In this document: positions 1 to 64,000 of the stretch, piece after piece | Layout of the letters: each line of letters begins with the position of its first letter | Numbering within the stretch: the stretch's first letter is position 1 | Source: an uncultured delta proteobacterium | GTDB lineage: Bacteria; Desulfobacterota; Desulfobacteria; Desulfobacterales; UBA2156 | DNA length: 64,000 nt | Reading direction: 5' to 3' | NCBI GenBank assembly: GCA_963736855.1 | Contig: CAVTQK010000015.1 | Coordinates: forward strand, 640,001 to 704,000 | Made by a program: the position numbers and the translations under genes | Notes under the pieces: generated by a model | Told to the model about the DNA's origin: nothing | The model's input: the letters and a program-made list of their open reading frames with translations, nothing else | The model's database searches: none

Positions 1-1039
1 AAAATTTTCTCTATGTCCTGTGTAAAGTCTTTCCCGCGCACCCAGCCTGTTTCATGGACCGTGCATAGCTTGCGAGCCACCATCTCGGCAAAGGGACTTT
101 CATCATTTTGGGTGCCGCGATACTCTTCAAAGCCCAGGGTGAACGTGCGAAGCGGTTTATCGGAGCACCCGACCGCCAGGGTCGCTATTGAGGTCGAGTC
201 CAGGCCAGCCGAGAGGAATACCCCAACCGGCACATCAGAAACCATGTGGCGCCGCACGCTCTCCTGCAATGCTTGGCCCAGAGCTATTCGGCGACTTTCT
301 CCCGGGTCATGCTGAAATTCGGACTGCCCGGCCGGGCGATTTCCTGCGCCACATCACAGAACATTGTCAGTTTCGGTTGTGTGTCGCCTCGCGCCACCCA
401 TAGGGTCGTGCCTGCCGGCACGCCCGTATTCGCTTGTAAAGCGTAAAGGGTTCGGGCACATAGCCCAGAGAAAGAATCCCACATGCCCGGCCGGTTCAGG
501 TGCGGTGTCCGAGCATCCGGCCGCCAGCAACGTCTTCACCTGGCTGGCCACCCGTATCGTGCGCCCATCATTCGATTAATACAGAGGTTTTATACCAAAG
601 GGGTCCCGGGCCAGAAAAAGACCGGACTTCTTTTGGTCCCAGCAGGGCAAAGGCGTACATGCCCCGCAGATGTTCCACCATCGCCTGATCGTATTCACGA
701 TACAGATGGAGCAGAACTTCCGTGTCGCTGCTGGACCGAAACCGGCAGCCCCGTGCCTCCAGCCCTGAGCGCAAGGTTCTGTAGTTGTAGATCTCCCCAT
801 TATACGTAATCCGCAGGAGACCGTCTTCAGTCGCCATGGGCTGTGCCCCGGCAGACGACAGATCGATGATGGCAAGACGCCGGTGCCCCAAACCTACGGC
901 CCCGTCCTCAGATACCCAAAACACCTTCGCCGTCCGGCCCCCGCGCCCTCTGCGCCCGATTGGCAACACGGAGCCAGTTCACCGCAACGTTGTGTTCTGG
1001 CCTATCATTGTAGTAAAACAATAAAGCGATTCCGCACAT
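1..1039 (-). CDS. asnB: Asparagine synthase (glutamine-hydrolysing)-family amidotransferase, 5' part; frameshifted and running off the window start
   Basis: N-terminal MCGI at 1039; HRRLAIID, YNGEIYNY, SDTEV, RDPFGIKPLY and DVPVGVFLSAGLDS motifs lie in different minus-strand frames. Confidence 0.85.
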
Positions 1040-1171
1040 ATAACGTCTATCCCGTTTCGCTATAAGATGGTAAGGCCCGAAAGAAATGCCTGACAAGGAG
1101 ATACACCATCCCGCGCCATATTTCACTCGGGAGTGATATCCGGGTAATTTGAAGCATTTTGACCACGATTG

Positions 1172-2241
1172 TTAAACCCTTCGAGTCTCGTACAGTTCCT
1201 TCATTGCCAAAAATACTTCATCAACGGTAATCGAGCGGATGCACATTTTGTCAAAATGGTTGCAGACCGTTAGTCCGCACCCATAGCAGGGTGTCTGGTG
1301 ATAGAGCACGCGGTGTTGAGATCCGAATGGGTACCATTTCCCTGCCTTGTTTCGTGCACTGAAAATGGCGATGCATGGCGTACCAACAGCGGCTGAAAGA
1401 TGCATGGGACCGCTGTCGTGCCCGATAAAGAGCGCCGCTCTTTCCAGCACCGCAGCAGTTTCACGCGGGGTCAGCCTGCCACATAAGTTGAGCCTGGGTC
1501 CCTTCCAGCGTTCGGCAATCTTCCCGCTAAGGCCATACTCGTCGGCCGAACCCACCAGCGCCAGCCCCAGGCCAGCGTACTTTCCACTCAATTTAGCAAA
1601 CAAAGCCTTCCAGTTCTCTCTGCCCCAGTCGTTTGCGTCCGCTTTCGTACCGATGCTGGCCGCGATAAATTGATGGTTTCCTTCCCATGACTTGATCTCG
1701 TCTTCCGCCTTTTGGCGCTCTACCAGCGTAAGGTTCAGATCGTAGCTTTCAGGCTCATTCGTCTCGGCATCACCCAGCTTTGCAATGCAGCGTGCCATCC
1801 GGCATGCTTCCGCTTCCCACAACTCGCTGTCGGCTGGTTTTCTGATGCATTGTCGGTCCCGGTTCCAGGGCACACCGATGAATTTAGGAATTCCACAGGT
1901 TTTGAAAAAAGTGCATCCCGAAAAGCCTTTATGCTGCCCCTGGGCTCGGCAAGGTAAACCAGCACCTCGGGACCCCAAAACGGATCTGCCGTGATAAGCG
2001 CCAAAGCGTTTTTGGGTTATGGGTGTTGAGGGGGTATCGGAAATACCCGTGCACAAGATTCATAGGGCCGAGAATGGTGTCAATGGGTAGGCTTCTCTTT
2101 CGCCCCTTCGGGAAAATTGGCGAGCACGCACCGTTCCGCCTCAGGGAAAACCCGTGCGATGAGCTTGAAACAGGGCAGGGCCACCACCGTGTCGCCGATG
2201 CTGCCGAGGCGGTAGATGAGCACTCTTTTAGCTGATTTCAA
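1172..2241 (-). CDS. Glycosyltransferase family 9 (heptosyltransferase-like), frameshifted
   Basis: N-terminal LIYRLGSIGDTVVALP from a TTG at about 2241; C-terminal FIGHDSGPMHLSAAVGTP in ORF 1172..2056. Confidence 0.8.
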
Positions 2242-2338
2242 GTTCTCTTTTCACCTGTAATATCCAATTTTCGATTACACCATTGTCACATTTTATTGCC
2301 CGTATCCTTCAAACTTGTCGATTCCAAAATATGAATCT

Positions 2339-3072
2339 TCACTTGACGGCCATGCAAAGCAGGTTCTGGCTGAAGATCGCGTCACGATCCAAATCGCCGG
2401 TTTCCGCTGCCATGTAAAGGCGCAGCATGTTGCGAAACACCTTCCACAGCAGCCAGCGGACAGCGCTTTTCAAACCATGGGGCACGGGGTGCTCCTTGAA
2501 ACATCTCACCTTTGAGAAACCCGAAGACATCAGAAGCTGGGCAAGCGAGGTTCGCGTAAAGGCCAGTTCGTGGGTAAAGTCCCAAAAAAGCATGCGATTT
2601 CCGAATGGCGATTCCGCGTTGGGCGTGTGGATGATCCATCGCCCGCCGAACTTCAAAACCCGGCAAACTTCATCAACCAGCCCGATCAGCTCGTTTTTGG
2701 TGAAATGCTCGATCAGGTCGAAGGCGACGACGCAATCAATAGCCCCTTCCACCACATTAAATAGGGTGTCCATCACATCCCCCTGTTCAACCCCGTCAAT
2801 GCCAAGGCGCCTGGCCGTCTCCACCTGTTCCGGGGAGCCGTCCACGCCGTGCATATTCCGGAACCCCATTTGCCGGGCCACATGAATCAATGCGCCATGA
2901 CCGCAGCCAAGGTCCAGGACAGCGGCGTCCTGGTCCATCGGAAAGTGCAACCGCACCAGCTTTCGCAAGCCGGCAAGCCGGGCTTCAGCCCCTCCAACGT
3001 TTCAGGCGCAAGCGTCTTTTGCCTGCCTGTTACGTAAGCGTTGTAGATGCGGGAACGGTATTCGGATAACAT
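2339..3072 (-). CDS. Class I SAM-dependent methyltransferase, one frameshift near 2980
   Basis: VLDLGCGHG motif I; DLIEH and HTPNAES; N-terminus MLSEYRSRIY is in another frame. Confidence 0.8.
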
Positions 3073-3121
3073 GATTGGGTAATCCTTTCCTGGGATCTTG
3101 ACGATAAGAACTGTCTTTTGC

Positions 3122-4551
3122 TTAGGATTTTGAATAGCCATAAGAGAATAAAATCCTGGGGAAGGCTCCTGAATATATAAAGTAAATAGGCGTCGGACGA
3201 CCCTTCCACAAACTGATTATGGATACGAGAAGCAAATATATTGCCCAGATATTGGCATGAAGATCAAATCCCGAAATTTTCTTAACCAACACCAGCCAAA
3301 TCAGACCCAAAACACCGGGATAGAAAAAGGCGCCAGTCCATCCGAAAGCCGAATATCCATTTCCAATCAGGGCGACTGTTGCATACCCTTCCCTTATATT
3401 TCTTGCGCGGAAATGATAATATAACCAGTCACCTTTACTATATCCTCTTGGCTTGTCCGGCGCCAACACCCTCGGCATGGATCTATAGATACTATCGGTG
3501 AGATCTTTTACCCCAACTTTGCCGTGAAAATCGGTCCCGGTTTTTAGTACATCCACATGGTTGATGTTGCTCATTCGTTCTAATACATTTTGCGGTTTGC
3601 CATAGTAGTTGAGATACCATCCGTAGCGTGCGCTCAGGTTCCTCTCTTTAACAAAGGCGGAAAATGCATCGGTCGAATTGTAAAATGCATCGATGGTTGC
3701 ATCGATGCGCTGGGTCCAGGACAATTTTCCGCGAAAGGCGCTGCGCACATATAAAAAAACCGGGGTGATGAAAACAACCATCACCGCTATTAATGTTGAT
3801 ATAATAACAAGCTTGCGCCACCTGATTTTATATTCGAATGCGGAAACAGTGGCCACAAAACACAGAAGCGTTTCCATCAAGGCCATGGGGAATTGCTGAC
3901 CATTGCAGAGGCGAGTTCAGCGATTAAAATGGCCAGGACCCAAATGTTGAGGCTTCGCTTGTGGTTGGACCTGATCAGGACACGGGCAATGGCAGCGATG
4001 AGCGATAGGTGCAAAAAAGGTGTAAAAAACGTTGCTACGGTGATCCCAGTATAGGTTTCTCCCGCTCGAAAGGCCACGGCTGTATTGGCGGTAATCCCGA
4101 CAACCCCTGCCAAAAAGGAAATGCGACCTAAAGCTGTCGGGTTGGATGTCGGCGCCAATAGAGGACGACCTATCGGTATCCTTGAGGACATAATAAGCGC
4201 AATGCTGTAGCCGATGACCCCCACCAGAACCACGCCGAAAGAACCGGTGGGATCCTGAAGGTATTTATTCAGGACCTGGCCCATGGCCAGCTTGGCGAAA
4301 AAAGGGAAGCCAACGTAACGGAACCCCACCAGGGCAACCAATACCGCTGCAATGTTAAAAGGGCCGAAATAGGCCAAAGGCAAAAGGCTCAAAATGATGG
4401 AAGCCGCGCAGAAAAGCACCGCTGCAGAACTGGCCCCCATGATCAAGTGGCACCCGGTGGCAAGGACCACCAAAATTGAGGCAATTTTAAGAAGTGTGCG
4501 TCCCTGGCTGGTATCCGGGGCAAATTCCTTTACTCGTTGATTAAGCATCAT
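3122..4551 (-). CDS. Polytopic membrane protein, probable Wzy-like polymerase, split into ORFs 3877..4551 and 3122..3886
   Basis: Many hydrophobic segments and a large loop; lies between GT genes in a Wzx locus; function inferred from context. Confidence 0.5.
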
Positions 4552-5636
4552 GATACCGCTATTGTTTCAAGTCCTGTTTTATCTGTAATGCCCGGATTGC
4601 CATTCAGTAAAACATCCAGAATGTGTTTCATCACCGGCTCGTTGAGATAGCCGCTGTTTATGCAGCGTTTGCGGCCGGCTTCGGCAATGCGGCGCCTTTT
4701 TTCTTCATCAGCCAGCATGGCGAAGCAATTTTCAGCGCACTCCTCTGGTGTATCCCAGAAAACCGCCTCTTCATCCGCTTTGTACATGGCCAGGTGCTCT
4801 TCGGTACGCTCGGCGCATAGCAAACTGCCGATGTAAGGGATTTCCGCAGAACGAGTCGTATGCAGATCTCGATTGCCTTTGGAAAGAAGTCCCAGGCAGA
4901 TTCTGGCGCATTGGATCGCTTTCACGTAGTCCGGCCCCACAAGCTCAGGGCCGCTCCAAATATTTTTAATGACCGGCCACTCAGGGGCCTTTTGCCATCT
5001 GTCGCCGTAAAGCGTAAGGGGTACGCCAAGCTGGATCAGGCGTGAAATAAAAGGCCCGCGCTCGGGCATCCATGTGCCGATGAAGGCCACCTTGCTTGCC
5101 CACCTGGCTTTTTCTTCGGAGGTCAGATCAAGAGGCGCATGGGCAATTTCGTCGGCTGATCTAAAAACCAAGACCACTTTTGGAACACCCAAAGAATATG
5201 CTTCTTTCACGTTTGGCCGCCGAACAACAGCCGTCAAATCAAAGTGCTTTATGGATTTTCGGAAGATGGAAAACCGATTTTTACCCCTTGGGCCGAAGGG
5301 ATCGTCAATCACATAGCTCAACAACCATTTTCCATATTCCTTCAAGGCAAGCGATGTGTTTGGGCCTATCAGGTTGCATTGATCACTCCAGATCACGTCG
5401 AAGCGCTTGCCGTTCATCATAGCCAGCAGACGCCTCCGCACATAGGGCTCCATCCAGGCCGAACCGATCTCAAAGACCAGTTTGACGATCACTTTTTTAA
5501 TAAAAAGATGCTGGGGCAAAAATGCCCAGGTGTCGATCAATTCCACGCTGTGCCCAAGCCGGCGCAACGCATCGGCCCGGTGCCGGGAGGTGCCGTGATT
5601 ATGTCCCAGATAAAGAATATTGAGGTTTCGGTTCAT
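4548..5636 (-). CDS. Glycosyltransferase (CgeB-like, GT-B fold)
   Basis: VAFIGTWMPER, YGDRW and NRDLHTTRSAEIP motifs; start taken at MNRNLNILY. Confidence 0.75.
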   Translation of the reverse strand: MNRNLNILYLGHNHGTSRHRADALRRLGHSVELIDTWAFLPQHLFIKKVIVKLVFEIGSAWMEPYVRRRLLAMMNGKRFDVIWSDQCNLIGPNTSLALKEYGKWLLSYVIDDPFGPRGKNRFSIFRKSIKHFDLTAVVRRPNVKEAYSLGVPKVVLVFRSADEIAHAPLDLTSEEKARWASKVAFIGTWMPERGPFISRLIQLGVPLTLYGDRWQKAPEWPVIKNIWSGPELVGPDYVKAIQCARICLGLLSKGNRDLHTTRSAEIPYIGSLLCAERTEEHLAMYKADEEAVFWDTPEECAENCFAMLADEEKRRRIAEAGRKRCINSGYLNEPVMKHILDVLLNGNPGITDKTGLETIAVS

Positions 5637-5827
5637 TCCGAATCTCCTATCGATTCCATCAAGAAGAACAGCTTTAGCCCTACAGTTCCCTGATGATGTC
5701 GACCATGTGGTCGTCATATTCAGCCTATCCGCTCAATTTAACCCCGAATTCAAACGTTGCCACGATCAAGACCTATAGATCAATGTAATCTGCAGGGAGC
5801 TATAACGCAATTCCCCCATGATCTGGG

Positions 5828-7229
5828 TCATTGGTTCAGAAACGCGTCGGTATGCTTAGCGGTAATGTGCTTTTTCCAAACCAACCTGAAACCTACCAAA
5901 GGATTAAGGGCCAACATAAGGTTTGAACCCGGATGGGTGCCTATGAGGCGGGATGCCGCATGCAGAGCATACAATGTCATAGCGCTGTCCGTCAACAGGA
6001 GAGCCAGCCCGGCGTTTGCGACGTTGCCAGTCCATGACATGAGAAAAAGTCCGAAGCCTACTGCTGCTGCGGAACTCAAGACGAAAACAAAAGCTGCTCG
6101 CAGGTGCCGGTTGGCCGCTTTGAGAACGACCAGACCTTCATACCACAACGCGCTTGCAGCTGCTGAGGCAAGAAGCCAGGCAAAGAGCGTGGGGTGCATC
6201 AACACCCTACCGTGTGTCCAAATAGCAAGAATGGAATTGCCGAAAAAAGCCAATCCTGCAACGGCAATCAGGGCAAGCCACAGGCCGGCACTCAGCATAT
6301 GGACGAAAAGGGAATTGCAAAGAGAGGTATTCCTGACACCGTAAGCGGCCGCAAGTTCAGGCTCGACGGCCCAGCTTATTGAATAAACGAGCTGCACGAT
6401 CAGACGAGTCAATGTGCGTAAGGTGGAAAAGACAACCACTGCCACGGAACCAAGCACACCGCCCACCGCCAACACCATGCCTTGGATATTCAGCCCATCG
6501 GCAAAAGTAATGGAAAGGTTTGCCAACGCGGGTTTGAACAACCTGTAAAGTTCGGCGCGATCAGCGTGCTTGAAGCCGAAAGAAAGCCAGTGGTAGCGAT
6601 GCACCAATATGAGCGCAATTGCTGGAGTAGCTATGCGCACGCACTCCGAAAAAGGCCCCGGCCGCTGCGATCGGTCCGCCGCCACTGAGCGCGGCGATCC
6701 ATATGGCGGTAAATTGAACCAGTCGAATCGTTGTGTTTAGAATCAGATGCAGGCTATAATTGCCTGTAGCGCGGAAGCCTGCGTGGTTGATTCCATCGGG
6801 AAGTTGGGCGAATATCCCGGCAGCAAGCAGAAAAAGAACCCACCGCACTTCGATGACGCGCATCGCACTAAAATTCATCCAATTTTCGAGATGCAATCCG
6901 AATATCAAGAAAGAGGTCAGTATAAACATGGAGACGGTAGCAAAAAAAACAAAGGCCATAAGGCTCTGAAAAATAACCAGGGCACCTGCACGATCTCCAC
7001 GTGCGACCCGGGCGGTCATGTCGTTTGCGGCGGATTGGGATAATCCAAGGTCTGTTAAAGACAGATACACCGGAATCGCAAACAACATGAGCCATTCACC
7101 GTAGAGCTGCGTGCCCCAAGCATGCAACAGAATGGGAACGCCGATCAACTGGATGACTACGGTGACGACCTGATTGCAGATATTGGCGCTGAAACCTTTG
7201 CGCAGGCGACTTCGTACCCCTAAATCCAC
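5828..7229 (-). CDS. Wzx-type polysaccharide flippase, frameshifted near 6640
   Basis: PILLHAWGTQLYGEW and DLGL N-terminal signature; many TM segments over two overlapping ORFs. Confidence 0.75.
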
Positions 7230-7299
7230 ACATTTACTCCTGGAAAAACAGCGTTCAAATTATTTTTACTAGGAGAGCCAAGAGAAAGTTTTGAGAGAG

Positions 7300-8115
7300 T
7301 CATCTCCAAATTTGTTGAAAAAAATTATAACAGCCATGAATTTCGGCAATAAAGTCAAGTTTCTTCCAATAATTATGTACGGATACCCTGTGCAAATCGT
7401 GAAAATCGATATTGCTTAATTTAATAATTCCTCTAAAGCAATTGAAAGAATAATCAAAATTATTCATAACAAACTCTTTAAGAGCTTTATTATAGCTATC
7501 CTTCCCACCAAAGGGATAGGCAAAGGTCTTGACGGTAATTCCAGTCTCCTTTTCTATATCAGCCTTTGACTGAGCAATTTCTTTTTTGGCAGCGTCAATA
7601 TCAATTGATGATAAAAAAGGGTGGGTTTGCGTATGGGCACCGATTAAGTGCCCTGCTTTAAGAAGTTTCCTTGTATGATCCCATGTCATCATTGGATATT
7701 TAACACCAAAGTTGGAGTATAGATAAGGCGAGTAATGTTGATCAAGGAATGAAGTGGTTATAAAAAAACACGCAGGGATTTTATAACGCTGAAGGATCGG
7801 AAATGCAGTCGTAAAATTGTCAAGATAACCATCGTCAAATGTCACTGCGATGTTGATTTTTCCAGGTTCGTTTTTTAGTTTTTTTAGATTATCAATTCTA
7901 ACAACAGAAAACCGGGAGGCAATATAGGACATCTGCCAGGAAAATTTTTCAATTGAAACAGAGAGGTTGCTTTGATCAATTTTGTTGCTGATACTGTGAT
8001 AAGTTAAAATTACTAAAGAAGCATGATTAAATTTATTAGAAATTGCCTTAAACGGAAGTAAGAGACCCCCTAAGACTAGCCGTAGAAAAGAATAATATAC
8101 TTCTTTATGGTTCAT
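7300..8115 (-). CDS. Polysaccharide deacetylase (CE4/NodB family)
   Basis: ILTYHSI, VTFDDGY, IGAHTQTHP and FAYPFG motifs. Confidence 0.9.
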   Translation of the reverse strand: MNHKEVYYSFLRLVLGGLLLPFKAISNKFNHASLVILTYHSISNKIDQSNLSVSIEKFSWQMSYIASRFSVVRIDNLKKLKNEPGKINIAVTFDDGYLDNFTTAFPILQRYKIPACFFITTSFLDQHYSPYLYSNFGVKYPMMTWDHTRKLLKAGHLIGAHTQTHPFLSSIDIDAAKKEIAQSKADIEKETGITVKTFAYPFGGKDSYNKALKEFVMNNFDYSFNCFRGIIKLSNIDFHDLHRVSVHNYWKKLDFIAEIHGCYNFFQQIWR

Positions 8116-8353
8116 CTGACTGAAGGAAACTTTTTGTCATGAAACGAGAAATATTGAAGATAATCGAAACCACGAACACTTGGAAAAACTAAAAAAACCA
8201 TCAATTGGTCCCGTATCGAATCCATTCTATCGAGCCATTATGTCGTAGGCACCATCGGGGAAGGCGCCGACGTCTATCCGTTGCTGCTGTATAAGTGCCT
8301 GCTCCTCCAATAATGGTTCTGGATTTCCTCTTATCCGGAACTGGAAAACCAAA

Positions 8354-8637
8354 TTCACCCGGTTAAATAAGATTTGAGTCTCCTTCTTAAAAAACATCCG
8401 GCCATGGTATGATTTTAAATATTTTTCACGCCTTGACGCGTCTTCCTGATGAATACAGGCTTCATAATAAATCAACTTCAATGGCCTCCTATCCTTGGTG
8501 GATTCCACAAGGCCTTTTTGATGCTGCTCAAATCTTTGCTTGAGGTTTTTCGAAATCCGACATAAAAATCACCGTCTTTTTCGCTTTGGAGAACGTATGT
8601 AAAAACCATCAAACCTCAAGCAATTTAACCGGGTAAA
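8354..8637. mobile_element. 284-bp element bounded by 15-bp inverted repeats and carrying only the GIY-YIG gene
   Basis: TTCACCCGGTTAAAT (8354-8368) and ATTTAACCGGGTAAA (8623-8637) are 14/15 complementary; IS5 transposase-like sequence lies on both sides. Confidence 0.65.
8355..8609 (-). CDS. Small GIY-YIG nuclease (about 84 aa), two apparent frameshifts
   Basis: Reconstructed MVFTYVLQSEKDGDFYVGF..NLKQRFEQHQKGLVESTKDRRPLKLIYYEAC...RREKYLKS...SYLTG*. Confidence 0.8.
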
Positions 8638-8944
8638 AAGAACTTCGAGAAAAAAGCCAAACCCCGGAAGGAAACTCGATAAAAACGGCAAGCCAAAAAA
8701 TTATACTCGAGATCTGGAATCCGGCTGGAATGCCAAGGATGAAAAGAATCCTCATTATGGGCTGAAAGAGCATACCTCGGTTTGAACGAAAAAAGGGTTA
8801 CATTGCACAAATCCGACCTCAAAATTTTCTGAAAAATTTTCCAAAAAGCTAAAATCCGAAATCCAGGTGATTTTTCAAACCTCTCAGCCTAAAAGAAACT
8901 GCCTCTACAGTGCCTCACAGAAATGAAATCTACGTCAAAACAAA

Positions 8945-10115
8945 TTAATAGCAATACTGCAGCATGTTTTCAGCCCAAGCCGACTCTGTTGGGAGCGGAG
9001 GGAGCGGTCTTGAAAAGAAATTTTCCCCTCGGACTCTTCTTAACATATCTATGACCGCCTGATAAAAACCTTGCTGACCATCGTGGGCAACTGTGACCCA
9101 TTCGGTATCATTTAATATCTCAACGACACCCGACTCATCACTCAACACAACACCCATTCTCCGATAGAGCGCTTCTATGGCGGGCAAGCCATACCCTTGC
9201 CGAGCCGGCATCAAGAACACATGACATTGATCATATAACTGGTTTAATATCTGGTTCGAAACAAAGCCGTGGAATCGAACCCGGTCGCTGATACCCAGGT
9301 TGCGGGCGTAGTTTTCGAGCTTTGATTTTTCCGGCCCATTTCCTACGATATTTAATCTCCAATTTTGGAATTCAGAACCACCTGAATTCCTAACCTCAGC
9401 TAACGCACCCAGAATCCAATCGATACGTTTGCTCGCCTGAAGCCGCGAAACGGACAGCAACTCAATCGGGTCATCCGGTCTGTCCGGTGCCTCATCTTAG
9501 AGGGGAACCAAAACCACCCAAATACATTACTTGGGCATCACGCCCATAGATGGCCTTCATTTCAGTCTGAAGGGCTTTTGTATTCGTAACGAACCGCTGA
9601 GCCCTCAATATTCCTCGCCTTGTTGCGAAATGCCTAATAGCCATAAATATCCTTACCCGCAATCGGGACAGCTTTGACCTACCACACGATATTTGCCCCA
9701 ATAAGCTATAAGTATCGGGTATTCTAATATGGTATGGCACATCAACCGACAATCCGGCATGGTAGGCCGATTGAATATTAAGTAGCAAGGGAGGAGGTGA
9801 CCCTTTTTTATGAAGACTATGCAGCGCCCGCCTGAGTGACAAACTTTTACTGAGAAAATTTCTCCTAGGCGTCAATTGATGAACCTGAACAGGCCACGAA
9901 GCATATTTATCGAGCCCTATATCATCGAAATAGCACAATATTGAATGAGAGCGCTCCGATTCATGTAACGCCTTAGATAAGGCCAGAATCACTCGCTCCT
10001 CCCCTCCAAATTCGATAAATTCAGGCTGAAATATTACAACATCGTCCGAGTTCGGGAACAATCTCGCAGATGCCTGTTTACTGAATAAGAACTCATGAGC
10101 AATCCTGGTGTTCAA
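8945..10115 (-). CDS. Glycosyltransferase family 4, frameshifted near 9490
   Basis: FGGEERV in the N-terminal ORF; SRLQASKRID, GNGP and QGYGLPAIEA in the C-terminal ORF. Confidence 0.8.
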
Positions 10116-10194
10116 TCAAAGCAATTTAGTAGTGGAGCAAGCATCCGGCTCGCTTGCCGTAAGAAATTTCGGTGATCAGACTACGTAGCCGTCA

Positions 10195-10867
10195 GGCGTC
10201 GCCAGACACCCATAACGGCTTCATCCTGGCTGCCACTTTGCCCTGCCTCGGAACACGATACCAATTATTTCCAATATTGCACCGCTTTCTCTCGGCCGAT
10301 ACGAAATGGCCGATTATAAAGGCGTACGCCGACAAGGCATATTTTGGAGAGCCAAAACGGCGCTTTCTTCTGCACAAAACAATTCGAAGACGGCATCATG
10401 AGAAAAGATACGACGACGGCCAAGTGACTCCCTATGAGAAAGCAAGAAACAAAAAGATTTCCAAAATCCGATACATCGTTGAAACGATACTTTGGACTGA
10501 GTCATCTTCACGATCATGCCTATCGGGCAAGGTTTACTACCATCGTTAAAAATAACCTCGACTGCTAGTGCAGACAGGTTTACCCCGTTACATTCCGAAG
10601 GACTATTAACCGGGGCAGGATTCAACATAAAACGAGGATTGAGAATTCTAAAGCTGGCGTTCATATAAATACAGCAGAGGTGTGTACAAAGAATAAAATC
10701 AAAAGAATTAAACATCGAAAATGATGAAATCGAAACGAAATAGAACCGCCATCTCTTTCGGCTTGAACGAAAAATTGGTCAAACCGGATAAAACGGCAAC
10801 AAAATTTTTCTGAAAAATCTCCTAAAAAGTTAAAATCCGAAATCTGAGTAAATTTTCAAACCTTTCA
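10195..10867 (+). mobile_element. Degenerate IS5-family element relic 2 (C-terminal transposase half plus end)
   Basis: DTHNGFILA, YADKAY, RNKKISKIRYIVE and GFNIKRGLRILK fragments with stops and frameshifts; shares its terminal ~110 bp with relic 1. Confidence 0.75.
10579..10617. repeat. About 37-bp palindromic insertion related to the GIY-YIG element termini
   Basis: TTTACCCCGTTACAT-tccgaaggac-TATTAACCGGGGCA; removing 37 nt restores the transposase frame (RQV/GFNIKRG). Confidence 0.6.
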
Positions 10868-11048
10868 GATTCCGGAGGACGTTCGAGTTTGCTTTGAGGC
10901 TGTAAATAATCGTATCGGTGTCGAGCAAAAACATCACAAACCTTTTCGGAGCTTGTGGGAAGCGCGGCGTGCATTTTTAAGTTCCGAAACGATTTGCGCT
11001 GCGGTCCGGGAATCTTCCCAAGAGCCTGCGAGAGAAAGAAGGGCTTGG
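10868..11048 (-). pseudogene. vapBC-like remnant: antitoxin C-terminus and PIN-toxin N-terminus
   Basis: QALLSLAGSWEDSRTAAQIVSELKNARR...* overlaps (TGATG) with MFLLDTDTIIYSLK, a typical PIN start; truncated at the IS end. Confidence 0.7.
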
Positions 11049-11051
11049 AAA

Positions 11052-11122
11052 GACGGGAATCCCGAGCTTGCTCCAAATCTCGTTCCGCCTGACGGAACCA
11101 GTCATGTGAACGATTCGGAATA
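11052..11122 (-). pseudogene. 5' fragment of a HEPN gene, paralogous to 13769..14158
   Basis: Close DNA match to about 14089-14160 (PNRSHDWFRQAERD); start codon lost. Confidence 0.75.
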
Positions 11123-11127
11123 TGTTT

Positions 11128-11158
11128 CTCACAGAGCCCATAGAGGGCGCAGAGGGTT
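11128..11158. repeat. Tripartite 9-mer repeat, copy 1
   Basis: CTCACAGAG CCCATAGAG GGCGCAGAG GGTT. Confidence 0.85.
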
Positions 11159-11328
11159 TTTCAGATTCGCAGGCTGCGCATTACATATTCGGCCAAATCC
11201 ACTCGTGAAACATCTGGGTTTTAGGCTATCATGTCGAGATAGAGAATCGATCAAGTAGCTTCATTATAAGACGTATAACGACGATGGATCATGTTCGGGG
11301 AAAAAGGTTTTACTTTTTGCCATTCCTT
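11128..11328. repeat. Direct repeat A, copy 1 (about 200 bp)
   Basis: Similar to 12845-13044, with scattered substitutions and one indel. Confidence 0.9.
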
Positions 11329-11696
11329 ATTTCCGAAAGTTCGTTGCTCATTTTTTGAATGGCTTCTCTTAGCCTTGGGATATGGTTCGCACAGATGTCA
11401 AAAATAATTTCATGGTCAACATGCTCGTAGTGGTGAGAAACCAGATCTCGAAACCGTGCAATCTTATCCCATTCGATCTCAGCATAACGGTTTAAAAATG
11501 GTAAATCCTTCTTCTGTATTTTCTTCACCGACTCACCGATGATTTGGAGCCTCATTGAAATTGCATCCAACAGTGTGACCCCATCCGATGTTGACACAAA
11601 ATCTCCAGATTCAGCGATCTTTGAAAATCGTTCCTGCACAAGGCTGATTGAGTCGAGCAAAACATCCAGAATCTCAACAATTTCATCTTCAGACAT
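11310..11696 (-). CDS. HepT-like DUF86 HEPN ribonuclease toxin
   Basis: LQIIGE and W..IARFRDLVSHHY (RX4HXY motif); overlaps the upstream MNT gene. Confidence 0.9.
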   Translation of the reverse strand: MSEDEIVEILDVLLDSISLVQERFSKIAESGDFVSTSDGVTLLDAISMRLQIIGESVKKIQKKDLPFLNRYAEIEWDKIARFRDLVSHHYEHVDHEIIFDICANHIPRLREAIQKMSNELSEIRNGKK

Positions 11697-11979
11697 AGTG
11701 GATATCTCTCTCAATTCGTTTTAAAAAGCGTTCGCTCAGCCCCTTCCTCTTACGAATTAGCTCGACCGGTTTCCCCAATCTGTTTTCGAGATATATATGC
11801 AGTCCGGCTAGGTAATCAAAACGAGCTTCGGTTAGTTCAACAAGCAAATCGATATCGCTATCGGGTTGGTGTGTTTCTTTCGCGTGGGAACCGAAAAGCC
11901 CGATGGCCAAGAGACCGTATTTATTCCTAAGATATTGCTTTTCTGAACGTAAAATATCCAATATTTCTTTGCTGGTCAT
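11689..11979 (-). CDS. MntA-like minimal nucleotidyltransferase antitoxin
   Basis: GLFGS...DSDIDLLVE (GSX10DXD); 96 aa. Confidence 0.9.
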   Translation of the reverse strand: MTSKEILDILRSEKQYLRNKYGLLAIGLFGSHAKETHQPDSDIDLLVELTEARFDYLAGLHIYLENRLGKPVELIRKRKGLSERFLKRIERDIHYV

Positions 11980-12002
11980 GATTTTTTTCGTAAGAGGGGC
12001 AT

Positions 12003-12033
12003 CTCACAGAGTTCGCAGAGGGCGCAGAGGGTT
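12003..12033. repeat. Tripartite 9-mer repeat, copy 2
   Basis: CTCACAGAG TTCGCAGAG GGCGCAGAG GGTT. Confidence 0.85.
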
Positions 12034-12188
12034 CAAGTGTTTGGAGAGAATCGATATCCTTATTTCTTCGACAAAGAAAGGTTTCGGAAATGCGTGTTCC
12101 ATTCTTTCAGGAGTCCTTTATTGTCGATTTTTTCCATCAGGACCCTGAAATCGATTTGATCTCCGGAGAGCTCAAGGATACCGCCGAT
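12003..12188. repeat. Direct repeat B, copy 1 (186 bp)
   Basis: Appears identical to 14165-14350 beyond the 9-mer motif. Confidence 0.9.
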
Positions 12189-12638
12189 ATCGTTTAAATG
12201 TTTTTCTGAACCGCCTTCATGATAATATTCCAGCTTGCGCAGAATAACATATTCAATGGGGGCGATCCAGATCGATTCCCCTTCAAAACGGATCTCTTTG
12301 CGCTTGTTGAGTGCCCACTGGTGAAGCTTGCTGTTGCCCATTGGGTAAATGTCGGCCTTGAAACCCGTTGTATGATGAATCAGGTTGAAGTGACCGCCTG
12401 ATGGCCTTGAAATTTCGATTTTGATGATTTCCGGTGGCGGGCAATAAAATTCTGAAAGAGGAAAGACTTCGGTAAAGCTTCCGATATTAAAGGGTTCCAG
12501 ATCGATCACAAGATCGAGGTCATGGGTTAAGCGGGGTTTACCGTATATAATGGACGCCATTGCCCCGGTGACCATGTAGCGAATTCTCAATTGGTTGAAC
12601 CGGGAGATGAATATTTTCAGAAGATCAAGTTCGGGCAT
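12060..12638 (-). CDS. Nucleotidyltransferase-fold protein, TA-like
   Basis: YMVTGAMAS..YGKPRLTHDLDLV N-terminal motif; KLEYY..GGSEKHLND. Confidence 0.7.
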   Translation of the reverse strand: MPELDLLKIFISRFNQLRIRYMVTGAMASIIYGKPRLTHDLDLVIDLEPFNIGSFTEVFPLSEFYCPPPEIIKIEISRPSGGHFNLIHHTTGFKADIYPMGNSKLHQWALNKRKEIRFEGESIWIAPIEYVILRKLEYYHEGGSEKHLNDIGGILELSGDQIDFRVLMEKIDNKGLLKEWNTHFRNLSLSKK

Positions 12639-12816
12639 AGAGGAATATTTCCTTGACCTTGTTTTGGATTTGTTCGTCCGTCCAATCGGGATGCTGCAGA
12701 CGCAACCCCGCTTCTTTCAGTTTATGTGCACAAGAATACAGATCCAGAAAAAGCCTTAGTTTTTGTTCCGGATTTAATTTTTTTAGGAAATCATTTTGAG
12801 ATGGATTTTCTGTCAT
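12625..12816 (-). CDS. Small partner protein (about 63 aa) of the downstream nucleotidyltransferase
   Basis: PEQKLR...AGLRLQHPDWTDEQI; overlaps the next gene's start. Confidence 0.65.
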   Translation of the reverse strand: MTENPSQNDFLKKLNPEQKLRLFLDLYSCAHKLKEAGLRLQHPDWTDEQIQNKVKEIFLYART

Positions 12817-12844
12817 TCCAATGGCTCTAATTTTTCTTCGGTCC

Positions 12845-12875
12845 CTCATAGAGTTCACAGAGGACGCAGAGGGTT
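12845..12875. repeat. Tripartite 9-mer repeat, copy 3
   Basis: CTCATAGAG TTCACAGAG GACGCAGAG GGTT. Confidence 0.85.
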
Positions 12876-13044
12876 TTTCAGATTCGCAGGCTGCGCATTA
12901 CACATTCGGCCAAATCCACTCGTGAAACATCTGGGCTCAGGCTATCGCGTCGGGATAGTGAATCGATCAAGTAGCTTCACTATAAGATGTAGAACGACGA
13001 TGGATTATGTTCGGAGAAAAAGGTTTTACTTTTTGCCATTCCTT
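12845..13044. repeat. Direct repeat A, copy 2
   Basis: Matches 11128-11328 and includes the last codons (RNGKK*) of the DUF86 gene. Confidence 0.9.
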
Positions 13045-13061
13045 TGATGTGTTCTCCGCGT

Positions 13062-13388
13062 TCACGACCTGTGTTTATTCGGGTTTAATCCCTTTGTTGA
13101 AAATTTAAGCAACAAAACCGACTCTCGCGCTTTTTCCACCAAGCGGACTTTTTCTGGCCAAGTGAGCGCACGGAGGTTTTTTTGCCGGAGGGCATACCGA
13201 TTCAGCAAAAACGATATTTCATTTAATACATAAAGCCCTTCTGACTCTGGCACCCCAACCAAAACATCAATATCCAAAGTTGCTACCGGTTCGGCATACC
13301 GTATCTGCGCCATTGCGCCAAATATGGCGTAATTGATGATCACCTCCTTCTTGACCATCTCATTCAGCAATTCAGCTAGTTCTTTCAC
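13062..13388 (-). pseudogene. Probable deletion fusion: nucleotidyltransferase N-terminus joined to a small partner protein
   Basis: YAIFGAMAQIRYAEPVATLDIDVLV (NTase-like start) followed after about 58 aa by unrelated RQKNLRALTWPEKVR; too short for a full NTase of this type. Confidence 0.5.
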
Positions 13389-13446
13389 ATCACCTCTCTT
13401 TAAGAAAGATAGGTATTGCGATTAAAGGTATCTTGCTGTCTATTTA

Positions 13447-13812
13447 TCACTGGTCACGCTCATAGACCCAGTTTACCTCTTCAAGCAGCATTCGGCTGAA
13501 GCGAGTGTTCGGATCCATTGCTTTCCACTCTGAAAGGGTATAGACTAGCACATCTGCAGGAACCGGCAGCTCGGAAGTGTCCCAGGCGATCCCTCGGCGC
13601 ACAAAAGGTTCATTGGACTTTTCCACAATAATAATGAGATCCAGGTCGCTTCCCACGCCCCAGTCACTTCGTGCCAAAGAGCCAAAATACCCGATACGTA
13701 CCACTTCGGGTCTCATGGCAGCGACCTCTGCCGCCCAAGTCTCAAGGCGGCGCACCACTGTATCTTGATCAGGCCATCGCATTACGGACGAAGTCAAGGA
13801 TCTCACCGGCAT
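13447..13812 (-). CDS. Minimal nucleotidyltransferase (MNT) protein
   Basis: GYFGSLARSDWGVGSDLDLII and PADVLVYT; start at MPVRSL. Confidence 0.85.
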   Translation of the reverse strand: MPVRSLTSSVMRWPDQDTVVRRLETWAAEVAAMRPEVVRIGYFGSLARSDWGVGSDLDLIIIVEKSNEPFVRRGIAWDTSELPVPADVLVYTLSEWKAMDPNTRFSRMLLEEVNWVYERDQ

Positions 13813-14158
13813 ATTGGATCGCCTCTTTACTTTGTAAAGGTCCATAATGTTCAAAGGGCGCCCCTTCCGGATGCCCGTTTGGGTATCGTGGCGGAATGTA
13901 ATAGGCATCGAGAACCCGGCCTTTCTCGATAAGATCTTCAGGGATGCGGATTGTTTTCGGCAGTTCGATCAGAAGTTTGGCGATCACGTGGCCCCACGCC
14001 TCTTGGCCCAACTTCAGATGAAGCGCTTTCACCACCTTTTCCGCTGACTGCTGAGCCGCAAAACATGCCCATTCATGCCGGCCGGAAAGACGAGAATCCC
14101 TGGCCTGGTCTAAATCCCGTTCCGCCTGACGGAACCAATCATGTGAACGATTCGGCAT
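13769..14158 (-). CDS. HEPN domain protein
   Basis: WFRQAERDL, ACFAAQQSAEK, WGH and YYIPPRYP. Confidence 0.9.
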   Translation of the reverse strand: MPNRSHDWFRQAERDLDQARDSRLSGRHEWACFAAQQSAEKVVKALHLKLGQEAWGHVIAKLLIELPKTIRIPEDLIEKGRVLDAYYIPPRYPNGHPEGAPFEHYGPLQSKEAIQYAGEILDFVRNAMA

Positions 14159-14164
14159 GTGTTC

Positions 14165-14195
14165 CTCACAGAGCGCGCAGAGGGCGCAGAGGGTT
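14165..14195. repeat. Tripartite 9-mer repeat, copy 4
   Basis: CTCACAGAG CGCGCAGAG GGCGCAGAG GGTT. Confidence 0.85.
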
Positions 14196-14350
14196 CAAGT
14201 GTTTGGAGAGAATCGATATCCTTATTTCTTCGACAAAGAAAGGTTTCGGAAATGCGTGTTCCATTCTTTCAGGAGTCCTTTATTGTCGATTTTTTCCATC
14301 AGGACCCTGAAATCGATTTGATCTCCGGAGAGCTCAAGGATACCGCCGAT
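14165..14350. repeat. Direct repeat B, copy 2, carrying an orphan 3' end of gene 12060..12638
   Basis: Matches 12003-12188. Confidence 0.9.
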
Positions 14351-14428
14351 TTTGAATAGATTCCAATACCGATGTCACTAAGACCTCGTTCCAAGTAAAT
14401 AACAAGGGACTTTTGAAATTTGATTACC

Positions 14429-14833
14429 CTAAAAAAGCTTATTGCGAACAAAGGCCAGTGTCAGATCCGCCATGCGAAGAACTTCCAGGGCAACCGGCTT
14501 GGTATAAATTTTTGCCGGAATGCTATCCGGCAATCCATTCGGATAGCGAGTTGGTATATAATAGGCGTCCAGAGGGGCAATTTTTTCTCGAAGTTCGTCA
14601 AATCCTTTATCAATTTCTGAAGCCCATCGACAAAGAGCCTCAACAGAATGGCCGACAACGAATTCTTCACCTTGCGCATAGAGAAATGCTTTGAGAGCTT
14701 TTTCGGCGATTTGTTGACCGACAAAACACGCTAAATGATAGCTGCCACCATCGAAGAGCAATTTCGCCCCTTTTCTGTCGGCTTCGGCTTGTTCTATCCA
14801 GCGGAGGCCTTCGGCCATAGCATCACGCTTCAT
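14429..14833 (-). CDS. HEPN domain protein
   Basis: WIEQAEAD, ACFVGQQIAEKALKA, GHS and YYIPTRYP. Confidence 0.9.
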   Translation of the reverse strand: MKRDAMAEGLRWIEQAEADRKGAKLLFDGGSYHLACFVGQQIAEKALKAFLYAQGEEFVVGHSVEALCRWASEIDKGFDELREKIAPLDAYYIPTRYPNGLPDSIPAKIYTKPVALEVLRMADLTLAFVRNKLF

Positions 14834-15200
14834 AGAGGATTCTCCCCGTCTTCATCGCACGTTTGAGGAAAGGGTTGTCTTTCATTTTTTTTATTTCTTC
14901 AGGGGTATATACGAGCAAGTCGACTCCGATCCTCGGTTTCAATTGCCGGTAAACCGCACCTGTTCTGTCGAGAAAATCCAGTCCGCTGTCGATAACAATA
15001 ATGAGATCCAAATCACTGGAAAGGGCGGTATTGCCGCTGGCAACGGAGCCGAAAAGAATGACTTTCCGGGCTCCCATTTTCACTGCTTCAAGGGTTAACC
15101 GCTCGGCCTCTTCATGCAGGTGTTGTATATGGGATTCTTTCCGGCTTTTTAAACGATCCCTCAACTGCTTGGTCTGGTGATAGTTCATCTGACCGGTCAT
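14823..15200 (-). CDS. Minimal nucleotidyltransferase (MNT) protein
   Basis: VILFGSVASG...SDLDLII and VDLLVYTPEE. Confidence 0.88.
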   Translation of the reverse strand: MTGQMNYHQTKQLRDRLKSRKESHIQHLHEEAERLTLEAVKMGARKVILFGSVASGNTALSSDLDLIIVIDSGLDFLDRTGAVYRQLKPRIGVDLLVYTPEEIKKMKDNPFLKRAMKTGRILYEA

Positions 15201-15338
15201 CGGCTTTTCGATTGGATTTTATGCCGGAAACACATCGATTTGGAGAAATGAGCGCGTTCGATGCGCATAGCTCCGCTTGGTTGATATCCGAATCGATAAC
15301 GGCATAATACTTTGATTTTATATGAAATATGTTAAGTA

Positions 15339-15530
15339 TGATGAAATCGTAACAAAGCTATTTTTGCTCGCTTCGTGACCATTTTCGGGAGATGCTCACG
15401 GCTTCTCTAAATTTCAAGAACTCGGCGCAAGCGCCTCAAACAGCTTGAAATTATTAACGCTCAGCCGTTCGCATCTCTTTTTCCGAAAATGCTCAAACCT
15501 CGCTTGCAAAAGCTTTTTACGAAGCCATCA
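15339..15530. mobile_element. MITE-like element, core type B
   Basis: Termini TGATGAAATCGTAA and TTTTTACGAAGCCATCA; flanks AGTA/AATA; long internal hairpin. Confidence 0.75.
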
Positions 15531-15771
15531 AATATGAATCCGAAAAATCAGCTCAATAAAAGACGGATTGCAGTACGCTTTAAAAACAGTGCCAAGCCCT
15601 TGAATCTGTTAACAGCAAATCGCATGATTTTAAATGGATAAGCCTATCATTAAAAACTAAAGTAAGAGAAAAATATCTTAAATCGATAAAATAGGCAATA
15701 AAATAATATGGTTTCCTGTTGTTCGATCGATATGGCAAAAGAGTAGAAGGAGGGTAGAAAAAGGCAAAAAA

Positions 15772-17072
15772 TTACCGACCATGCTTAGATTCGGGGGAGG
15801 CGGCAATCGCCATGATAACCGTGAACAACAGGGCGTTGGCTGGAATATGAAGATTGAAATCGGAGATGCTGTGGACCATAATGGCGACGATGCCTGCCAT
15901 GGCCCCGGCCGTGGTTCCCAACGTCAGTCCGCTATGATTGGGTAATTTTTGAAACCCGATGCGAAATAGCAAAAACAGTCCCCAGATCACAATGGGTATC
16001 CAAAAAACGCCCAACTCAGCGGTGAATTGAAGATAATCGTTGTGCGCGTTATAAAATCGAGCCCAAAAACCCGGAGGCTGATACTGGGTAAAAATCGTTG
16101 AAAAGGTCCCCGGACCGCTTCCCAGCAAGGGATAATCGAGAATCAAATTCAGAATCCCTTTCCAGGCGGTGACGCGACTTTGATAAGAGCCGATTTTTTC
16201 TTTCTGCTCGAAAGTGAGGACCCTTTCCACGGTCGTTTCGCTGGAAAGTGTGATGATACCGAACAGGAAGATGGCAGCAATACATATCAGAAGGATCTTT
16301 TTAATGCTCAGAGACTGTTTTGCGCGCATGATAAGCAGGATAAAAAAGGCGCTCCCGGATTAATGCCCCGATCCAACCGCCCCTGGAAAGTGATAAAAGC
16401 AGGGCTGTCACCAAAAAGGTCAGGAGAACAGAAAAAAGTACAAATTGGCCTCGTTTCAAGCCTGATGCAAGCATTCCCAAGAGCAGAGGAATAGCCATCT
16501 CCATATACCCGGCAAAATGGTTATAATGAAAGTAGGTGGAAGTCAGAGCATCGTTGAGGTACTCTCCATGATGTCTCGTAGGCCCACCATGAAAAGGGAT
16601 TGGCGCCGGCCCATTTGAATAGGCCGAAGACCGCCAAGAAAGTCGCAACACTTACGATCATAATAACGAGAGTGTGGATATGTTTTTTTTGATTACAGAC
16701 CTGGATGACCAGAAAATAGATTGCAATATAATTGACCAATTCCACAACGGCCCAAAAAGAAAGACCTCGATGGACGGAATTAAGACCGGAAATGAGGCTC
16801 AGAAGCAGAATTGCTGCAATGGGTTTTGTCAGAGGGGTTATAGTCCATTTTCCATCCCACCTGAAGATCTTTTCCATAAAGAAGCTTGCCAGGGCCATGA
16901 GGGTAAGGATATGCATGAGGGTGATCGCCCAAGCCGGGACGGATCCTTTAGGAAGAGGGGTGATGATGAGCAGCAGATAGATGAGAAGACGAGGCAGCAT
17001 CCCCGGACTTATTATTTTCTTGCCGTCCGGCGAGTGCGCTGCATGATTGCTTTGAATGGAATTCACGCTCAT
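15772..17072 (-). CDS. O-antigen ligase (Wzy_C) family membrane protein, split by two frameshifts
   Basis: NHFAGYME, LSLSRGGW, LLGSGPGTF and AHNDYLQ..AELG motifs across three ORFs. Confidence 0.85.
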
Positions 17073-18628
17073 CAGTTACGGATTCTTTGGAGGTCCTTCA
17101 AGAGGGAATTGTATTTTTTCTGGAGTTCCGAATCTTTCGGATCGAGGCTTAAAGCCCGTTGGTAATATCGGGCGGCTTCTTCCCATCGCCCCATCCGGTG
17201 CAAGGCATCCCCGGCCCAATTCGGATAGTCCGGGTTTTTGGGGTCCAGGTTTGCCGCCTGATCCCAGTCAGCAAGTGCTCCGGGATAGTCTTCTTTTTGC
17301 CACCGGATCCAGGCCCTATGGCTGAACAGCCATGATCGTGACTCTTTGGAATGGGCAATGGCAAGGTCTGCTTCTTTTTCAGCGTCATCGATCTTTTTAA
17401 GCCTTTCAAGCACTTCGGAAAACTTGAAATGATACCAGTAACTTTCTGGATCATGGACTGTCGCCTTCTGGATGAAGCGTTCCATGGAATCCCAGTCTTT
17501 TTCATTTTCGGCAATTTCCGACAAAAGATAAAAAGCCTCACCGGAAGGAGTTTGTTGCGATAAAGATGTCAATATTTCTTTTGCCGGAATGAAGTTTTTT
17601 AACTTGATATGAACGCGTGCGGCATAAAGGTCGGCTTCCGCGAAAAGCAGTCTTTTTGTTTTGGCTTCTTTCAAGACCGATAAGAATGCTTCAAGCTTGC
17701 CTGATTCTTCGCAGATCCAATAGACCGAATCGAGTGCTTCAGCTTTATTTCTGCTTGAAAGTAATGCATTGATAAAGGCCTGTGTTGCCTTTTCGATATT
17801 TCCTGCGGCAAGGTAAAGCTTTACCAAACGGATATGGTCATGGGCGCCTATTTCGGGTTCAAGCTCCAGGCTCTTCATAAGATGGACTATCGCTTCCTGG
17901 TAATGCTTCTCTTGTTCCAGGATGTCGGATAATACAGCGTGTGCGCTTTTAGCCGTGGAGCTGTGTTCAATGGCTTTTATCACACCGGATTTAAATGCCG
18001 ACCGGATATTGTTTGACCAAAACGGTTCTTTCGTTATTCTATGATAGGCGTCAGGATAGACACGGCCAAGATCATGGATTGTTTTCTCCAATGCAGATGG
18101 TTGATTTTCTGTGTAAAGGTACTCTGCCAGGGCAAAATGGTACTGGGCGGTGTTCGGTGCGAGTTCGATCGCTTTTTGGAAATGGGAAAGAGCATTCAAT
18201 GCACCGCTTGGGAAAGACTTTCCCGTGAAAAGAGCAAGCTGTTCGAGCCGGGCTTCCGTTGATGCCAGGGAAAAGAAAAGAGAGGATTCCAGCGGATTTA
18301 AGGATGTTGCTTTTTTGAAGGACTCTTTTGCGGAAATGGTTATGGCAAAAGCGTCATTCAAGGGTTTGCTGTTTGCATACAGCCTGTATGCGTTTCCCAG
18401 GGCTTCCCAGTTCGAAGAATCCATTGGATTGAAACGAACCGCTTTTTTCAATCGAGAAACGGCCAATTCATACTGTTTGTTTTCAATGGCGTTTTTCCCT
18501 GTCAGATTAAAGAGTTGAGAAATAAAGATCTGAGAGAGGGCATAAAGAAGAATCAGGGAAATGCCGGGCACGAGAAAGGCGAGAAAAACTTTTAGAGGTC
18601 GTTTCATGGAAGCGATCGGGTGATGCAA
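17072..18628 (-). CDS. Membrane-anchored TPR protein
   Basis: N-terminal TM segment; repeated TPR patterns (A...P, LG..Y). Confidence 0.85.
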   Translation of the reverse strand: MHHPIASMKRPLKVFLAFLVPGISLILLYALSQIFISQLFNLTGKNAIENKQYELAVSRLKKAVRFNPMDSSNWEALGNAYRLYANSKPLNDAFAITISAKESFKKATSLNPLESSLFFSLASTEARLEQLALFTGKSFPSGALNALSHFQKAIELAPNTAQYHFALAEYLYTENQPSALEKTIHDLGRVYPDAYHRITKEPFWSNNIRSAFKSGVIKAIEHSSTAKSAHAVLSDILEQEKHYQEAIVHLMKSLELEPEIGAHDHIRLVKLYLAAGNIEKATQAFINALLSSRNKAEALDSVYWICEESGKLEAFLSVLKEAKTKRLLFAEADLYAARVHIKLKNFIPAKEILTSLSQQTPSGEAFYLLSEIAENEKDWDSMERFIQKATVHDPESYWYHFKFSEVLERLKKIDDAEKEADLAIAHSKESRSWLFSHRAWIRWQKEDYPGALADWDQAANLDPKNPDYPNWAGDALHRMGRWEEAARYYQRALSLDPKDSELQKKYNSLLKDLQRIRN

Positions 18629-18679
18629 TTCAAAAATGGCAGTGGGTTGAGACCGCTTCTGGCAATCAATTAAAGCGGT

Positions 18680-19906
18680 TTATTTCTTGCCGTAGTATTT
18701 TGAATAATAATGGTAATAAGTATCTTTTTTGAAGTCCACCTGGTTTAAGACCAGTCCTAAAATGTTGGCTCGGGTGGTTTTTAAATTTTCCAGCGCTTTT
18801 TGGATGATTTTTCGATCCAGGAGGCCGGCCTTGACCACAAAGATGATGCCGTCTGCCAGCGGTGCGAGGAGAAGCGGGTCGCTGATCGGCAGGACAGGAG
18901 GGGAATCGATCACCAGAACATCGAACCGGTCCTTCAAAAAGGATAGCAGAAATGGCATCCTTGCCGAGCCCAGAATTTCCGAAGGTTTCGGGGGAATAGG
19001 ACCGGAGGGCATCAGGAACAGGTTTTCCATGCCGCTTTCGATAATGGTATCGTAAATTTTTTTCTGCAGATATGGAAGGTTTTCCCTTCCGATGATCATG
19101 TCTTCAAAGATCTGGGAGACCTTGAAGGGATGGTATGAAGGTCTTTCGAAATGGGAAACCGGCTGTTTTTCAAACAAAAAGTTTCCTTCATGGAGCTGCA
19201 TGGCCACCCGGAGTCCCTCGATGATGTGCAGCTTGATATATCCTGCCAAGGTTTCCTGACTGAGAAGGCCCATGTGTAAAAGCAGGTAGCCGATTTTCTG
19301 GCCCGTGTCCTTTTGTCGTTGAATACAGCGCTCGGCCTGTTCCTTGTTAATGACGTTGTTTTGGATCAGAAGCGATAGAAGCTTCTTCTGGCCGGGCCGG
19401 CTCAGCCAGTGGACATCCATGAGTTCGCCCTGCAGGAAGTGGATATCGACCTTTTCGTCCTTTTGGATAATATGGAGGATACCTGTTTTTTTGCGGAACT
19501 GGTTAAGACGCATCAGGTCTCCCAGGCTGTATTCCTTAAGTGTGCCGGATTGGATGTCAGCGCTGAGAATTTCGGTCAAAATGCCGCTGAGGCCATATAA
19601 ATCTAAACAAGGGGTCAATCGGCTGATCTTCGGCTTGCGCATGTCGGCATCGATTAAAAGGACGGTTTTCCCGCCCTGGGCCAGTGTATGGGCAAGGAGC
19701 ATGGAGAGGGTCGATTTTCCCTCGGATTGATCGGAGCTGGTCACCAGGAGACAATGGTATGCCTTGTCAATGAAGGAAAACTCGATGTTGGTTCGCAAGT
19801 ACCGAAGGCTTTCAGCAAGCTGTGGATCCTGGGAAAGATGATTCAGAAATTCAGCAAGGGGTGTCTGCTCTTTTAAAGAGGCTTGATCAGTATTTAACTC
19901 GGGCAT
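18680..19906 (-). CDS. CpsD/CapB-family bacterial tyrosine kinase with a large internal insertion
   Basis: Walker A SEGKST, A' LIDADMRKP, B VIDSPP; C-terminal Tyr cluster YYHYYSKYY. Confidence 0.88.
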   Translation of the reverse strand: MPELNTDQASLKEQTPLAEFLNHLSQDPQLAESLRYLRTNIEFSFIDKAYHCLLVTSSDQSEGKSTLSMLLAHTLAQGGKTVLLIDADMRKPKISRLTPCLDLYGLSGILTEILSADIQSGTLKEYSLGDLMRLNQFRKKTGILHIIQKDEKVDIHFLQGELMDVHWLSRPGQKKLLSLLIQNNVINKEQAERCIQRQKDTGQKIGYLLLHMGLLSQETLAGYIKLHIIEGLRVAMQLHEGNFLFEKQPVSHFERPSYHPFKVSQIFEDMIIGRENLPYLQKKIYDTIIESGMENLFLMPSGPIPPKPSEILGSARMPFLLSFLKDRFDVLVIDSPPVLPISDPLLLAPLADGIIFVVKAGLLDRKIIQKALENLKTTRANILGLVLNQVDFKKDTYYHYYSKYYGKK

Positions 19907-21457
19907 GTTTTCTTTGGACCCTTTTCCTGGAGTTCTTTGGGAATGGCGATGACAGGCACGAAAGTCAAAACGGGGATTCCCAGATACCGCTTGACTTCAT
20001 CTTCGGTGGAAATGGAGCGGTCGAAAGATTCCACCGCAAAGCTGGATCCGATCCCGATGATCAGCCCGAATATGACCCCCAATAAGAGGTTCAAAGTCTT
20101 TTTGGGTTTCACGGGATTGACGGGTACTATTGCCTTCTCGGCGATCCGGATGCTGGAGACATCGAAGTTCCCGGAAATATCGGCTTCTTTTAAACGTGCC
20201 AGAAGGACGTCATAGAGCTTCTGGTTCATTTCCACGTTTCTCTTGAGTATGTTGTACTGAAACTCTTTCTTGTTGATATCCATGGATTCTTTCTGAAAAT
20301 CGTTGACGGTCTCCTGGAGGACTTGCTCTTTGGCCAAAAGGACCGAGCGCTCCGCCTTCAGGTTATTCAGCTCCTTGCTGATTTCCATATTCAGCTTATT
20401 GCGGACGTTGCTGATCTGGGTCTGGGCCTGGATGATATTTGGATGCTTGGGCTTGAATGTTTTTTCCAGGCCGGACAATTCTACTTCAAGATTCACGAGT
20501 TGGGCGTAGAGGTCGGTGATGAGTTTGTTTTCGATCAGGGATCTCAGGTTGGGGATCCCCTTGTCGGATTTTAGCGCATCATTGATCTTGGCAAGTTTGG
20601 AGTCCAGTTCGAGGCGGCGGTTTCTGGCCTCGATATAGGTTTTGGTCAGTTCCGAGACTTTTTGGATCGTCATCCGCTGGCTTTCCTCCATGGAAATGAG
20701 CTTTTCCTGCTGCTTGTAGGCAGAAAACCCTTTCTCCGCATCCTCCAGGTTCTTTTTCACTTCGTAAAGGTTGTTGGTCAGATAAGAAATGGTGTTCTGG
20801 GAGGTTTTCAGACGGGTGTCGATGTTGTAATCGATATAGCTTTGGGCCACTGAATTGGCAATCTCGGCAGACATGTCAGGCGATGCGGAAAGGGCGTCGA
20901 TCTTTACCAGCCGGGTATCTTGAACGTGTTCCACCTTGATCACATACTTTTTAAGGGTTGCGATCAGCTCGTTGATTTTTTCCTCCGTGGGGAAGCAATT
21001 CTTTTTTTTCTCTTCCGGCGATCTTTGAAAAAAGCAGACTGATATTGGAAATCACATTGGAAAAAAGGGTTTGAAACGGGGAGAGGGGAAGAAGTCTTTT
21101 ATCTTTTTCCAAATCCATTTCGTCCAGGCGGAGGCCTTTCACGACCTTCTCAAGGACGGGTCTGGAGGTGATGAGTTCAAAGTGGGAAAAGAAGGTCAGC
21201 GATTCCGACTGGGTGCTTTCATAATCCATCCGCTCGGAGGTGATGAGAGACTTCGGGGTTTCCTTGTCGATGATGAGGGTAGCCGATCCTTGAAAGACAG
21301 GCGTGGCGACGGCATTGTAAAAGAGAATCAGTCCCACCATGATCCCCAGAGACGCCAGTATCAACCATTTGTGGCGACGGATGATGTGGTAGTATTCTAC
21401 AAGATCGATGGTTTCTTCTGTTTCTTGCGGGGCTATTTTTTGAATTGAATTTTCCAT
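19894..21457 (-). CDS. GumC/Wzc-type polysaccharide co-polymerase, frameshifted near 20980
   Basis: IDLVEYYHIIRRHKW plus TM1; coiled coil with PKHP; PVKPKK plus TM2 and DRSI. Confidence 0.85.
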
Positions 21458-21481
21458 GATATATCTTTTTAGCTTAATTGA

Positions 21482-22438
21482 TCACAACCATGCTTCGGGA
21501 ATGTGGATCCGGTCGCCGGGTTTTAATTCCGCATCCGAAATTTTTCCTTTGATGACCGAATCGAGGTTGATTTTGATCACCTCCACCTCTGTTTCCTTCT
21601 GGCGGACGATCTGGGCACGGTTGGGGGCGGCAAAACGGCTGAAACCTCCGGCCCGGATGCAGGCGCTGAGGGCCGTCATGCCCTGTTGATACTCGTAGAT
21701 GCCCGGATTTTTCACTTCGCCGTCCACATAGATCTTCGATTCCGCGATGTTAAACGATTCCTTACTGGGGATATAGACGACATCGCCGGGATTCAAAACG
21801 GGATTTGCCGTCATGTCTCCCTTATCCAGAAGCCGGATCAGATCCACCTTGATCGGTTCGATCGTCGGATCTTCGGAGGGATTGGAGGAATGGCGCATAA
21901 TATAGGCGGTGTTTCCCCTTTCCGGCAGGGCACCTTCGGCTTTTGCAATCAGCTCCAGCAAGGAGGCATCGCTGGTGGTCTTGTAAAGGCCGGGCTTTCT
22001 GACCGCGCCGGAGATATAATAATGGAGGCTGTTGTATTCCTTGATACGCACCGACACCTCAGGATCGACAAAAAAATCCCTGGCAAGGATCTTGGCCATT
22101 TCCTGTTGCAATTGGTCGGTGGTGAGTCCCTTGGTGCTGAAATCCCCGATGAAAGGGGCGTTGATCTTTCCGGAAACCGAAACGGTCAAATCCGATTCGT
22201 GCTGTTTTTGCCCCCCGGCATAAATGATGATGGTCAGGACGTCGTTAGGACCTATGAGGTATGGCTTTTCCTGTGCTCCGGCAATAAAGACGGGGAGCAA
22301 AGCGCAAATGAGCAACGTATAAACCAATAGCCCCCGGATTCCCCGGTCTTTTAATTTAGACATGAAACTTCGCCGGAAAACATGGAATTTTAAACCATGA
22401 GTAACAAATGTATGACAGGTCTTTAAATAGCGTATCAA
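21482..22438 (-). CDS. Polysaccharide export protein (Wza/OPX family with SLBB domains); start may be 22363
   Basis: YLIGPNDVL, G.INAPFIG, GAVRKPG, GEVKNPG and LKPGD. Confidence 0.9.
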   Translation of the reverse strand: MIRYLKTCHTFVTHGLKFHVFRRSFMSKLKDRGIRGLLVYTLLICALLPVFIAGAQEKPYLIGPNDVLTIIIYAGGQKQHESDLTVSVSGKINAPFIGDFSTKGLTTDQLQQEMAKILARDFFVDPEVSVRIKEYNSLHYYISGAVRKPGLYKTTSDASLLELIAKAEGALPERGNTAYIMRHSSNPSEDPTIEPIKVDLIRLLDKGDMTANPVLNPGDVVYIPSKESFNIAESKIYVDGEVKNPGIYEYQQGMTALSACIRAGGFSRFAAPNRAQIVRQKETEVEVIKINLDSVIKGKISDAELKPGDRIHIPEAWL

Positions 22439-22441
22439 ACG

Positions 22442-23758
22442 TCAACGATAATAGGAGGCTTCTTCGCTGAAATCCGCCCGACTTCCGATGTCGTAGTCGA
22501 AATTAAACCGAATCTGGGCATAATTGTTTTCGTAATCAAAACCGTCCAGGTTGGAATCCTGGGTTTTCTTGCCAACGGTCAAGGACACACCCATGCGCTT
22601 GGTGATGAGATACTCCAGTATCCCCTGAATATCCGTCACCTTGTCATTACGGTATTCGGTGGCTCCTTCAGGAGTCAGGCCTTCCCAGTATTTGTAGTCG
22701 TTTTCCTGGTAATAGCCGCGGATCGTCGCCAAAATCTTTTCGACAAAGACATGCCCGGCGCTGGCCGTAAAACGATTGGCGGTATACAGATCATAATAAT
22801 TGCCCACGTTGTTGAAGTTTCTTTCATAAGCCGCATAGATGTGGCTTTTGGAGCGCAGGTAAGTCCGACCCAGATATCGCGGCCCTTCTTCCGGAGGCGG
22901 ATTCTGCAAGGTGGCCGAAACTTTATAAGAGATCAGGTCTTCATCGGGAATGGTGGAGTCGTCGAAATCCCGGTTATGAAACCCGATTCCGCCTTCAACA
23001 GAAAGATAGTTGAACCGTTTTTCGGCGGTCAGGCGCAGCCAGTCTGAAGTATATTTTTGATTTTCCAGGTCATCCGGTTCGTCATAGGTCCATCGCTGAT
23101 AATCCAGGTCCAGGGTGACGGTTCTCGTCGGGCTGTAAATAAGGTCGACGATACCACGGTGCTCGATGTAGTCGTCATCGTCGGAATCGTAATAATCCAC
23201 ATCGGTACGCCGATATCGTACACCGGCCGTCAATTGCTCGGTGATATCGAAGTAAATGAGGGGTTCGAAGCGGTTGATCCAATATTTTTCCCGTTCGACG
23301 CTGTTTGAAAACTGATCCGATTCCTGGGGACGTCGGGTGATGTAAAATGAATCTTTCAGGCCGACTTTTAAGCGTTCCACCGGCTGATAGACCAAATCTA
23401 AAAGGGCGAGCGGCCCCACGTAATTTTCATCACTGGCTGCTGTAGAACCTTCCGGGACATCGGTTTTATCCTCATAAAAGTAGGCTTCCAAAATGAGGGT
23501 GACATCGGCCTTGAGCTTGGGAGTCTCCATGCCCAACAACACGCCCGGCTCCAGCAGTAACGTATAGACCTCCCGTTCATTCTCTTCGGCATAATAAAAA
23601 TTGCTGTCATAACGCCCGGAAATAGAGAACATGGGTTTAATTTTAAACTTGGCATCTGCGAAAAGAAGGCCGGGAAGGGCCAATACAAACGCACATAACG
23701 GTATCACCACCCAGAAAAACCTGGCCATGCCTTGTTTTTGTTTCAATCGTCTCATCAA
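22442..23758 (-). CDS. Outer-membrane beta-barrel protein associated with polysaccharide export
   Basis: Signal peptide, YDSN motif, alternating aromatic strands; lies upstream of the OPX gene. Confidence 0.7.
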   Translation of the reverse strand: MMRRLKQKQGMARFFWVVIPLCAFVLALPGLLFADAKFKIKPMFSISGRYDSNFYYAEENEREVYTLLLEPGVLLGMETPKLKADVTLILEAYFYEDKTDVPEGSTAASDENYVGPLALLDLVYQPVERLKVGLKDSFYITRRPQESDQFSNSVEREKYWINRFEPLIYFDITEQLTAGVRYRRTDVDYYDSDDDDYIEHRGIVDLIYSPTRTVTLDLDYQRWTYDEPDDLENQKYTSDWLRLTAEKRFNYLSVEGGIGFHNRDFDDSTIPDEDLISYKVSATLQNPPPEEGPRYLGRTYLRSKSHIYAAYERNFNNVGNYYDLYTANRFTASAGHVFVEKILATIRGYYQENDYKYWEGLTPEGATEYRNDKVTDIQGILEYLITKRMGVSLTVGKKTQDSNLDGFDYENNYAQIRFNFDYDIGSRADFSEEASYYR

Positions 23759-23814
23759 TATCCCTCCTCAGGTTTCAAAGGGCGGAGTCAGGGGGAAACA
23801 GCCCAATGAAAAGG

Positions 23815-23860
23815 ACAAAATAGATGGCCGGCGCACTCAAAATTCATGCCGGCCATTTTT
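23815..23860 (-). terminator. Probable intrinsic terminator
   Basis: 9-bp stem ATGGCCGGC/GCCGGCCAT with T-rich tails on both strands. Confidence 0.45.
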
Positions 23861-24014
23861 GATGGCTTCGTAAAAAGTCCATCTGCTGCGTTGCACTGCA
23901 TCCTTCGTCATTGCGGCGTACCCATATGTATGCCTCATTCCTCAGGATTTGCGCGCCTTGCATCTGAAGCTTTTTACTTTGCCATCCTAATTTTGACTTT
24001 TTACAATTTCATCA
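23860..24014. mobile_element. MITE-like element, core type A (155 bp)
   Basis: TGATGGCTTCGTAAAAAGT...ACTTTTTACAATTTCATCA; TTTT on both flanks; four near-identical copies in the window. Confidence 0.85.
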
Positions 24015-24040
24015 TTTTTCAGGGTCATTAAAATTCTAAC

Positions 24041-24775
24041 TTACTTAATCGGACTTATATCTTGAGGTTTTTGTTTAAAATGGTCTTCCGGTGGATTTCC
24101 CTGAAGTTGCAGCAGCTCGGGTCTAAAAGGTTCTTCAAAGGCCTCCACTAAATTTTTCGGTCCGATGAGCGAGACCACGAGTTTCGTGATATTGCCCGAT
24201 AGTTTGTCACTGACATTGCAAATCTGTCCGTGTATAATGCTCGGAACCGGAAACTGCCCATTGGGAACCGACCAGTTGCCTTCCGCGAATCCCAGGCCGC
24301 TTTTAATTAATTCTTTATGTAGTAACTGAAACGGTTTATTTCCGGATGTATCCGTCCACTCATAAAAATCTTTTCCGATAAACTGTCTGAAATCCACACA
24401 GTCCAAAAGTCGCATCTGTTCGTCGAAAATATAATAGGTCAAGGCCACATTCCCCCAGTTCACCCGGACCGACTGGTTAAACTGGTAAATCTGCTGAAGC
24501 TTCCATTCCAGCGGCTGATTTTGTTTGTTGATCGATTCCACTACCGCTAAAAATTGGTTCACTGCGTCTCTCATGGCCTTTGCGTATGAAGGAATCTCTT
24601 TCTTGGGAGAGTCCGCATCTTTTTTTGCCAGAAACAGAGGTGCTTTTTCACCGATCCAGGATGGGTTTAAAGGCATTCCCCTGTCCCCCGCGAGAGTCGG
24701 CACGGCGGCAAATGTCCATACGCAACAAAGGATAAAAAATCCCGCGATTCCTATTAGTTGAATTCGTCTTTTCAT
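24041..24775 (-). CDS. Exported hypothetical protein, possible Cache-like domain
   Basis: GGAGG RBS and signal peptide; YYIFD...IGKDFYEWTDTSGNKPFQ...G.GFAEGNW resembles a single-Cache pattern. Confidence 0.55.
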   Translation of the reverse strand: MKRRIQLIGIAGFFILCCVWTFAAVPTLAGDRGMPLNPSWIGEKAPLFLAKKDADSPKKEIPSYAKAMRDAVNQFLAVVESINKQNQPLEWKLQQIYQFNQSVRVNWGNVALTYYIFDEQMRLLDCVDFRQFIGKDFYEWTDTSGNKPFQLLHKELIKSGLGFAEGNWSVPNGQFPVPSIIHGQICNVSDKLSGNITKLVVSLIGPKNLVEAFEEPFRPELLQLQGNPPEDHFKQKPQDISPIK

Positions 24776-25068
24776 AGTGCGTCCTCCTTGTTTATGGGGT
24801 TTCCTAAAGTCTTCCAGCATTGCAGGTCGATTCAGGCACACCCGATAAGGCTTGCAATCTGAAGTAAATTGTAGTTAAAAATAGTTGTATTTCTTTAAAA
24901 AGTCAACATTTAATTTTCCGAAAAAAATCGAACTTATTTTGCAGATGTTGGGGCTAAGGTTGATTCAAAAAATCGGCCCTGTTTCCTCTGAAAAGATATT
25001 TCGGGTCGCATCGGGCTTGCTTTTCAGGATAACACACGCCCAAAGGCCGCTGTGAAAGGATTTTTTCC

Positions 25069-25695
25069 ATGAATGATTCTCATCCACAAAGACGAAATCG
25101 GCTGCTTTTTGCCGGATTGTTTTGGGTCATATCATCGGTTTGGGTTATGGGATGTGCGGATCGGAAAATTGAAGGTGCCGTGGTGGCAACCATCAATGAG
25201 TACAGGCTCACGATAAACGAGTTTGAAACCCAACTGGCCCAGGAACTTGAGATGGACCCGGAATTTAAGCTGACTCAGGAAGCAAAGGAATCCTTTTTAA
25301 ATCAATTGGTTCGAAAGGAGCTTCTCATACAGGAAGCCATGAAGATGAAGCTGGATCGACGGGACCGGTTCATTCGGGCCATCGAAAGGTATTGGCAATC
25401 CACCCTCATCCGTGACCTTTTAGAGCTGAAAGGTGAGGAAATCGAGCGGCAGACATATATTTCCGAAGAGGAGATCGCCGATCGGTATCATCGTATGAAA
25501 GCCGAAGATGAAAACCTCCCTCCAGTGGAAGCATTGCGACAAGAAATCACCCGAAGGCTTAAAGAAGAAAAAAAGACCGAGAAACTGAAGTTATGGATCG
25601 ATGCTTTACAAAAACAAGCAAAAATTGAGATCAGCCGCGAATTGCTTCACGAAAAAAAAATAGAGGATGTGCCGTTTAAACCGAAAGCATCATGA
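25069..25695 (+). CDS. SurA N-terminal-domain lipoprotein (chaperone-like)
   Basis: Lipobox VMGC; VVATIN, LNQLVRKELLIQEA and L.KQAKIEI. Confidence 0.75.
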   Translation: MNDSHPQRRNRLLFAGLFWVISSVWVMGCADRKIEGAVVATINEYRLTINEFETQLAQELEMDPEFKLTQEAKESFLNQLVRKELLIQEAMKMKLDRRDRFIRAIERYWQSTLIRDLLELKGEEIERQTYISEEEIADRYHRMKAEDENLPPVEALRQEITRRLKEEKKTEKLKLWIDALQKQAKIEISRELLHEKKIEDVPFKPKAS

Positions 25696-25817
25696 GATTC
25701 AGGCTATTAAGAACCCCAAAAAAATCGGACCAGGCGCCTTGTTTGAAATCAGCGGTTTTTGAAAACGGGAAAGCCGGGATTTCCGGCTGTGGATAAAGAG
25801 GATCAAAGGAGTATTCC

Positions 25818-26378
25818 ATGACTCAGGATAAATCATACAAAAGGCGGAATGTTTTTATCAAAAAAAGCTACCAGTTTTATTTTATTCTGAAGTTTTGCCT
25901 GATCATCCTTTTAGGGAGTGTCATATCTACCGCGCTGGTCATTCTTTTATCGCGAGGCACGGTGACAACATCCTTTGAAAACGGGCGACTGATGGTCAAA
26001 AACACGGCCATGGCTATTCTTCCCACGGTGATTTTGACTAATGCCGTTACGGTTGCCATCGTTTTGGTGATTGCCGTGCTGACGGTACTCTATATCTCCC
26101 ATAAAATCGCGGGGCCCATGTTTCGTTTTGAAAAGGAACTGGGTGCTATCGCGCAAGGGAATTTAACCCTGCGGATTTCCCTTCGAAAAAAGGACCAATT
26201 CGTCGCCCTTTCCACCGCCTTCAACGATATGACGGACAGTCTGCGCGGCAAGGTTCTTGCTGTGGAGTCGGAGATCCTCCAGTTCCAGGAGCTGGCAAAG
26301 CAACGTGATTTGCCGGAAGATATTGCCGCGTCCTTGATGAATCTCCAGAGTTTGGTCCGCAAATATTTCAAGATCTGA
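25818..26378 (+). CDS. Two-TM HAMP-domain membrane protein
   Basis: SHKIAGPMFR...IAQGNLT..LRKKDQF..L..AFNDM. Confidence 0.8.
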   Translation: MTQDKSYKRRNVFIKKSYQFYFILKFCLIILLGSVISTALVILLSRGTVTTSFENGRLMVKNTAMAILPTVILTNAVTVAIVLVIAVLTVLYISHKIAGPMFRFEKELGAIAQGNLTLRISLRKKDQFVALSTAFNDMTDSLRGKVLAVESEILQFQELAKQRDLPEDIAASLMNLQSLVRKYFKI

Positions 26379-26387
26379 GCTCTTGTC

Positions 26388-27065
26388 ATGATCAGCAATT
26401 GGCTTGCACGGATTTTTTTAACCGGGCTATTTCTTTTTTGCTCGGGCAGGCCGGATGTTTTTATTACGCACAACGCGGACGAGCCATCCCTAGAAAAAAT
26501 CCCCTTTTCGATTTCCGCTCCGAAAAATCTTCCGGAAAAAAAACAGGAGGAAAGCCCCTGGACTCGACTGGAGACCCGATATATGATTATCCAATTCGAA
26601 AAAATTGAGGATTTGAAAAAATTTGATCGAAAGGTGGATTTCTTACCGTCCGACTTCTCCTTAAAAAGCTTTCTTTCGGAAACCGCATCTCAGGAATTAG
26701 AAGGTAAAATCCGGGAAAAAATCGATGCCCTATACGAACGGGTCCAGGAGATCCTGGACATGCTCAAAAAAAGCGAAAAAAAAGTGTCCATCAATCTATA
26801 TCCCGGCAAAAAAATGCTGGCTCAAGCCTATAAGAAGATTTTCGGCGCTGAACTGAATATTCGGGCATGGTATTTATATGAAATTAACACCATTTTCATC
26901 AACATCGATGATATTGATGAAAGGATGCTGGCCCATGAAATGGCCCATGCCATTATTGACAATTACATGACGACACGTGCTCCCAGAGCCACCGCTGAGA
27001 TCCTTGCCATATATGTAGACACCCACCTTTTCAAGAAAACCAAAAAGTACGGCCCCTCTGAGTGA
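26388..27065 (+). CDS. Exported hypothetical protein with HEXXH motif
   Basis: Hydrophobic N-terminus; LAHEMAH with a downstream E (AEILA). Confidence 0.6.
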   Translation: MISNWLARIFLTGLFLFCSGRPDVFITHNADEPSLEKIPFSISAPKNLPEKKQEESPWTRLETRYMIIQFEKIEDLKKFDRKVDFLPSDFSLKSFLSETASQELEGKIREKIDALYERVQEILDMLKKSEKKVSINLYPGKKMLAQAYKKIFGAELNIRAWYLYEINTIFINIDDIDERMLAHEMAHAIIDNYMTTRAPRATAEILAIYVDTHLFKKTKKYGPSE

Positions 27066-27114
27066 AAGGGGCCGTTAAAAAGTGGTGCGGATCATTCACG
27101 ATCCGTGTTTGACT

Positions 27115-28593
27115 TTACTTGCCGGCGATCAGCGTATAAGCGGATGCTTGATAGTAAGGGTCTTCTATGAGGTCGGTCCAGAGAAGGGCCTTTTCAAATT
27201 GCCGGGTATCGGCATACCAAGAGGAAATCCGGAAAAACGCCCGGTTCCTGAATTGGTCATCTTTAATTCCTCGAGCGATGGCAAGTGCTTTTTCATGGTT
27301 ACCCAACTTTTCGTATACCGGTGAAATTTCGGCCATGGCACTGAAGCGCTGGTAATCCACCGGAATCTCTCCGGACAATTTATCGGCTTGATCCAGAAGT
27401 TGTTGAGCCTGTTCCCTCTTTCCGGATTTCAGATAAATGTCTGCCACCCGTGTTGCGGCAGAAGCCTTGTAATAACTATCCTGAATAGTGCCGATGACCT
27501 CTATGGCCTTTTCGAATTCTCCGTTTTCAGCGTAACGGCCCGCGATTCTTTCCAGGGCGTCATCCTTATTATAAATGTTTTCGATTGTCTGGGCGACTTC
27601 CACCGCCTTCTGCTGCTGGGCGGCATCGGCATATCCCCAGGCGACCCGGTCCAGAGCGGAGGTTTTTACAGACTCGTCCTGGATGGAGCGCGCTACCTCG
27701 GCCGACGAGGCCAGAACCTGGCGGGCGATGTCTTTTTTTCCTTGGTTCCAGGCTGTAAGGCTGATCCGGGATAGGGTAAAAGTCCGGGTGTAGGGATTTT
27801 CGATCGTGTTGGCGATCTCAATGGCTTTTTCATAATCTCCTAAGGAGGTGTAGAGCTGGGTTATCCGATCCGGTCCGGCGGCCTTGGTGATAGCGACATC
27901 GATGTTCTTGACGATCTCAAAGGCTTTATCGTACTGGCCGTCTTCGGCAAGAATGCTGGCGATCATGTCCATGATGGTGATTTGTTTCTCTGCGTCATCG
28001 ATATTTTCGGCTACGGAATAAGCCTCTGAAAGGACTTCCCCGGCTTTGGTTTTTTTCCCCAGTTTGAAGAAATGATGCCCGATAACCGTCAGATCAAAGG
28101 CTTTCATGCCTTTGTTTTCGACTTTATTGGCAAATGTGTAGGCTTCTTGAAGAGTTTCCGAAGCCTTTTCAGTCTCATTGATCTCGGAGTAGGTTTCCGA
28201 GAGCAGGGTCATCAGATAAGTTTTTTTATGGGGGTCTTCGATCTTTTGAATGGGGTCCTTAGATCCGGCAAGCAAAAGTAGCCCGGTTTCCTTTCGCTGG
28301 CTGTTCCACGCAATTTCCCCGGTACGGGAAAATGCATAGGTCTGTATCACGGGATCTTCAATCTGTGCGGCGACCTTGGCCGCATCTTCATACATGCCGA
28401 TCTGTGCATAGACGACGGCGATGTCTTCTTGAGCCGAAGATTTATAATAGGGATTCTCAATGATTTTGGCAGCTTTAAGGGAGCGGGATAAAATAGCCGA
28501 GTCATTTTTCTTGCCGTCGATAATCATGGGCGCAGCACATCCCACGGTCAGTACCAAGGTGAGGAATATCGGAAAGAAAAGGGATCGACGCAT
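27115..28593 (-). CDS. Helical-repeat (TPR-like) lipoprotein
   Basis: Lipobox TVGC; repeated A..I(E/Q)(D/N)P.. units. Confidence 0.8.
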   Translation of the reverse strand: MRRSLFFPIFLTLVLTVGCAAPMIIDGKKNDSAILSRSLKAAKIIENPYYKSSAQEDIAVVYAQIGMYEDAAKVAAQIEDPVIQTYAFSRTGEIAWNSQRKETGLLLLAGSKDPIQKIEDPHKKTYLMTLLSETYSEINETEKASETLQEAYTFANKVENKGMKAFDLTVIGHHFFKLGKKTKAGEVLSEAYSVAENIDDAEKQITIMDMIASILAEDGQYDKAFEIVKNIDVAITKAAGPDRITQLYTSLGDYEKAIEIANTIENPYTRTFTLSRISLTAWNQGKKDIARQVLASSAEVARSIQDESVKTSALDRVAWGYADAAQQQKAVEVAQTIENIYNKDDALERIAGRYAENGEFEKAIEVIGTIQDSYYKASAATRVADIYLKSGKREQAQQLLDQADKLSGEIPVDYQRFSAMAEISPVYEKLGNHEKALAIARGIKDDQFRNRAFFRISSWYADTRQFEKALLWTDLIEDPYYQASAYTLIAGK

Positions 28594-28644
28594 GGTGCTT
28601 CTCCTTCTAATACGGGTAAAGGAAACAGGCCGATAAATAAATTA

Positions 28645-28673
28645 AAAGTAGCCGAAATTTCCCTCTTTGTCAA
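28645..28673 (-). promoter_or_regulatory. Putative sigma70 promoter for 27115..28593
   Basis: TTGACA-17-TACTTT on the minus strand. Confidence 0.5.
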
Positions 28674-28684
28674 CGCGTTAAATT

Positions 28685-28839
28685 GGATGGCTTCGTAAAA
28701 AGTCCATCTGCTGCGTTGCACTGCATCCTTCGTTATTGCGGCGTACCCACATGTACGCCTCATTCCTCAGGATTTGCGCGCCTTGCATCTGAAGCTTTTT
28801 ACTTTACCATCCTAATTTTGAGTTTTTACGATTTCATCA
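28685..28839. mobile_element. MITE-like element, core type A
   Basis: Copy of 23860-24014; AATT on both flanks. Confidence 0.85.
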
Positions 28840-29037
28840 AATTGGATATGAAGCGGATAAATTCTTTTTTTTCGGAAAGCCGTATTAGTATGGACCGGCA
28901 GGCCATAGACTTTGAAAAAACAAAAGGTGAATCCGGGACATGGATTTGGGTGTTGATTTTTTAAGCATATCGGTTCAAAGAATAGATTCGGATTTGGATT
29001 CGGATGGTCTTGACTTCTAAGGCATAAAGGAGGGGCT

Positions 29038-31776
29038 GTGACGATGCAAAAGAAGTGGGTATACCTTTTCGACGAACTGGATGAGGTACAGCGTTATGTA
29101 GGAGGCTCCTGGGAGGACATCAAAGGCCTTTTAGGGGGAAAGGGCGCTAACTTAGCGGAGATGGTTAAGCTGGGGATTCCGGTGCCCCCGGGGTTTACCG
29201 TCACCACGGAGGCGTGCAATGCCTATCTCTCCACTGGCGGTACGTTGCCCCAGGGCCTGTGGGATCAGGAACTGGAAGCCCTCCTCAAGATCGAGGAGGC
29301 CGTTGGAAAGACCTTCGGTGACCCGGAGAATCCGTTGCTGGTTTCGTGCCGATCCGGGGCCAAATTTTCCATGCCTGGAATGATGGACACGGTGCTCAAC
29401 ATCGGGCTCAATGATGAGACCGCTACGGGGATGGTGGCCCTCACCGGTGACGCACGATTTGTTTTTGACGCTTACAGGCGTTTGATCCAGATGTTCGGCA
29501 GCGTGGTGATGGGTGTTCCCGATGAGGTCTTCGAAGAGGTCATCACCAAGGCTCGCAGGCACGCCAAGGTTACCACCGATTCCCAACTCACGTCAGAGGA
29601 CTGGCAGACTGTGACAAGGGAATTCAAGGAGGTTTACCGGCATCATACCCACCACGATTTTCCCATAGATCCTTATGTGCAGTTGAAACTGACCACGGAG
29701 GCGGTTTTCAAAAGCTGGAACGGAAAAAGGGCGATTGATTACCGAAACGCGGCAGGGATTCCCCACGATTTAGGTACGGCGGTGAGCATTGTCACCATGG
29801 TTTTCGGAAACATGGGGGAAGACAGCGCCACCGGCGTGGCCATGACCCGGAACGGCTCCACAGGCGAAAAGCAGATCGAGGGAGACTATCTGATTAATGC
29901 CCAGGGGGAGGATGTGGTTGCCGGAATTCGTATGACCAAGGATCTGAAGGAATTAAAGACCGGCATGCCGGAGATCTATGCCGAGTTTGAGCAGATCGTA
30001 CAACGCTTGGAAAGGCACTATCGGGACATGCAGGACGTGGAGTTCACCATCGAAAAGGGGAAACTATGGATGCTCCAGACCCGGGATGGAAAAAGGACCG
30101 CCCAGGCTGCTGTTCGGATTGCGGTGGATATGGCTGAAGAAGGGCTCATCAATCAGGAAGAAGCTGTTCTTAGGGTTTCACCGGAGCAGGTCGATTTTTT
30201 TCTGCACCCCCAGTTCGATCCGAATGCCACCCGCGCTGCCAAGGCCGAAGGAAAATTGTTGGCAAAGGGTCTCAACGTTTCTCCCGGCGCGGCCTGTGGA
30301 ATCGTAGCCTTCGATGCGGACCTGGCCGAGACCTGGGCGAAAAAGAACGGAAAGAACGTCATCATGGTCCGACCGGAAACCAAACCGGATGATGTGCACG
30401 GCATGCTGGCGGCCAAGGGAATCCTCACGAGCCGGGGTGGTAGGACAAGCCATGCGGCCCTGGTGGCCCGCCAGTTCGGAAAACCCGCGGTGGTGGGTGT
30501 GGCAGCCTTGAACATCGATATCGCCAAACGCCGGATGAAAGTCGGAGAGACCGTGGTCCAGGAAGGGGATTGGATATCCATCGACGGGACAAGCGGCAGT
30601 GTGTACCTGGGGACGATTCCGACCACCGTTCCTGACATCAAGGATTCCTGGCTCATTAAGCTGTTATTGTGGGCGGATGGTTTTCGACGCCTGGGGGTTT
30701 GGGCCAATGCCGACTACGCCAGAGATGCCAAGCGCGCCCGGGAGTATGGGGCCGAAGGGATCGGCCTTTGCCGCACCGAGCATATGTTTTTTGAGACCGA
30801 ACGCCTGCCGTTGATCCAGAAGATGATCATGTCCGATAGACACCTGGATCAAAAGGAGGCCCTCGATGCCCTCCTTCCCTTTCAGAAAGAGGATTTTGCC
30901 GACCTGTTTCGGGTCATGGACGGTCTTCCGGTCATCATGCGTCTTCTGGATCCCCCCTTGCATGAATTCCTCCCCAACCATGACGCGTTGCTGCGGGAGC
31001 TGGCGGACTTGAAAATCCGCCTCAAACATGCGGGTAACCTCGCAGAGATTGACGATATGCTCCAAAGCATTCGAATCAAGGAAAGCATGCTGGAGCGGGT
31101 GGAAAGCCTCAGGGAAACCAACCCTATGCTCGGCCTTCGGGGGGTCCGGCTGGGAATCGTCATCCCGGATCTGACGACCATGCAGGTTCGGGCCGTGTTC
31201 GAGGCGGCCTGTCAGGTGGCTAAAGAAGGGGTATCGGTACACCCGGAGATCATGATTCCCCTGACCAGCCACGTCAATGAACTGGCCGACCAGAGAAGGG
31301 TCCTGGAGGCAGAGGGTAAAAGGGTTATGGAAGAGCAGGGCATGTCCATTGATTACAAATTCGGTACTATGATCGAGATACCCAGGGCTGCCCTCACCGC
31401 GGACCAGATGGTCGAGCATGCCCAATTTTTTTCATTCGGGACCAATGACCTGACTCAGACCACATTCGGGATATCCCGGGATGATGCCGAGGCGGGATTC
31501 CTGCTCATCTATCTGGACAGGGGAATCCTTTCGGAAAACCCGTTCACCACCATCGATCGGGAAGGGGTGGGAGAACTCATGCGCATCGCCGTGAAAAAGG
31601 GTCGATCGGTGCTTCCGGATTTGGAATGCGGGATATGCGGGGAGCACGGCGGCGATCCCAAGTCGATCCGTCTTTGCCATGAGCTGGGGCTGACCTATGT
31701 GTCGTGTTCTCCCTTCCGGGTCCCTATCGCCCGGTTGGCCGCCGCTCATGCGGCACTTAAGGATCGGGCTTCCTAG
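29038..31776 (+). CDS. ppdK: Pyruvate, phosphate dikinase
   Basis: GGKGANLAEM, SMPGMMDT, GGRTSHAA, GIGLCRTEHMF and GICGEHGGDP. Confidence 0.97.
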   Translation: MTMQKKWVYLFDELDEVQRYVGGSWEDIKGLLGGKGANLAEMVKLGIPVPPGFTVTTEACNAYLSTGGTLPQGLWDQELEALLKIEEAVGKTFGDPENPLLVSCRSGAKFSMPGMMDTVLNIGLNDETATGMVALTGDARFVFDAYRRLIQMFGSVVMGVPDEVFEEVITKARRHAKVTTDSQLTSEDWQTVTREFKEVYRHHTHHDFPIDPYVQLKLTTEAVFKSWNGKRAIDYRNAAGIPHDLGTAVSIVTMVFGNMGEDSATGVAMTRNGSTGEKQIEGDYLINAQGEDVVAGIRMTKDLKELKTGMPEIYAEFEQIVQRLERHYRDMQDVEFTIEKGKLWMLQTRDGKRTAQAAVRIAVDMAEEGLINQEEAVLRVSPEQVDFFLHPQFDPNATRAAKAEGKLLAKGLNVSPGAACGIVAFDADLAETWAKKNGKNVIMVRPETKPDDVHGMLAAKGILTSRGGRTSHAALVARQFGKPAVVGVAALNIDIAKRRMKVGETVVQEGDWISIDGTSGSVYLGTIPTTVPDIKDSWLIKLLLWADGFRRLGVWANADYARDAKRAREYGAEGIGLCRTEHMFFETERLPLIQKMIMSDRHLDQKEALDALLPFQKEDFADLFRVMDGLPVIMRLLDPPLHEFLPNHDALLRELADLKIRLKHAGNLAEIDDMLQSIRIKESMLERVESLRETNPMLGLRGVRLGIVIPDLTTMQVRAVFEAACQVAKEGVSVHPEIMIPLTSHVNELADQRRVLEAEGKRVMEEQGMSIDYKFGTMIEIPRAALTADQMVEHAQFFSFGTNDLTQTTFGISRDDAEAGFLLIYLDRGILSENPFTTIDREGVGELMRIAVKKGRSVLPDLECGICGEHGGDPKSIRLCHELGLTYVSCSPFRVPIARLAAAHAALKDRAS

Positions 31777-32183
31777 CGATCCTTTTTAAGGTCGTCCTTC
31801 AGTTTCTGATCGAGCTGGGCGAACAGGTCTTTTTGCTTCTGCAACTGTTTCGCCTTGAAAGACTCGAGCTGGGAATCGTAGTTTTTACGCGAAGCCTGAA
31901 ATGCCTCGATGGCGTCTTTTAAGGGTTCCCCGGTTTCTCCTTTCGGGATGGTTTCCAGAAGCTGGTGGTCCTGAACAAACAGGCGGGTGCCGAAGGGGCC
32001 TTCCGCAATTTTAAGGATACCCATCTGGGCCAGCCTCTTGCAGATCAGGTTGGTGTGTTCCACCGAGAAGGAGAGGAAGTCGCCTATGGCCTCGATGCTC
32101 GGGGGGGTGCCCTGGCGATGCTCCAAAACCCGGATTGCAGCCACTGCCAGGTGGGCTTCGGTGTATAAGTCTCTTGTTTTCAC
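31773..32183 (-). CDS. Hypothetical protein, possible winged-helix N-terminus
   Basis: 136-aa ORF with a plausible upstream promoter; helical C-terminus. Confidence 0.6.
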   Translation of the reverse strand: MKTRDLYTEAHLAVAAIRVLEHRQGTPPSIEAIGDFLSFSVEHTNLICKRLAQMGILKIAEGPFGTRLFVQDHQLLETIPKGETGEPLKDAIEAFQASRKNYDSQLESFKAKQLQKQKDLFAQLDQKLKDDLKKDR

Positions 32184-32259
32184 CTATTAATCAAAATCCC
32201 GATGGCTAATCAGTATCTCACTAAGCTAGCCCGAAGCCTCAGCACAGAGTCTTCGTTGG

Positions 32260-32306
32260 TTGACAACATTTTTAAAGGAGAGTAGCATTTTGCCGGTTTT
32301 TGTCAA
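32260..32306. promoter_or_regulatory. Overlapping opposite-strand sigma70-like promoters (eno and 31773..32183)
   Basis: Plus: TTGACA-17-TAGCAT (32260-32288); minus: TTGACA-16-TACTCT (32306-32279). Confidence 0.5.
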
Positions 32307-32319
32307 GCGGCTTGGTTAG

Positions 32320-33618
<1,299 letters not shown>

Positions 33619-33671
33619 CCCTCCGGCATTCCAAAATCCGTAATGCATCGGCTCCACCCCTTGGAAAAGTC

Positions 33672-34505
33672 TTGAGGGTGTTGGTACTTGGTTTTATGAT
33701 AGCTATATGGTGCGGTACTGCAAACGCTTATGTTTTACCTGGCCGTGCCGTTCTGGGGCGTTATCTCCAAAAACTCGGTCCGGAAAAGAGGCTATTGATC
33801 CGGCAGAAAACCTATATCCGTCTCAAAACCCAAGGTCAGGATGCGATTTCCGTGGATGAAACGGTTCGGTATCGCTTTCCCGGAGTCTTTCGGTCGGATG
33901 CCAAGGCAGGGGCGGTTGAACGCGTGCATCTTCAAGTGGATGGAGAGTCCCTGACTCTCATAGATGGAAAGGTTGATCCGATGCCCTGGGATCGGTTTGA
34001 CCGTTATAAGGATCTGCTTTTGCACCGGAACCCGGATAAGCTGGAGAGGGTGCTTTCCCATTACGGCATCCTTAGCGATATTTGCAGTCTGGGCCGGTTT
34101 CAGGGGTCTGTTGTCTATGTGATCGGTGCTCAGTATCCGGACGAGACAACCGCCCAGCTTGTCATCGACAAGGAAAACTTCTGGCCGACTCGATGGATAT
34201 TGGATAGAGGCTCGGATCCGTTGACCCGGGAAAAGTTGGAAATTCGCTATGGTAATTGGAGCCTTGTGGGAACGGCTTGGTACCCATGGCAAGTGGAATT
34301 TTACCAAAACGGCGAATTAGTTAAAACCATCGAGGTGGAGAAGCTGGAGGTCGATCCTCCACTTCCGAAGGAGCTGTTCGACATGGATCGCCTCAGGTCG
34401 ATGCAGAAACCGATGGAACGGCATAAACCTTCTTCCGAAAATAAAGATTCGGAGCCTGACGAGATCCAAAAGACCATAGAAAAATTCAAGAAGATCTACA
34501 ATTAG
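33672..34505 (+). CDS. Exported LolA-like / lipoprotein-sorting-fold protein (start uncertain)
   Basis: Signal peptide ending ANA; beta-rich; LVIDKENFWP and P..LFD patterns. Confidence 0.55.
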   Translation: MRVLVLGFMIAIWCGTANAYVLPGRAVLGRYLQKLGPEKRLLIRQKTYIRLKTQGQDAISVDETVRYRFPGVFRSDAKAGAVERVHLQVDGESLTLIDGKVDPMPWDRFDRYKDLLLHRNPDKLERVLSHYGILSDICSLGRFQGSVVYVIGAQYPDETTAQLVIDKENFWPTRWILDRGSDPLTREKLEIRYGNWSLVGTAWYPWQVEFYQNGELVKTIEVEKLEVDPPLPKELFDMDRLRSMQKPMERHKPSSENKDSEPDEIQKTIEKFKKIYN

Positions 34506-34562
34506 ACTCTAACCCGCGGGGATTTCGACGTCCCTATTTTCCCGCACATGGAAAGTATTTAA

Positions 34563-36218
<1,656 letters not shown>

Positions 36219-36354
36219 CGGTTTCCCCTGTTCCTCTGTCCGGCTCGTTTCGAACCGACAACCCCAGGGTTCGGATAGAGTGGAGTTTTTAACGCAGGTT
36301 CCTGCCCCCAAACGACGGGCTTCTAAAACCCGATCGCTTTTTTAGCCCGGCAGG

Positions 36355-37080
36355 TTAACCGCGATCTAACTCTTCCGAGAGGAGGATCGCTTCAGCCACC
36401 TGACGGATCGGTTTTCGGGAGTCCATGCTTCGTTTTTGGAGCCAGCGGTGAGCCTCTTCACCCGTCTTGTTTCTCCGCTTCATCAGGACTTCCTTGGCCC
36501 GCTCCACCATCTTTCGGGTCTCGAGTTCTTCCTGGATGACCCGGGTTTTGACCAACAGTTCCGTGTTCATGATGGCCACGGCGGCCTGATTGGCGACGGT
36601 GGTAATCAGATAGATTTCGGTCTCCGAGAAACGGTGAGGGGCGGCCGTGAAGCAGTTTAAAACTCCGACAACCTTCCCATCCTTGACCTGCAGGGGAACG
36701 CTGAGCATGGAAACGAGTCCCAGCTTTTTGGCCATCTCTTTTTCTTTGAACAACGGCTCATCCAGAACGTTTTCCACGATCAGGGGTCGGTTGTGGGTGG
36801 CCACATACCCTACTACTCCTTCGTCCATACCCAGGGACCGGTCTTTGATGTAATCCGGGTCGATGGCCTGAGTCGTTTTAAGCCGAATTTTTTTAGGCGC
36901 AACACTTTCGTCGATGAGCCATAATGAACAGATTTCGACACCGGTGACCTTGGCCGTCACCATCACGATGAGCTTGAGGATGTCCTCCAGGTAAAGTTCT
37001 GAAGTGATGGCCCGGCTGATATCCATCAGGCCTTTCAGATAGTTATCATAGGGTTCCGGTATAGTCTTGTCCATGATCAC
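36355..37080 (-). CDS. GAF + ANTAR domain protein
   Basis: GAF (SMLSVPL, VGVLN, FSETE); ANTAR (RKMVERAKEVLM...EAHRWLQKRSMD). Confidence 0.9.
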   Translation of the reverse strand: MIMDKTIPEPYDNYLKGLMDISRAITSELYLEDILKLIVMVTAKVTGVEICSLWLIDESVAPKKIRLKTTQAIDPDYIKDRSLGMDEGVVGYVATHNRPLIVENVLDEPLFKEKEMAKKLGLVSMLSVPLQVKDGKVVGVLNCFTAAPHRFSETEIYLITTVANQAAVAIMNTELLVKTRVIQEELETRKMVERAKEVLMKRRNKTGEEAHRWLQKRSMDSRKPIRQVAEAILLSEELDRG

Positions 37081-37202
37081 ATCTATGCCCCTGTAGCAAA
37101 TCCTGCTGTTGCAAAAGCCGAGGATGCCCCAGATCCAAGGTGTCCAACTTTTTTTCTATTCCTTGTCATGTTTTTATGCAACTGCAGGGTAAAATAATAC
37201 GG

Positions 37203-37231
37203 ATAGTATCATTAGTTTCAAAGGCGGTCAA
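37203..37231 (-). promoter_or_regulatory. Putative sigma70 promoter for the GAF-ANTAR gene
   Basis: TTGACC-17-TACTAT on the minus strand. Confidence 0.55.
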
Positions 37232-37248
37232 GTTCTCCATGTAGCGCT

Positions 37249-38256
37249 TCAACCGTTTGAGCCGATCTTAAAAAGGGCTTTGAGGACCTGTTGAGGAGTC
37301 ACACGATCTAAGCACAATGGCCTTGGACAGGATTCGGACCGAGACTCGAAGCAGGGAGAGCAATCCGAAATACCTTGCACCACAGCCACCGAGGGGCCAA
37401 GGGGTCTCCATCGGGCTGGGTCGGTGGGTCCGAAAATAGCCAGGGTGGCAAGCCCCAAAAACGCAGCCAGATGGCTGACCCCTGAATCATTGCCGATGAA
37501 AGCCCAAGCCGTTTTCAGTAACTTGGCCAACTCTGTGACTTCCCCAGTCTGAAAGATGCGAAAAGCCGGGGCAGCGTCTTTCAAGATCGGTTCTAAGGAG
37601 AATTCAGCCGGGCCGAAAAGAAACGCGGGATCCCATCCTTTTGCCCGAAGCTGGACGGCTGTTTCAATAAAACGGCTCAGGGGCCACCTTTTTTTCAGGC
37701 TTCCGGCTCCGGGGTGGATCCAGATCTTTTTTGTTTCGGTTTTGAGATCAAGGATTCTGGCGGGATCTTTTCTCGGCATATATTCGAAGGATTTGATGAG
37801 ACCGGTTTTTTCGCAAGAGAGAAGGAGATGGCTTGAGACGTGAGTGCGGGATGTCGGCTCGGGTTGCGGGGGAATGCGATGGATCGGTTTTTTGAAAAAC
37901 CGGGAGATGTCCGAAACCCATGTATCGGACCGGATTATGGCAAGCATTACGTCGCAGACGTTCAGCGCATCCTTTGCCTTTTCATTGGGTGCATCCTTGT
38001 AAAGGGATGCAAAATGCGCGGATTCTAAAGCATGAGCCTTTTGCACCAGGCCAAGTGACTGTGCCAGAATCCCCAGGTGTCCCTGACACAACAGGTGAAT
38101 TTCAAGGCCGGCACCTTTCAGGGCTTTGAACAAAGGAAAGGTTACGACGAGGTCGCCGAGTGCCCCATGATGGATCACAAAAACTTTTTGGTGCCTTGAG
38201 GAAATCCCAACTTCTTTTTCAGGTGCTGCCGGGCCCGAAAACCGATAGGCATGCAT
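37249..38256 (-). CDS. Glycosyltransferase family 9
   Basis: HGALGDL, IHPGAGSLKKRW, FIGNDSGVSHLAA and FGPTDP. Confidence 0.88.
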   Translation of the reverse strand: MHAYRFSGPAAPEKEVGISSRHQKVFVIHHGALGDLVVTFPLFKALKGAGLEIHLLCQGHLGILAQSLGLVQKAHALESAHFASLYKDAPNEKAKDALNVCDVMLAIIRSDTWVSDISRFFKKPIHRIPPQPEPTSRTHVSSHLLLSCEKTGLIKSFEYMPRKDPARILDLKTETKKIWIHPGAGSLKKRWPLSRFIETAVQLRAKGWDPAFLFGPAEFSLEPILKDAAPAFRIFQTGEVTELAKLLKTAWAFIGNDSGVSHLAAFLGLATLAIFGPTDPARWRPLGPSVAVVQGISDCSPCFESRSESCPRPLCLDRVTPQQVLKALFKIGSNG

Positions 38257-38260
38257 AATG

Positions 38261-38860
38261 TCAGAGATCCGATACCCCCAGAAGCTTATGGAGCCACCAA
38301 CGGTCATGTTCGGTTTCCAGGAGCGTTTCGGCGATTTGTTTTCCCAAAGCGCTTTGAACACGGTCTTTGACAAGGGGGATCCATTTTTTTGCATTTTGAT
38401 GCCCCATGTCCGCCAGGGCCTTGAGGTCGATCAGAAAGGCGAGCTGATCCGCATCTCGGGCAAGTACCGCTTCCTCTGTTCGGCCCTCGGCGAATTCCTG
38501 GAGCAGTGCAACAAGCGTTTTACCGAAGGGAAGCCCCTTAACGGTATCAGATAATGCAGTTTCGTCATCGGCTGTCACGTACTTTTTCTGCATATGGTTG
38601 AGATCACCGGTTCTTGTCTCTAAAAGATCATGTATAAGACACATATTGACAAGACGGGAAGCATCGATGCCCGGTCGCATTTGAGATAGGACAAATGCGA
38701 TGAGTGTGGTGATGAAGACATGCTCGGCAACGGATTCTTTTCCAGAACCGAGGAACTGATATCCTGACCGTGGAATTTTTTTCAGCATTGTCGCTTCAAA
38801 CAGGAAATCGCTGATAGCATCCATACTGAAATCCTCGTATTTACTGTGATCTTCACTCAT
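38261..38860 (-). CDS. HD-domain phosphohydrolase (5'-deoxynucleotidase-like)
   Basis: RSG...ESVAEH, IHDLLE.RTGD and ARDADQL. Confidence 0.88.
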   Translation of the reverse strand: MSEDHSKYEDFSMDAISDFLFEATMLKKIPRSGYQFLGSGKESVAEHVFITTLIAFVLSQMRPGIDASRLVNMCLIHDLLETRTGDLNHMQKKYVTADDETALSDTVKGLPFGKTLVALLQEFAEGRTEEAVLARDADQLAFLIDLKALADMGHQNAKKWIPLVKDRVQSALGKQIAETLLETEHDRWWLHKLLGVSDL

Positions 38861-38863
38861 TTT

Positions 38864-38936
38864 TGATGAAATCGTAAAAATTCAAAATTAGGATGGCAAA
38901 GTAAAAAGCTTCAATGGACTTTTTACGAAGCCATCA
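38864..38936. mobile_element. 73-bp internally deleted type A MITE, opposite orientation
   Basis: Both termini joined without the core; TTTT on both flanks. Confidence 0.8.
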
Positions 38937-39029
38937 TTTTCAACAATATGATATATAAATTCTGATTGGAAGCAAGTATAAATCCTTGACAGGTCTATGG
39001 AGTTCATATAGTTAGAAACTTCCAATATC

Positions 39030-39045
39030 ATACAACATATAGTGT
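39030..39045. promoter_or_regulatory. Possible NrdR box
   Basis: ATACAACATATAGTGT matches acaCwAtATaTwGtgt at 14/16. Confidence 0.4.
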
Positions 39046-39136
39046 ATTCAGGATTTGCAGGCACTCGTTTTCGCAGGTGAACGAACGGTTATAATTTCAG
39101 GGAACGCCCTGTTTGAGACGGATTCAAGGAGATCGC

Positions 39137-39859
39137 ATGCTGACTCATGATATCGATATCTTTCACATGGTGCTTAATGCCAGCTTCATGGTTCAGTTGG
39201 TATTGCTGTTGCTTTTAACATTTTCCGTGATTTCCTGGACCATCATCATCCTCAAGTTTCGATACATCCGGAGGGCTTTCAAGGAGTCAGCCGTTTTTAT
39301 CGACTATTTCTGGAAGAGCCGGGATTTTTCCGAAGCTTTATCCAAGGCCAAAACGCTGGAGGGAAGTCCCGTGGCCCGGTTATTCCGTAGCGGGTATACG
39401 GAGCTGAAAAAGACCGTTCAGTCAGGAACCTCCCAGGGATCCAGCCAAGATAGTTCGCCCTTGGGAGCCCGGATCATAGGCATCGATAATGTGAAGCGCG
39501 CACTTAGGCGGGGAATTACCACCGAAACCACGCGGATGACTCAGATGGTCCCCTTTTTAGCCACCACCGGGAACACGACCCCCTTCATCGGACTCTTCGG
39601 CACAGTTTGGGGCATCATGGGATCTTTCCATGGGATCGGATTGAGGGGTTCGGCTAGCCTTGCCGTGGTGGCGCCGGGGATTTCCGAAGCCCTTGTGGCG
39701 ACGGCCGCGGGACTGGCTGTGGCCATCCCTGCGGTTATCGCATTCAATTATTTCATTTACCAGATCCGTATCCTTGAGTCCGAGTTGGACAGCTTTTCGG
39801 CGGATTTTCTAAATATCGTGGAGCGCGACCTCATGCGCACGAAGGAGAGGGGTCAATGA
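39137..39859 (+). CDS. tolQ: TolQ
   Basis: PFIGLFGTVWGIM and APGISEALVATAAGL. Confidence 0.93.
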   Translation: MLTHDIDIFHMVLNASFMVQLVLLLLLTFSVISWTIIILKFRYIRRAFKESAVFIDYFWKSRDFSEALSKAKTLEGSPVARLFRSGYTELKKTVQSGTSQGSSQDSSPLGARIIGIDNVKRALRRGITTETTRMTQMVPFLATTGNTTPFIGLFGTVWGIMGSFHGIGLRGSASLAVVAPGISEALVATAAGLAVAIPAVIAFNYFIYQIRILESELDSFSADFLNIVERDLMRTKERGQ

Positions 39860-40299
39860 CGGCAGGTGGCAAGGAAAATGGGCTTTTGTCCGAAATCAAC
39901 GTTACCCCTTTTGTGGACGTCATGCTGGTTTTATTGATCATCTTCATGGTTACGGCTCCCATGATGATTCACGGGGCCAACGTTTCCCTTCCTGAGGCGA
40001 CTCTGGATCCCATATCCTCCGAAAAGGATCACTTGCTGATCACCCTCGATACCCAACAGCGGATATTCATCAACGATTTTGAAGTAAAACTAGATTTTCT
40101 GGGAGAAAAGCTGTCCAAGATTCTCGAAAACCGTACGGACCGGGAGGTCTATCTCAGAGCGGACAAGGCGATTCCTTATGGGATGGTGATTCAAGTCATG
40201 TCGGAGATCAAAGGAGCCGGGGTTGAAAAGTTGGGGATGGTGACGGAACCGGTCAAGAAGGACGAAAAGCGTCAACCGACCAAGGTTAAGAGAAAATGA
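39856..40299 (+). CDS. tolR: TolR
   Basis: EINVTPFVDVMLVLLIIFMVTAP and LRADK. Confidence 0.93.
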   Translation: MTAGGKENGLLSEINVTPFVDVMLVLLIIFMVTAPMMIHGANVSLPEATLDPISSEKDHLLITLDTQQRIFINDFEVKLDFLGEKLSKILENRTDREVYLRADKAIPYGMVIQVMSEIKGAGVEKLGMVTEPVKKDEKRQPTKVKRK

Positions 40300-41156
40300 A
40301 GCATGAGGAAAGCCAAAAATCGATTTCCTTTTTAAGGGGAAATCGGTCGGAGCACCGCCAATTTCTGCGGATATCCGCTATTTCAGCGGCGTGCCATGTG
40401 GCGCTCTTCATCGGGCTGATTTTTTTTCCGGACATCACTCCGGCCAGGCGATGGTCCTCCTCTGTGGTCAATGTAAGTTTGGTGGCTTTGCCCGGACCGG
40501 GGAAAGGCGCGATGCCGAGACCCCGCACGGAAGCGTCACAGACTCCGGAGACAAAAAAGACCCCAAAGCCGACCCCAGAGCAACAAGCGGTTCCGGAAGT
40601 CGGACCCAAACCGGATATGGTTTCTATTGCAGAAACGTGCGAAATCAAACCTAAAACATCCTTAAAGAAAAAGACCTTTAAAACTGAAAAAGCCATACAA
40701 AGCGCTATAAAAAATATCGAAGCAAAGGCCGAAAAAAACGCGCCCGAAAATACGCCCGACCCCTTGGCCAAAGCCTTGGCGAACCTGGAGCAGAAAGTCG
40801 AAGAGGGACCGCCGGGAGTCGGGACGGGTGTAGGTGAAGGGGGCGGGGGAAAGGCGACCTTGGATCAGATGGATATCTACAAGGTCGAAATTGCTTATGT
40901 CATCCAGAAGAATTGGGCATTTTCGGAACCAATGGTCGGCGGACGAAAGGATTTGGAAGCAAGACTTGTTATTAAAATTTTACCTGAGGGTCGGATTGCA
41001 GACATGTTTTTCGAAACCAAATCCGGAAACGCATACTTTGACGAATCGGTATATAAAGCGGTGAAGAAGTCGGATCCGCTTCCGCCGCTGCCAAAAGGGT
41101 ATCGTCGCTCCTCTTACATGGTGGGTCTGCGTTTCACACCGTCAGGCCTGAATTAG
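40296..41156 (+). CDS. tolA: TolA (TonB C-terminal domain protein)
   Basis: TM segment with S..CH, Pro/Lys-rich linker, SGNAYFDES; position in the tol operon. Confidence 0.85.
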   Translation: MKHEESQKSISFLRGNRSEHRQFLRISAISAACHVALFIGLIFFPDITPARRWSSSVVNVSLVALPGPGKGAMPRPRTEASQTPETKKTPKPTPEQQAVPEVGPKPDMVSIAETCEIKPKTSLKKKTFKTEKAIQSAIKNIEAKAEKNAPENTPDPLAKALANLEQKVEEGPPGVGTGVGEGGGGKATLDQMDIYKVEIAYVIQKNWAFSEPMVGGRKDLEARLVIKILPEGRIADMFFETKSGNAYFDESVYKAVKKSDPLPPLPKGYRRSSYMVGLRFTPSGLN

Positions 41157-41184
41157 CTATCGGGAATCTATCGAAAGGGACACA

Positions 41185-42519
41185 ATGAAAATAGCGGGTC
41201 TGGGACGGGGTGCTGTTTGGCTTCTGCTTTTTATTTGGGTGAATTTGACATGTTTTATGAGCGCTCTTTACGCTGTAGAATACATTGACATCAACAATCC
41301 ATTTTTAAGGAAGATCCCCATCGCCGTTCCGTTTTTCCAGACCAAAGCCGGCTCTTCAGAGGATCTCCAGATCATAAAAAGTAGCAGCGATTTTCTTGCT
41401 CAATCGTTGGATTTTACAGGATTTTTCAAGATTCTGGACCGGGGTGCATTTTTGGAAGATCCTCAGCGCATGGGGATCGAAATCCCCAACATCCTATTCA
41501 ACAACTGGACTACCATCGGAGCGGAGTTGCTGGTCACGGGCGGGTTCGAGCTTTCCGGCGAAGCCATCGCAGTGGAATTCCGCCTCTTCGACACCTTTAA
41601 GGGACGCTTGTTGGTGGGGAAACGATATCAGGGTTTGCGAGCGGATCTCAAGAACATTATCCGTAAATTCTGCGATGAAATCGTTTATAGTTTGACTGGA
41701 AAACACGGTATTTTCAGCAGCCGCATCGCCTTTGTATCCAACGGCAGCGGGAACAAGGAAATCTATGTCTGCGATTTTGACGGCAGCAATCCACGGCAGC
41801 TGACCCAAACCAAAGCCATCACGCTCTCACCGGCATGGTCTTTTGACGGAGACTGGATCGCCTACACGTCATATGTGAACGGAAAGCCCGATCTCTTCAT
41901 CCGCAATCTGAAAGACGGCCGAAGCCACAAGGTGGCCCATCAGGGTATCAACATCACGCCGGCATGGCGGCCTTTCAGATCGGAGTTATCGGCCACGCTC
42001 TCTTTCACGGGAGACCAGGAAATTTATTTGTTGACGGAGACCGGAAAAACAATTAAAAGGTTGACCCACAACGAAGGGATCGATGTGTCGCCTTCATGGT
42101 CGCCGGACGGAAAGAAAATCGCATTTGTCTCCAAACGGTCCGGGACTCCGCAGGTATATGTCATGGACGTGGATTCGAATGAAGTACAAAGGCTGACTTA
42201 CTATGGTCGCCACAACACCCAGCCGGCCTGGTCACCCGCCGGTGACCGGATTGCGTATACCGCCATGGATAAAAATGCGACAAATATTTTTGTGGTGGGT
42301 ATTGACGGGAAGGAGCCTGTCCAGCTGACTCACAATTCAGGCGACAACGAATCGCCGTCATGGTCGCCGGATGGAAATCTGATCGCCTTCAGCTCAACCC
42401 GGGAAGGCCCGGCGCGTATTTATGTCATGACAGCGTTCGGTACCGATCAACGGCGAATCCTGGCAATTTCGGGCGCACAGACGAATCCCGCATGGTCCCC
42501 CAGGAACAAAGACAATTGA
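41185..42519 (+). CDS. tolB: TolB
   Basis: IPIAVP, RIAFV and repeated P(S/A)WSPDG. Confidence 0.95.
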
Positions 42520-42562
42520 TGGGTTTTATAAGATGTTGTTAAACATAAAAAAGGAGGAGAAA

Positions 42563-43129
42563 ATGTCAAGGAGAATGTGGATTTTTGCAGCCATGTTCAT
42601 GGTACTTCCGGGGTTGTTGTTCACCGTTTCCTGTGCCAAAAAGAAAGTGGCCTCTGAAACAGGCCTGCAAGGTGAGGCCGGCAAATCGGCTGCTGACAAG
42701 GCTCGTGAGGAAGAGTTGGCTCGGCAAAAAGCCCTGGAAGAGGCGCGTTTGAAAGAAGAAGCCGCAAAACAGGGGAAGGTCGCCCAGGAACGGGCCCGCT
42801 TTGAGAATGAGGATATTTATTTCGAGTTCGATAGCGCCACACTCCTTCCGATGGCTCAGGAGGTCCTTAAGAAAAAGGCGCAGTATCTCAAAGACAACGC
42901 GAAAATGACGGTGGCCGTCGAAGGACACTGCGACGAGCGGGGGACCAACGAATACAACCTTGCCCTCGGAGACCGTCGGGCCAAATCGGCTACGCAATTC
43001 ATTATCAATCTGGGGATTCCGGCTTCGCGGATAACCGCAATCAGCTACGGGGAAGAGCGACCGATGGATTCGGGGCATACGGAAGAGGCTTGGGCTAAAA
43101 ATCGAAGGGCCCATTTCGTGATCCAATAA
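42563..43129 (+). CDS. pal: Peptidoglycan-associated lipoprotein
   Basis: Lipobox [21 protein letters not shown] and KNRRA. Confidence 0.96.
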
Positions 43130-43225
43130 TACTTTTACCCGAATCGATGATCCGGTCCGAAAAACGCATGTTTTTTCTTCGACTTGAGAAGGCAGGATCA
43201 TCAGGGATCCGTTGATAGGGGAGAT

Positions 43226-43270
43226 CGGTGCAGGGTCGGCAGCGGTTTTGCCGCTGCCGACCCTGCACCG
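43226..43270. other. Perfect 20-bp GC-rich hairpin between pal and cpoB
   Basis: CGGTGCAGGGTCGGCAGCGG-TTTTG-CCGCTGCCGACCCTGCACCG. Confidence 0.8.
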
Positions 43271-43328
43271 CATCACATGATCCGTGTGCTGCCATAGAGG
43301 CTCATTACCCAAGAGTCGAAATTTGCCG

Positions 43329-44183
43329 ATGACTGTGAAAACGACTGCCTTTTTTATTATCGTTTCCCTTTTCCTCACAGGGTGTGCCGCGCGCGAAGAT
43401 ATTCTCACCCTTGACGACAGCATGACCTCCATTCATCAGCGGATGGCGATGCTGGAGCGGGAAAACGTCGATATGAAGAATCGACTGGCCTCCCTGCTTA
43501 AAACTGAAGAGGGGAAGACGGAAAGCTTCCAGGGCAAGACCGCGGAAATCAAGGCATCCCACGATCGGCTTTCCGAAGAATTGCAGTCCCTTCGCGGGAA
43601 GATGGAGGAAACGCAGTTTCTTCTCAAACCTGCCGAGGGAGAGCAAAAGGAGAGAGAAGCACGGATGATCGCCCTGGAAAAGGGGCTTCAGGAACAGCGG
43701 GATCGTATCAAGCGTCTTGAGGGTTATCTTAACCTGGAATCCCCGGAGGCCAAGATTTCCGGTACTCCGCAGCCCCCCGTAACACCGAAAGCCGAGCCTT
43801 CCAAAATGCTGTCGGAAAATGAAACTTACGCCGAGGCCAAGCAGGCCTTTGACCGCGGGGAGTTTGAAAAGGCTAGAACACGATTCCAGGAATTGCTCAA
43901 GAACTATCCGGCTTCCATAAATGCCGACAACGCTCAGTTTTGGATCGGGGAGAGTTACTACCGCGAAAAGTGGTACGAAAAAGCGATCCTGGAATACCAG
44001 AAGGTTGTTGAAAAATATCCGACCGGAAACAAGGTCCAGGCATCTCTTCTCAAACAGGGGCTTTCATTTCAGAATCTGGGCGACACGGCAAATGCCCGTC
44101 TGATCCTCAAGGAACTCGTCAGAAAATATCCTACCGCAAACGAAGCCAAGATTGCCCAGCAGAAGCTGAAGGAAATTCCCTAA
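43329..44183 (+). CDS. cpoB: Tol-Pal system protein YbgF/CpoB
   Basis: Lipobox LTGC, coiled coil, TPR with NAQFWIGESYY. Confidence 0.92.
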   Translation: MTVKTTAFFIIVSLFLTGCAAREDILTLDDSMTSIHQRMAMLERENVDMKNRLASLLKTEEGKTESFQGKTAEIKASHDRLSEELQSLRGKMEETQFLLKPAEGEQKEREARMIALEKGLQEQRDRIKRLEGYLNLESPEAKISGTPQPPVTPKAEPSKMLSENETYAEAKQAFDRGEFEKARTRFQELLKNYPASINADNAQFWIGESYYREKWYEKAILEYQKVVEKYPTGNKVQASLLKQGLSFQNLGDTANARLILKELVRKYPTANEAKIAQQKLKEIP

Positions 44184-44215
44184 ACCTTGTGGCTGGAAAC
44201 AATGGCGGGTTTCGG

Positions 44216-44728
44216 ATGAACACAGTCGTGGGGGTGGATCCGGGATTGGCAAACACTGGTATCGCCACTGTCCGGGGATCCGAAAAGCGGATCGATACCT
44301 TTTCCTACGCCCATATTCAAACATCAAGCCATATTCCACTGCCGGAACGCCTGCACCGGATTTTTTCCGAAGTCTACCGGATTCTGGATCGGGAAAGGCC
44401 GGATCTGTTGGTGGTGGAAGACGTCTTTTCTCTTGACATCTACCCCAAGTCGGGAATCACCCTCGGGAAGGTGTCCGGCGCTGTGCTTCTTGCCGGATGC
44501 CAGCTTAAGGTTCCTGTGATGGAGATTCCGGTGCGCGAGGCGAAGAAGACACTCACCGGAAACGGCAAGGCCACCAAGATACAGCTCGAAAAGGCGGTCC
44601 GATATTTCTTGAACGCCACCGAACCCATTCGGCCCTATCACGCTTCCGATGCCATGGCCTTGGCGATCATCGGTCTGCTTCGTTGTCGAAAGACAAAAGG
44701 GAGTGTTCGGCTTGATCGGTTATCTTAG
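44216..44728 (+). CDS. ruvC: Holliday junction resolvase
   Basis: GVDPG, VVED, GNGKATK and HASDAMALA. Confidence 0.93.
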   Translation: MNTVVGVDPGLANTGIATVRGSEKRIDTFSYAHIQTSSHIPLPERLHRIFSEVYRILDRERPDLLVVEDVFSLDIYPKSGITLGKVSGAVLLAGCQLKVPVMEIPVREAKKTLTGNGKATKIQLEKAVRYFLNATEPIRPYHASDAMALAIIGLLRCRKTKGSVRLDRLS

Positions 44729-45329
44729 GGGCACACTGTTAAAAAAAGAAGAGGATCGGATCCTGCTTCTGGTCGGCCAGGTGGGATATGAGGTCCTGTT
44801 GCCGGCTGTTGTCATGGATACATTGGCTGCAAAAAGGCATGGAGACGAGGTTGCCCTTTACATTTTTTTTCAGCAGACCGAAAGGCAACCCAAGCCTGTG
44901 CTGATCGGATTCAACCTTGAAGCGGAAAGGGAATTTTTTCAACATTTCATTTCCGTGGAAGACATCGGTCCCTTGAAAGCAGTGAAGGCTTTGAACATTC
45001 CCATCCGGGACATCGCCCGGGCCATTGAAACCGGAGACGTGACAAAGCTGACGCAGTTGAAAGGGATCGGCAAGCGCACAGCCCAAAAGATCGTGGCCAC
45101 TCTGAGCGGCAAAATGGAAAAATTTGTCCTCATCTGCAAAGCCGAATCCGAAACGCCCCTTGCGAATCCGGATTTTGTCAAGCAGGTTCTGGAAGTTTTA
45201 ACAGATCAGCTAGGGCACAAGCCTGCCGAGGCCAAGCGTATGGTGGCGGATGCTCTTGCAAGAAACCCAGGCGCGACAACGCCTGAATCCCTCTTTGAAG
45301 AGGTCTACCGTGGAGAGATTGCAAGGTGA
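44712..45329 (+). CDS. ruvA: Holliday junction DNA-binding protein
   Basis: IGYLRG, VGYEV and Hh[12 protein letters not shown]. Confidence 0.93.
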
Positions 45330-46369
45330 AAAAGAAAGCTGAAGAGGCTTTGGCCGAACCGCAAGGCATCGCTTCTCCATCTTGTCTTTCTCAAGATGCC
45401 CAACCGGAACTCATATCGCTTCGTCCCCAACGCCTTCTTGAATATGTTGGGCAGGAAGAGATCGTCGAGGCTTTGAAGATCGCCATCCAGGCCGCTCAAG
45501 AGCGAGGGGAGCCGGTCGACCACGTCCTGCTCCACGGGCCTCCGGGGCTGGGTAAAACAACCCTGGCCCACATCATTGCCAATGAGACATCCGGGGATTT
45601 GACCATCAGTTCGGGTCCCGCGCTCGAAAAAGGAGGCGACCTGATCGGTATCCTGACTCACCTGGAGGAAGGCGATGTGTTTTTCATCGATGAGATCCAT
45701 CGGATTCCAAAAACCGTTGAGGAGTTTCTTTATCCGGCTATGGAGGAATTCGCCGTAGATTTCGTCTTTGACAAGGGGATTCACGCCAGGAGCCACCGGT
45801 ACCGGTTGAGCCCATTCACGCTGGTGGGAGCAACCACTCGAGTCGGCCTCCTGTCCTCGCCGTTGAGGGACCGTTTCGGAATCTTCAGGAGCCTTGATTT
45901 CTACATCCCTAAGGATCTTGTCCGGATCATCGAGCGCTCGGCCAAAATCCTGCAAGTCTCCATTGACGAAAAAGGAGCTGCAGAACTGGCCACGCGATCC
46001 CGGGGGACTCCAAGAATCGCCAATCGATTGTTGAAGCGGGTCCGGGACTACGCCCAGGTACGGGCCGACGGCGTCATCACCCAGGAAACGGTTGGGGCGG
46101 CCCTGGAGCTGGAAGGGGTCGACACCATGGGGCTGACCGGTCTCGACCGAAGGTATCTGAAAACCATCATCGAATTTTATAAGGGAGGACCGGTGGGTAT
46201 CGAAGCCATAGCAGCCACACTGCAAGAAGAAGCCGATACCCTTGTGGACGTGGTGGAACCGTTTTTGCTGAAGATCGGAATGATTATTCGAACACCCTCC
46301 GGAAGAAAGGCCTCGGAAACGGCTTATAAACACCTCGGATTTCGCATTCAAAGCTCATTTTTCTCTTGA
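45326..46369 (+). CDS. ruvB: Holliday junction helicase
   Basis: [20 protein letters not shown] and RGTPR. Confidence 0.97.
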
Positions 46370-46389
46370 ACGGTTTTGGGATTCCGGCC

Positions 46390-47282
46390 ATGCCGCCTCC
46401 TGTCATCACCCTGACCACTGATTTCGGACTTGCAGATGAGTTTGTAGGTGTCATGAAAGGGGTGATCCTCTCCCTTTGTCCGAGCGCTCAAATTGTGGAT
46501 ATCTCCCATCAGATTGAGCCTCAGGATGTCTTCCAGGCTGCTTTGACCCTAGAAGCCGCATACCCATATTTCCCAAAAGGATCCATTCATGTGGTGGTGG
46601 TGGATCCGGATGTGGGCAGTCATCGAAGGATCCTCGCCGCCGCGGCCGGTGGGTATCTTTTTTGGGTCCTGACAACGGGGTATTATGGCCGGTTTTGAGA
46701 AAGATGGATGTCAAGACACTGGTCTCGGTAAACGAAAGCGCCTTTTTCCTGACCCCTGTCAGTACTACTTTTCATGGGAGGGATATCTTTGCACCCGTAG
46801 CCGCTCACTTGGCCAAGGGAGTTCCCATTTTTTCATTGGGATCGCCTCTTCAACCCGAGGAGATACGGCACCTGGAAGCTTCCTTGCCCGTACTTGAGAA
46901 TCATTATTCCCTAAAAGGACAAGTCATCGGGGTGGATCGTTTCGGGAACCTGATCACCAATATCCGCCGGGAAGACCTGGAAGGAATCACCGCCGGACAC
47001 TCATGGCAGGATCTGCTCGTAACAATCAAAAAATGCCGGATCAACGGTCTTTCTAAAAGCTATCTGAGCGCGAAGCAGGATGCTTTGCTGGCTCTTTTCG
47101 GCAGTAGAGATCGGTTGGAGATTGCCCTTTGCTGCGGGAACGCTGCACAATATCTGAACGCCAAGAAGAAGGATCCGGTCAGGGTTTTATTTCCAAAAAG
47201 TTCGGTTACGCACTCATCCAACAAAAATCCACGAGAACAGGAAAGTGGTCGGAGGGGTAGCCGTCTTCGAAAGGTCCGGTAA
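46390..47282 (+). CDS. SAM hydrolase/halogenase (DUF62) family, frameshifted near 46660
   Basis: ITLTTDFG, VVDPDVGS, GPDNG, TFHGRDIFAP and DRFGNLITN. Confidence 0.88.
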
Positions 47283-47994
47283 TCACCTGGGAGTTTAGGG
47301 GCGCGATGTTTCCTCTGTAAAGGATCCAGTCGATGTGACCGATTTCCGTTTTTCCGGAAAATCCATGGAAAGTCGGAGGGTAGGGGGGACTGAAAGCGTT
47401 TTTAAAAATAGGGGTGTTTTCGTCGTCCGAAGCTTCGGGTTTGGTTAATATCGCATGACAGGGGGAATTCGGGGTGGTGTTAAAATCTCCCATCATGACA
47501 ATCGGGGAATCAACGGACTTGCCCTTTAATCGATTTTGAATAATATGCGCGCTTCGGTTCTGCACCGTGGAGTCGAAATCGAGATGGGTGGAGATGCACA
47601 CCAGGGAGCGTTTTTTTTGGCTGAAAGCGCCGAAGGTACATTGCCTGGGCCACCGGCTCTCCGGAAACCGGCTGGGGATATCCGGCGTATCGCTTAAGAA
47701 AAAGTGGTCGAACCATCGACAGGTCCACGAATCCGGGTAGAAAAGAACAGTGTTTTGCCAAAAAGGCGGCGCGGGGGTTCGCTTGCCGATATATCGGTGC
47801 TCCGGAAGGATTCGGCTCAAGAAGTCGATCTGAAACGCATTGGCTTCCTGGAATCCGATGAAATCAGGACGATACCTATTAAAAAGAGGAAGAAGGCGTT
47901 GCTTTCGGATTTCCCAGCGGTTTTCGCCATCGTCGGCCAGGCCGAATCGGAGGTTGAGGGACATGACGGAAAAATCGACGGCCGGGTTTTTCAT
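47206..47994 (-). CDS. Endonuclease/exonuclease/phosphatase family protein
   Basis: SLNLR, GFQE, THLD, GDFN, IDWI and SDHFP. Confidence 0.9.
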   Translation of the reverse strand: MKNPAVDFSVMSLNLRFGLADDGENRWEIRKQRLLPLFNRYRPDFIGFQEANAFQIDFLSRILPEHRYIGKRTPAPPFWQNTVLFYPDSWTCRWFDHFFLSDTPDIPSRFPESRWPRQCTFGAFSQKKRSLVCISTHLDFDSTVQNRSAHIIQNRLKGKSVDSPIVMMGDFNTTPNSPCHAILTKPEASDDENTPIFKNAFSPPYPPTFHGFSGKTEIGHIDWILYRGNIAPLNSQVITGPFEDGYPSDHFPVLVDFCWMSA

Positions 47995-48027
47995 GGGAGA
48001 TGTTTCCTTTCGACCATCAGTTATGCT

Positions 48028-48182
48028 TGATGGCTTCGTAAAAAGTCCATCTGCTGCGTTGCACTGCATCCTTCGTCATTGCGGCGTACCTATAAGTACG
48101 CCTCATTCCTCAGGATTTGCGCGCCTTGCATTTGAAGCTTTTTACTTTGCCATCCTAATCTTGAGTTTTTACAATTTCATCA
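48028..48182. mobile_element. MITE-like element, core type A
   Basis: Copy of 23860-24014; flanks TGCT/TGCC. Confidence 0.85.
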
Positions 48183-48416
48183 TGCCTTACTGATTACATT
48201 ATCACAGACGCACCGGTCTTCAAACCGGTTTTTCGTCGGACAGGAACGCAGAAGCCCCTTGCCCTATAGATGCAAGCTGTCGATTTTACAGAAGACCTAT
48301 CATAAGTTCGGTTTACTGTTGAGACTCGGCGGTTTTTGGTGTAAAGCCCCTTGGCCGACTTAAAAGCAGGGAAAGAAGGGTTCAGGTTTTTAAGCGTCAA
48401 TAAGCGGAAGGTATAT

Positions 48417-49052
48417 ATGGAATCCGGATCGCAAATTGAAGTCAAACGACGCACACTAACGGATTGGGCAAAGCATGCCTCTAAGGGAATCCTGGAACCT
48501 TTAGCGTGGTTGCTGTTACGTCTTGGCCTGGAACCCAATTTCCTGTCTTTTATCGGGTTCCTCCTCGCTGTTGCGGCAGGGAGCCTAGCGGCTGTCGGTC
48601 TGTTTCCCCAAAGCGGCTGCATTTTTTTACTTTCCGGAATCGTAGATGCCTTGGATGGAACCCTGGCTCGAATCGGAAGACTTGAATCCCGCTTCGGGGC
48701 ATTTTTTGATTCCTTTTTGGACCGCTACTCGGAATCCGCGTTATTTTTTGGAATCGCATACTGGTCCACCTTCAAAGCCAGGCACGACCTGGTTCTTCTG
48801 GCGATCCTTTCATTGGTCGGTTCTTATATGGTCAGCTATGCCCGAGCTCGGGCGGAAGGGGTGGGGATCTCCTGCAGGATCGGTCTGTTTTCGCGCATGG
48901 AGCGGTTTATCATCCTGGTTCTGGCCCTTTTGTCCGGGCAGCTTTTTCTTGGGCTTATTTCTCTGGCGATTATGGCGAATGTCACCGCCTTCCAAAGGCT
49001 AGTCCATGTGGCCGGACAATCGCGAAGAAAACAAGATCTTCTAAAGTGGTAA
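48417..49052 (+). CDS. CDP-alcohol phosphatidyltransferase
   Basis: DALDGTLAR...GAFFDSFLDR and SYARARAE. Confidence 0.9.
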   Translation: MESGSQIEVKRRTLTDWAKHASKGILEPLAWLLLRLGLEPNFLSFIGFLLAVAAGSLAAVGLFPQSGCIFLLSGIVDALDGTLARIGRLESRFGAFFDSFLDRYSESALFFGIAYWSTFKARHDLVLLAILSLVGSYMVSYARARAEGVGISCRIGLFSRMERFIILVLALLSGQLFLGLISLAIMANVTAFQRLVHVAGQSRRKQDLLKW

Positions 49053-49079
49053 TCCGTATGCCGACAGGTCATTTTTTTA

Positions 49080-49108
49080 TTGACAGATTCATGCTGTTAA
49101 AATATTCT
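49080..49108 (+). promoter_or_regulatory. Putative rplM promoter
   Basis: TTGACA-17-TATTCT. Confidence 0.5.
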
Positions 49109-49169
49109 TTCAGGATTATAGCTCTAAAAGAAATGTCATTTTTTTATTTTTAATGAAGGAGCATTCAGG

Positions 49170-49610
49170 GTGAAAGGCTACACAATAAGCGCAAAAAAAA
49201 TTGAGAATCCGGAAAAATGGTACGTCGTAGACGCCAGCGGTATGGTTCTTGGAAGGTTGGCATCTGTGGTTGCATCCCGTCTCCGGGGAAAACATAATCC
49301 GCTTTTTACACCCCATGTCGATATGGGTGACTACATGATCGTGATCAACGCTGAAAAGATCGTACTGACCGGTAAAAAGCTTACCGACAAGCGATATTAC
49401 CGGCATAGCGGGTATATCGGGGGACTTAAGACCGCCACCGCGAAAAATATATCGGAGAAACGACCTGAAAATCTTATCCGATTCGCCGTGAAAGGGATGC
49501 TGCCCAAGAATCGATTGGGAAGACAGCTGTTTAAGAAGCTGAAAGTTTATACCGGCGGGGAACATCCCCATGCGGCCCAGCAACCGGAAGCACTTGCTAT
49601 TAAGAGCTAA
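49170..49610 (+). CDS. rplM: 50S ribosomal protein L13
   Basis: [20 protein letters not shown] and HPHAAQQP. Confidence 0.98.
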
Positions 49611-49719
49611 ACGAAACACAGTCGGTCGGTGATAAACTCGGTTTTCGGAAGTCGGCGAAACGCCTGACGGATACCGACCCAAAATGATCCAAACGTCAAT
49701 AAACAATCAAGGAAGGCAT

Positions 49720-50115
49720 ATGGAACAAGAGAAGGTATTTTACGCCACCGGAAAACGAAAGACTGCTATCGCCAGAACTTGGATGCGTCCGGGTAACGGT
49801 CAAATCCTGATTAACGGGATGAATCTGGACGATTACTTTCCGGCCGGATCGGCTAAGATTACGCTAACCAAACCATTGATTTTGACCAATACCCGCGGAT
49901 CCTTTGATATTCAGATCCGCGTTAAAGGCGGGGGCATTTCTGGCCAGGCAGAGGCCATTCGTCATGGAATCACACGGGCTCTTATCCAGGCGGAACCGGA
50001 GTTACGGTCGCCGCTGAAAAAAGCCGGTTTTGTGCGCAGGGACCCACGAATCAAAGAGCGGAAGAAATACGGCCAGAGGGGTGCCAGGGCTCGTTTCCAG
50101 TTCTCGAAACGATAA
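49720..50115 (+). CDS. rpsI: 30S ribosomal protein S9
   Basis: TGKRKTAIAR, GGGISGQA and ERKKYG..ARARFQFSKR. Confidence 0.98.
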   Translation: MEQEKVFYATGKRKTAIARTWMRPGNGQILINGMNLDDYFPAGSAKITLTKPLILTNTRGSFDIQIRVKGGGISGQAEAIRHGITRALIQAEPELRSPLKKAGFVRRDPRIKERKKYGQRGARARFQFSKR

Positions 50116-50133
50116 TATTTTCCATTGATCTGC

Positions 50134-50168
50134 AAAAGGGGACCCGGACCTTCCGGGTCCCCTTTTTA
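50134..50168. terminator. Bidirectional intrinsic terminator
   Basis: AAAAGGGGACCCGGA-CCT-TCCGGGTCCCCTTTTT between convergent genes. Confidence 0.9.
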
Positions 50169-50942
50169 TTTATCCTTCCAGATCGGCGGGCGTTTTTCCA
50201 AAAAGGCACGCATTCCTTCCTGGGCGTCTTCGGCCAGGCAGTTCATCGCGATGGTCTCCTTGGCGTCATCGTAAGCTGTGGCTTCAGGCATGTCCATCTG
50301 CCGATAGAAGGCCTTTTTTCCGAATGAAAGTGTAAATCGACTGAATTGGGCGATTTCCATGGCAAAAGCACGGGTTTCTGTTTCAAGGGCTTCGGGAGCG
50401 GTTACGCGATTCACCAGCCCGAACGTTTTTGCTTCCTCGGCAGAAATAAAACGGCCGGTCAAAAGCATATCCAGGGTCCGGCGCCTTCCGATTACTCGCG
50501 CCAGCGGAACCATCGGGGTCGAGCAGAAGAGGCCGATTTTAACACCCGGGGTGGCGAAACGGGCACCGGATTCCGCCACTGACAGATCGCATGCAGCTAC
50601 CAGTTGACATCCGGCCGCTGTGGCGATGCCGTGAACCTGTGCGATGATCGGTTGCGGAAGGCGCTGAAGGCCCTCCATCAGTAGGGTACATTCCTGGAAT
50701 ATGGCTCGAAAATGGTGGAGATCATAGTCTGTTCCCACCAATTCCTTGAGGTCATGCCCGGCGCAGAAAGCCGGCCCGTTTCCCTTTACGACAGCGACTC
50801 GAATCGCTTCGTCGGTTTCGATCCGCTCCAGTGTCTTTCTGAAAGCCTTCATAAGCTCCATGGAAAGGGCGTTTCTTTTCCCCGGGCGGTTCAGAGTGAT
50901 CCATGCCACGGGACCTTCTTTTTTCAGCAACACGGCATCCAT
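50166..50942 (-). CDS. Enoyl-CoA hydratase/isomerase family protein
   Basis: LNRPGKRNAL, FCAGHDL, AAGCQLVAACDL and EGMRAFLEKR. Confidence 0.93.
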   Translation of the reverse strand: MDAVLLKKEGPVAWITLNRPGKRNALSMELMKAFRKTLERIETDEAIRVAVVKGNGPAFCAGHDLKELVGTDYDLHHFRAIFQECTLLMEGLQRLPQPIIAQVHGIATAAGCQLVAACDLSVAESGARFATPGVKIGLFCSTPMVPLARVIGRRRTLDMLLTGRFISAEEAKTFGLVNRVTAPEALETETRAFAMEIAQFSRFTLSFGKKAFYRQMDMPEATAYDDAKETIAMNCLAEDAQEGMRAFLEKRPPIWKDK

Positions 50943-50959
50943 CGGCTATCCTCCAAGTT

Positions 50960-51176
50960 TAATGAAATCGTAAAAACTCAAAATTGATGAAATCGTAAAA
51001 AGCCCGATTTTTCTCGCGCCGCAAGTCTTTTCGGAAGATCCAAAGGGTTTCGTTAAATCTCAAGAACTCGGCACAAGTGCCTCAAACAGCTTGAGATTTT
51101 TAACGCTCAACCCTTTGCCTCTCTTTTTCCGAAAAGACTTGAATGGCGCTCACAAAACCTTTTTACGAAGTCATTA
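50960..51176. mobile_element. MITE-like element, core type B with doubled left end
   Basis: TAATGAAATCGTAAAAACTCAAAAT + TGATGAAATCGTAAAAAG ... CTTTTTACGAAGTCATTA; AGTT on both flanks. Confidence 0.8.
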
Positions 51177-51206
51177 AGTTTAATCGAATATTTCAAGACA
51201 CCAGAA

Positions 51207-52406
51207 TCATAAGACAATGACATCTTCTTTAAACCGGGTGAGCGGCTCAAGACCATTTTTTGCAACCACGTAAGTGTTTTCGATTCCGACAACCCCTTGG
51301 CCCGGAATGACCAACTTCGGTTCCAAAGCCAGGGTCATCCCCGCTTGGAGGGGCCGGGTTTGCCCCTTTGCCAAGAAAGGGTATTCATCCAGCTCCAGTC
51401 CCACCCCGTGCCCGACAAAATGGATCCGGCGATCGTCGGCTCCCATGAATCGGTCTGCAATACCGTATCGGCGGGCAAAGGTGATGGCGTGCTCCCAGAT
51501 TTCACCGGCCGAAACGGACGGTTTTGCAATCTGCTCGATTTCGGAGGAAAGCTCCAGCATCATCCTGTGGCTGTCGTGTAACGCAACGGGTAACCGGCCC
51601 AGAGAAAAGATCCTGGCGTGGTCTGCCAAATATCCATTATAGGCGAAGACATAATCCACTAGGACAGGCTCGTGGCGCTGGATTTTCCGAAAACCGGACC
51701 CCTGAGCCACAGCCTGACTGAGGCCCTCTCCTCCGGTGGGTGAAGAGAGATAGCTGGGTATAGCTGCTGCAGGACCCGACAGAAGATGCCCGTAAAAAAT
51801 CTCGCTCCCCCACAGGCGCATGCGGATGATTCCCTGGTGCCCCAGTCTCCGTGCATAAGCTTCTACCATTCCAGCCAGCTCCACTTCTGTCATCCCTTCC
51901 CGAAGGAAATTGACGACGCTTGCCGAAACCTCGTCGGCTAGCTCTGCGGATCGGCGGATCATGCCGATTTCGTATTCGGATTTAACCGAACGGATACTTC
52001 GGATGGCGGAAGACACATCCGTCAGGACTGTTTTTTCAAAGGTGCGCTGATGGTTCAAGTACAGGTTGGCCGGGATCACATCGAGTTCCAGACCGAGAAC
52101 CTTCGGGGTTGAAAAGCCGAACGCCTTCAGGATCTCGGGAATCTCTTTCGGATTGTTTAACGGCACGATCGTGCCGATGTTGGACTCTGATGCGGCTCGG
52201 CTCAGGTTTTTATGAATCATCAGCACCGGGTCTCCTTGGGCAGGAACAAAGAGGTGTCCATTTTGTACGGTACCGGAAAAATAGTAGAGGTCCGTCTTTT
52301 GAACGATCAGCACGCCGTCTATCTCGGATTCCCGTAGATATGATTGAAGGTGATCGATACGTTGATGAATTTCAGTTGCAGGTGGCTTTGCTAAAGATGA
52401 ATGCAA
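51207..52406 (-). CDS. Xaa-Pro peptidase (M24 family)
   Basis: RSVKSEYE, GY.AD..R, GHGVGLELDE, ALEP and GIENT. Confidence 0.92.
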   Translation of the reverse strand: MHSSLAKPPATEIHQRIDHLQSYLRESEIDGVLIVQKTDLYYFSGTVQNGHLFVPAQGDPVLMIHKNLSRAASESNIGTIVPLNNPKEIPEILKAFGFSTPKVLGLELDVIPANLYLNHQRTFEKTVLTDVSSAIRSIRSVKSEYEIGMIRRSAELADEVSASVVNFLREGMTEVELAGMVEAYARRLGHQGIIRMRLWGSEIFYGHLLSGPAAAIPSYLSSPTGGEGLSQAVAQGSGFRKIQRHEPVLVDYVFAYNGYLADHARIFSLGRLPVALHDSHRMMLELSSEIEQIAKPSVSAGEIWEHAITFARRYGIADRFMGADDRRIHFVGHGVGLELDEYPFLAKGQTRPLQAGMTLALEPKLVIPGQGVVGIENTYVVAKNGLEPLTRFKEDVIVL

Positions 52407-52567
52407 AGAGTATCCTTCCGGTTGATATCAGAGTGGTCGCAAGTAATTTTTCACCTTTATAGATCAAGCCTATTGCGCAGAGTCAAGGAAATTGGGATCG
52501 TTGAAAGCGGTTCCTTGAAAAGAGTTCGGTTCTGATATAAATAGAACCGGATAGGAGCCTTTTTCAT

Positions 52568-53614
52568 ATGGAGCGGATGGAGTATTTCATCAGGCGGATT
52601 TTGTTGGTTGTTCCCACATTTATCGGGATTACCGTCTTGTGTTTCGGCCTCATCCAGTTTGTCCCCGGAGGTCCCGTGGAGCAGGCAATCATGCAGATGA
52701 AAGGGATCGGCTCTGGGGAAGGGGCCGGTAGGGCGTCCGGGTTTCAGGTCTCCATCTCCGAAGAACAGCGGAAGGCCCTGGAGGTGCATTTCGGCTTTGA
52801 CCGGCCGTTTTACAAGCGCTACTGGAAATGGCTGGTTAAGGATCGGCTTGGAATGAGGATGGAATCCTATAAGTTTCCCAACAAGACCGCCTGGCAGCTG
52901 ATCTTCGAACGGTTTCAGGTTTCTCTGATTTTCGGCATCACCGGTTTCGTCCTTTCCTATCTGGTCTGCATCCCTTTGGGAATCTATAAGGCCCTCAAGC
53001 ACCAGAAGAGTTTTGATTTCCTATCTAGTGTGGCGGTGTTTGTGGGATATGCCATCCCTCCCTTTGCCTTTGGAATGGTCCTGAAGATGTTTTTTTGCGG
53101 AACGGTGGAAGCCTTTTGGGACTTCTTCCCGGTGACGGGATTCTACTCGGACGGCTTCGAGAGCCTATCGGTGTGGGGGAAAACGATGGATATTGCATGG
53201 CACATGGCCCTCCCCGTCCTTTGCTATGTCGTCGGAAATTTTGCGATCCTGACACTCTTGATGAAGAATTCCCTTCTGGAACAGATCGGCAAAGATTACA
53301 TTCGGACCGTCCTGGCAAAGGGAGGGGGCTTCTCCAGGGCGGTTTGGGGGCACGCCTTCCGCAACTCCCTGATCCCCATCGCCACCGGTTTCGGCTCCAT
53401 TTTGACCGTCATGTTTGCCGGATCGGTAATTATAGAGCAGGTCTTTGAAATTCCAGGGATGGGGCGTTTGAGCCTGGAGGCCATCGTGGGCCGGGACTAC
53501 CCGGTTTTCATGGGGATCCTTTCCCTGACCTCTATTTTAGGGCTTGTCGGAAATATTCTGTCGGATTTTACTTATGTGCTTATCGACCCGAGAATTCATT
53601 TCCAGGGAAACTGA
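52568..53614 (+). CDS. Oligopeptide ABC transporter permease (YejB/OppB-like)
   Basis: YFIRRILL, PGGPVEQ, DYIRTVLAKG, HAFRNSLIP and DPRI. Confidence 0.92.
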   Translation: MERMEYFIRRILLVVPTFIGITVLCFGLIQFVPGGPVEQAIMQMKGIGSGEGAGRASGFQVSISEEQRKALEVHFGFDRPFYKRYWKWLVKDRLGMRMESYKFPNKTAWQLIFERFQVSLIFGITGFVLSYLVCIPLGIYKALKHQKSFDFLSSVAVFVGYAIPPFAFGMVLKMFFCGTVEAFWDFFPVTGFYSDGFESLSVWGKTMDIAWHMALPVLCYVVGNFAILTLLMKNSLLEQIGKDYIRTVLAKGGGFSRAVWGHAFRNSLIPIATGFGSILTVMFAGSVIIEQVFEIPGMGRLSLEAIVGRDYPVFMGILSLTSILGLVGNILSDFTYVLIDPRIHFQGN

Positions 53615-53677
53615 TAGGCCTTGAAGTCCATGATTCACAATACCTAATACCTGATCGCTCTAACCTGAGTTCGAATC

Positions 53678-55282
53678 ATGCCCATCCTTCTTAAAAACCC
53701 CATTACCCGGAAAAGACTGGCCCGCTTCAAAGAGGTCAGACATGCGTGGGCCTCCATGTGGATCCTCATTGGGCTTTACCTGATCAGTCTTTGCGCGGAG
53801 TTGATCTCCAACGGCAATCCCCTGTATATTCGCTTCAAAGGGCACTCCTATTTTCCGGCATTTTTCTTTTATTCGGAAGAGACTTTCATTGAAGGGGGAA
53901 GAAAAACCCGTCCGGACTATAAGGCCATCAGCGCCATGGAGATGTTCATGAAAGATCCTGCCAACAGGATGGTTTTTTCTCCAATTTCTTTTGGACCCTT
54001 TGAAAGCATTGATCCGGCATCGATACCGGTATCCGAAGATGTCGTGGTCCTGCTGACCCCCATTCAGGCCGTTGGATCGGTCAACGTCGATAAAGCCTTT
54101 TCCATCGTCAGTTCCCTGTCGTTTGCTCCCTTTACAGGAGAAGGGGAGGGCCGCCTCTTAGGAAAAGATTTAAGGCTGATCTTTCATCTTTCCCCTGACA
54201 TCGTCGCGGCGATAAAGGCACGGTTTACCAATGCGTCCGCCCCTCCCTTTGCCGAGGAAGTCGAAGGCAAAAACGACTCAAGGGTGCGGGTGTATCTTTC
54301 CACCTTCACTCCTCGTGATGTTCCTCCGGAAAGCGTCCGGCTGACCTTCAGAGAAACGGAGGTTCCGGACGCGATGGAGAAGATGCAGACCGTTTTCAGC
54401 CGCCAGGACGACGCAATAAAAGCCGGTGAAAAGCGGTTTCCGATGATACAATCCCTTTCGCCCGAAGACCGTCGCATGATTTTCGAGCAAGTTGAAAACC
54501 GGTTTCGGGGTCCTGTGGAGCCGTTCTTTTTGACCCATCAAAATCGCCGTTTCCAGGTGGAGTTATTAAAAGAAGAGGTGCGCTTTCCCTATCCGCCGAC
54601 TAAGGGACATTGGATGGGAATCGATGCCGCCGGAAGGGATGTCCTGGCAAGGATCCTTTATGGATTAAGGACTTCGCTGACGTTCGGCCTGTTGCTGGTG
54701 GCCGGATCCATGGCCCTGGGAATTTTTGCCGGCGCGATCCAGGGTTACTACGGGGGCCTGCTCGACATCACCGCCCAGAGGTTTATCGAAATATGGAGCG
54801 CTCTGCCGTTTTTATACATCATGATCCTAATGGGGTCCGTGTACGGCAGGAGTTTCTCCTTGCTGCTTTTTTGTTACGGACTATTCAACTGGATCGGGAT
54901 TTCCTATTACGCCCGGGGGGAGTTTTTAAGGCTCAGGCGACAGGCCTTTGTGGAGGCGGCCCGGTGTATGGGGATATCCACGCCTAAAATTCTGTTTCGG
55001 CATATCCTTCCCAATGCCCTGGTACCTGTCATTACCTTTTTCCCCTTTTCATTGGTGGGAGCCATTGGCTCCCTCGCTGCCCTGGATTATCTCGGTTTTG
55101 GACTTCCCCCCCCCACACCGAGTTGGGGGGAACTTCTGTTTCAGGCCCAGCAATATCGATGGGCGTGGTGGCTGATTCTGTATCCCTCCGGGGCCTTGTT
55201 TATAGTAATGCTGCTGGGCGTATTCATCGGGGAAGGGGTCCGAAACGCCTATGACCCGAAGCGGTATGCCCGGATGGAGTAA
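53678..55282 (+). CDS. Oligopeptide ABC transporter permease (YejE/OppC-like) with a long insertion
   Basis: HWMGIDAAGRDVLAR, FVEAAR..G, RHILPNA and PSWG. Confidence 0.9.
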   Translation: MPILLKNPITRKRLARFKEVRHAWASMWILIGLYLISLCAELISNGNPLYIRFKGHSYFPAFFFYSEETFIEGGRKTRPDYKAISAMEMFMKDPANRMVFSPISFGPFESIDPASIPVSEDVVVLLTPIQAVGSVNVDKAFSIVSSLSFAPFTGEGEGRLLGKDLRLIFHLSPDIVAAIKARFTNASAPPFAEEVEGKNDSRVRVYLSTFTPRDVPPESVRLTFRETEVPDAMEKMQTVFSRQDDAIKAGEKRFPMIQSLSPEDRRMIFEQVENRFRGPVEPFFLTHQNRRFQVELLKEEVRFPYPPTKGHWMGIDAAGRDVLARILYGLRTSLTFGLLLVAGSMALGIFAGAIQGYYGGLLDITAQRFIEIWSALPFLYIMILMGSVYGRSFSLLLFCYGLFNWIGISYYARGEFLRLRRQAFVEAARCMGISTPKILFRHILPNALVPVITFFPFSLVGAIGSLAALDYLGFGLPPPTPSWGELLFQAQQYRWAWWLILYPSGALFIVMLLGVFIGEGVRNAYDPKRYARME

Positions 55283-55284
55283 TT

Positions 55285-56253
55285 ATGAAACCTCTGCTGC
55301 AGGTCAAAGGGCTCTCCGTATCGTTTACCACAGACGAGGCTGCCTTTAGAGTAGTAGATGATGTTACTTTTCATGTTTCGGCCGGTGAGATCGTGGGTCT
55401 GGTGGGGGAGTCCGGGTGCGGCAAATCGGTGACGGCGCTAAGCGTTCTCAGGCTCATCCCGTCCCCTCCGGGAAAAATCGAATCCGGACAGATTCTATTT
55501 AAGGGAGAAGACCTCCTCAAGGTCGGCGTTGCCCGGATGCAAAATTTAAGGGGAAAAGAAATCAGTATGATTTTTCAGGAGCCCATGTCGGCCCTTTCGC
55601 CCTTGCATCGGATCGGATACCAGCTGGTCGAGGCGGTCTCGCTGCACCGGGCGCTTTCGAAAAAAGAGGCCTGGAATCTGGCAGAAAGCTGCTTGAAAAA
55701 AGTGAGCCTCCCGGATGCCGGTCAGAAAATGTTTGCCTATCCCTACCAGCTTTCCGGAGGGATGCAACAACGGGTGATGATCGCCATGGCCCTGCTTCTA
55801 GAGCCGGATCTCGTCATTGCCGACGAACCCACTACGGCACTGGACGTTACGGTTCAGGCACAGATATTCGAACTTTTACAGGAAATGCGGAAGGAACACA
55901 CCGCCGTGCTCCTCATTACCCATGATATGGGGGTCATCTGGGAAATGTGTGATCGGGTCATCGTCATGTACGCTGCCCGGGTGGTGGAAGAAGCTCGCAG
56001 AGATACCCTTTTTCAAAGTCCGGCCCATCCTTACACCCAGGGCCTCTTGGCATCCAGCCCGAAACCGGTGCGTAATAAAACCCGGCTTAAGGCTATCCCC
56101 GGACAGGTGCCTTCACCGGTACATTACCTTTCCGGTTGTCGTTTCCGGGACCGATGTGCCCATGCCCATGGACGTTGTGAAAGGGAAATACCGGAATGGG
56201 CGGACTTGGGAGACGGGCACCGGGCCGCCTGTTTCCTGCTTACAAGAGGATAA
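55285..56253 (+). CDS. Oligopeptide ABC transporter ATPase (OppD-like)
   Basis: [28 protein letters not shown] and C-terminal cysteines. Confidence 0.95.
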
Positions 56254-56256
56254 CCT

Positions 56257-57222
56257 GTGTCGGACCTGCATACCTCCATACTGGCGGTTCGGGATCTTAA
56301 AATGTATTTCCCGGTCAGGCGCGGCGTGATGTCTAGGACCGTGGGATATGTTTACGCAGTTGACGGGGTCACCTTTTCCATGGATAAAAAGGAGATCCTG
56401 GGTCTTGTGGGCGAATCCGGGTGCGGCAAGACGACTCTGGCCCGAACGATATTAATGTTGGAAAGACCGGTATCCGGGCAAGTCCTGTTTGACGGAAAAG
56501 ATCTTTTTAAATTGCGCCGGCAGGAGCTTGCAGGGCTTCGAAAGCGGCTGCAGATCATTTTCCAGGATCCGACAGCTTCCCTGAATCCCCGGATGAATAT
56601 ATTGGATATCCTGACCGAGGGGCTTTTGCAGCACGGCATGGTGGAAGGGAACCGGGAGGCCCATGCGAGAAAACTCTTGGCGGAAGTGGGATTGGATGGG
56701 GATGTGATCTACCGTTATCCCCACGAATTTTCAGGGGGCCAGCGCCAAAGAATCAGCATAGCCCGGGCGATTTCCTTAAGGCCTGATTTCATCGTTTGCG
56801 ATGAACCGGTCAGTTCCCTGGATGTCTCCGTTCAGGCTCAGATCATCAATCTTCTCTTGGACCTTCGGGAACGCCACGATCTCTCCTATCTCTTCATTTC
56901 GCACGATTTGAGCGTAGTGGGGTATGTTGCGGACCGGATCGCTGTGATGTATCTGGGTCGGATGGTGGAGATGGGACCCGCCGGGGACGTGGTTGAAGAT
57001 CCCCTGCATCCCTATTCCCAGGCCCTTCTTTCGGCGGCACCGGCTCCGGGAGTTTATCGAAAAAAGAGGATTATTCTTTCAGGAGAAACGCCGTCGCCTG
57101 TCGCCCCCCCTCCTGGGTGTGTCTTTCACCCCAGGTGCCCGAAAACCATGCCTGTTTGCCGGAAAGAAGTTCCCCTGGAAACCGTTTCAGGAAATCGCCG
57201 GGTTTGGTGCCATCTTTATTAA
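56257..57222 (+). CDS. Oligopeptide ABC transporter ATPase (OppF-like)
   Basis: GESGCGKT, FSGGQRQR, DEPVSSLD and HPYS. Confidence 0.95.
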   Translation: MSDLHTSILAVRDLKMYFPVRRGVMSRTVGYVYAVDGVTFSMDKKEILGLVGESGCGKTTLARTILMLERPVSGQVLFDGKDLFKLRRQELAGLRKRLQIIFQDPTASLNPRMNILDILTEGLLQHGMVEGNREAHARKLLAEVGLDGDVIYRYPHEFSGGQRQRISIARAISLRPDFIVCDEPVSSLDVSVQAQIINLLLDLRERHDLSYLFISHDLSVVGYVADRIAVMYLGRMVEMGPAGDVVEDPLHPYSQALLSAAPAPGVYRKKRIILSGETPSPVAPPPGCVFHPRCPKTMPVCRKEVPLETVSGNRRVWCHLY

Positions 57223-57240
57223 AAGCCGGCAACATATTCT

Positions 57241-58494
57241 TTATTGTTTTTTAACGGGTGACGGTGATTGCGCCTCCGGTCTGGTCTGTGCTTTCGCCTT
57301 CAAGTTCGAGACGATTTTTCGGGCGGCGTCCATTCGCCCTTTGACTATTTCGATCTGGTTTTTATCCAGTTCCATTGAGCCGGCCCGCTCAAGGTGGGCT
57401 ATCGCATTTTCCGCTCCCTCAAGGGTCCCCTTCCCAAGGGCCACGTCCGCCCTGTAAACCAGCAGCATGTAATCGATATGGTTCAAGCGCTTCTTCACCG
57501 ATACCTGTTGGGCCTCGTTGGTCGCATAGGAAGATGCGGTTTTCAGATATTGCTGGATTTCTTCCAAATCCGGAATGCCGCTGACGTCAAAAAGGGCATC
57601 CGCCTTATTGAGATAATAATCGAAAGTCAGGGAGAAGGCCTCCTCTTGGGAATAGCGGCTTTTCAGAGGCTCCGGAGCCTGCATGCCTGGAAGGACCATG
57701 AAGCGCTTCTCACCGATGGGGGCGAAACTCCCTTTCCATATTTCAATCCCGCCTTTCGCGGGCTTTACGGCATAACTTTTGGAATTGGAAGCGCTGACGG
57801 CGATGAGGACCAATATCAAGAGCCCAAATCCGGCAATGACGAATTTCATTGTTCGATCGACCGGATCCGCTCCTTTAAGGGGTGTCGGAGGTTGATAATG
57901 GATAACCTCCTCCTCAGGCTTTTTCTTTGGTTTGTCCACAGCAGGCGGTGCCTGGGTCGTTTCAGTCATCATGGTTTTCTTTTTGCCTTTCTCTTCAGCA
58001 GGTATAGTGTCTGGTTTGGATTCGGCCTTCTTTACAGGCGGGGATGGTTTTTCGGATACAGGGGCAGGAGTCGTTGATTCGCTTTTTTCAGGAGGCGGCT
58101 TTTGAGCCGGCTTTTCCGGGGGAGGCCGTGAAGGCAATTCTTTAAAATCGAATTTTTTAAATAGCAACGTTCTCAGTTCTTTGGTTTCCTCCTCGCTTTT
58201 TCCGGTAAAAAAAGGCGGGGCGGTAAAATCCGGGGCTTTTATTTCAGCCGGCGGGGTATACAATTGATCGGGTTGCCACGAGTCGAATTTTTTAAAGATC
58301 AATGATTCCTGGGAAGGCGCCTTTTCTTTTTTTTCTTTACCGGATGCCGCGTTGAGTTTTGCAGCCTCTTTGACGGGCGGTGTCTTCAAAGTGGAGGCGC
58401 TTTTAGGCGTGCCTTTAGGTTTTAGACTCTCGTTTTTTTTCTTACCGGCGGTCTTTTTCTTGGTGGTGGATTTGACCAGGCTGTTTTTACCCAT
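57241..58494 (-). CDS. Bitopic membrane protein with Lys/Pro-rich N-terminus
   Basis: About 215 aa low-complexity region, one TM segment, helical C-terminal domain. Confidence 0.7.
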   Translation of the reverse strand: MGKNSLVKSTTKKKTAGKKKNESLKPKGTPKSASTLKTPPVKEAAKLNAASGKEKKEKAPSQESLIFKKFDSWQPDQLYTPPAEIKAPDFTAPPFFTGKSEEETKELRTLLFKKFDFKELPSRPPPEKPAQKPPPEKSESTTPAPVSEKPSPPVKKAESKPDTIPAEEKGKKKTMMTETTQAPPAVDKPKKKPEEEVIHYQPPTPLKGADPVDRTMKFVIAGFGLLILVLIAVSASNSKSYAVKPAKGGIEIWKGSFAPIGEKRFMVLPGMQAPEPLKSRYSQEEAFSLTFDYYLNKADALFDVSGIPDLEEIQQYLKTASSYATNEAQQVSVKKRLNHIDYMLLVYRADVALGKGTLEGAENAIAHLERAGSMELDKNQIEIVKGRMDAARKIVSNLKAKAQTRPEAQSPSPVKKQ

Positions 58495-58628
58495 AACAAA
58501 CCCCTTTATTTATTGGATGTTGAGAAATGGAACCTCTGACTTAAGCAAAATCACCTATCAAAATGCACTCATTTTGTAAAGAATTTTTTGGTTATGGGGC
58601 ATAATGCCTATATCCGTTGAAACAAGCA

Positions 58629-58783
58629 TGATGGCTTCGTAAAAAGTCCATCTGCTGCGTTGCACTGCATCCTTCGTCATTGAGGAGTACCCATATGTAC
58701 GACTCATTCCTCAGGATTTGTGCGCCTTGCATCTGAAGCTTTTTACTTTACCATCCTAATTTTGAGTTTTTACGATTTCATCA
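58629..58783. mobile_element. MITE-like element, core type A
   Basis: Copy of 23860-24014; flanks AGCA/GGCA. Confidence 0.85.
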
Positions 58784-58834
58784 GGCATGAGGAAGGAAAT
58801 CTCTTTAAAAAAAGGATTCCTCGGCACGGAAGCC

Positions 58835-59647
58835 TCAGCGGCCGGTGTCCGTTTTCTTAGGGGTGAAGGTTACCGGGAGACGCAGGGAAAAGGTGGCTCC
58901 TTGTCCTTTATCGCTTTTCAGCCGGATGTCTCCGTCAAGGGATCGGGCCATGATAAGGGCACCGGCAAGGCCCAGCCCATGCCCTTTTCTGGAGAGCTTC
59001 ATCGACGCATCGGTGACCTGGACATACTGTCTGAAGACCAGTTTGTGATGTTTCGGATCGATGCCCGGGCCGTCGTCGGTTACTTCAATCAGGAGATAAT
59101 CGCCGGTCTCCTCCACATGGATATCGATCCGGTTTTTGCGATGATAAAGAGCATTTTTTAGCAGGTTTCCCAGGATCTGGCGAAATCGGGTTTCGTCCTG
59201 GCACATATGGATTCGACCGATGTGGGGGGATAAGTCTAAATAAATGCCGTCTTGTTCCAGGGTGTGCTGCAGTTCGGTAGGGTTGTTGATCCGGGTCGAT
59301 AGGTCGACATCGGGCGCCAGGCGGGTTTCAAGGGCATCGAGTATAACCTGGAGGATCACATGCGCCGGGTCGAATTGAACGCAACAACAGACCCCGGCTT
59401 CCGACCGGCCGACTTCCAAGAGACCGTTGAGCATCTCGCGCGCCTTAACGGCGTTTCTTAATGCGCGTTTCAGCGTCTTTTCCTGCTGCGCTGAAAGAGG
59501 TCCGAATTTGTCCTGTTTGTCCAGGAGGGTGCGCACGCCGGTTTCGACGATGGCAATGGGATCCTTCATTTCGTGGATGAGAAACTGGATTTCGATCTCC
59601 CGGAAAAAGCGCTCAGGGGTATCAATTTCCGTTGGGTTTGTCTGCAT
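58835..59647 (-). CDS. Histidine kinase without a sensor domain
   Basis: HEMKDP H-box, NLLKNA, DDGPGI and GHGLGL. Confidence 0.9.
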   Translation of the reverse strand: MQTNPTEIDTPERFFREIEIQFLIHEMKDPIAIVETGVRTLLDKQDKFGPLSAQQEKTLKRALRNAVKAREMLNGLLEVGRSEAGVCCCVQFDPAHVILQVILDALETRLAPDVDLSTRINNPTELQHTLEQDGIYLDLSPHIGRIHMCQDETRFRQILGNLLKNALYHRKNRIDIHVEETGDYLLIEVTDDGPGIDPKHHKLVFRQYVQVTDASMKLSRKGHGLGLAGALIMARSLDGDIRLKSDKGQGATFSLRLPVTFTPKKTDTGR

Positions 59648-59662
59648 TTCGATATTTCCTTT

Positions 59663-61665
59663 TTATTTCAACGCTGTTTTGGATTTCTGTTTCCTTGCCG
59701 GTGCCGGCGCAAATTGGATGGTGATGGTCGTCCCTCCGGACTCGATGCAGTCGCGCTCACTTTTACAGTGCCGACAGTCGGCGGTATCGCCTGGACAGAC
59801 GTCGGCGTCCAAGGGGATAAATCGGCAGCGATGGGATTCGACGCCAATGGCAAATTGGTAGCGCTCCGAGAAAATTTTAATGCGCAGAAGGTCGAATCCT
59901 TTTCCTCCCGCATTGAAGTCATAAGGCGTTTTTGTTGCATAACTGGCGGTGTCATAGGTGACGAAATGGTTTTGAAACACCATACGCTGTTTTTCCGCGG
60001 TCATGCCGATTCCGCAATCCGCAACCACAAATACCGGTCCTTCCTTTCGATCAGCTACGCGGATTTCTATTCGGCTCCCGTCCGGCGTGTTTTGAACTGC
60101 GTTACGAATGATACCGTCGACGGTTTTTTGCAGGACTTCCGGCGGGATCCAGATGGGAGGCATTTTTTCGTAATGTTCGACGATATGGCACTTTCGATGG
60201 CTAAAGAGAGGACGCGTCGCCTTGAGGCGCGCTTTTACAAACGTATCCAGTCGGATTCTTTCGGCTTTAGCCTCTTTAGGTCCGAACAGCGTATTGATCC
60301 GTTTTCTCAATCGCCCGACGAGCGTATCCACATCATCGCCTCTATCCGGATCTGCAGAAGCGGGATGCATTTCTTGTGTCTCGGTTTCCACAAGAGCCTC
60401 CAACTCATCCGCACAAGCGTCTAAAAGGGTCGACAGCATCATATGAGCCGTGTATCCTTTTTCTTCAACGATATCATCCAGCTCATATTGCATCTCAAGA
60501 AGACGGTCTAAATTTCTCTGGGCACGATCCAGGATTCGCCTCCAGCGCATATCCACGGCAGCGGCCTCGACCTTTTTTCTAGAAGACCCAAAGAGGCGCT
60601 TAAGATCGATACCGGTGTCTTGAGTTCATGAGAAAGGTGATGAATGATGTTATCCTTGGCGCTGTTGAGGCTTTTGACCTCTTTATAGGAGCGTTCTAGC
60701 TCCTCGTTGATCCTTGCATTTTCGATGGGGAAGGCCACGGTCCCGGCAATGGTGGAAAGAAGGGCCACATCATCCTGTGTGAAGATCCCGTCCCTTTTAT
60801 TAACGGCGCACAGTACACCGATCATTCGGTCCTGGATCCAGATGGGCACATCCAGCATGTTTCGGGTTTTGTAGCCGGAGAGTTTGTCTACGATGCTGTA
60901 AAAGTCGGGGTTGCTGTAAGGGTCGGGAGCAATAACGTGCTCTCCTGTTCGATACACTAGACCGGCGACTCCTTTGTTCAGAGGAAACCGGATTTCCTGA
61001 ATCCGTCGGATGGTTTCCATACTCTCATAATCGGCCACACGGAAAAAAAACTCATTTTTCGCCTTGTCGACCAAAATGACGGATGCGCCGTCGACGCCGA
61101 TGAGTTTGCGGACCTCTTGAACGACCACTGCAAGCCTTTCATCGAGAGATCGGAATTGGACCAGGGCCGTCGCCATGTGAAAAAGGGCTTGGCTGGTTTG
61201 GGCGGCCCGTTTTTCCGCGGTGATGTCCCGGGCGATTCCGCGAAAACCCACCTTGTTTCCTTTATCATCGAGAATGAGCTTGGCAGAGATTTCAAGAATG
61301 CGTGTTCGACCGTCTTTGCGGATGATCTCCCAGATGATGTTGGTAATCCCTTTGCCGGTGCGGAATACACGGTTGGTACTTTCAAAGGCCCTTTGAGCGT
61401 TTTCTGCATTCATGAATCTGCGGAAGTTCTGGCCCTGTATCTCCTTTTTTCTATATCCGAAAATACGGCATAGCGCATTGTTGAAAAACGTGAAGTAGCC
61501 CTTCAGATCGGTTTCATAGAAGGCATCCGCCACATCTTCGATAAAGACGCGGTATCGATCTTGATAGGTTCTCGAGTTTACAGGATTTCGACAGAAACCG
61601 TCTGCTGCATCCATAGATTTTTTAGGACGCGATCCGTGATCAGATTCTCTTTGAGTGTTGGCCAT
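59663..61665 (-). CDS. PAS-GAF sensor histidine kinase, frameshifted near 60575
   Basis: PAS (FFNNALC..FGY), GAF (NMLDVP, AVNK), SHELKTP; HATPase (NAVQNT, DCGIGM, GKGFDL) in the second ORF. Confidence 0.88.
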
Positions 61666-61728
61666 CTTTCGGCTGCTTCATTGGGTTTCAGCTAAAACCA
61701 TAAAGAATATTGATACCCAATTCGGAGA

Positions 61729-63030
61729 TCAACCCTTAGGCCGCTCATCGATCACGCGCAGGGCTTTTCCTTCACTTCGGGTAATGGTTTTAGGTGCTAA
61801 AATATCCACCTTCACTCCGATTCCCATCATCCCCTTGATGTGAGCGGCAATTTTTTTCTCCACTTCGGATCGCTTTTCGGTCCCTATGTCATAGACTTCA
61901 GGCTTGGCTTCAACCCGAACGGTTAGGTTGTCGAGGTATCCTTTCTTACGGATTACTAAAACATACTGGGGCAGCACTTCTTCTACATCCAGAAGGAGGG
62001 CTTCGATTTGGGACGGGAAGACATTGACGCCGCTGATGATGAGCATGTCGTCGGAGCGCCCGGTGATTTTATCCATCTTAATAAATGTTCTGCCGCAGGC
62101 GCATTTTTCCCGACGCAGACGACTGATGTCTTTGGTGCGGTATCGGATCATGGGCATGGCCCTGCGTTGGAGGGCGGTGAAGATGAGTTCCCCGCTTTCG
62201 CCCATGGGAACGGGCTCCAATGTCACCGGGTCAACGATTTCAGCCAGGTAATGGTCTTCGTTGATATGGAGACCGTCCTGTGCCTCGCAATCGAAAGCCA
62301 AGCCGGGTCCGCCGAGCTCTGTGAGACCATAAGCCTCCATAGCCTTGATTCCCATCCGGACCTCGATTTCGTCTCTCATGGCAATAGTCCAGGGTTCTGC
62401 TCCGAACACCCCTACTCGCATGGGGAGTTTTCGGATATCTACTTTCATTTCTTCTGCGCGTTCCGCGATAGTCAGAGCATAAGACGGGGTACAAAAGAGA
62501 GCGGTTGATCCGAAATCTTTCATGAGGGTGATTTGTCTTTCGGTCATGCCCGAGCTGGTGGGGACTACCGTGCAACCGAGCCGGCAGGCGCCCTGATGAA
62601 ATCCCAATCCGCCTGTGAAAAGGCCATGCCCGTAAGCGTTCTGGGCGATATCGGTCGGCCGCACGCCGGCAGCCCAGAGGTTTCGGGCCATGCATTCCGT
62701 CCATTGATCCAGGTCTTCGGCGGTGTAAGGTCCGGTGATCGGTTTCCCGGTGGTGCCGGAGGAGGCGTGGACACGAACGACCTTATCCATAGGGACTGCA
62801 CACAGACCGAAAGGATAATGGTCGCGCAGATCGTTTTTAACCGTCATCGGAAGCTTGCTGATATCTTCGAGGTGCTTGATATCGACCGGTTTGATGCTGC
62901 ATTCATCAAATTTATTCCGATAGAAGGGAATTTTTACGTAAACCCATTCCAGAGTTTCTTTCAGTTTTTTCAACTGAAATTCCTGAAGCTTATCGACGGG
63001 CATGGTTTCAAATTGATCATCCCAGGGCAT
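61729..63030 (-). CDS. paaK: Phenylacetate--CoA ligase family protein
   Basis: HASSGTTGKP, GLFTGGLG, YGLTE, RYRTKD and GRSDDM. Confidence 0.92.
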   Translation of the reverse strand: MPWDDQFETMPVDKLQEFQLKKLKETLEWVYVKIPFYRNKFDECSIKPVDIKHLEDISKLPMTVKNDLRDHYPFGLCAVPMDKVVRVHASSGTTGKPITGPYTAEDLDQWTECMARNLWAAGVRPTDIAQNAYGHGLFTGGLGFHQGACRLGCTVVPTSSGMTERQITLMKDFGSTALFCTPSYALTIAERAEEMKVDIRKLPMRVGVFGAEPWTIAMRDEIEVRMGIKAMEAYGLTELGGPGLAFDCEAQDGLHINEDHYLAEIVDPVTLEPVPMGESGELIFTALQRRAMPMIRYRTKDISRLRREKCACGRTFIKMDKITGRSDDMLIISGVNVFPSQIEALLLDVEEVLPQYVLVIRKKGYLDNLTVRVEAKPEVYDIGTEKRSEVEKKIAAHIKGMMGIGVKVDILAPKTITRSEGKALRVIDERPKG

Positions 63031-63068
63031 TTCCTTCCTCCTTGACTAATTTTAAGTGGATGCGTTTC

Positions 63069-63662
63069 TTATGATCGTGCCGCGGCTGAAAAGCCCAGCT
63101 CGAAGGCTTTAAGATTAATATCCGAAAAGGCCTTTTTGGTTTTGCTTCTGATGATGGTTTTCACATGATCCGCCGTCAATGGAACGGTGCCGGTTTGGAT
63201 CAATGCTCCTAAAAGGACCATGTTGACGGCCATAATACTTCCCACCTCTTTGGCGATGTTGGTAGCGTTGAAAGCGATGAGTTTTCCGGTCTTTTTCCGG
63301 ATCAGATCCTGTAGCTGCTTCAGATTCGGATACACCCCTTTTCCGATGTTGACCGTAAAAGGCATGATAGGAGAAAGGTTTGTGATGACCAGTGTTTTTG
63401 CGTTGCATTTGTTCAGGGCGCGAAGCGTTTCCGAGGGCTCAAAGCCCATCAGGACATCGGCCTCCCCGTCTGAGATAATGGTACTATCGGCCTCCCCGAA
63501 TACGACGGCGGATTCCACCACGCCTCCCCGTTGGGCCATGCCGTGGATTTCGCTCATACGGATCGGGATGTTCGCTAAGAGCGCCGCTTCCCCCAGTACT
63601 TTGGAAGCAAGCAGATTCCCCTGTCCCCCGACCGCTACGATGATGACTCGCGTTGTGTCCAT
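63069..63662 (-). CDS. iorB: Indolepyruvate:ferredoxin oxidoreductase beta subunit
   Basis: VGGQG, SEIHGMAQRGG and NMVLLGA. Confidence 0.93.
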   Translation of the reverse strand: MDTTRVIIVAVGGQGNLLASKVLGEAALLANIPIRMSEIHGMAQRGGVVESAVVFGEADSTIISDGEADVLMGFEPSETLRALNKCNAKTLVITNLSPIMPFTVNIGKGVYPNLKQLQDLIRKKTGKLIAFNATNIAKEVGSIMAVNMVLLGALIQTGTVPLTADHVKTIIRSKTKKAFSDINLKAFELGFSAAARS

Positions 63663-63730
63663 TTGCTCAAATCCTATCTTTTATGATGTGTTTAAAGGCC
63701 GGATCATTCCAAAATGGAATCCGGGAGCGA

Positions 63731-64000
63731 TCACGCAGAGTTCTTTTTGGCCTTTAAAGGCATAATGGCATTTTCCGGGCAGATCTGGGCGCAGACCGCG
63801 CATCCTGTGCACAAGTTGAGATCGATATTGACCATTCCCTCCCAGATGAAAAAGGCCGGGCAGGCGATACTCAGGCAATCCCGGTGATTTTTGCATTTTT
63901 CAGTGACCCTGAACGGCTTTCCTTTGGCCAGGCCCAAACTCTTGGCATAAAGGACACACATTTCCTCGGAGATAACCACGGAAACCCCTTTAAATCGGAC
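63731..64000 (-). CDS. iorA: Indolepyruvate:ferredoxin oxidoreductase alpha subunit, C-terminal part
   Basis: Ferredoxin domain C..H..C...CPA and CTGCAVCAQICP, directly upstream of iorB. Confidence 0.85.
   Translation of the reverse strand, partial: VRFKGVSVVISEEMCVLYAKSLGLAKGKPFRVTEKCKNHRDCLSIACPAFFIWEGMVNIDLNLCTGCAVCAQICPENAIMPLKAKKNSA

Follow-up and report, generated by a model that had tools for sequence, protein, structure and literature searches.

The window, by which we mean the whole 64,000-nt stretch of DNA that was analysed, carries a 284-bp unit made up of a broken GIY-YIG nuclease gene between 15-nt inverted repeats, lodged in an IS5-like transposase. The features are listed by position; helices A and B are predicted.

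8181-8353, plus strand: upstream remnant of the IS5-like transposase, ending ...ELENQI; 75% identity to a paralogue on contig C21; empty alleles in L101 and L102
8354-8637, minus strand: whole element of 284 bp, with a 276-bp core running CCC...GGG between two 4-nt outer ends
8354-8368, minus strand: terminal repeat encoding the last codons and stop (YLTG*)
8355-8609, minus strand: single-domain GIY-YIG gene, broken; 84 codons in intact relatives
8369-8378, minus strand: helix B, second strand; codes L-K-S, directly before the terminal repeat
8527-8536, minus strand: helix B, first strand; codes R-F-E, directly after helix A
8537-8548, minus strand: helix A, second strand; codes K-N-L-K-Q
8611-8622, minus strand: helix A, first strand; leader, includes GAGG
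8623-8637, minus strand: terminal repeat 5' of the gene and first arm of the terminal stem; covaries with the other arm
8638-8782, plus strand: IS5-like transposase remnant, resuming KELR...; 86% identity to the C21 paralogue
10579-10619, no strand assigned: gene-less hairpin with degenerate ends (core 10583-10615), inserted where a second IS5-like piece encodes the tail of the transposase

The initial annotation had described a GIY-YIG gene between 15-bp inverted repeats, and the arms, the gene and the 284-bp limits were all borne out. The arms are 93% complementary and 254 nt apart, and the exact 15-mer occurs at no place beyond these two in the whole 3.9-Mb genome; the boundaries of the element are the points where conservation among homologues stops. 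The gene runs from an ATG at 8609 to a TGA at 8355, spread over two frames. Its ATG lies inside the repeat as annotated, at a depth of 13 nt rather than 14, and its stop falls within the 8354-8368 arm, which does encode YLTG. The order repeat, ribosome-binding site, gene, repeat describes the window copy correctly and cannot be extended to the family, since GAGG is not conserved among homologues, many of which have an A+T leader.

Two frameshifts break the gene, which is one base short near 8552 and has one base too many near 8391. The pieces still contain the conserved Tyr, Tyr-x-Gly, Arg, His and Glu positions, and the middle piece gives a weak match to Pfam GIY-YIG (E 0.003; intact homologues reach 1.6e-18 and 3.5e-16). 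A contig of run X1, seemingly from another strain, differs at 24 places and covers 7900-9690, the entire unit included; the 8354 junction is bridged by contigs of X2 and X3, two further studies. On this evidence neither the unit nor the frameshift at 8391 seems due to misassembly. The extra base at 8391 is present in the contigs of X1, X2 and X4, and the X1 contig retains the frameshifted length near 8552. Because contigs of other strains keep the frameshifts, sequencing error is unlikely, and of the two explanations offered in the initial annotation they look like decay. The window copy is dead; it serves to point to the intact copies L074, L103, L133 and L135 and to illustrate an adjacent deletion.

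The two flanks match one and the same IS5-like paralogue, that on C21, so that a single transposase was interrupted, as had been supposed. An uninterrupted relative scored best against the NCBIfam IS5 model NF033581, under the whole-protein cut-off because that relative is in two pieces. Alleles empty at the IS5 site exist elsewhere (L101, L102 and C21); in the contigs of the four runs, neither an empty allele of this exact locus nor an excised or circular form was found. The missing stretch of transposase is likewise real: about 230 bp (232 nt between anchors) are absent, flush with the element end. The same IS5 codon holds intact copies in two other genomes (L074 and L133), where the transposase reads straight on past the element; the deletion is accordingly peculiar to the window copy. 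The three elements at this codon are 73-79% alike and their flanks 72-80%; judging by these values, the shared codon may reflect one old insertion or repeated targeting. We also considered a MITE of the host IS5 and rejected it, as the IS5 ends seen do not resemble those of the element.

The IS5-like transposase is divided between 8181-8782 and 10215-10867, within a polysaccharide gene cluster, and two 111-bp direct repeats (76%) of its 3' end, at 8777-8887 and 10758-10868, bracket two glycosyltransferase genes. Positions 11047-14361 hold HEPN/MNT and AbiEii-like/Rv0078B-like toxin-antitoxin pairs with 90-200-bp direct repeats (88-96%) between them, resembling a small cassette array.

To examine the family, we used the middle 61 residues of the protein as query, found 132 relatives in the genome collection and kept the best 80 of these 132 (64-81% identical). 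Named records among the best 80 of 132 come from Patescibacteria, deltaproteobacteria, Bacteroidota, Scalindua and Cloacimonetes. The initial annotation had named homologous genes without the repeats, or flanks that are not one interrupted transposase, as grounds for rejecting its view, and it withstood both checks. Both ends were present at 74 of the best 80 of 132 loci, the downstream end only at two and neither at four; within this count L061 was assigned a false left end, and L096 is composite. An inverted-repeat score of at least 10 was found at 74 of the best 80 of 132 loci, compared with 3 of 203 shifted control windows, which excludes a chance repeat. The arms change together. Where the arms vary most, complementarity holds in 71 of 73 pairs (40.9 by permutation), and it is kept even where YLTG thereby becomes YFTG. 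The 73 loci fall into 49 flank clusters.

A DNA pattern alone, run against 401 genomes of the phylum, gave eight matches in six genomes; all four single end-pairs (272-302 bp) carry a GIY-YIG gene, and the other four matches are chains of short hairpins. Of 90 stretches of 68-1500 bp that lie between such ends in the sequence examined, 84 carry the gene, a proportion biased by most loci having been fetched by gene, and the remaining six measure 69-118 bp. No DDE transposase lies between ends at 68-1500 bp in the source genome or the loci examined. A loose half-site pattern gave 220 matches against about 206 expected; viral contigs gave no match at three long spacings and two short hairpins, and plasmids no protein match at 1e-10.

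Sequence comparison indicates that the gene is under purifying selection, with a median dN/dS of 0.10, that is about 0.1 (683 unsaturated of 1891 pairs, 62 genes). Within about 2 kb, no neighbouring gene family is shared by more than 4 of 72 loci. With a profile, 40 protein clusters were retrieved at E 1e-30 and as many as 3104 at 1e-10. Self-complementary ends of other sequence were found in 35 of 61 looser relatives, and their grouping roughly follows the protein tree, which has 84 columns and in which many forks are open. The genome G115 holds five full copies at five sites, 70-82% alike, plus 37 gene-less hairpins. We found no near-identical copies at different sites: the most similar pairs share a site, and the G115 copies are at most 82% alike, so there is no sign of recent activity.

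Some loci have peculiarities of their own. The L068 element sits in another GIY-YIG gene, the gene of the L096 element holds a short derivative, and in L041 and L047 a hairpin abuts a full element. In Patescibacteria-like records (L025, L035, L033, L042, L079 and others), many copies end right before a host ATG and thus land at gene starts. A separate small GIY-YIG clade (L006, L007, L008, L019, L110, L115, L120 and L121) has copies of a tRNA 3' half on both sides, and L128 and L132 contain GIY-YIG-like domains in frame in long proteins that, by eye, resemble type I restriction specificity subunits.

The initial annotation had left open whether the unit is an autonomous element or a MITE that captured the gene. 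Autonomy is the better fit because the gene is under purifying selection, has no recurring partner gene and is the cargo of all four end-pairs found by pattern. The captured form fared less well, and it survives as the proposal that a MITE- or REP-like hairpin is moved by a transposase encoded elsewhere, either HUH/RAYT or a DDE enzyme such as that of IS982, with the nuclease as cargo retained for some other function, for example defence. The ends of IS982 start with ACCC. This proposal, which we regard as unlikely, does not sit easily with the two gene-content counts above, the second of which carries its bias here too, or with end sequences that differ among nuclease clades yet remain self-complementary. 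Across 72 loci no HUH (Y1) transposase is a constant neighbour, and a crude regular expression found no HUH-like motif in 667 neighbouring frames.

Insertion sites were delimited with host genes. A plain open-frame test over excised junctions did not discriminate (10-17 matches at every offset), and a host-homologue test was used in its place. A host homologue runs across the junction at 13 of about 77 sites tested, with a net gain of the core plus 4 nt in eight, plus 5 in four and plus 2 in one; the split host genes include PDDEXK_3, 23S-IVP four-helix, ORF6N and Bro-N. Target-site duplication was not detected: the outer 4-mers are equal in 1 of 72 loci, no peak appears at 2-9 nt, and the empty alleles agree. 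In the empty alleles compared, the 4-nt target matches neither of the outer 4-mers; it therefore seems to be overwritten, and the 284-bp limits would comprise the full unit. Comparison of occupied and empty sequences thus shows a unit inserted at many unrelated sites, often within genes, leaving no target duplication, and on this comparative footing the element is mobile. HUH elements also insert next to a 4-mer without duplication, a resemblance that favours movement of the hairpin by such an enzyme.

The same sites bear on a homing-type process, in which the nuclease would cut empty double-stranded alleles and repair would copy the element in, the fold protecting or regulating rather than serving as substrate. 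Sites and hosts do recur, with the same IS5 codon used in three genomes and with four PDDEXK_3 and nine four-helix flanks, and the small target losses and the adjacent deletion fit break repair. However, the targets at 49 flank types have hardly more than a 4-mer in common, and the three IS5 copies could go back to a single old insertion. Gene-less hairpins bearing these ends have spread as well, and the protein, which is without a separate DNA-binding domain, has a fold nearer Slx1 than I-TevI. We therefore consider homing improbable, slightly more so than transport as cargo.

The gene-less hairpins form a dispersed family. Hairpins that measure 30-57 bp and share the element's ends were found in 49 of the 151 genomes examined within the order, with at most 37 copies in a genome; a reversed pattern, used as control, was found in 1 of 151. 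Three in the source genome lie in IS91-like remnants (Y2_Tnp), each adding 43 nt, with empty alleles found; by such comparison, the hairpins share the element's ends and insert in the same way. Longer hairpins have two small inner arms in 10 of 14 cases (by a strict split, with three doubtful), and several gene-less copies have C-GNA-G triloops (7 of 20 arms), a motif that forms a DNA mini-hairpin. The window hairpin at 10579-10619, about 2 kb from the element, is absent from the C21 paralogue and from the X2 contig and on its own folds weakly (z -0.65 and -1.33). More degenerate family hairpins, with inner GCGAAG/CCGAAGG loops, lie just outside the window (contig C15 of the source genome G000, at 630072, 630912, 632234 and 298413).

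There is a hint that gene and hairpins occur together. All six genomes with a close gene have at least three hairpins, against 21 of the 145 in which no close gene was found (hand count); overall co-occurrence is 6 of 6 against 43 of 145 (p 0.0009), with kin that are not independent and two of the six belonging to a sister end type. The hairpin-rich genomes among the 145 are a point for the view of the nuclease as cargo; one of them, G093, is a single contig, 92% complete, with 16 hairpins.

As single-stranded DNA, the window copy has a predicted fold (z -4.4) of one terminal stem plus two inner helices, the leader pairing with the N-L-K codons and the R-F-E codons with the L-K-S codons that adjoin the terminal repeat. 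Neither this three-way junction nor the gene-less derivatives figured in the initial annotation. Across 58 homologues and the window, 97.6% of 1882 cells are paired in this three-helix structure, against 24-50% in slid controls, and 16 of 32 pairs show compensatory change on both sides, a number reached in none of 500 shuffles. The alignment omits 22 of the best 80 of 132 homologues, an omission that favours the covariation result. Of these 22, six lack an end, two have longer tails, three are near-duplicates and nine show leader offsets, most of these nine pairing by eye; the other two are L061 and L096. In 54 of 59 sequences the junction has no unpaired base, and synonymous sites are nearly fixed in the helices and saturated elsewhere. 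Comparison thus shows that the ends and the two internal helices covary. The coding sequence itself contains the repeat and the two helices, which vary along with it, and this argues further against the nuclease being mere cargo. The perfect junction is found in 5 of 33 looser repeat-bounded relatives, so that in its strict form it is, on the sequences compared, clade-specific; in L218, a copy found by pattern, the minimum-energy fold is not the junction.

Might the junction instead be an mRNA fold, serving translation control or as an RNA intermediate, with movement by a reverse transcriptase in trans? Helix A sequesters the ribosome-binding site and adjoins the start codon, so part of the pairing could act in mRNA. 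Mismatches in the helices, however, show no excess of G.U (G.T in the DNA) over A.C, at 13 and 15, and the asymmetric outer 4-mer pair occurs in either polarity (gene strand 14 of 72, other strand 25 of 72); with mismatches and polarity so distributed, DNA fits better than mRNA. The triloops of the gene-less copies point the same way, and the element has no Rfam match. Of the readings weighed here, an RNA-level one appears the least likely.

The protein measures 84-87 aa, with Pfam GIY-YIG spanning residues 1-71 as its single domain. A model of an intact homologue (pLDDT 93) has UPF0213 (1zg2), At-HIGLE and Slx1 as its nearest folds and comes closer to Slx1 than to I-TevI (E 7e-4 to 2e-2 vs 0.23); the predicted fold is thus Slx1-like. 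UPF0213 is the best match by both sequence and fold, and scores against TIGR01453 are 16-21, the cut-off being 56. To our knowledge, GIY-YIG domains have no joining step, which speaks for a transposase elsewhere. They are described as hydrolysing DNA (PMC3664794), and Slx1 as cutting branched DNA, that is flaps, forks and junctions (PMC3827899).

Taken together, we read the unit as a decayed element of about 285 bp that carries a GIY-YIG gene only, is predicted to form a single-stranded three-way junction and was likely spread by its own nuclease and host repair, and we give this reading a probability of about 0.65. Mobilisation by the nuclease is inferred from the pattern described. The junction would form when either strand is single, as at a replication fork or in incoming DNA; the Slx1-like protein would recognise the terminal stem and branch point and nick near the stem base. 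Since GIY-YIG enzymes are hydrolytic, we propose that joining is left to host polymerase and ligase, which would attach the cut or copied strand at a target of 3-6 nt, leaving that target overwritten and not duplicated. Gene-less hairpins would borrow the nuclease in trans. In the window, the element would have landed in the IS5-like transposase; some 230 bp would later have been lost at the element's upstream end, through a cut or through inaccurate repair, and the two frameshifts would thereafter have inactivated the gene.

The family is apparently undescribed in print; among the papers within reach of the search, only the Ssn study came close. We lean, with somewhat less assurance than for the reading just given, towards a new class of transposable element, in which 284 bp encode an 84-residue Slx1-like nuclease and its own branched single-stranded DNA substrate in the same bases, without transposase joining chemistry, and which seeds hairpins across many uncultured phyla. 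If true, it would be among the smallest autonomous transposable elements, assign a function to some of the many small stand-alone GIY-YIG genes, account for the dispersed hairpin family of this bacterial order and add a transposition route that works by hydrolytic nuclease and host repair. The element is also a clear case of protein sequence and DNA structure co-evolving in the same bases.

Several known systems share parts of this design. Like insertion sequences and MITEs, the element is a unit bounded by terminal inverted repeats with autonomous and gene-less forms and an adjacent deletion; it differs in its lack of target duplication, in its 284-bp length, in its internal junction and, for ends 68-1500 bp apart in the source genome and the loci examined, in having no DDE transposase between them. 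With REP/REPIN-RAYT and IS200/IS605 it shares a likely single-stranded hairpin substrate, the lack of duplication and dispersed small palindromes (PMC2817692, PMC3116915, PMC3733652), whereas its enzyme is GIY-YIG and not HUH, its gene lies inside the palindrome and its ends are not GTAG- or CGTC-tagged as described for those systems. Free-standing GIY-YIG homing endonucleases have a separate DNA-binding domain and one cognate site, in contrast to 84 aa and 49 flank types here. The prokaryotic stand-alone Slx1-like UPF0213 proteins (PDB 1zg2, 1ywl) are similar in being minimal GIY-YIG domains nearest to the Slx1 lineage. Dunin-Horkawicz et al. (2006, PMC1564403) treat UPF0213/Slx1-like proteins as ancestral and repair-type and report one recent Slx1-like insertion into an HsdR gene, with DNA ends or an element family not described in the sections consulted.

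Closest among published systems are the Ssn nucleases, which act site-specifically on ssDNA and have NTS/SRM hairpins (Chenal et al. 2025, PMC11893778). They likewise combine a small single-domain GIY-YIG gene, for a protein of about 90 residues, with hairpin repeats that also occur alone. In the arrangement described there, each SRM is a whole hairpin beside the gene, whereas here a single stem is split, with one half on either side of the gene and both overlapping its codons. The SRM motif was found in none of the flanks of the best 80 of 132 homologues and nowhere in the window (positive control L010, 2+1), and the protein is on a long branch from the SRM-flanked L010 (84-column tree rooted on L010, used as a proxy for membership in the CDD clade cd10448). 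The Ssn authors noted that NTS-ssnA-NTS looks like an insertion sequence and proposed a domesticated mobile element (PMC11893778). The present element makes their proposal for units of nuclease plus hairpin directly testable, with a short protein and oligonucleotides as substrates. Mobility is a proposal there, whereas here insertions into genes are evident.

What the first reader, a model, noticed from the sequence alone, without database searches (positions are those of the whole stretch)
10868..15200. Integron-like array of toxin-antitoxin cassettes punctuated by a non-attC 27-bp tripartite repeat
Seen: four intact co-oriented two-gene modules (MNT-HEPN, HEPN-MNT, small protein + NTase, MNT-DUF86) and three remnants are packed into 4.3 kb inside a polysaccharide locus. 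A repeat of three 9-mers, consensus NNC(A/G)CAGAG followed by GGTT, occurs at 11128, 12003, 12845 and 14165. Each copy has the same orientation and sits about 5-30 bp before the first start codon of a module. It is not palindromic like attC, has no CRISPR-like spacing, and no integrase is in the window. Inference: a cassette acquisition or shuffling system with its own recombination site and a trans-acting enzyme.
Basis: partly seen in the sequence, partly recalled or inferred. Interest (0 to 1): 0.88.

Follow-up and report, generated by a model that had tools for sequence, protein, structure and literature searches.

The report
Toxin-antitoxin island punctuated by relic repeat arms
The repeated 27-base motif between these toxin-antitoxin genes is real, but it looks like the leftover arm of a widespread selfish repeat that normally accompanies a small nuclease gene, and it has served here as a recombination seam rather than as the site of a new integron-like system.

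Summary
Four co-oriented copies of (NNCRCAGAG)x3+GGTT lie 6-28 nt before TA gene starts, on the minus strand. They occur nowhere else in this genome.

The reading as a dedicated cassette system is only partly supported.
- The motif belongs to a cross-phylum family of tandem CACAGAG-word arrays: 50 of 201 genomes of the order, and 35 loci across many phyla, mostly beside housekeeping genes.
- This scan has noted the family before on other DNA.
- The arrays co-occur with GxxExxY (PDDEXK_3) nuclease genes.
- At the syntenic site of a congeneric genome, G201, a split GxxExxY pseudogene sits 33 bp before the same array. In the window about 470 bp holding that gene are missing.
- This genome has no GxxExxY gene.
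- Homologues of one cassette never carry the array (0 of 14), and nothing folds like attC.

One part does hold. Homology blocks end exactly at the array edges, flanks are reassorted, and metagenome contigs show other combinations joined inside the array.

Best reading: solo relic arms acting as short-homology recombination seams in an otherwise ordinary TA island.

The parts
14823..15200 (-). MNT nucleotidyltransferase, module 1
   Evidence: Pfam Polbeta/NTP_transf_2, E 8e-8
14429..14833 (-). HEPN protein, module 1
   Evidence: Pfam HEPN, E 1e-24
14196..14361 (-). Remnant of the 3' end of the 192-aa NTase-like gene (a copy of 12034-12199)
   Evidence: Repeat D1, 96% over 197 nt; 100% over 155 nt; 45-aa match at 96% identity
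14165..14195 (-). Array D: CTCACAGAG CGCGCAGAG GGCGCAGAG GGTT on +, read as CTCTGYG words on the gene strand
13769..14158 (-). HEPN protein, module 2
   Evidence: Pfam HEPN, E 1e-30
13447..13908 (-). MNT nucleotidyltransferase, module 2 (the ORF as listed; the true start is probably near 13782)
   Evidence: Pfam NTP_transf_2, E 6e-8, residues 61-128
13062..13388 (-). Remnant of a 169-aa gene with an internal deletion of about 327 bp; intact in G201
   Evidence: blastn against G201: 13214-13425 at 88% and 12918-13227 at 71%, with 327 bp of G201 missing between them; G201 ORF 10631-11140
12876..13047 (-). X element, copy C: the flanks of a lost GxxExxY gene
   Evidence: 92-93% identical to 11159-11330; collinear with G201 up to TTCACGAGT and again from AATCTGAA, with about 470 bp including the GxxExxY pseudogene absent
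12845..12875 (-). Array C
12625..12858 (-). Rv0078B-like small antitoxin, module 3
   Evidence: Pfam Rv0078B, E 1.7e-8
12060..12638 (-). 192-aa NTase-like protein (NT192), module 3
   Evidence: No Pfam or NCBIfam family at 0.01; weak AbiEii N-terminus, E 0.013; homologues in 27 of 401 genomes of the order
12003..12033 (-). Array B, 27 nt after the NT192 stop and 23 nt before the MNT start
11689..11979 (-). MNT nucleotidyltransferase, module 4
   Evidence: Pfam NTP_transf_2, E 2e-10
11310..11714 (-). HepT (DUF86) RNase, module 4
   Evidence: Pfam HepT-like, E 9e-20
11159..11330 (-). X element, copy A: the flanks of a lost GxxExxY gene
11128..11158 (-). Array A
11047..11127 (-). 5' remnant of a HEPN gene (about 27 codons, start ATG changed to ATA)
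   Evidence: Repeat D2: 11047-11158 is 88% identical to 14084-14195; sequence
10172..10549 (+). DDE transposase remnant at the edge of the island
   Evidence: Pfam DDE_Tnp_1, E 2e-4, below cut-off; matches the region next to the IS5-like gene in G201

Best explanation
The 4.3-kb stretch is an ordinary accretion island of HEPN/MNT-type toxin-antitoxin pairs lodged in a polysaccharide locus. The 27-31-bp tripartite repeat is not a new recombination site. It is a solo 3' arm of a widespread family of repeats built from tandem CACAGAG words with a 9-bp period. Full members of that family are palindromes (head, array, loop, inverted array, tail), or they bracket a small GxxExxY (PDDEXK_3, PD-(D/E)xK) nuclease gene. 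One such gene-bearing element sat at this locus in the common ancestor of this genome and congener G201. G201 keeps the gene as a split pseudogene 33 bp upstream of the array, while here about 470 bp holding it are gone and only its flanks (element X) plus the array remain, now in two copies (A and C). Arrays B and D, which follow the 192-aa gene, have no gene relic. The four arrays, the only sequence shared by otherwise unrelated neighbours, have served as short-homology substrates for duplication, deletion and exchange, which produced the mosaic. What is shown: the identity of the repeat family, its link to GxxExxY, the syntenic pseudogene, the breakpoints at array edges, and the alternative junctions in nature. 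What is inferred: that exchange runs through host homologous or microhomology recombination rather than a dedicated enzyme, and that the arrays have no present function for the TA genes.
For: Family: (CRCAGAGNN)x3 occurs in 50 of 201 genomes of the order, against 0 for the reversed control pattern. One genome, G126, has 130 copies, and six of them align as a roughly 110-bp palindrome. The window's subtype (CCCTCTGYG..CTCTRYG..CTCTRTGAG) was found at 35 loci in Spirochaetota, Gemmatimonadota, Planctomycetota, Verrucomicrobiota, Bacillota and others, 34 with one array and 1 with an inverted pair. Link to GxxExxY: 43 of 49 array-positive genomes carry the gene against 80 of 151 array-negative ones (my tally; Fisher p 7.6e-6; the genomes are related, so the p-value overstates). 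Of 30 GxxExxY loci, 14 have arrays of at least two words within 400 bp, and 5 are bracketed CACAGAG-gene-CTCTGTG. Within the window's own family, arrays occur in G000, G201, G205 and G207 and the gene in G201, G205 and G207; the other 8 of 12 genomes have neither. Syntenic relic: G201 has TIGR04256 matches of 93 bits (profile 2-91) and 32 bits (profile 84-116) between the X homology and the array, and the window is collinear on both sides of that gene. G000 has 0 GxxExxY hits. Seams: repeat blocks D1 and D4 start at the first base of the array and D2 ends at its last base, and the five-way alignment shows only the roughly 31-bp core shared by all copies. X2 contigs join 14178 to 12859 (5 nt fit both sides) and 11141 to 12017 (17 nt fit both sides), both inside arrays.
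Against: Only 3 of the 10 joints listed lie in arrays. The rest lie at the edge of the HEPN paralogue homology (11046-11048 to 13968-14078) or elsewhere. The contigs are short, of low depth (about 4-5x), and were laid at 90% likeness. The X20 joint (14164 to 12003) may be an assembler's path through the near-exact 186-bp repeat. The direction of the G201/window difference is inferred, since gene loss here and gene gain in G201 fit equally well. The 41-aa ORF across X gives no GxxExxY match. Arrays B and D have no gene relic, so their origin is unexplained. No partner arm exists anywhere in 10500-15500. In the cross-phylum sample about 8 of 35 arrays also sit 11-35 bp before a same-strand gene start, so a role in expression is not excluded.
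Confidence: 0.6

Rival explanations
1. One reading: the array is the recombination site of a dedicated cassette acquisition and shuffling system, analogous to an integron but with a different site and a trans-acting enzyme encoded elsewhere.
For: The arrays are co-oriented and sit at every module boundary. Flanks reassort exactly at the array. Natural variants have joints inside the array. The inserted-cassette pattern fits: NT192-array-[MNT-HepT-X-array]-HEPN compared with NT192-array-HEPN.
Against: The same array subtype is single-copy per locus at 34 of 35 loci in other genomes, mostly beside housekeeping genes. Arrays accompany 0 of 14 NT192 homologue loci. The orthologous HEPN-MNT pair of G201 lacks an upstream array. 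The only associated enzyme family is absent from this genome. In the genus, arrays were found only at this one locus, in 2 of 6 genomes.
Confidence: 0.08
2. The array is a cis-regulatory element, either an operator for a 9-bp-periodic DNA binder or a 5'-UTR/ribosome-binding context, shared by the TA operons.
For: The arrays lie 6-28 nt upstream of starts. The last word runs into GAGGA, which is 6 nt before the HEPN ATG in copy D. About 8 of 35 cross-phylum arrays lie 11-35 bp before same-strand starts, including pta in two Treponema genomes.
Against: No sigma-70-like promoter overlaps an array. In the order sample the CTCTGTG end faces the stop of a convergent ORF of at least 200 aa in 8 loci, but a same-strand start in only 3. 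About 9 of 35 cross-phylum arrays likewise abut convergent gene ends. One copy (A) precedes a dead gene. Cassette homologues do without the array.
Confidence: 0.12
3. The arrays are mere passengers: the pattern arose from ordinary segmental duplications whose ends happen to include the array, and the array played no part in recombination.
For: Larger blocks are duplicated along with the array: 197 nt at 96%, 112 nt at 88% and about 200 nt at 92%. The HEPN paralogues offer 80 bp of extra homology next to arrays A and D. Several read joints lie outside arrays.
Against: Three independent homology blocks each terminate exactly at an array edge, on opposite sides. Copies B and C share nothing but the array with A and D on one side. 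Two X2 joints fall within the array itself.
Confidence: 0.15

Closest known systems
Integron gene cassettes with attC sites and the IntI integrase
   Same: Small, co-oriented, tightly packed modules, often toxin-antitoxin pairs, separated by a recurring short site. Flanks on either side of the site assort independently. The genome does encode integron integrases elsewhere.
   Different: attC is an imperfect palindrome of about 55-140 bp that folds as single-stranded DNA and travels with its cassette (from established knowledge). Here the site is a non-palindromic run of three 9-mers, and the DNA around it folds no better than shuffles (z from -1.25 to +1.55). No local inverted repeats flank it. 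It does not accompany cassette homologues (0 of 14). The GGTT tail followed by TTTC or CAAG does not fit GTTRRRY.
REP/REPIN repeats and their RAYT transposases
   Same: Short intergenic repeats, mostly gene-less, that co-occur with a small enzyme gene flanked by the same repeats. They are patchily distributed, with copy number from a few to over a hundred per genome.
   Different: The associated enzyme is a PD-(D/E)xK GxxExxY/PDDEXK_3 protein, listed with function 'Unknown' in PMC3424549 (passage read), not an HUH Y1 transposase. The arms are tandem 7-mer words at a 9-bp period rather than a single REP hairpin. The comparison with REPIN/RAYT comes from earlier notes of this scan and from recall, not from a test here.
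CACAGAG-word palindromic repeats noted earlier in this scan (44 notes in at least 39 genomes)
   Same: The same word, the same tandem build, the same link to GxxExxY genes, and the same cross-phylum spread.
   Different: Here the arrays are solo arms without an inverted partner, in four co-oriented copies within 3 kb, in a genome that lacks the nuclease. They mark the recombination seams of a TA island. A syntenic congener catches the nuclease gene mid-decay.
HEPN-MNT (HepT-MntA) toxin-antitoxin pairs
   Same: Three of the four modules are HEPN or HepT paired with a minimal nucleotidyltransferase, with overlapping genes.
   Different: Nothing unusual was seen in the modules themselves. Gene order differs between modules (MNT first in two, HEPN first in one).

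Membership tests
Integron / attC cassette array | The site is an imperfect palindrome that folds into a hairpin as a single strand | tested here: not met
   DNA folds of the four sites with flanks gave z -0.47, +0.44, +1.55 and -1.25 against 200 shuffles. No local inverted repeat spans any site.
Integron / attC cassette array | The site travels with its cassette (each cassette carries its own attC) | tested here: not met
   0 of 14 loci with homologues of the 192-aa protein (52-67% identity) have any array of at least two words within about 1.5 kb.
Integron / attC cassette array | An integron integrase with attI lies next to the array | tested here: not met
   No TIGR02249 match above cut-off in the window. 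Four such loci lie on other contigs (C21, C24, C22, C13), and the nearest weak hits, at C15:707877-708386, are outside the window.
Integron / attC cassette array | Scores with an attC covariance model (IntegronFinder) | not testable with these tools
   Rfam holds no attC family: searching the genome's own integron regions returned only group II intron hits. My ad hoc attC scans found nothing even beside the integrases, so they are uninformative.
CACAGAG-word array / GxxExxY element (a family known only from this scan's notes) | Tandem CRCAGAG words at an 8-10 bp period | tested here: met
   Three words at a 9-bp period in all four copies. The same build occurs in 50 of 201 genomes of the order.
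CACAGAG-word array / GxxExxY element (a family known only from this scan's notes) | Association with a GxxExxY (TIGR04256 / PF13366) gene | tested here: met
   A pseudogene lies 33 bp upstream of the orthologous array in G201. The two co-occur across the family and the order. This genome itself has no such gene.
CACAGAG-word array / GxxExxY element (a family known only from this scan's notes) | A second, inverted arm (palindromic element or bracketed gene) | tested here: not met
   No CTCTRYG word occurs on the + strand anywhere in 10500-15500. G201 has a single array in 18 kb.
HEPN-MNT / HepT-MntA toxin-antitoxin | Adjacent, co-oriented HEPN (or HepT) and minimal nucleotidyltransferase genes | tested here: met
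   Pfam HEPN, HepT-like, NTP_transf_2 and Polbeta matches above cut-off in three gene pairs.

The most novel reading that the evidence does not exclude
CACAGAG arrays are the recognition or cleavage sites of GxxExxY nucleases. Breaks at solo arms would then drive gene conversion and reshuffling of whatever lies next to them, so that these elements act as portable, nuclease-driven seams that assemble and rearrange toxin-antitoxin and defence islands. That would be a cassette-shuffling mechanism unrelated to integron recombinases. This locus would be a fossil of such activity, frozen when the nuclease gene was lost.
Probability: 0.1. Interest if true: 0.8.

Novelty: new variant of a known kind. 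Interest (0 to 1): 0.4.

Why it matters
As a candidate integron-like system, the finding does not hold up, and the TA modules themselves are ordinary. It does add to a repeat family that I could not find described in print: searches for GxxExxY, PDDEXK_3/PF13366/TIGR04256, and CACAGAG with related terms returned nothing on it. First, a syntenic pair of genomes shows a gene-bearing element and its gene-less derivative at the same site, which ties solo arrays to GxxExxY elements by descent rather than by co-occurrence alone. Second, the arrays can act as recombination seams between unrelated genes. If the nuclease proves to act on the arrays, this would give an uncharacterised and very widespread PD-(D/E)xK family a substrate and a role in genome plasticity.

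Tried and rejected
attC detection: two ad hoc scans (terminal AAC/GTT boxes plus a hairpin energy threshold) and a self-blast for repeated sites beside the integrases found nothing convincing, even next to the genome's own integron integrases. They say nothing about the window. Rfam has no attC model and gave no hit in 9500-16500.

GxxExxY C-terminus in X: by eye, FTS|GFGRICNAQ resembles G201's NGITRIIN, but the 41-aa ORF gave no NCBIfam match at E up to 10. I dropped the claim that C-terminal codons survive.

Empty-site test: L113, another array locus, was too diverged from this genome to give an empty-site comparison (a single 69% match).

The weak array at C21:106456 (2 mismatches) looks like chance sequence in GC-rich DNA.

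Reads: run X1 has no cover over 11206-12009, and X1 and X3 have patchy cover. Absence of cover proves nothing, so I did not use it. All runs were contigs, so circular intermediates, transcript ends and rare variants could not be examined.

Considered and rejected:
- CRISPR: no spacer-like regular spacing, and a 9-bp unit.
- tRNA or other RNA gene: no Rfam hit.
- Sigma-70 promoter: none at the arrays.


Full report
WHAT IS THERE. All genes between 10868 and 15200 lie on the minus strand. Read on that strand, the island runs as follows:
- MNT-HEPN (15200-14429)
- a 166-nt remnant of the 3' end of a 192-aa gene (14361-14196)
- array D (14195-14165)
- HEPN-MNT (14158-13447)
- a 169-aa gene with an internal deletion (13388-13062)
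- element X (13047-12876)
- array C (12875-12845)
- an Rv0078B-like small gene plus the 192-aa NTase-like gene, 'NT192' (12858-12060)
- array B (12033-12003)
- MNT-HepT (11979-11310)
- element X (11330-11159)
- array A (11158-11128)
- a 27-codon HEPN 5' remnant whose ATG has become ATA (11127-11047).

Pfam supports the domain calls. NT192 has only a weak AbiEii-type NTase N-terminus (E 0.013). On both sides lie polysaccharide genes: GT4, polysaccharide deacetylase, Wzy_C, Wzz/GNVR and Poly_export. A DDE transposase remnant (10172-10549) and a 200-bp hairpin repeat (15339-15537) sit at the edges.

THE MOTIF IS REAL AND LOCAL. The pattern gave 4 matches with up to 3 mismatches, and 0 of 100 shuffles reached that. 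In the 3.9-Mb genome the only other hits at up to 3 substitutions are two weak ones on C21. All 5 exact two-unit hits are in this locus. The distances to the next start codon are 6, about 28, 23 and 6 nt.

IT IS NOT attC. No local inverted repeat spans a site. The four sites with their flanks fold no better than shuffles as single-stranded DNA (z -0.47, +0.44, +1.55, -1.25). Rfam finds nothing in the region and holds no attC model. My own attC scans failed even beside the genome's integrases and are uninformative. The genome does have four integron-type integrases above the TIGR02249 cut-off, all on other contigs.

IT BELONGS TO A WIDESPREAD REPEAT FAMILY. (CRCAGAGNN)x3 occurs in 50 of 201 genomes sampled from the order (G000 included), and the reversed control pattern in none. 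Most genomes have 1-12 copies, and G126 has 130. Six G126 copies align as a roughly 110-bp palindrome of head, three words, a 25-nt loop, three inverted words and tail. A scan of one genome per species for the window's own subtype (CCCTCTGYG..CTCTRYG..CTCTRTGAG) gave 35 loci. By their record titles these came from Treponema, Longimicrobium, Planctomycetales, Opitutia, Lentisphaerales, Kiritimatiellia, Leptospiraceae, Saprospiraceae, Synergistaceae, Ruminococcus, Desulfobacterales and Geobacter. Thirty-four loci hold one array and one holds an inverted pair. This scan had already noted CACAGAG-word repeats 44 times in at least 39 genomes and linked them to GxxExxY nucleases. I treated those notes as leads and tested them.

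CONTEXT IS NOT SPECIFIC TO TOXIN-ANTITOXIN GENES.
- I scanned 100 ORFs lying within 700 bp of the 35 arrays. The neighbours include pgk/tpi, chorismate synthase, topoisomerase I, gyrA, leuS, miaB, a Mur ligase, prfA, ybeY, argH, pta, pgm and transketolase.
- TA-like neighbours occur at 3 of 35 loci (PemK, PIN, DUF433), restriction-modification genes at 3, PDDEXK_3 at 2 and 23S_rRNA_IVP at 1.
- In 20 loci from the order, the CTCTGTG end faces the stop of a convergent ORF of at least 200 aa within 13-67 bp in 8 loci. It faces a same-strand start within 10-34 bp in 3.
- Homologues of NT192 occur in 27 of 401 genomes of the order. Of the 14 best loci (52-67% identity), none has an array within about 1.5 kb.
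So the array is not part of that cassette.

LINK TO GxxExxY.
- TIGR04256 matches 123 of 201 genomes of the order.
- By my tally, 43 of 49 array-positive genomes have the gene against 80 of 151 array-negative ones (Fisher p 7.6e-6). The genomes are related, so this overstates the case.
- Of 30 GxxExxY loci, 14 have an array of at least two words within 400 bp. Ten have CACAGAG upstream, 7 have CTCTGTG downstream, and 5 have both.
- In the window's own taxonomic family (12 genomes), arrays occur in G000, G201, G205 and G207, and the gene in G201, G205 and G207. The other eight have neither.
- G000 has no match.

THE SYNTENIC CONGENER. G201 shares the flanking O-antigen ligase region (69% over 3.2 kb) and parts of the island. 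Its order is: ligase, MarR_EPS regulator, HEPN-MNT, a 92-aa plus a DUF6036 NTase pair, the intact 169-aa gene, a zinc-finger-like remnant, a GxxExxY gene split in two, 33 bp, the array CCCTCTGTG CCCTCTGCG AACTCTGTG AG, a short truncated ORF, and an IS5-like transposase. The two GxxExxY pieces score 93 bits over profile positions 2-91 and 32 bits over positions 84-116. It is the only array in 18 kb and in that genome. Both copies of element X in the window align with G201 up to ...ATG(T/G)TTCACGAGT, at the start of the nuclease gene, and again from AATCTGAA just before the array. About 470 bp of G201, including the whole pseudogene, have no counterpart. The simplest account is that one GxxExxY element with its 3' array sat here in the common ancestor, that the gene decayed in G201, and that it was deleted here. 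Gene gain in G201 cannot be excluded.

THE ARRAYS ARE SEAMS. Block D1 (12003-12199 = 14165-14361; 96% over 197 nt, 100% over 155 nt) and block D4 (11128-11218 = 12845-12935; 93%) begin at the first base of the array. Block D2 (11047-11158 = 14084-14195; 88%) ends at its last base. This gives the following mosaic:

| Copy | Gene-side flank | Far-side flank |
|---|---|---|
| A | HEPN | X |
| B | MNT | NT192 |
| C | Rv0078B-like | X |
| D | HEPN | NT192 |

Only a roughly 31-bp core is common to all four copies and to G201.

Public-run contigs add variants:
- In X2, one contig joins 14048-14178 to 12859-13005 (the D-type HEPN side with the X side; 5 nt fit both sides).
- Also in X2, another contig joins about 11092-11141 to 12017 onward (the A-type side with the NT192 side; 17 nt fit both sides).
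- In X20, a contig runs from 14037-14164 into 12003-12217. This may be a path through the near-exact repeat.
- The other 7 of the 10 listed joints are not in arrays. Four sit at the edge of the HEPN paralogue homology (11046-11048 to 13968-14078).
- The exact stretches shared by different arrays are at most 17 nt, which should be too short to mislead a k-mer assembler. That rests on my recollection that these contigs are built with words of about 31 letters.
- The contigs are short and of low depth.

HOW IT MOST LIKELY WORKS. I read the arrays as inert relics in this genome, which has no nuclease gene, no partner arm and no promoter match at the arrays. As the only sequence shared between unrelated neighbours, together with the 80-bp HEPN paralogy beside A and D, they channel duplication, deletion and exchange by the host's own recombination. 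That accounts for the integron-like look without a dedicated system. What the family does where it is intact remains open. The palindromic build and the bracketed nuclease suggest a selfish element comparable in logic to REPIN/RAYT, a comparison taken from earlier notes and from recall rather than tested here. PDDEXK_3 is listed with function 'Unknown' in the superfamily survey PMC3424549 (passage read). Searches for GxxExxY (3 papers, passing mentions by the listing), for PDDEXK_3/PF13366/TIGR04256/TIGR02436 (2 papers), and for CACAGAG with related terms found no description of these arrays. The library is limited to open-access papers and preprints.

VERDICT. Its added value is the syntenic gene-bearing and gene-less pair, and the seam behaviour.

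Noticed in passing
window 15339-15537: A roughly 200-bp hairpin-forming (DNA fold -40 kcal/mol) MITE-like repeat sits immediately beside the island. It has more than 50 copies at 74-98% identity across the contigs of this genome and many copies in relatives of the same family. Depth spikes 10-20-fold here in all four laid runs.
   Followed up: partly
G000 contigs C21:744805-745752, C24:200981-201931, C22:4704-5633, C13:157249-157968: Four integron-type integrase loci score above the TIGR02249 cut-off (338-441 bits), and there are several fragments. Three lie near contig ends. A group II intron sits upstream of the C22 copy (Rfam hits in L069).
   Followed up: partly
window 15772-17072 (-): The Wzy_C O-antigen ligase next to the island is split into three overlapping ORFs (185, 116 and 183 aa), whereas G201 has one 429-aa gene. 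It is probably frameshifted here.
   Followed up: no
window 8945-10115 (-): A GT4 glycosyltransferase appears split into two ORFs: 171 aa with the Glycos_transf_1 C-domain and 207 aa with the Glyco_transf_4 N-domain. It lies just left of the DDE transposase remnant.
   Followed up: no
window 13214-13227; L037 10631-11318: The 108-aa ORF is a fusion made by a deletion of about 327 bp. That deletion joins the 5' part of a 169-aa gene of no known family to the next small ORF. Contigs of run X1 have loose ends at 13222 and 13227, as expected if that population keeps the undeleted form.
   Followed up: partly
L100/L119 and L115/L133 (Treponema genomes): Arrays of the same subtype sit at what look like orthologous positions in different Treponema genomes: between an FGGY kinase and an HAD hydrolase, and 33-35 bp upstream of pta. 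This suggests long persistence or a local function.
   Followed up: no
L010 (G187:C39:59892-62916): Three tandem units of about 180-260 bp each contain a CGCAGAG x3 array facing an inverted CGCAGAG x4-5 array about 25 bp away. This is a tandemly amplified palindromic form of the family.
   Followed up: no

Follow-up and report, generated by a model that had tools for sequence, protein, structure and literature searches.

A repeated intergenic motif as a probable crossover point in a toxin-antitoxin array of an uncultured delta proteobacterium

Among dedicated recombination sites, attC has complementary RYYYAAC / GTTRRRY cores and a bottom-strand hairpin, the pdif / dif site of XerC/D spans 28 bp, a 6-bp spacer separating two inverted arms of 11 bp each, and shufflons combine inverted site pairs with an adjacent Rci-type recombinase. 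Rearrangement at ordinary repeats is described as well. Sections of PMC2884548 put variable segments between repeats of <30 bp down to slippage and describe homology-facilitated illegitimate recombination; slippage at such repeats and unequal crossover are treated there and in a portion of PMC13732712, tandem duplication via microhomology in part of a preprint (bioRxiv 10.64898/2026.02.28.708716), and rearrangement concentrated at copies of IS and REP elements in sections of PMC11708052. Merodiploids of Streptococcus pneumoniae arise via transformation, their anchors being truncated IS copies that flank duplications of 100–900 kb (excerpts of PMC3784515).

Within the window, the whole 64,000-nucleotide stretch analysed, we examined a toxin-antitoxin array in which some module borders carry a 31-base motif composed of AACC, three 7-nt CTCTRYG words at a 9-nt period, and AG. 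The strict motif occurs four times in the 3.91-Mb genome, exclusively in this array. All four copies are co-oriented and lie 6–28 nt ahead of probable start codons, and no inverted copy was detected at up to 2 mismatches in 8001–16500. The motif copies are:

11128–11158, minus strand: M1, at the junction A1/H1
12003–12033, minus strand: M2, at the junction B1/MNT-HepT
12845–12875, minus strand: M3, at the junction A2/small+NTase
14165–14195, minus strand: M4, at the junction B2/H2, matching M2 exactly as far as the second spacer

The genes and segments around them are:

10868–11046, minus strand: remains of two genes, the 3′ part of an antitoxin gene and the 5′ part of a putative PIN/VapC-type gene, so labelled on a motif; interrupted by an IS remnant
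11047–11121, minus strand: H1, the opening 25 codons of a HEPN gene whose start codon has been lost
11159–11328, minus strand: segment A1, a mosaic that joins a decayed piece with weak similarity to HEPN to what was the right flank of a GxxExxY cassette, since lost
11310–11714, minus strand: predicted HepT-like (DUF86) ribonuclease toxin
11689–11979, minus strand: MNT / MntA-like antitoxin
12034–12188, minus strand: segment B1, the NTase gene's final 43 codons and a spacer
12060–12638, minus strand: NTase gene N, 192 aa
12625–12858, minus strand: small gene S, Rv0078B-related antitoxin (PF18993), probable start 12816
12876–13044, minus strand: segment A2, about 92% identical to A1
13062–13388, minus strand: in-frame fusion, judged against the sister genome, that links the 5′ end of an NTase gene to a small gene
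13447–13908, minus strand: MNT (minimal nucleotidyltransferase) partner of H2, probable start near 13812
13769–14158, minus strand: H2, intact HEPN gene (PF05168)
14196–14350, minus strand: segment B2, orphan exact copy of B1, a fragment of the NTase gene 3′ end
14429–15200, minus strand: upstream pair of MNT (14823–15200) and HEPN (14429–14833), with no motif ahead of it

Self-BLAST and base-level alignment registers resolved three repeat pairs in the array. The first (11128–11328 and 12845–13044) contains segment A, whose 170 nt outside the motif differ by 12 substitutions and 1 indel, counted on the base-level alignment with the motif left out. In the second (12003–12188 and 14165–14350), segment B is identical at 155 of 155 positions outside the motif, and an exact match of 175 nt extends through the second repeat unit of the motif, the sole 2 differences being its second 2-nt spacer. 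The third (11047–11158 and 14084–14195) pairs the HEPN starts, identical at 70 of 81 positions outside the motif, with 7 synonymous and 2 non-synonymous differences between H1 and H2. Homology of A and B ends 2 nt beyond the third repeat unit, and that of H begins 4 nt ahead of the first, such that in each pair it stops at the motif edge and not well past it. As a rough guide, the ends not being independent, the probability that at least 3 of 6 repeat ends fall on a motif occupying 2.9% of the array is 4e-4.

For the contig as assembled, these alignments confirm the arrangement proposed in the preliminary description, in which segment A precedes the motif twice, leading once to the small+NTase module and once to a HEPN fragment, segment B precedes it twice, leading once to MNT-HepT (DUF86) and once to the intact HEPN gene, and one HEPN start follows both A and B. 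Its contention that a single tandem duplication cannot produce this pattern is borne out too, because the three duplicated pieces differ by 0% (B), about 8% (A) and 14% (H). Combining two upstream with three downstream partners in four junctions takes no fewer than two joins, within the motif or at it.

Variable positions within the motif were used to place these joins. The second spacer follows the downstream partner, being xG before H and AA elsewhere, and the four copies share one 11-nt block without variation. From these positions, the B/H2 join is placed in the first 20 nt of the motif, while the A joins probably fall in the first 11 nt. A B/H2 join limited to 20 identical nt, and A joins compatible with 11, fit short-homology recombination. 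Once the A, B and H duplicates are set aside, no exact direct repeat in the array is longer than the 17 nt shared by a pair of motif copies. The copy of segment B, being exact, is recent.

It is very unlikely that the pattern stems from misassembly or from the chimeric joining of co-assembled strains. B1 and B2 do share 175 exact bases, more than a short-read length, and the A/motif and B/motif junctions returned 0 matches in a metagenome collection from which the records of this genome may be missing. All four junction types, however, persist whichever way the B repeat is traversed, and collapse is not expected where identity is limited to 11–17 bases at most (motif-only junctions), 38 (A pair) or 20 (H pair). 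The contig is moreover 791 kb long, the genome is 100% complete with 2.8% contamination, and the same kind of mosaic occupies the same slot of a sister genome (G003).

G003 holds the only orthologous locus among the 11 genomes of the family and 5 of the genus that were searched. Its array has one motif copy, preceded at about 50 nt by what is left of a broken GxxExxY gene. Segment A of the window matches G003 sequence on both sides of that gene (in A2, the 5′ part and the last 13 nt match the two sides), and is itself a mosaic of decayed pieces. By sequence comparison, the motif is the lone right arm of triple-9-base-word palindromes that bracket GxxExxY nuclease genes. It shares with GxxExxY (TIGR04256 / PF13366) cassettes the word, the period and the place after the GxxExxY gene, in G003 and at other loci, including the three 7-nt words at a 9-nt period; here, by contrast, only right arms are present, the nuclease gene is lost and the arms join unrelated cargo. 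We detected no left arm in the window and no GxxExxY gene or remnant in the genome; with neither an inverted partner arm nor an enclosed GxxExxY gene in window or genome, the copies are orphan arms and form no intact cassette.

Across the order, 76 of 301 genomes carry the motif, which frequently occurs in inverted pairs (reversed-pattern control: 2 genomes), and an inverted arm lay within 300 nt at 97 of 261 distinct motif sites. At GxxExxY loci, 9 of 30 have a right arm with the same word and 6 of 30 have both arms. A description of this word-arm family was not found in the literature searched. A Pfam scan of motif-flanking ORFs covered 81 of 140 ORFs plus 4 from the sister array, most long or opposite-strand ORFs being left out, and no frequency is drawn from it.

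We considered that the arm could be the outer end of a mobile unit, with units inserted or copied independently before different genes and no crossover inside the arm. At other loci, gapped alignment of repeated copies gave 46 pairs with upstream-only against 20 with downstream-only homology, mostly ending 2–30 nt past the arm, and the G003 arm precedes a further, different partner; both observations agree with such an end. Independent insertion nevertheless leaves unexplained why one HEPN start follows both A and B at equal spacing to the arm; B is the end of an NTase gene and contains no element sequence, and the second spacer tracks the downstream partner, as expected of a crossover 5′ of the spacer. 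We regard this explanation as unlikely.

A further possibility, which we consider improbable, is that the arms are dedicated joints: an enzyme specific for the arm, whether a host recombinase or the GxxExxY nuclease itself, would cleave within the first repeat unit, allowing arm-to-arm units, unrelated toxin-antitoxin cargo included, to excise as circles and re-integrate at other arms, in an integron-like manner. The H2...A2 and S-N-B units show a junction symmetry of the circle type, which points this way, as do the invariant 11-nt block, the co-orientation of the copies and their position 6–28 nt before probable start codons. Elsewhere, a GxxExxY copy in genome G056 (locus L340; 98.8% identity, differing flanks) is bounded on either side by arms of a sister word, its ends lying at them or inside them, and at locus L109 arms separate GxxExxY from an NTase module. 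Enzyme-read joints would, if true, constitute a new integron-like route of gene capture in many anaerobic lineages, and would explain the build-up of selfish-module arrays inside polysaccharide loci.

Against dedicated joints, the genome lacks GxxExxY or a remnant, yet the latest event is recent, and the arm-to-arm units are mosaics of broken genes. Six mapped array junctions, plus one IS end, lie off the motif, compared with 3 homology ends at it. Off-motif junctions include that between the 10868–11046 fragments and H1; 11328, where the 5′ end of A1 supplies the final HepT codons; a position near 13220, where the loss of roughly 330 bp by comparison with the sister genome left the in-frame fusion; 13425, where homology to the sister genome upstream of the fusion starts; and 14350, where the 5′ end of B2 meets a 78-nt filler, whose parent was not found in 350 genomes save for one 29-nt match (E 5e-4). 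The motif was present at 0 of 80 loci with HEPN relatives and 0 of 6 S-N homologous loci, and HEPN or S-N modules were accordingly rejected as dedicated cassettes. Just 1 of 4 GxxExxY-containing duplications ended inside arms. At 42 other loci, a strict detector placed 0 of 196 repeat ends at arms; a loose one placed 7 of 52 there against 1.3 expected, a result treated as weak because this detector missed 1 of the 3 ends in the window itself and takes no account of the intergenic location that arms and repeat ends have in common. In phage contigs, an ungapped flank test gave many apparent homology switches at the motif that proved on inspection to be mostly indel artefacts.

The motif does not match the named site-specific systems. 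No recombinase lies beside the array; 610–720 kb of this contig (C15) contains one weak tyrosine recombinase, about 52 kb off, and the 4 IntI above the TIGR02249 cut-off are all on other contigs, from which an integrase may act in trans. The array resembles integron arrays in its co-oriented small toxin-antitoxin genes and in having a repeated element at some module borders, but is without attC cores or hairpin and without adjacent IntI or attI, and most of its borders are off-site. No attC-like sequence was found in 8001–16000 of the window and, by self-BLAST, none repeated near the 4 IntI; the G003 array has an attC-like hairpin (fold z −4.55). Folding z at the window's junctions ranged from −1.0 to +0.6 (6 of 6 junction strands), against −8.4 for a complete palindrome. 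Unlike pdif / dif modules, the motif consists of three direct words with no dyad and no inverted Xer arms, and unlike a shufflon, all 4 copies are direct with no recombinase alongside. The repeated crossovers proposed earlier stand insofar as at least two joins lie within or at the motif; a dedicated cassette site is unsupported, given six off-motif junctions, no adjacent recombinase and a motif that belongs, as a lone arm, to a widespread repeat.

The explanation we favour, and hold to be reasonably probable from the sequence comparisons, is host short-homology recombination between orphan arms, together with illegitimate deletions, in a fast-turnover toxin-antitoxin graveyard, where the arms are likely the longest shared short homologies available. 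The ancestral slot would have held NTase-small gene-A-GxxExxY-arm, as G003 does today, and the deletion of GxxExxY would predate the divergence of A1 from A2. The blocks A1-M1-H1 and H2...A2, older and diverged, may then have been joined, by import from relatives or an old duplication. More recently, B-M-H2 could have arisen through unequal crossing-over of two arms, or through copying anchored by homology at one end, with a later deletion trimming B2 to its 155-nt stub; B/H2 is also accounted for by one ordinary unequal crossover between motif copies plus one deletion. Replication slippage, sister-strand exchange or homology-facilitated illegitimate recombination, acting on 11–20 identical bases 0.8–2.2 kb apart, would suffice with no dedicated enzyme.

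Several observations weigh against host recombination. The array contains other exact repeats of 11–14 nt without mapped use, and both crossovers fit a single fixed 11-nt block. Parent sequences of most off-motif junctions were not found. A1-M1-H1 is the junction expected from circularising an H2...A2 unit, and excising that unit restores B-M-S, the circle junction of an S-N-B unit, which fits cassette excision and integration too.

Host recombination would bring the locus closest to rearrangement at REP and short direct repeats, as far as the sections cited above describe it: dispersed intergenic repeats serve as crossover points, a duplication join resembles a circle junction, and there is no dedicated enzyme. 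Here, however, the repeat is a lone arm, not palindromic by itself and tied to GxxExxY, with no linked RAYT (3 PF01797 matches in the genome lie far from the array), and the cargo consists of toxin-antitoxin modules. With homology-facilitated illegitimate recombination and merodiploids, in the excerpts cited, the locus shares one homologous and one illegitimate end (B2; possibly A1-M1-H1). Diverged alleles stand side by side as in the Streptococcus pneumoniae merodiploids, but the anchors are just 11–20 identical bases.

On this evidence, the array would be a clean natural example of a known process, in which a leftover repeat of a selfish element becomes a crossover point that reorders its toxin-antitoxin neighbours. 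The added value is modest but genuine, in that crossovers are mapped to the first 11–20 bases of an arm family absent from the papers searched. As the B copy is recent and the genome has no GxxExxY, the arms appear to have been used after nuclease loss, which argues against a requirement for the nuclease.

As to the cargo, a plasmid search gave only 1 distant HEPN-MNT match and an Rfam search 0 matches. NTase gene N had no match in Pfam, NCBIfam or PADLOC, and its match to TM1012 in the PDB was non-significant (E 0.2); N was paired with S in all 6 homologous loci examined.

Between 10.87 and 15.2 kb, the window holds small toxin-antitoxin-type genes, all on the minus strand, flanked by an O-antigen ligase/export block on one side and glycosyltransferases on the other. 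A 31-nt motif, M (AACC, three 7-nt CTCTRYG words at a 9-nt period, and AG), has four strict copies genome-wide, every one in this array, and an Rfam search gave no matches. In the transcription direction, with MNT for minimal nucleotidyltransferase, the array reads:

14165..14195, minus strand: M4, preceded by MNT-HEPN, a 78-nt filler and segment B2
12845..12875, minus strand: M3, preceded by HEPN(H2, intact)-MNT, a fused NTase/small gene and segment A2
12003..12033, minus strand: M2, preceded by S-N (small antitoxin-like gene S, NTase gene N ending in segment B1)
11128..11158, minus strand: M1, preceded by MNT-HepT and segment A1, followed by the HEPN fragment H1, antitoxin/PIN fragments and an IS remnant
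14350: off-motif junction
13425: off-motif junction
~13220: off-motif junction
11328/13044: off-motif junction, the shared 5' end of A
~12918: off-motif junction
11047: off-motif junction
10867: IS end

Self-BLAST and base-level checking bore out the permuted junctions of the preliminary description, with three repeat pairs (A, B and the HEPN start, H) each having one end at the motif. The B pair is identical outside the motif (155/155; exact match 175 nt long), the A pair (170 nt) carries 12 substitutions and one indel, and the H pair matches at 70/81 positions; the four junctions combine two upstream with three downstream partners. An assembly artefact or strain chimera as the source of this order is improbable: junctions with only the motif in common share 11–17 exact bases, and the longest exact matches are 38 bases in the A pair and 20 in the H pair. 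Mis-resolution of the 175-nt B repeat would rearrange the array, or release a 2,162-bp circle, with all four junction types left in place.

A minimum of two joins inside or at the motif would be needed, no matter which three junctions came first. The earlier claim that a single tandem duplication is insufficient also held, because the copies are of differing age (divergence 0%, ~8% and 14%). M4 equals M2 as far as the second spacer and beyond it resembles M1, the other H-linked copy, which places the B|H2 join inside 20 identical bases. M1 and M3 are identical for 11 bases and differ beyond them. The codons of H1 and H2 show seven synonymous and two non-synonymous differences, a synonymous excess (P ~0.001–0.004 at 25–30% synonymous expected) indicating that selection acted on H1 as a gene through most of its divergence; it would then be an imported allele or long-lived paralogue rather than a fresh decaying duplicate. 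Several off-motif junctions interrupt genes; the one at ~13220 has an imperfect overlap of ~7 nt with both parents in the sister genome G003, the others being without close parents.

Among 11 family genomes, an orthologous locus was found only in G003, where the slot holds a different array. Common to both are the NTase/small-gene pair (intact in G003) and then the 5' portion of A; in G003 these lead into a GxxExxY gene that is broken (PF13366, TIGR04256) and one motif copy. Segment A of the window matches G003 on either side of this broken gene, and the match takes in the 13 nt immediately before the motif. A-M is thus probably a GxxExxY cassette reduced by deletion, and motif M is its right arm. 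The motif is present in 76 of 301 genomes of the order, often as inverted pairs (maximum 131 matches per genome), and a reversed-pattern control matched in two. An inverted arm lies within 300 nt of 97 of 261 distinct motif sites (genome, metagenome and viral loci), and GxxExxY lies within 700 nt upstream of 12 of 102 non-viral sites. Among 30 GxxExxY loci, nine have the right arm, nine the left and six both, and many of the remainder carry sister words on inspection by eye. The motif was found at 0/80 HEPN relatives and 0/6 S-N relatives, and a literature search found no publication on the arm family.

The 131 matches belong to one genome of the same order (G136), where they are dispersed and mostly mark one end of a repeated element. 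Further word-repeat arrays, of 7-nt period, occur in the genome under study (C15:730885-734439, C23:140366-151893, C18:25930-28350). Phage-like contigs (L138/L151/L255/L271, L143/L204/L159/L231 and other viral loci) carry the motif's word triplet where one gene borders on the next; the upstream genes there vary from one relative to another, and in some contigs the third word extends into the adjacent reading frame.

Sites of attC type have cores and a hairpin, and dif and shufflon systems have inverted arms or sites. The motif was rejected as attC, cores and hairpin both being missing, and as a dif or shufflon site, its words being direct only with no inverted copy found. Four integron integrases score above the TIGR02249 cut-off (C21:744805, C24:200981, C22:4704, C13:157249), all on contigs other than the array's, and self-BLAST revealed no repeat resembling attC within 12 kb of them; the tyrosine recombinase closest to the array is ~52 kb away. 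In G003, an attC-like hairpin (L013:10440-10525, fold z -4.55) lies directly 3' of a small-gene + NTase pair, so that this module looks like a former integron cassette. GxxExxY was not found in the 100%-complete genome and was apparently lost before A1 and A2 diverged; given this early loss and the exact B copy, the latest crossover likely proceeded without GxxExxY, unless the B junction was imported ready-made.

We consider it unlikely that the arms are the joints of an arm-based cassette system. A1-M1-H1 is the junction that a circle of the H2...A2 unit would carry, and taking this unit out restores B-M-S, the corresponding junction for a circle of S-N-B. Such junctions are expected from tandem duplication and cassette integration alike, so the sequence by itself does not discriminate between the two. 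In another genome (G056, L340), a 430-nt GxxExxY copy (98.8%) runs from the outer end of one arm to a point inside the next direct arm, the flanks of the copies differing, and one copy of a duplicated toxin-antitoxin pair stops a few bases into an arm. However, only one of four GxxExxY-containing duplications across 23 loci ended inside arms, and a strict detector placed 0/196 repeat ends at arms (a loose, biased one 7/52, against 1.3 expected); unique-sequence permutation at the exact motif word was found in no other array. Outside the window, the strongest candidate for shuffling bounded by arms is a pair of arrays in G056:C35 (L340:4200-8200 and 14800-18150). Here GxxExxY, PIN-type toxin-antitoxin genes and further small genes are interspersed with word arms and an 84-bp tandem unit, and the modules common to both arrays have different neighbours.

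The feature is real and is best classed as a repeat-mediated rearrangement, the repeats being orphan arms of a GxxExxY element with a wide distribution. Apart from the A/B/H duplicates, no exact direct repeat in the array is longer than that of a motif pair (17 nt; next 14 nt), and motif copies are spaced 0.84–2.2 kb apart. Passages of PMC2884548 put the RecA threshold in E. coli at ~30 bp, ascribe events at shorter repeats to slippage and describe homology-facilitated illegitimate recombination; elsewhere, excerpts describe unequal crossover and microhomology-mediated duplication (PMC13732712; bioRxiv 10.64898/2026.02.28.708716), name REP copies as hot spots (PMC11708052) and show repeats bringing in merodiploid copies (PMC3784515). 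The recent event would be accounted for if two arms underwent unequal crossover, with H2...B duplicated, and one deletion then left the B2 remnant. To explain the older contrast of A|H with A|S, another crossover at an arm or the import of a block would be required. Probable start codons lie 6–28 nt downstream of the arm, so arm joins keep the next gene's start region whole, which may favour their survival.

At 13062-13388, a deletion relative to G003 puts the NTase 5' end in frame with the downstream small gene (chimeric ORF, 108 aa). A MITE-like repeat of ~193 bp at the upstream array edge (15339-15531) has dozens of copies genome-wide in two identity classes (~95% and ~78%). Decayed IS remnants with DDE similarity (8179-8887, 10172-10867) lie on either side of two glycosyltransferase genes, a weak GIY-YIG fragment occurs at 8227-8508, and related IS remnants also border the G003 array. 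A second dispersed repeat (~157 bp, ~95% identical) occurs at 23858-24015, 28683-28839, 48025-48185 and 58626-58786, with a partial inverted copy at 38851-38937.
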